From assembly GCF_006345805.1 (NCBI RefSeq), contig NW_021825516.1, forward strand, positions 1 through 15,336: a DNA stretch of 15,336 bases, read 5' to 3'. The position numbers and the translations under genes were made by a program. Shown here one piece after another: positions 1 to 15,336 of the stretch; positions within the stretch are counted from its first letter, which is position 1; every line of letters starts with the position of its first letter. Under the pieces are notes generated by a model. The model worked only from the letters and a program-made list of their open reading frames with translations. It ran no database searches and was not told where the DNA came from. The stretch comes from Octopus sinensis (taxonomy: Eukaryota).

Positions 1-52
1 GGTGCTCCAGCTTGGCCGCAGCCAAATGACTGAAACAAGTAAAAGAGTAAAA

Positions 53-54
<2 letters not shown>
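1..54 (+). mobile_element. 3' end of a SINE, cut by the window edge
   Basis: GGTGCTCCAGCTTGGCCGCAGCCAAATGACTGAAACAAGTAAAAGAG closely matches the reverse complement of 14614-14668 and ends in an (AT)n tail. Confidence 0.75.

Positions 55-93
<39 letters not shown>
55..93. repeat. (AT)n microsatellite
   Basis: Direct reading. Confidence 0.97.
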
Positions 94-97
<4 letters not shown>

Positions 98-171
98 AAT
101 AGATATATTCATAAAAAGATAGACAGATAGAGAGAGAGAAAGGCTAGATAGATAGGGGAGAGAGTCAAACA

Positions 172-174
<3 letters not shown>

Positions 175-217
<43 letters not shown>

Positions 218-243
218 TAGATATAGATATATATATATAATAT

Positions 244-292
<49 letters not shown>
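175..292. repeat. Compound (AT)n/(GATA)n microsatellite
   Basis: Direct reading. It generates the spurious 109..429 ORF. Confidence 0.95.
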
Positions 293-293
<1 letters not shown>

Positions 294-334
294 CAGTCAT
301 AATAGAGAGAGAGGCTGAAAGTGACGTTCCCGGA

Positions 335-430
335 TACACACACACACACACACACAACATCACACATAAATACACACACACGCACAAACATAAACAGGCG
401 TGTATACACACACACAGACACACCGACACA
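335..430. repeat. Imperfect (CA)n microsatellite
   Basis: Direct reading. Confidence 0.9.
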
Positions 431-731
431 CACCCCAGACATCATTCGTCTTATGTGTATACATGTGTATACTCCACCCTCTCTCTCTCTCCTCCCCTTT
501 CTCTCTCTATAGACGTATGTAAATATTCATACACACTTACATATATAAATATTTACCTGCTTATGTACATACATAAATACATACATATACACACATCCGT
601 TAGTTTTCCTTTCTTTTTCACGTCCAAATAATTATAATTCCTAATTAATGACTTAATTGTGAGACCTTAATGTCATTTAACATTATTTAATTCATAAAAA
701 TGCTGACATGTCTCTTTGATTTTAAATAAAT

Positions 732-757
732 AATTTAGACAAAGTTTTGTCTAAATT
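732..757. repeat. 12-bp perfect inverted repeat with a 2-nt loop
   Basis: AATTTAGACAAA (732-743), GT, TTTGTCTAAATT (746-757). Confidence 0.95.
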
Positions 758-867
758 TCCCGCCTTTTTCTCCACGTTTTTTGTCTTTCAAATTAGCGTT
801 GCTAGGCAACAGATAGAAACAATTGAACGGGAAGCGGCAGAAGTTATAGAGACTCCAGACTGGGCGG
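756..867. promoter_or_regulatory. Candidate promoter: E2F site, RFX X-box and GC box
   Basis: TTTCCCGCC at 756-764 fits E2F TTTSSCGC. GTTGCTAGGCAAC at 798-810 reads GTTGCC-T-AGCAAC on the minus strand, fitting the RFX X-box GTNRCC(N0-3)RGYAAC. GGGCGG lies at 862-867. GC and CpG content are locally higher than in the AT-rich flanks. Confidence 0.55.
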
Positions 868-954
868 TTTGTGTGATACCAGACCAGAAATATCACCAGA
901 CACCCTTAAGCATGGGTTGTCACAGATGGATTTACCCGTCATCTTCTCTACGAG
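797..954 (+). other. Candidate exon (first or internal) of an unidentified plus-strand gene
   Basis: Donor CGAG|GTATGC at 954/955. A pyrimidine tract with AG ends at 796. ATG at 912 is in good Kozak context (AAGC ATG G) and a second ATG is at 926. One frame is open throughout (VARQQIETIEREAAEV...SSLR). I do not recognise the peptide. Confidence 0.35.
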
Positions 955-1809
955 GTATGCTTATGTGTGTGCAAAAGGCTACGTATAATAATGATGTATA
1001 TTTATATTCCTATATAAATGTATTGGCAATCCTGAGTCGGAAATTCCAATACCTCAAATATTCCAACATCTTTTGATATTTCTTTTTTAAACTTGTACAT
1101 ATACATGAATAATGTATACACAAACACACATACATATAATATATAATAACACACCTACATTTCTACAGTTATATATATATATATATATGTATATACATCC
1201 TGTGGCATAACTACAGATGAACACCCCATCGACTGTTGTTTCCTCATAACTTCCAGGAAATGGATATTTTTAATGAAACTTCCACTTTCATTTCCTAACA
1301 GAAAGGATGCTCTCAAAAGAAATCCTCTTTTACAAAGCTCTTATTTAAATCCCTGTGGATAAATCCCAGCAAGAATCTTCTCAGGCTCTCCAATATTTTA
1401 CAATTATATAAAGAGAAAGAATCGGGGGCCAGGAAGTGGGGCTAAAAATAATCAGAGATTTTAAAAATATTCTTTTTATTTTTTTGTACATAAATGTGTT
1501 TCTGAGGGAAAAAATGAGAAAAAAAAGAAGACAAGGAGGGTGGTGTGCTAGAAACAACAGCCAAATCTCCCTTAAATCACACACTTTTTCCCTCGAACCC
1601 TTACAAAACATTTTGCCAACAAATTTCTTTTAATCGTAATCTGCATCGTTTGAAAGTTATTTCTACCAAACTTCATTCAAAAATACCATTTTTATACAAA
1701 AATACCTTTATACACATGTATATACCTACATATACACACATGTCTTTGCTATGTTTTTTAAACACATAAAACTCATAGATGCATACTTTTATAATATTTT
1801 ACACTTAAA

Positions 1810-2190
1810 CCGCCGCAGGACAATATTTTCGGAGTTGCTTCTTAAAGTGTCCTTCACTTTTTTTATGACAAACGATACAAATTTCAGAGTATTTGGCTGT
1901 TATTTCTAGCATGATGTTAGGCCATCTATAGGACAATATTTGACATGGATGCTTTGGAAATTGTCCATCGATTTTTATTTGTGATGAAACAAAAATGTGA
2001 AGGTTTAGATGGCTCTTTCTAGCATGAAATGAGACCATATACAGGTCAATTTTATTTATGAATGCTTCTTATCTGTCCTTCAAATTTTATATGAAAAGTA
2101 AAGTGGTTTCTATTTCTAGCGTGAAAAATGACCAGCTATGGGAAAGCTTTTACTGAATGCTTCTTAAAGTGTCCTTCTCTTTTTTTATGA
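1810..2190. repeat. Diverged tandem repeat, about 3.5 copies of a 97-113 bp unit
   Basis: Units start near 1810, 1922, 2035 and 2132. Recurrent motifs are TGCTTCTTAAAGTGTCCTTC-like (about 1836, 1951, 2063, 2158) and TTTCTAGC (about 1903, 2016, 2113). Confidence 0.8.
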
Positions 2191-2334
2191 ACCCCCAACA
2201 ACAACCCTACGAGGACGAAAGGCAATGTTTGTGCGTGTGTGCAGTTGGAATGTCACTGCAACAACAACAACAATCTATTCTTATTAAACGTTAAAAACTG
2301 TCAGATGCAGACTGCACACACGCACACACGACAC

Positions 2335-2978
2335 TGATGACGATGATGATGATGACGATATGATGATCGATGATGATGATGATGACGATGATGATGTGAT
2401 GTGATGACGATGATGGCGATGACGATGATGGTGATGACGATGATGATGATGACGATGATGGATGATGCGATGATGATGACGATGATGTGGCGATATGACG
2501 ATGATGGTGATGACGATGATGATGGCGATGATGACGATGATGATGGATGACGATGATGATGGCGATGATGACGATGATGATGACGATGATGATGATGATG
2601 ACGATGATGATGGCGATGATGATGGCGATGATGACGATGATGGTGATGACGATGATGATGATGACGATGATGATGGTGATGATGACGACGATGATGATGA
2701 TGATGACGATGATGATGGCGATGATGACGATGATGGTGATGACGATGATGATGATGATGACGACGATGAAGACGACGACGATGATGATGATGATGACGAC
2801 GATGATGATGATGATGATGACGATGATGATGATGATGATGACGACGACCACGACGACGACCACGACGACGACGACGGCGGAGACGACGACGACCACGACC
2901 ACGACGACGACCACGACGACGACGACGACGACGGCGGCGACGACGACGACGACGACGGCGGAGACGGCGGTGGTGGTC
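2335..2978. repeat. Long compound trinucleotide microsatellite (GAT/GAC/GGC/GGT/CAC)
   Basis: Direct reading. It produces the four overlapping poly-Asp, poly-Met, poly-Ser and poly-Ile ORFs. Confidence 0.97.
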
Positions 2979-3240
2979 GTCTGCTTTTTAATGGAGAATC
3001 AATGATTATGAAAGTCTCTGCTTTCGGACCAGACATTCCTATACATACATGCATGCGTATATATATATATATACATATATATACATGCGTATATACACAC
3101 ACACAAACATACATATTTATAGCCTTATTTCTATACATACATTCCTAAATATGTGTATATATATATAAACGCATGTATATATACTGTATATAAATATACA
3201 CACACACACAAAGAGAGAGTGTTGAGGAATGTTACGACAA

Positions 3241-3294
3241 TAAGTGTGTAGAATGCAATGTATGCGATGCAGGTTCGATTCCCGGGCGAAGCCA
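3241..3294 (+). pseudogene. tRNA relic or SINE-head fragment (tRNA-Gly-like) followed by a (CAA)n(GAA)n tail
   Basis: B-box GGTTCGATTCC at 3272-3282, then CGGGCGAAGCCA. Upstream AGTGTGTAGAATGC resembles the D-arm of tRNA-Gly as I recall it. The anticodon arm is missing and the T-stem is mismatched. The microsatellite tail spans 3298-3331. Confidence 0.45.
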
Positions 3295-3355
3295 TTTACA
3301 ACAACAACAACAATAAGAAGAAGAAGAAGATTGAAGTTTAATATTTCTGGAAATA

Positions 3356-3361
3356 TTTATT
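3356..3361 (-). terminator. Possible polyadenylation signal overlapping the stop codon
   Basis: The minus strand reads GAC AAA TAA A, so AATAAA includes the TAA stop. The context is AT-rich, so this could be chance. Confidence 0.3.
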
Positions 3362-6300
3362 TGTCAAAATAAAAGAAAGCAAAAGATTGACGTCCAGGAA
3401 TAATTCCAAAAACCATCAAAGAATTGTCTGAAACATCCAAACCAAGACCTTCATAGACTTCATTATCATCCCCTCTGAGGAGTAAATATTTTGGATTATC
3501 TTCTAATCCCCGGATTTCATCATCTTCAGATGTTTCCTCTTCAATATGTCGAGGTATTTCGTAAATATTGTTATTTAAATCTGTTATATAAACACATTCA
3601 CCAATTATGGTTAGAAGAGGTCTTGGATTATAATATTCCGTACCATAAAACCTTCCTCCTTCTATTCTTATCCTCCTCACCAAAGACTTTTCCCTGAACC
3701 ATTCCACAAAACACAAAATTTCCAAATCTCCAGACCACTCCTCCTCCTCCATCTCCCTCCTCAAAACAACAACATCACCAAAAGATGTGACTCCCACACC
3801 ATCCACCCCTTCATCTCCCTCAAACCTTCCCCATCTCTTCATCTTCCCACGACACACTTCATCTTTACATTTCCCATCTTTGATATCAACCACATCCACA
3901 TAATAAGGGTCAAAGATGTAGGGGTCTTTGCAATGATAGTAATCCTTGTTGTTCTCCCATTCTCTTTGGTATTTCTTGTGTCTCTCTTCTTGAGTTATGT
4001 CTCTAATATAATGACCACCACACACGAGTTGATTGTCGTTGTATTTATAAATCCTGTTGTAGTATTTCTCAGTTCTGATGGTTTTAAAACGACGGAGATC
4101 CCTGTTGAAGACTCTCATTTCTCTCCCAAAGGCGACAATGAAACATTCCTCTGTCCACCGACATATGTCCAGTGCTGGTCGTTGTTGTTCATGTTGAAGT
4201 ATGTCCACTGTTGTTGTTGTTGTTCTGATTAATGTGACACTTTCTCGAAACATCAACACACTCACATTCTCATCTAACTTTATTAGTTTACTGTTCCGGT
4301 CCCTAATGTCCCCACAATCATAATCAACAGGTTCCTCGAATGCAGGAATGGAAAAAGGGACCATTGCTGTCCTATATGGAAGTCTCCTCACTGATATTTC
4401 ATCAATTCCTGAATTATTAATCTCCGCTATGTAATTACCACATCTCACCTTTAATCTACCTTTACCAATTATTTCACCTGATTTACCTCTTCTTCTTCCT
4501 CCTCCATCTCCTCCTCTGTATTCCAATTTATTAATTAATTCATTACTGAATATTTCCTTGTTCGTTTCAGATGTAATGGAAGGGAAACGAAGACCAGAAT
4601 CAAGATTTAATGACGACACAGATTCCAGAATGTTCACTTGGTCCCCATCAATCTTTATGCAATGACATTCAATCAATTCAACATGTACACACCAGTAAAT
4701 ACCCACCACTTTTCTCCATATTACACCATAAGGGATGAGACTCGACCAAACTTGAGATGTCTGCAAATCTTCTCCATTCAGTTGAAATATTTCTTTCCTT
4801 TTAGGAACCGTGGCCATTATGTGTGATTCTTGTGTAAAACACACACCACCAACTAAACTTGCAACATTTCTGTGACATAGCAACTGGCCGTCTTCATCGA
4901 ATATTTTAACATTTCCATTATTGGCTTTTTCACACACAACTGTCTTTCCTTCCTCAGAGACATCAAAATCTTTTACTTGAACAGGACATTCGTCTGTTTG
5001 TAAACGAGCAACCGGGAAGCTGTCTCGATTCACCATAAACAACCCTTCAACATACAATTCATTCCTTCTTCTCCATTTCAGAAGGCTTCCAACAAACCTT
5101 GGTCCTTTACAGTCTATACTGGAGAATTCTACTTCATCTTTATAAATTCTTTTATTTAAAAATATTCTCTTGTATTCCCCATTCTGGGTCAAACACAAAA
5201 TGTTTTTATATTCAGATGAACCAAAACATTTCTCCCAATAACCATGAATGTACAAAAAACTGTCATCAATTGTCATCCTGTCATAAACATCACCAAGATA
5301 ATACTTCATGTAGTGTCTGACTGAATGTAAATATTGACCACCACTGTTGAAGAAAATGATGAATCTCCAGTTTAAGACAATGATGACATCTTCATCAGTA
5401 ACTTTAATATCCTGGATTATATTAGAATAATCTCCATCTTCGTCTCTCTCCATTAATGGTTCAGGTATGTCTATTTTATTTATTTCCTTCACACTCGAAT
5501 GTATTTCATCAATATCAACAAAATGCAAATGTCTTCCATCTCCCTTTTCACTCAAAACCAGTTGATTGTTTGATAAAGAAGCCACACATTTATAATTATT
5601 TCTCGTTTTGTAAATTACCAACGACAATGGAAATTCCACTTTTAATGTCCATAGTTGGGATTTATTAGAAAGATCCCAGTTCGTAATGACCAGTGTGTTT
5701 GACTGCCATCGACACATTTTAATATTATAATAAACATTCACTTTGATTGAATCCAATAGGTGACCATCCAATGTGAATATCTTAATGTTTCCATTCTCCC
5801 TGTCCCATCCTGCAATCAGATTATTTTCAGTAAGAACCAAAGATTCAATCTTCGCTGGTTTTTTGTCTCCCAAATGTTTAGGGAGAGGAATATGTCTGGC
5901 TTTATCAGAAACTGTCAGGTCCTGTAGATATAAAGTGGAAGACAACATTTCACTGAGAGAAATGTGTCTGGAAAATACATCCACCAGGTCGATATAATAA
6001 TTAAGTTGATTATTAGTAACGAGATCATTAACCAACAAATTCTGATCGTTTATGGCAAACATACGGCTTCTGTCTATCAGATAAACAGACGTTTGGTCAA
6101 TAGATCCACCTTGGAGACTGAGGGGACGTTTCACTTGGGACATTAAAACACTGGGGACCATCTTAATACTACTAGCATAACCATATCTAGTTTTACCACC
6201 ACGAAGACGATGACGACGATGACCACCACCACCTATTCTAGTGTTGTACTGAAAAGCTTTTTCCCTAGTAACAATTAATAGCTTTTCTGTTTCCTTGTCT

Positions 6301-6476
6301 ACTGATAATGATTTCACAAACACAGGGATATTAATTGTCTTAATTACTTCAACTTGATTATAATAATTGATGGCTAAAATGTCTAAATGTGATGGTTTAT
6401 CACAATAACAAACAATTTCACATTCACCCATCTTACACACCCGTACATAAGGCTGCCTTAATGATACACTTCTCAC
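3357..6476 (-). CDS. C-terminal part (rest of module 3 and modules 4-6), 1039 aa
   Basis: Long complex ORF. The start at 6476 is GTG, not ATG, and the frame stays open upstream to 6539 (...LRVIGNLSKR-V), so this is a continuation rather than a separate gene. It contains the motifs MCRWQSNTLVIT, ICRWTEECFIVA, NIKIFTLDGHLL and NVKIFDEDGQLL. Confidence 0.9.
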   Translation of the reverse strand: MRSVSLRQPYVRVCKMGECEIVCYCDKPSHLDILAINYYNQVEVIKTINIPVFVKSLSVDKETEKLLIVTREKAFQYNTRIGGGGHRRHRLRGGKTRYGYASSIKMVPSVLMSQVKRPLSLQGGSIDQTSVYLIDRSRMFAINDQNLLVNDLVTNNQLNYYIDLVDVFSRHISLSEMLSSTLYLQDLTVSDKARHIPLPKHLGDKKPAKIESLVLTENNLIAGWDRENGNIKIFTLDGHLLDSIKVNVYYNIKMCRWQSNTLVITNWDLSNKSQLWTLKVEFPLSLVIYKTRNNYKCVASLSNNQLVLSEKGDGRHLHFVDIDEIHSSVKEINKIDIPEPLMERDEDGDYSNIIQDIKVTDEDVIIVLNWRFIIFFNSGGQYLHSVRHYMKYYLGDVYDRMTIDDSFLYIHGYWEKCFGSSEYKNILCLTQNGEYKRIFLNKRIYKDEVEFSSIDCKGPRFVGSLLKWRRRNELYVEGLFMVNRDSFPVARLQTDECPVQVKDFDVSEEGKTVVCEKANNGNVKIFDEDGQLLCHRNVASLVGGVCFTQESHIMATVPKRKEIFQLNGEDLQTSQVWSSLIPYGVIWRKVVGIYWCVHVELIECHCIKIDGDQVNILESVSSLNLDSGLRFPSITSETNKEIFSNELINKLEYRGGDGGGRRRGKSGEIIGKGRLKVRCGNYIAEINNSGIDEISVRRLPYRTAMVPFSIPAFEEPVDYDCGDIRDRNSKLIKLDENVSVLMFRESVTLIRTTTTTVDILQHEQQRPALDICRWTEECFIVAFGREMRVFNRDLRRFKTIRTEKYYNRIYKYNDNQLVCGGHYIRDITQEERHKKYQREWENNKDYYHCKDPYIFDPYYVDVVDIKDGKCKDEVCRGKMKRWGRFEGDEGVDGVGVTSFGDVVVLRREMEEEEWSGDLEILCFVEWFREKSLVRRIRIEGGRFYGTEYYNPRPLLTIIGECVYITDLNNNIYEIPRHIEEETSEDDEIRGLEDNPKYLLLRGDDNEVYEGLGLDVSDNSLMVFGIIPGRQSFAFFYFDK

Positions 6477-8938
6477 TCTCTTTGATAGGTTTCCGATAAC
6501 CCTTAATGTTTCTGTAGGGGTAATGTGACCCCTATATGATTAGAATCCCATCGACATACATCTGTGGCTGTAGACGGCAGAGATAATCTGGACACAATGT
6601 CTCCATCCTCAGAAATATACAACAAGCAATCATGGTTGATGTCAGACACCACCAACTGTCCATTGGACAGATTACATATTTCGCCAATGACAAGTTTTTG
6701 GTCATTCTCCTTTTCTTTGAGTCGTAGATTTAGATTTCTGATGTAAGGATTTTTAATGGGTAAAAGGCAGGCAGACGACCGGTCTTGATACTTGTAAAGA
6801 AGAACCCTGTTGAGTTGAGTGTCCGGGACATAAAGAGTTCCTTGGAAAACAGCAATGTGAGGGTGAACAGGGAAAGGCAGTTCCCACTGCCATTTCATTT
6901 GTCCATATAGATCGTAACATCTGAGAATAGAGTGTCTCCTGAAGAGGACATAGAAATAAACATTATCAGAGTAGATGTGATGAGGGTAGCCATAGAATGG
7001 AAGGTATTTTTGAAAAAGTTCTTCACCACATGTGGAATAAAATACCATTTTATTTTCGTTTCCATCTATGACTACAAAATTAATTGGAGTTGCAGCAATG
7101 CTGACATTATGATGTCCCAGAGAAATTCTTTCTGCAATGTCAACTTTATCTTCGTTGATCAATAGGATATGGACCTCGCTTTTGTTTTCAGTGGTGGTCA
7201 CAGCTAGACACTTATTTGATACAACATGACATATTTTCAGGTAACCAGTTTGCACCTTTATTAAAGGGCCTTTTCGTAGTTCAGGACAGGTGATATACTG
7301 AAACCCTTTCATTTCAAGATAAAATACCAGGAATCTGTTTGCGTTTATTCTACAACAGAAAGAAGGAAGCTCAAGGAAAACTGAATTATTTTGGTTAATT
7401 ATTCCCCGTTATCAGTGAATAATTTAGCTTCTTGTTTTTTTGTAAATTATTAATATAGAAGATGTAGACATAGGTAGAATATTTGTAATGTTGTAGCAAT
7501 CCTCAATATCAATATAGTCTTTTAAACTGGGGTATGTAGCTGGTGGTTGTATGACAGTTGGGCCAAAAGTCTTTATTCATTTGAATACCATGTGGTTTGC
7601 CGCAATAATCTGTTACCAAAATGGTATCTTTACCAACAGAAATAGAGCGGCATTTCCTGCCAATGTCCCTCCTGTTACACCACCTTTAGCTGAAATCCTA
7701 TAAATTATTTGTCCCTGAAGGACATAGAAATAATTTGTAGAGAGAGATTTTACTTGGGAGGTGCAGAGAATGGGTCTCTACCTCCCATAACTGTTGGCCA
7801 TCCAGTTTGTAACAGATTACTCTGTTGATGCTGGCGAATGTAATTACAAGTATATTCTGGACCCCTACAGCATATCTGTAGGGGTTTCTTTGGTAATAAA
7901 TTGATAGTTAATGGTATTATCCTCCCAATCAAATTGGTAAACTATCTTACCAAACATTTCTACACCTATAAGTGTAGAATCTTCCAAGTAACTCACCATA
8001 TGTAACCCCAACTTTATCCTTTTGATCTTTAAGGTTTTGGGGCTGATAATAAGAATCATTTCTTGGAAGGGGAGGGTTGCCAGAACCATGTCTTCACTGA
8101 TTCTTGTGAAACTGGTCACAGAAGATGGACAATGGACATCAATTCTGTCACTGTCTCTTGTTACTAAACTTATTGTCTTACAAAGGTGGGAATATGTCAT
8201 CACTCCCTCCTCTATGATGACAATATTGGATATTATTGGGATTTCTTCAAATTCTTCTCCAGATTCCTCAATATTTGCTTCTCTGGTCACAACTGGCTGA
8301 AGAGGCCGAAATTTTGTGGTTACTTTTGCTGGTTCAATGGTCTTCCATCTGTATGGATTGCTGGTGACATAAATGTCAAAGAGTCTTTGTTGAAACCATT
8401 CGAGGTCCTGCTCAATAGAAATATTCTGTTCTTTAGTATATTTCAGCAAAATTCCAAGTCTCTCTTTGACCTTTTCTAAAATACGATTGGCACTTAACCC
8501 CAGACTTTCATAATGTTTGCTCTCCTTAACTATATGCTCCATAAACATCATGCAGCGATCATATTGAAGACAAATCCTCTCTATTTTAGCAACTATTTGT
8601 TTTTCAGTTTCTTTTGTGCTTTCTTTGTCTCCATGTGTGTTGAGTCTTGCCACAGATATGGCCTTCACTGCTGATTCTCTCTCTGAACTAACACTACAAT
8701 ATCCTTCATCACTTCTCCTTGAACCATCATCTTCCTCGTATTTACCCGTTTTATTGTCAACTTTATCATCCCATTTTGGTGTCGAGTCCCTTAAAGCTCT
8801 TTTCTGGGTATTTTCTTCACTTCTCCTTGAACCATCATCTTCCTCATATTTACACCTTTTATTGCCAACTTCTTCATCCCATTTTGGTGTCGAGTCCCTT
8901 AAAGCTCTTTTCTGAGTATTTTCAGTCTGGTCTTCCAT
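3357..8938 (-). CDS. Reconstructed frameshift-interrupted gene, about 1,860 aa: N-terminal charged/helical region plus six tandem NHL/TolB-like beta-propeller modules
   Basis: Three collinear ORFs are bridged by hand-translated segments that carry the same blade motifs. 5,582 nt is about 1,860 codons. There is no signal peptide. No GT-AG intron is needed to join the pieces. The fold assignment is inference from blade-like motif periodicity. Confidence 0.75.
6503..7402 (-). CDS. Middle part (module 2 and start of module 3)
   Basis: The 269-aa ORF frame is open upstream to 7408 (IINQNNSVFLELPSFCCRINANRFLVFYLE-MKG). It contains NHL-like blades (GQLVVSDINHDCLLYISEDG, GTLYVPDTQLNRVLLY, DVCRWDSNHIGVTLP). 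Confidence 0.85.
   Translation of the reverse strand: MINQNNSVFLELPSFCCRINANRFLVFYLEMKGFQYITCPELRKGPLIKVQTGYLKICHVVSNKCLAVTTTENKSEVHILLINEDKVDIAERISLGHHNVSIAATPINFVVIDGNENKMVFYSTCGEELFQKYLPFYGYPHHIYSDNVYFYVLFRRHSILRCYDLYGQMKWQWELPFPVHPHIAVFQGTLYVPDTQLNRVLLYKYQDRSSACLLPIKNPYIRNLNLRLKEKENDQKLVIGEICNLSNGQLVVSDINHDCLLYISEDGDIVSRLSLPSTATDVCRWDSNHIGVTLPLQKH
7403..7868 (-). CDS. Multiply frameshifted coding bridge (end of module 1, start of module 2), absent from the ORF track
   Basis: Hand translation by segment: 7868-7733 VGVQNILVITFASINRVICYKLDGQQLWEVETHSLHLPSKISLYK; 7732-7671 YFYVLQGQIIYRISAKGGVT; 7670 to about 7560 RDIGRKCRSISVGKDTILVTDYCGKPHGIQMNKDFWP; about 7535-7435 SLKDYIDIEDCYNITNILPMSTSSILIIYKK; 7434-7403 QEAKLFTDNG. 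Confidence 0.75.
7865..8938 (-). CDS. N-terminal part, 357 aa (duplicated charged repeat, helical region, first half of module 1)
   Basis: ATG in good context (ACT ATG G) just after a splice acceptor. Complex coding sequence. The blade motif PSSVTSFTRISEDMVLATLP aligns with the blade-2 motif of later modules. Confidence 0.85.
   Translation of the reverse strand: MEDQTENTQKRALRDSTPKWDEEVGNKRCKYEEDDGSRRSEENTQKRALRDSTPKWDDKVDNKTGKYEEDDGSRRSDEGYCSVSSERESAVKAISVARLNTHGDKESTKETEKQIVAKIERICLQYDRCMMFMEHIVKESKHYESLGLSANRILEKVKERLGILLKYTKEQNISIEQDLEWFQQRLFDIYVTSNPYRWKTIEPAKVTTKFRPLQPVVTREANIEESGEEFEEIPIISNIVIIEEGVMTYSHLCKTISLVTRDSDRIDVHCPSSVTSFTRISEDMVLATLPFQEMILIISPKTLKIKRIKLGLHMVSYLEDSTLIGVEMFGKIVYQFDWEDNTINYQFITKETPTDML
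8709..8923 (-). repeat. In-frame 108-bp (36-aa) tandem duplication within the CDS
   Basis: 8709-8815 matches 8817-8923: ENTQKRALRDSTPKWDEEVGNKRCKYEEDDGSRRS versus ENTQKRALRDSTPKWDDKVDNKTGKYEEDDGSRRS. Confidence 0.97.
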
Positions 8939-8945
8939 AGTGAAT

Positions 8946-8970
8946 CTGTAAAGAAATATAAGGAAAACAT
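8946..8970 (-). promoter_or_regulatory. 3' splice acceptor upstream of the large exon
   Basis: The minus strand reads ATGTTTTCCTTATATTTCTTTACAG|ATTCACTATG, with AG at 8947-8946. Confidence 0.75.
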
Positions 8971-10142
8971 TTAGCTTTGTGAAAATATTGAAGTTTCAGG
9001 GAGATGATGTTTGCTTCATTATTTGAAAAACACCAACAAAACATTTATGTATTTCTGTCAGTGAATTAATCTTGTCTAATTAATATTTAAACAGCTTATT
9101 ACAATCTATTCTAAGATGTATTAATAAGTTTCATTAATTACATGGAGTCTAAATATTAGAAATAATTATTTTCACTGGAAATGATATTTGCTCTCAACAT
9201 CACAAAGAAATAGTCATGTGTGGCTTAGATTTATTTAACGATAATTAGTCAAAGAGATTCCCCTGCTCCAAAAGCACTCAATAACGAGACACACTAAGCT
9301 GTAGAGAAAATTAACTTTAATTGGTGTACATGCTATATTATGTCCCAACACACAGCAATCATGTTCAAACTTCGTTAACATGGAACAATTAGCAAAACAT
9401 AGACTTTATTATGTTTCATAGACATTTGTCAGGTACAAGTATTACTAATGATGTGACAGTCATGGTTGGCTTGGTTTCCATCATATTTACCTGGATTAAC
9501 AGATACGAATAAAGCTGGAGATGAAACTGTTCTTAACCTGACAAATGCTGTAAATCTCTCGACATTTCAATATAATCCACACAATTATCATACACAACAT
9601 TGATTAACTCGGAAAGCTTATCCAAAGATGGGCTTTCATATAATCACACTGATAGACAGCATGTTGAGAGGATCGTTATTATTTGTTGCTGATTGAGATA
9701 ATAAAGATTGGTTAATGAATAAGCCCAATTAATTATCTTTAATATAAGGGACAATGTTTGGGTAGCAATGAGAAAGATGTGTTTGTATGAAAAAGGGGTT
9801 TGGCAGGTGAAGTGTGTTTTGTTTTGTGTTAGGTGAGGAGTTATAACTTGGTGTAGTTTATTATGAAGTATTGGGGGTTTAATGAGGTGGATTAGGAAAT
9901 ATTGCTGGGGCTGTTTAATCACATTGTGGTGACCCATCATCATCAGAATGATCCTCCACCCCTCCTTGGTCTATGAAATAATAACTGTTACTCTATTGAC
10001 CCCAGGAGGAATGAAAAATAAAAGAGACCTTCTTCAGGATACACATACATATATATGTATATATGATAGAATGAATGTGTATAATATATACACAAGGATG
10101 CACATATGTATATTTATACATCCATACGTCTGTATGTATGTA

Positions 10143-10315
10143 TGATGATCATCATTTTACCCCCACTTTCCATGCTGGAATGGGTTGGATGGTTCAAAGA
10201 ATATCTTGCCTGAAGTTACATTTTCTGGTTTTCTTTCTGCAGCTGGATGCTCTTCCTGACACCAACCACTGCACAATGTGCACTGGGTGCATCTTATGGC
10301 ACCATCACTAGAGAC
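10143..10315 (-). mobile_element. Copy of the RTE-type 3' tail (SINE or short LINE fragment)
   Basis: The minus strand reads GTGGTTGGTGTCAGGAAGAGCATCCAGCTGCAGAAA...CCATCCAACCCATTCCAGCATGGAAAGTGG...ATGATGAT, matching 12012-12159. Confidence 0.75.
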
Positions 10316-10740
10316 AATCGCCATGACCTTGACAAAACTAAAGGTTCCCCTCAATCTCTGGGTGTGACATATACCTTGGGATGTGTGAGAGATCTAGGGT
10401 AATAAATATATGAAAAGGAGTGGCTGAGTGTTGGGGAGAGACTCAGGTAGGTCCAGTAACATCCCTAGTTTCATTGGAAGAATGGTGAAGAGAAGAGATT
10501 TACTGCCAATCTTTGTCACAGCAATAAGATAGAGTAAAAAGAAGAAGAGAGAGTGATTGAGAGATGAAAGATAGAGGTAGGGGTGATAGGGGCGTGACAG
10601 TAGGGACTCAAGGTCCAAGAGTTGACACTCATCAAAGTGGTGTTTGGAGGTCTGGGAATATACCTCCAAAGAACCAGTTTGATAAATGCTAATAAACGAA
10701 ACTTTTGGATTTTGGGTCACTTTGTTACTTCTGCTAAATA

Positions 10741-10742
<2 letters not shown>

Positions 10743-10775
<33 letters not shown>
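10743..10775. repeat. (TA)n microsatellite at the 5' junction of the LINE
   Basis: Direct reading. Confidence 0.95.
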
Positions 10776-10777
<2 letters not shown>

Positions 10778-10778
<1 letters not shown>

Positions 10779-12159
10779 CAAAGGGCCTTAGAGTCAACCT
10801 AGCTAAAACCAAAGTCCTACTAAGTGGGAAGGCAAGCAAACCACAAATCCTTTCAGGTAGATGGCCCTGCTCGATCTGTAGTTGAGGTTTGGATAGAAAC
10901 TCTAAGATGTACCCAGTGTAAGCTATGGACACATAAGAGGTGCAGCAATATCAAAGGAAGGCTAACTGGGAAGATAGCTTTTGTATGTGGCAGATGCTCG
11001 GGTGCAATAAACACTGAAAATGCGCAGAGAACAACTTCCGCCACATTCCAGGAAGAAAAACTAGAAGTAGTTGATAGCTTCTATTACCTAGGTGACCAAG
11101 TCAGTAGTGGGGGAGGGTGCGCTGAAAGTGTAGCTGCTAGAATAAGAATAGCTTGAGCAAAGTTCAGAGAGTTCTTACCTCTGCTGGTGACAAAGGGCCT
11201 CTCGCTCAGAGTAAAAGGTTGACTGTATGACGCATGTGTACGAACAGCCATGCTACATGGCAGTGAAATATGGGCTGTGACTGCTGAGGACATGCGTAAG
11301 CTCGCAAGGAATGAAACCAGTATGATCCAATGGATGTGTAATGTCAGTGTGCATACTCGACAGAGTCTAAGTACCTTGAGAGAAATATTGGTCCTAAGAA
11401 GCAGCAGATGTGGTGTACAAAAGACAACTGCACTGGTATGGTCATGCCGCAAGAATGGATGAGGATAGCTGTGTGAAAAAGTGCCACACCCTAGCGGTTG
11501 AGGGAACCTGTGGAAGAGGTAGACCCAGGAAAACCTGGGATGAAGTGGTGAAGCATGACCTTCGAACTTTAGGCCTCACCAAGGAAATGATTAGTGACAG
11601 ACACTTTTGGAAATATGCCGTGCATGAGAAGACTCGGCAAGCCACATGAGAACATAACCTCGTGGCCTATGCCAGGGGCGTAACCAGCCCACTTATGCGT
11701 CCCTTTTCCTTCTTTGGACACTAAAACTCTGCTTGCGAAGACCTGTTGATGCAAGTGAAATCAAAATCAAATCCGATGACTGGCATCTGTGCTAGCGGGG
11801 AGCAAAGAGCACCATACGAGTGTGATCGTTGACAGAGTGGCTAACCAGCTTCCGTGCCAGTGGCACATAAAAGTCGCTTGATAGTTACCAGCATTGCCTT
11901 ACTGGCACCTGTGCCGTGGCATGTGTAAAAGATTTGAGCAAGGTCGTTACCAGTATCACGTGACTGGCCCCGTGGCGGTGACACGTAAAAGCACTCACTA
12001 CACTCTCAGAGTGTTTGGCGTTAGGAAGGGCATCCAGTTGTAGAAACTCTGCCAGATCAACATTGGAGCCTGGTGCAGCCATTTGGCTCGCCAGCCCTCA
12101 GTCAAATTGTCCAACCATGGTTGCATGGAAAGTGGATGTTAAACGATGATGATGATGAT
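10778..12159 (+). mobile_element. 5'-truncated, inactive RTE-clade non-LTR retrotransposon (end of RT, C-terminus, 3' UTR, (GAT)n tail)
   Basis: Motifs KGLRVNLAKTKV (late RT), VDSFYYLGDQV, KG*LYDACVRTAMLHGSEIW, LHWYGHAARM and GRGRPRKTWDEVVKHDL. Premature TGA codons near 11155 and 11219 and frameshifts near 10903 and 11420. The ORF ends at 11649 and the (GAT)5 tail spans 12145-12159. Confidence 0.9.
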
Positions 12160-12656
12160 ATATACATAAATGGACATATGTAAATATATGAATATACCTT
12201 CACGTACCCGTGTATAAATGTTTGTGTCTATGTATGTTTATAGCTATGAATCAATGAACGACAAAAGAACAAGAGTTACGTAGACACCTTCATTAGCTTC
12301 CAGCTGTTTCTGCTACAAGAAGCAGTGAACTCGAGCTGAGTGTGTGTGCGCATAGGTGTCTGTGCATTTGTTTATGTTTGCAATGTCTTTTAAGTTGCTC
12401 CAGGCAGAAACATCTGTCAACCAATCACCCCCACCTTGGAAGACATGGGAAATAAGAACTTTTGTTCTTGCAAAATGGTTTTGGGTGAGCAATAGGAAGG
12501 CTGTCTGTCTGTAAAACAAGGCTACAATAATATATTCACCTAACCCATGCTAGCATACAAAATCAGATGTGCAATCAAACATAAGTAAACCCATGTTTAT
12601 ACATTCATATACTCTTATGCACGCATAAACACATACACACACGTGTATGTGTGCAT

Positions 12657-12790
12657 CTGGTGTTAAGAAGATCATCCTGCTGTAGAAATCTTGCCAAATC
12701 TTTCATTGGAGCTCAGCAATGTCCTCTGGTTCACTGCTTCCTCATCAACTGTCCTACCCATGCCAGTTAGGGAAAATAGATGTCAAAACC
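12657..12790 (+). mobile_element. Degenerate copy of the RTE-type 3' tail
   Basis: TCTGGTGTTAAGAAGATCATCCTGCTGTAGAAATCTTGCCAAATC...CATTGGAGC...CTGTCCTACCCATGCCAG aligns by eye with 12014-12140. Confidence 0.6.
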
Positions 12791-12911
12791 TTTATAATAT
12801 ATCAGGTGGTGTATTTTCTTTTTTGTATTTTCTCTCTCATAATCTTGTTTTGTTTCTTGCCAGGTTCTTGTGAGTGCCACTCAGTCAAGTCTATGACTAC
12901 ACTCGATGAGG

Positions 12912-13355
12912 GTCACCAATCCTCAGTTGGCTTCAAGCAAGAGAATATTTCCCCAAGTTCTTCCAACATGAACAGCACAATGGTTGGATATGTTTTCTGG
13001 TGGAACACTGCAAACAAACGACCCTGTTTGTTTGACGTGACATTTGTTTATAATAAGCAGCAGATGTCAAGACAAGGAGACGTGTGCAGACGCGTGCAGA
13101 CATATGCACACACACACACACACACACACACATACATGTATACACATATATGTACAAATGTAGATATGCATACATGAATATACACACACATGTATATACC
13201 ATAGGCTTTATCAGTTCCATGTACGAAACGCACTCACAAGGCTTGAATCAACCTGGAACATTAGAAGAAGTTAATTCTTTAAGGTGCTGCAAAGTGGGAC
13301 TGAACCTGAGACCACAAGGTTCTGAAGTGAATTTCTTAACCATACAGCCATGCCC
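12912..13355 (-). mobile_element. tRNA-derived SINE with an internal (TG)n tract, 3' part missing
   Basis: The minus-strand head has an A-box-like TGGCTGTATGGTT (13350-13338) and a B-box-like GGTTCAGTCC (13306-13297), then GCCTTGTGAGTG, a (TG)n/(TA)n tract and a body GTCTCCTTGTCTTGACATC...GGGGAAATATT. I recall this arrangement from octopus repeats. Confidence 0.6.
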
Positions 13356-13393
13356 CCAACTTTTTTTGGTAATATTTTGAAGATAATAATAAT

Positions 13394-13600
13394 CCTTTCT
13401 ACTATAGGCATAAGGCCTGAAATTTTGGGTGTGGGGGGTTAATTGATTATGTCACCCCCCAGCCCCTAACTGGTTCTTATTTTATCAATCCCAAAAGGAC
13501 GAGGGGCAAAATCAACCTTGGTGGAATTTGAACTCAAAATGTAAACTTGGAAGAAATGATGCAAAGTATTTTGTCTGGCATTTTGTAACAATTCTGCTTG
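13394..13600 (-). mobile_element. tRNA-derived SINE, copy A
   Basis: B-box GAGTTCAAATTCC on the minus strand (13535-13523). 13512-13536 is identical over 25 bp to 13992-14016. Confidence 0.8.
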
Positions 13601-13610
13601 TTCATAACAT

Positions 13611-13688
13611 TAATAATAATAATAATAATAATAAGGAGAAGAATATCAATAACTATAACAATAACAACATCAATAATAATAATAATAA

Positions 13689-13736
<48 letters not shown>

Positions 13737-13854
13737 TATAACAATAATAATAATAATAATAAAAATAAAAATAATAATAATAATAATAATAATAATAATT
13801 GATAATAATAATAATAACAACAACAATAATAATAACAACAACAACAGCAATGAT
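13611..13854. repeat. (AAT)n microsatellite with AAC variants
   Basis: Direct reading. Confidence 0.97.
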
Positions 13855-13878
13855 TAAAAAAAATTTTTTTTTAAATGA

Positions 13879-14086
13879 TTTCCAGTTTTGGCGCAAGGCC
13901 AGCAAGTTTAAGGAAGGGTCCAGTCTATTACACTGACCCCAGTACTCAACTAGTACTTAATTTATCGATCCAAAGAGGATGAGAGGCTAAGTCAACCTTG
14001 GTGGAATTTGAACTCAGAATGTAAAGATGGACAAAATGCCGCTCAACATTTTGCTTTGCTTCCTCACAATTCTGCCAGCACGTCAC
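13879..14086 (-). mobile_element. tRNA-derived SINE, copy B
   Basis: The minus-strand head starts GTGCTGGCAGAATTGTG, with B-box GAGTTCAAATTCC at 14015-14003. The central core GCCTCTCATCCTCTTTGGATCGATAAATTAAGTAC resembles the Nin/Deu-type SINE domain as I recall it. Confidence 0.8.
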
Positions 14087-14087
14087 A

Positions 14088-14116
14088 GTAATTATAATGA
14101 TAATGATAATAATAAC

Positions 14117-14201
<85 letters not shown>

Positions 14202-14243
14202 TAATAATAATAATAATAATAAGAAGAAGAAGAAGAAGAAGAA
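14088..14243. repeat. (AAT)n followed by (AAG)n microsatellite
   Basis: Direct reading. Confidence 0.97.
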
Positions 14244-14251
14244 GTAGAATG

Positions 14252-14366
14252 CTTTCTTACAATAGGCACAAGGCCTGAAATTTGGGGTGAGGGGACTAGT
14301 AAATTACATCGCCTCCAGTGCATAACTGGAACTTATTGAATCGACCCCAAAAGGATGAAAGGCAAA
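14252..14366 (-). mobile_element. 5'-truncated SINE, copy C
   Basis: ATAGGCACAAGGCCTGAAATTTGGGG...TCGACCCCAAAAGGATGAAAGGCAAA matches copies A and B. The tRNA head is absent. Confidence 0.8.
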
Positions 14367-14473
14367 TTAATAATAATAATAATAATGATAGTAATAGTAA
14401 TTAATAATAATGATAACAACCCTTCCTTTCCTATTTTATATCCTTCATATGTCCTTCTCTTCTTTTACTTTCT

Positions 14474-14497
14474 TCTCTCTCTCTCTCTCTCTCTCTC
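14474..14497. repeat. (CT)n microsatellite
   Basis: Direct reading. Confidence 0.95.
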
Positions 14498-14613
14498 ATT
14501 CCCTTTCTCCTTTTCAATATCAACTTCAACATTTTATTTCCCTTTTACATAAACATGTATATATTATGTGTGTGTGTGTATTTATATAGTGTACATGTAT
14601 ATATGTATATATA

Positions 14614-14810
14614 TTCTTTTATTCTTGCACTTGTTTCAGTCATTTCACTGTGGCCATACTGGAGCACTGCCTTTAGTCAAACAAATTGACCCCATGACCT
14701 ATTCTTTGTAAGCCTAGTACTTATTCTATTGGTGTCTTTTGCTGAACTTTTAAGTTACAGGGATGTAAACACACCAACATCGGTTGTCAAGCAATGTTAG
14801 TGGGACAAAA
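14614..14810 (-). mobile_element. 3' half of a SINE, same family as 1-54
   Basis: The minus strand ends AGTGCTCCAGTATGGCCACAGTGAAATGACTGAAACAAGTGCAAGAATAAAAGAA and runs into an (AT)n/(GT)n tail. Confidence 0.8.
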
Positions 14811-15121
14811 ATAAAGACACAATTACGTACCTATTTGATTTCTTAGCTTATATTTCTGTAAAATTGATTTAGAAATTTTGAATTTTCCATGCAAAATAAA
14901 ATCTAAAACTTTTTGTCATTAAATATAATTTACATTTTCTTTCTTTAGAATTCATCAAATATTTTTGAGATTGTTCAAAAAAATATGAACTTTCTCTTCT
15001 TGTAAAAGCATTTGAAATCCTGGACACATTTTTTATAGTTTATAAAATGGTTGGAGGAAATTAGCACAAACGTGAAGAGTGTGCGTATATATGTATGTAT
15101 ACAAGTGTGTATCTCTCTCTC

Positions 15122-15125
<4 letters not shown>

Positions 15126-15153
<28 letters not shown>
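15126..15153. repeat. (AT)n microsatellite
   Basis: Direct reading. Confidence 0.95.
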
Positions 15154-15156
<3 letters not shown>

Positions 15157-15302
15157 TTTCCATCATTTAATCATTAGTACTTACTGTTTAATTAAAATAT
15201 CAACTCCATTTCCTAATTTAGCTGATCCACAAATAGATTCGGTTAAAATATTTACCGGACTTAAAAAGAAATGCTGGTGCTAATACGATCAGTTAAATAC
15301 AT

Positions 15303-15336
15303 AAAGGCAATGCTCCAGCATGGCCCTGGTTCAATA
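15303..15336 (+). mobile_element. Short fragment of the same SINE 3' motif at the window edge
   Basis: AAAGGCAATGCTCCAGCATGGCC matches the reverse complement of 14651-14673 and positions 2-17. Confidence 0.5.

What the first reader, a model, noticed from the sequence alone, without database searches (positions are those of the whole stretch)
3357..8938. Hidden ~1,860-aa single-exon protein made of six tandem, highly diverged beta-propeller modules
Seen: the three ORFs are collinear and join into one frame path. Approximate module starts are 8245, 7520, 6700, 5865, 4995 and 4305. A blade-2 motif recurs six times: SVTSFTRISEDMVLATLP, PSFCCRINANRFLVFY, ATDVCRWDSNHIGVTLP, IKMCRWQSNTLVITN, VGGVCFTQESHIMATVP, ALDICRWTEECFIVAF. 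A blade-3 motif also recurs six times: LGLHMVSYLEDSTLIGV, TGYLKICHVVSNKCLAV, QPYVRVCKMGECEIVCY, NNYKCVASLSNNQLVLS, IPYGVIWRKVVGIYWCV, KYYNRIYKYNDNQLVCG, spaced about 255, 265, 285, 288 and 223 aa apart. Known: TRIM-NHL proteins (Brat, TRIM71, TRIM2/3) carry one six-bladed NHL propeller after a coiled coil. Inferred: this is a TRIM-NHL-like derivative in which the propeller was multiplied six-fold, giving a cytosolic multi-ligand binder (RNA or pathogen sensing). I know no characterised protein with this architecture.
Basis: partly seen in the sequence, partly recalled or inferred. Interest (0 to 1): 0.78.

Follow-up and report, generated by a model that had tools for sequence, protein, structure and literature searches.

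The report
Octopus six-propeller NHL protein gene
The window holds a frame-broken copy of an octopus-only, many-copy gene whose intact versions encode a roughly 1,800-residue protein made of six diverged NHL-type beta-propellers, two of which vary between copies on one face as binding surfaces under diversifying selection do.

Summary
On the minus strand, 8938..3357 reads as one ~1,863-aa path. It needs eight frame corrections, not two. Seven of the indels lie in 7403-7872 and one at 6507.

Intact paralogues in Octopus vulgaris carry the same protein as a single uninterrupted 5.4-kb ORF. The family has no Pfam domain, no name and no literature. It was found only in Octopus species and Argonauta.

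Six modules are real:
- A profile HMM built only from five outside single-propeller proteins (some RING+B-box+NHL) finds six domains in every full-length member.
- hhalign gives 71-99% probability for each module, all in register.
- AlphaFold predicts 23-24 strands per well-modelled module.
- Foldseek returns only multi-propeller proteins.
- An M4-only profile hits only TRIM-NHL propellers in the PDB.

No RING, B-box or detectable coiled coil is present, so this is a TRIM-NHL-derived propeller array, not a TRIM.

New here: M4 and M6 show dN/dS of 1.4-3.2 among close copies, while M3 and M5 stay below 1. M4 variability sits on alternate loops (p=5.5e-5), meaning one propeller face.

Function is inferred: an intracellular multivalent recognition scaffold. 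Whether this copy is a pseudogene or carries assembly errors is undecided.

The parts
8939..8970 (-). Probable 3' splice acceptor (polypyrimidine tract plus AG) that opens the giant coding exon, 7 nt upstream of the ATG
   Evidence: The sequence ttttccttatatttctttacag|attcactATG is read directly. Paralogue gene models P0017, P0018 and P0020 join a short 5' exon at the equivalent 'FTM' position.
8246..8938 (-). Start codon (8938) and N-terminal non-propeller region of about 230 aa. It is hydrophilic and predicted helical in its second half, and contains a 2 x 108-bp tandem duplication (8705-8924).
   Evidence: Translation. Tandem repeat. AlphaFold helices at residues 57-145 of paralogue P0059, with pLDDT about 55. 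No Pfam, PDB or HH match.
7521..8245 (-). Propeller module M1, broken in this copy by indels at about 7872, 7736, 7673, 7559 and 7532
   Evidence: hhalign 90.7% against outside NHL propellers. 23 predicted strands with pLDDT about 80 in paralogue P0059. Indels.
6701..7520 (-). Propeller module M2, with indels at about 7434 and 7403
   Evidence: hhalign 71.4%. 23 predicted strands with pLDDT about 80. HMM domains reach iE 1e-7 in the divergent members P0068 and P0113.
5866..6700 (-). Propeller module M3. It has a 1-bp deletion at about 6507 and a 45-bp in-frame insertion at about 6164-6208 in a Gly/Arg-rich loop.
   Evidence: hhalign 97.7%, E 1.7e-12. HMM iE 1.7e-17. Indels.
4996..5865 (-). Propeller module M4, one of the two variable modules. 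It has 24 predicted strands, and variability among close copies sits on alternate loops.
   Evidence: hhalign 99.0%, E 3.3e-18 over 211 columns. AlphaFold pLDDT 80-90. PDB hits are only TRIM-NHL propellers. dN/dS 1.4-2.6. Alternate-loop entropy 1.01 against 0.12 bits, p=5.5e-5.
4306..4995 (-). Propeller module M5, homogenised among paralogues (96.8-98.3% DNA identity to seven loci) and poorly modelled
   Evidence: hhalign 94.3%. HMM iE 6e-9. DNA identity. dN/dS 0.3-0.7. pLDDT below 50.
3357..4305 (-). Propeller module M6, the second variable module, plus the stop codon at 3359-3357
   Evidence: hhalign 96.2%. AlphaFold all-beta with pLDDT 60-90. dN/dS 1.7-3.2. Alternating variable loops in its C-terminal half.
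7403..7872 (-). Cluster of seven frame-breaking 1-2-bp indels, mostly single-base deletions in runs of 2-7 identical bases
   Evidence: Frameshift-aware protein-to-DNA alignment. DNA alignment to L001. All are unique to the window among seven paralogous loci. dN/dS in this stretch is 0.21, with only 9 substitutions.

Best explanation
Shown. Window 8938..3357 (minus strand) is one copy of a multi-copy gene family found only in Octopus species and Argonauta. Intact members encode, in one giant coding exon, a protein of about 1,800 aa. It consists of an N-terminal region of about 185-230 aa with no recognisable domain, followed by six tandem modules of 230-320 aa. Each module is homologous to the entire six-bladed NHL propeller of TRIM-NHL-type proteins. 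The six-fold array is old: it is shared by Argonauta and by a divergent paralogue on another chromosome. The modules are only 15-25% identical to each other. The RING and B-box of the TRIM ancestor are absent.

The copies have spread by segmental duplication, mostly on one 29-Mb O. vulgaris chromosome, and they exchange segments. M2, M3 and M5 are kept nearly identical between copies. M1, M4 and M6 differ. Among close copies, M4 and M6 change faster at amino-acid-changing sites than at silent sites. In M4 the changes fall on every second loop, which is one face of the propeller.

Inferred. The variable loops are the B-C and D-A loops. These form the 'top' face that Brat and TRIM71 use to bind RNA. 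The protein is therefore most likely an intracellular, non-catalytic, multivalent binding scaffold. M4 and M6 would carry copy-specific recognition surfaces under diversifying selection, as in immune or genetic-conflict receptors. M2, M3 and M5 would bind common partners or build the frame.

The copy in the window. It carries eight frame-breaking small indels. It is either a young pseudogene or a good gene spoiled by local consensus errors in a long-read assembly. I put this at roughly 40:60.
For: Gene continuity:
- tblastn and a frameshift-aware alignment to P0006 run end to end.
- P0006 and P0001 are uninterrupted ORFs in GCA_951406725.2.

Taxonomic range:
- 65 word-index hits are all Octopus.
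- An exhaustive profile search of 1.84 billion representatives gave 39 hits at E up to 1e-3. The 29 with E up to 1e-10, as far as they were looked up, are Octopus or Argonauta.

Six NHL-type propellers:
- The outside hits carry RING, B-box and NHL in Pfam.
- An HMM built from those hits alone finds six domains per protein.
- hhalign per module gives 71-99% probability, in register. Module-against-module hhalign reaches 93%.
- An M4 profile hits only Thin, Brat, TRIM3, TRIM71 and TRIM2 in the PDB.
- AlphaFold predicts 23-24 strands for M1, M2 and M4 at pLDDT about 80 or more.
- Foldseek top hits are all multi-propeller proteins, with E from 1e-20 to 1e-10.

Evolution:
- Flanks are 93-96% identical to another locus.
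- Identities are mosaic: M1 is 97% against 75%, while M5 is 97-98% to all loci.
- In all six pairs of close copies, dN/dS is 1.4-2.6 for M4 and 1.7-3.2 for M6, against below 1 for M3 and M5.
- Alternate-loop variability in M4 has p=5.5e-5 by loops and 2.7e-9 by residues. The same alternation appears in the second half of M6.

Localisation: no signal-like or transmembrane-like segment.

Indels: they are unique to the window and clustered, most (6 of 8) lie in or beside short runs of one base, and the surrounding sequence is constrained.
Against: - No Pfam model, NHL included, reaches its threshold on the window protein. The best family member scores 18.5 bits against a cut-off of 20.
- The M1 and M2 matches are weak in the window's own clade, with iE of 0.04-0.08.
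- M5 and most of M3 are modelled with pLDDT below 50.
- I could not inspect coordinates, so ring closure and blade number rest on strand counts and Foldseek.
- Individual dN/dS tests are modest (p 0.004-0.2). The pairs are not independent, and gene conversion can distort pairwise estimates.
- Assigning the variable loops to the 'top' face relies on analogy with the NHL consensus.
- There are no expression, localisation or ligand data. The immune or conflict role is inference from evolutionary mode only.
Confidence: 0.75

Rival explanations
1. This copy is a true, recently inactivated pseudogene. The eight indels are real germline mutations, and the locus makes no full-length protein.
For: - Eight frame-breaking indels are present.
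- Other copies in the O. vulgaris reference are also split: L003 into 827+121+477 aa and L007 into 465+1304 aa.
- Overall dN/dS against P0006 is 0.92.
- No gene with this product is on record.
Against: - Seven of the eight indels fall in 470 bp of a 5.6-kb CDS, whereas neutral decay should spread them.
- That stretch has only 9 substitutions beside its 7 indels, and its dN/dS is 0.21.
- Every other CDS indel is a multiple of three.
- No stop codon has arisen by substitution.
- Six of the eight indels change the length of a short run of one base, as long-read consensus errors do.
Confidence: 0.4
2. The gene is intact in the animal, and the frameshifts are local assembly or polishing errors. Short reads cannot be placed uniquely in a stretch that is nearly identical among paralogues.
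For: - The clustering, the run-length context, the deletion bias and the low substitution count are the same observations as listed against the pseudogene rival.
- The region is 96-98% identical to several paralogues.
- L007 breaks frame 1 nt away, in the same GGGGAAA run.
Against: - There are no read data and the source assembly is unknown.
- M5 is even more homogenised, yet it has no indel.
- One event is a 2-bp deletion that is not in a run of one base.
Confidence: 0.55
3. The modules are generic beta-propellers (WD40, YWTD or other) that only converge on NHL-like motifs. On this view there is no descent from a TRIM-NHL gene.
For: - Foldseek top hits are WD40-type and YWTD multi-propeller proteins, not NHL domains.
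- WD40 proteins appear among the weak profile hits.
- No RING or B-box is present.
Against: - The WD40 hits cover only one short stretch, profile positions 673-754. The NHL proteins align over 200-230 residues.
- The outside relatives share the family's two signature motifs and carry RING, B-box and NHL.
- The PDB sequence hits of the M4 profile with E below 0.2 are exclusively TRIM-NHL domains.
- Whole-model Foldseek favours long multi-domain targets regardless of propeller class.
Confidence: 0.07
4. The three ORFs are three separate genes, or chance ORFs in repetitive DNA.
For: Three ORFs with their own ATG or GTG codons are listed mechanically. Some database models begin at the Met of the second ORF, namely P0002 and P0024.
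Against: - Continuous single ORFs exist in paralogues.
- Homology continues across every gap once the frame is shifted.
- The truncated models coincide with frame breaks at their loci.
Confidence: 0.02
5. The architecture is the same but the role is different. On this view the family acts as RNA-binding post-transcriptional regulators or structural scaffolds, for example in the nervous system, as with other octopus gene expansions, rather than in immunity or genetic conflict.
For: NHL propellers of Brat and TRIM71 bind RNA on the top face (established knowledge; these are the PDB relatives). Known octopus expansions such as protocadherins and C2H2 zinc fingers are neural (titles).
Against: dN/dS above 1, birth-and-death turnover with broken copies, and face-restricted hypervariability are more typical of conflict-driven recognition than of housekeeping regulators. 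No expression data are available either way.
Confidence: 0.3

Closest known systems
TRIM-NHL proteins (Brat, TRIM71/LIN-41, TRIM2, TRIM3, TRIM32/Thin)
   Same: The propeller module is the same kind of domain. The M4 profile hits only these NHL domains in the PDB. The NHL-like 'D..N..I.iF..dG' blade signature is present, and each module has six blades by strand count.
   Different: - Six propellers instead of one.
- No RING, B-box, filamin domain or detectable coiled coil.
- Pfam NHL threshold not reached.
- Lineage-restricted and multi-copy rather than conserved single-copy regulators.
Acanthosepion (Sepia) pharaonis CAE1315789.1 (P0088) and unnamed relatives P0092, P0089, P0095 and P0096
   Same: These are the nearest sequence relatives outside the family. 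They share both signature motifs (GIC.W...I.VT.P and Y..v....n.l.C) and align with every module over most of the propeller.
   Different: They have a single propeller, 280-660 aa in total. P0088 keeps RING and B-box and P0092 a B-box. None of them is characterised.
LRP4, LRP2 and LRP5/6 arrays of YWTD six-bladed propellers
   Same: Several six-bladed propellers strung along one chain. They are among the top Foldseek hits.
   Different: They are extracellular receptors with a signal peptide, EGF spacers, LDL-A repeats and a membrane anchor, none of which is present here. There is no sequence relationship.
DDB1, IFT-A subunits and Utp21 (multi-WD40-propeller scaffolds)
   Same: Intracellular multi-propeller scaffolds with top Foldseek scores. 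They are a functional analogy for a multivalent platform.
   Different: Seven-bladed WD40-type propellers, two or three per chain, universally conserved and single-copy. They match the family profile only over one blade-length stretch.
Rapidly evolving TRIM repertoires (primate TRIM5/TRIM22, fish finTRIMs)
   Same: Evolutionary mode: tandem expansion, with positive selection focused on the ligand-binding surface of the C-terminal domain. This rests on established knowledge and on titles.
   Different: Those use a B30.2/SPRY domain and retain the RING E3 ligase. Here the variable surface is on NHL propellers and no ligase domain exists.

Membership tests
TRIM (tripartite motif) family | N-terminal RING finger | tested here: not met
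   Pfam scans of the window segments and of six family members find no RING. The N-terminal region has no Cys/His pattern. Only the atypical model P0056 has a RING, at E 4e-5 and below the cut-off, and it may be a fused gene model.
TRIM (tripartite motif) family | One or two B-box zinc fingers | tested here: not met
   There is no zf-B_box hit in any family member. B-boxes are found in the outside relatives P0088 and P0092.
TRIM (tripartite motif) family | Coiled coil preceding the C-terminal domain | tested here: inconclusive
   AlphaFold predicts helices at residues 57-145 of P0059, but with pLDDT about 55. hhalign against the pre-propeller regions of the TRIM-like relatives gives 0.3% probability. 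There is no PDB hit.
NHL-repeat beta-propeller (Pfam PF01436 / TRIM-NHL C-terminal domain) | Significant match to the NHL repeat model | tested here: not met
   There is no PF01436 hit on the window protein or on P0006, P0042, P0051 and P0053. The best in the family is P0068, at 18.5 bits against a cut-off of 20.
NHL-repeat beta-propeller (Pfam PF01436 / TRIM-NHL C-terminal domain) | Homology of the whole domain to bona fide NHL propellers | tested here: met
   Profile hit to the RING+B-box+NHL protein P0088 at E=1e-8 over about 220 aa. hhalign 71-99% for all six modules. The M4 profile hits Thin at 6e-5, Brat at 1.5e-4, TRIM3 and TRIM71 at about 5e-3, and nothing else below E 0.2.
NHL-repeat beta-propeller (Pfam PF01436 / TRIM-NHL C-terminal domain) | Six four-stranded blades forming a closed propeller | tested here: inconclusive
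   23-24 predicted strands in M1, M2 and M4 at pLDDT about 80 or more. Foldseek gives probability 1.0 to propeller proteins. The alternation of variable and conserved loops fits a beta-meander. Coordinates could not be inspected, and M5 and part of M3 are low confidence.
WD40 repeat proteins | WD40 repeat matches across the propeller | tested here: not met
   No WD40 Pfam hit. WD40 proteins match only profile positions 673-754.
LDL-receptor-related YWTD propeller arrays | Signal peptide, EGF spacers, LDL-A modules and a membrane anchor | tested here: not met
   No such Pfam domains. The N-terminus is hydrophilic and no 19-residue window exceeds a Kyte-Doolittle score of 1.8.

The most novel reading that the evidence does not exclude
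Octopods may possess a previously unrecognised class of germline-diversified intracellular receptors. Each would be a chain of six NHL propellers derived from a TRIM-NHL gene that lost its ligase. Dozens of copies on one chromosome would shuffle modules, and the top faces of propellers 4 and 6 would evolve under positive selection to recognise changing targets such as viral or transposon RNA or protein. This would be an invertebrate counterpart of TRIM5, finTRIM or NLR repertoires built on a different fold.
Probability: 0.3. Interest if true: 0.85.

Novelty: new variant of a known kind. Interest (0 to 1): 0.66.

Why it matters
Cephalopod innate immunity and lineage-specific gene innovation are poorly understood. 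The expansions described so far are mainly neural, such as protocadherins and zinc fingers.

This family is large (at least 30 gene models on one 29-Mb O. vulgaris chromosome). In the searches run here it was found only in octopods. It has no domain annotation and no literature that I could find.

Showing that it is a six-fold NHL-propeller array gives it a structural identity. Finding two modules with one-face hypervariability and dN/dS above 1 gives a testable hypothesis about recognition. It also gives a clear experimental handle: swap or mutate the M4 and M6 top faces.

A chain of six NHL propellers is, to my knowledge, not described for any characterised protein. It would extend what the NHL fold is used for.

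For genome annotation, the result shows that many 'hypothetical' fragments of 600-1,300 aa in octopus gene sets are pieces of one 1,800-aa gene type split by frame breaks.

Tried and rejected
- Pfam on the window segments and on six family members gave nothing significant.
- PDB sequence search with the 1,060-aa ORF and with the N-terminal region gave only noise.
- hhalign of the N-terminal region against the pre-propeller (coiled-coil) parts of the TRIM-like relatives gave 0.3% probability. A coiled-coil remnant is therefore not shown.
- The first representatives job failed because the profile exceeded 1,200 positions. It was rebuilt with fewer full-length rows.
- The word-index search with P0088 found only 3 further proteins, all classical RING/B-box/filamin/NHL TRIMs. 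It did not reveal an octopus single-propeller ancestor.
- An exact look-up of the window's 1,024-aa ORF product found nothing on record, so the source assembly and species stay unknown.
- The frameshifts are not shared with paralogues, so they are not inherited through duplication.
- A transposon or viral origin of the long ORF was rejected. The protein has no transposase or RT domain, and the copies share more than 6 kb of flanks on both sides as segmental duplications. The only retroelement piece is a separate LINE fragment upstream.
- No tRNAs were found.
- Five literature searches, including six LOC identifiers, returned nothing on this family.
- An automated odd/even loop count was first confounded by 1-2-residue DSSP strands. 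It was redone with strands of 3 or more residues.


Full report
**1. What is in the window**

The minus strand between 8938 and 3357 carries three large ORFs: 7865-8938, 6503-7312 and 3357-6476. Several shorter open stretches lie in other frames between 7400 and 7900. In a frame-corrected conceptual protein of 1,863 aa they recur with the stated periods (255-290 aa, and 223-226 for the last). The distance between the two motifs of a pair is constant at 36-41 aa.

**2. It is one gene, and intact copies exist**

The 1,060-aa C-terminal open stretch finds 65 database proteins. All are from Octopus vulgaris, O. sinensis or O. bimaculoides, and all are 'uncharacterized' or 'hypothetical'. Full-length members are 1,780-1,850 aa.

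P0006 (1,801 aa) and P0001 (1,798 aa) are each encoded by a single uninterrupted ORF on O. vulgaris chromosome OX597841.1, 29.19 Mb, assembly GCA_951406725.2. tblastn and a frameshift-aware protein-to-DNA alignment show that the window is collinear with P0006 from about residue 50 to the last residue.

Eight frame-breaking indels interrupt it:

| Window position | Change |
|---|---|
| ~7872 | -1 |
| ~7736 | -2 |
| ~7673 | -1 |
| ~7559 | -1 |
| ~7532 | -1 |
| ~7434 | +1 |
| ~7403 | -1 |
| ~6507 | -1 |

No stop codon remains once the frame is followed. The other seven indels inside the CDS are all multiples of three: 45, 6, 3, 3, 3, 3 and 3 bp.

Three paralogue models (P0017, P0018, P0020) have a tiny 5' exon spliced just before 'FTM(E)…' and then one giant exon. 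The window has a matching polypyrimidine-AG acceptor 7 nt upstream of the ATG at 8938. The coding sequence is therefore effectively a single exon, probably with a 5' UTR intron.

**3. Pseudogene or assembly error?**

All eight indels are unique to the window among seven O. vulgaris paralogous loci. Seven lie within 470 bp. Six change the length of a short run of one base, and seven are deletions.

That stretch differs from P0006 by only 9 substitutions and has dN/dS 0.21. Neutral decay long enough to collect eight frameshifts should have scattered them over 5.6 kb and produced stops. The pattern looks more like a locally unpolished long-read consensus in a stretch that is 96-98% identical among paralogues.

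On the other hand, the O. vulgaris reference also contains split copies: L003 (827+121+477 aa) and L007 (465+1304 aa). L007 breaks 1 nt away, in the same GGGGAAA run. That run is either a slippage hotspot or a sequencing-error hotspot. I cannot decide without reads. I rate artefact about 0.55-0.6 and real pseudogene about 0.4. The window ORF product is not on record in the gene collection.

**4. Six modules, each a whole NHL-type propeller**

Pfam finds nothing in the window protein or its relatives. An exhaustive HMMER search with a family profile (A2, 1,178 positions) against 1.84 billion representative proteins gave only 39 hits at E up to 1e-3. Those looked up are as follows.
- Family members from Octopus and from Argonauta hians (P0066, 1,913 aa).
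- A divergent paralogue conserved in three Octopus species on another chromosome (P0068 and P0113).
- Outside the family, a small set of single-domain proteins aligning over 200-230 residues.

The single-domain proteins are P0088 from the cuttlefish Acanthosepion pharaonis (656 aa, E=1e-8), P0092, P0089, P0096 and P0095. Pfam shows RING + B-box + NHL in P0088, B-box + NHL in P0092, and NHL in P0089 and P0096.

Four tests tie the modules to these propellers:
- hhalign of each of the six module sub-alignments (24 full-length paralogues) against an alignment of these five propellers gives 90.7, 71.4, 97.7, 99.0, 94.3 and 96.2% probability. All are in register from module start to propeller start. 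The N-terminal region gives nothing.
- An HMM built from the five outside sequences alone finds six domains in the conceptual window protein and in P0006, P0001, P0017, P0034, P0042, P0051, P0053, Argonauta P0066 and P0111, and P0068 and P0113.
- Module-against-module hhalign is weaker but in register. M3-M6 gives 93%, M4-M6 90%, M4-M5 82% and M3-M4 71%. Modules are 15-25% identical where they can be aligned.
- A profile of M4 alone (eight family sequences, A4) searched against PDB sequences returns only TRIM-NHL propellers below E=0.2. These are Thin (6e-5), Brat (1.5e-4), TRIM3 (5e-3), TRIM71 (6e-3) and TRIM2 (0.09). The alignments run through the NHL blade signature.

**5. Fold**

AlphaFold2 on the window's 1,060-aa ORF (17-row alignment) gave mean pLDDT 56. 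M4 reached 80-90 and M6 60-90, both all-beta. M5 and the M3 remainder were poor.

On P0059 (978 aa, covering the N-terminus plus M1-M3, 33 rows) it gave mean pLDDT 62. The model has low-confidence helices at residues 57-145. M1 and M2 are at about 80 with 23 strands each, and M3 is at 57-78. M4 has exactly 24 strands, which is six four-stranded blades.

Foldseek against the PDB returns hundreds of hits with probability 1.0. The top ones are all multi-propeller proteins: IFT-A subunits, LRP4 and LRP2 YWTD arrays, DDB1, Utp21 and Lgl2. E-values run from 1e-20 to 1e-10. TM-scores are low because whole multi-domain models were compared. I could not inspect coordinates, so ring closure is inferred.

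**6. What it is not**

No RING, B-box, filamin, WD40, EGF or LDL-A domain is present. The N-terminal region of about 185-230 aa has no detectable similarity to the coiled-coil region of the TRIM-like relatives or to any PDB chain. No signal-like N-terminus or transmembrane-like segment is present. The protein fails the TRIM membership test. It is best described as a descendant of the NHL propeller of a TRIM-NHL-type gene, multiplied six-fold.

**7. Evolutionary behaviour (new relative to the finding)**

*Copy number.* At least 33 clusters at 90% identity lie on the same 29-Mb chromosome, with a few copies on other chromosomes. Located copies sit at 9.26, 9.57, 10.42, 21.88, 21.90, 22.03 and 22.66 Mb.

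*Segmental duplication.* The window's flanks match the P0001 locus at 93-96% over several kb on both sides.

*Mosaicism.* The window's M1 is 97% identical to L001 but about 75% to L002, L003 and L007. M5 is 96.8-98.3% identical to all seven loci. M4 is 94% to L002 and L003 and 73-77% to L004-L006. In more distant pairs, synonymous divergence is 0.03-0.15 in M2, M3 and M5 but 0.4-0.56 in M4 and M6.

*Module-specific dN/dS.* The values below cover all six pairs among the window, P0006, P0001 and P0002. Nei-Gojobori estimates; single-pair p from 0.004 to 0.2.

| Module | dN/dS range |
|---|---|
| M3 | 0.47-0.99 |
| M4 | 1.4-2.6 |
| M5 | 0.29-0.74 |
| M6 | 1.7-3.2 |

*One-face variability.* Column entropy among 21 close copies was mapped on the 24 predicted strands of M4. 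It alternates perfectly between loops. The twelve odd loops average 1.01 bits and the eleven even loops 0.12 bits. Mann-Whitney gives p=5.5e-5 on loops and 2.7e-9 on residues. Strands average 0.33 bits. The C-terminal half of M6 shows the same alternation.

In a beta-meander propeller, alternate loops lie on opposite faces, so the variation is confined to one face. By register with the NHL blade consensus, the variable loops are B-C and D-A. That is the 'top' face used by Brat and TRIM71 for RNA binding. This last step is inference.

*Deeper divergence.* M2, M3 and M5 are also the better conserved modules in comparisons with P0034, P0042 and P0053. The difference largely disappears in the deepest comparisons, Argonauta P0066 and the divergent paralogue P0068.

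**8. Most likely mechanism**

The following points are shown:
- The six-NHL-propeller architecture.
- The absence of ligase domains.
- Expansion and mosaicism of the copies.
- Accelerated, face-restricted change in M4 and M6.

The following is inferred. The protein is an intracellular, non-enzymatic, multivalent binder. M4 and M6 provide copy-specific recognition surfaces under diversifying selection. M2, M3 and M5 serve common interactions or architecture. The N-terminal helical region may mediate assembly.

The evolutionary mode resembles immune or genetic-conflict repertoires such as TRIM5 and the finTRIMs. I put an immune or conflict role at about 0.3-0.4 and an endogenous RNA-regulatory or scaffold role at about 0.3. 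No expression or ligand data could be obtained.

**9. Novelty**

Five literature searches, including searches for the LOC identifiers, found nothing on the family. The fold and the ancestry are of a known kind. The six-propeller, ligase-less architecture and its restriction to octopods are, as far as I could establish, undescribed. I rate it a new variant of a known kind.

The window copy itself is a broken or mis-assembled member, which lowers the interest of the locus. The family-level result is worth following up.

Noticed in passing
window 8705-8924 (minus-strand coding, N-terminal region): A 2 x 108-bp tandem duplication (91% match) repeats a 36-aa segment (ENTQKRALRDSTPKWD..KYEEDDGSRRS) in the N-terminal region. 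The N-terminus is of the 'MEDQTENT' type seen in P0017, P0018 and P0020. Yet the body of the gene is closest to P0006, which has the other ('MEKINEEN') N-terminus. This is another sign of module shuffling.
   Followed up: partly
window ~10760-11960, ORFs 10824-11156, 11250-11462 and 11410-11649 (+): A GC-richer stretch (0.43-0.48) of about 1.2 kb is absent from the otherwise 93-96% identical paralogous flank in L002. It holds broken ORFs that look like the C-terminal end of a non-LTR (LINE/RTE-like) reverse transcriptase, for example '...LHWYGHAARMDEDS...GRGRPRKTWDEVV...'. It is probably a truncated retroelement insertion upstream of the gene. It was not run against any domain library.
   Followed up: no
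window 2335-2957: About 600 bp of (TGA)n/(GAC)n microsatellite lies some 400 bp downstream of the stop codon. It generates the spurious ORFs listed at 2284-3148 on both strands and the local GC and GC-skew peak.
   Followed up: partly
window 3356-3361 (minus strand): A canonical AATAAA hexamer overlaps the TAA stop codon (gac aaa TAA ata). It may be the polyadenylation signal, which would give a very short 3' UTR. Conservation in paralogues was not checked.
   Followed up: no
window ~6164-6208; also P0034 (M4) and P0042 (M6): Low-complexity insertions sit in propeller loops and differ between copies. The window has a 45-bp in-frame Gly/Arg/Tyr-rich insertion. P0034 has an acidic D/N/G-rich insert of about 45 aa in M4. 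P0042 has tandem 'ESEDQIFE/LSV' repeats near the end of M6.
   Followed up: no
L007 ~9900-10000 (O. vulgaris OX597841.1, 10.42 Mb) against window 7403-7405: The P0002 locus is split into 465-aa and 1,304-aa models by its own 1-bp deletion in the same GGGGAAA run. This is 1 nt from the window's deletion. The run is a recurrent slippage site or a recurrent sequencing-error site.
   Followed up: partly
P0056 (O. vulgaris, 953 aa): This gene model has ankyrin repeats and a C3HC4-type RING-like stretch (below the Pfam cut-off) at its N-terminus, followed by family modules corresponding to parts of M3/M4 and to M5-M6. It is either a genuine ligase-bearing relative or a fused gene model.
   Followed up: no
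window 9447-10750 and 1289-2430 against the CDS: Non-coding flanks are 93-96% identical to paralogous loci. That is as similar as, or more similar than, the M4 and M6 coding DNA (90-94%). This is unusual for coding against non-coding sequence and consistent with accelerated change in those modules.
   Followed up: partly
M1 across loci L001-L007 (window 7521-8245): M1 exists in two deeply diverged classes, about 75% DNA identity and dS about 0.74 between P0001 and P0006. These classes are distributed among otherwise closely related copies.
   Followed up: partly
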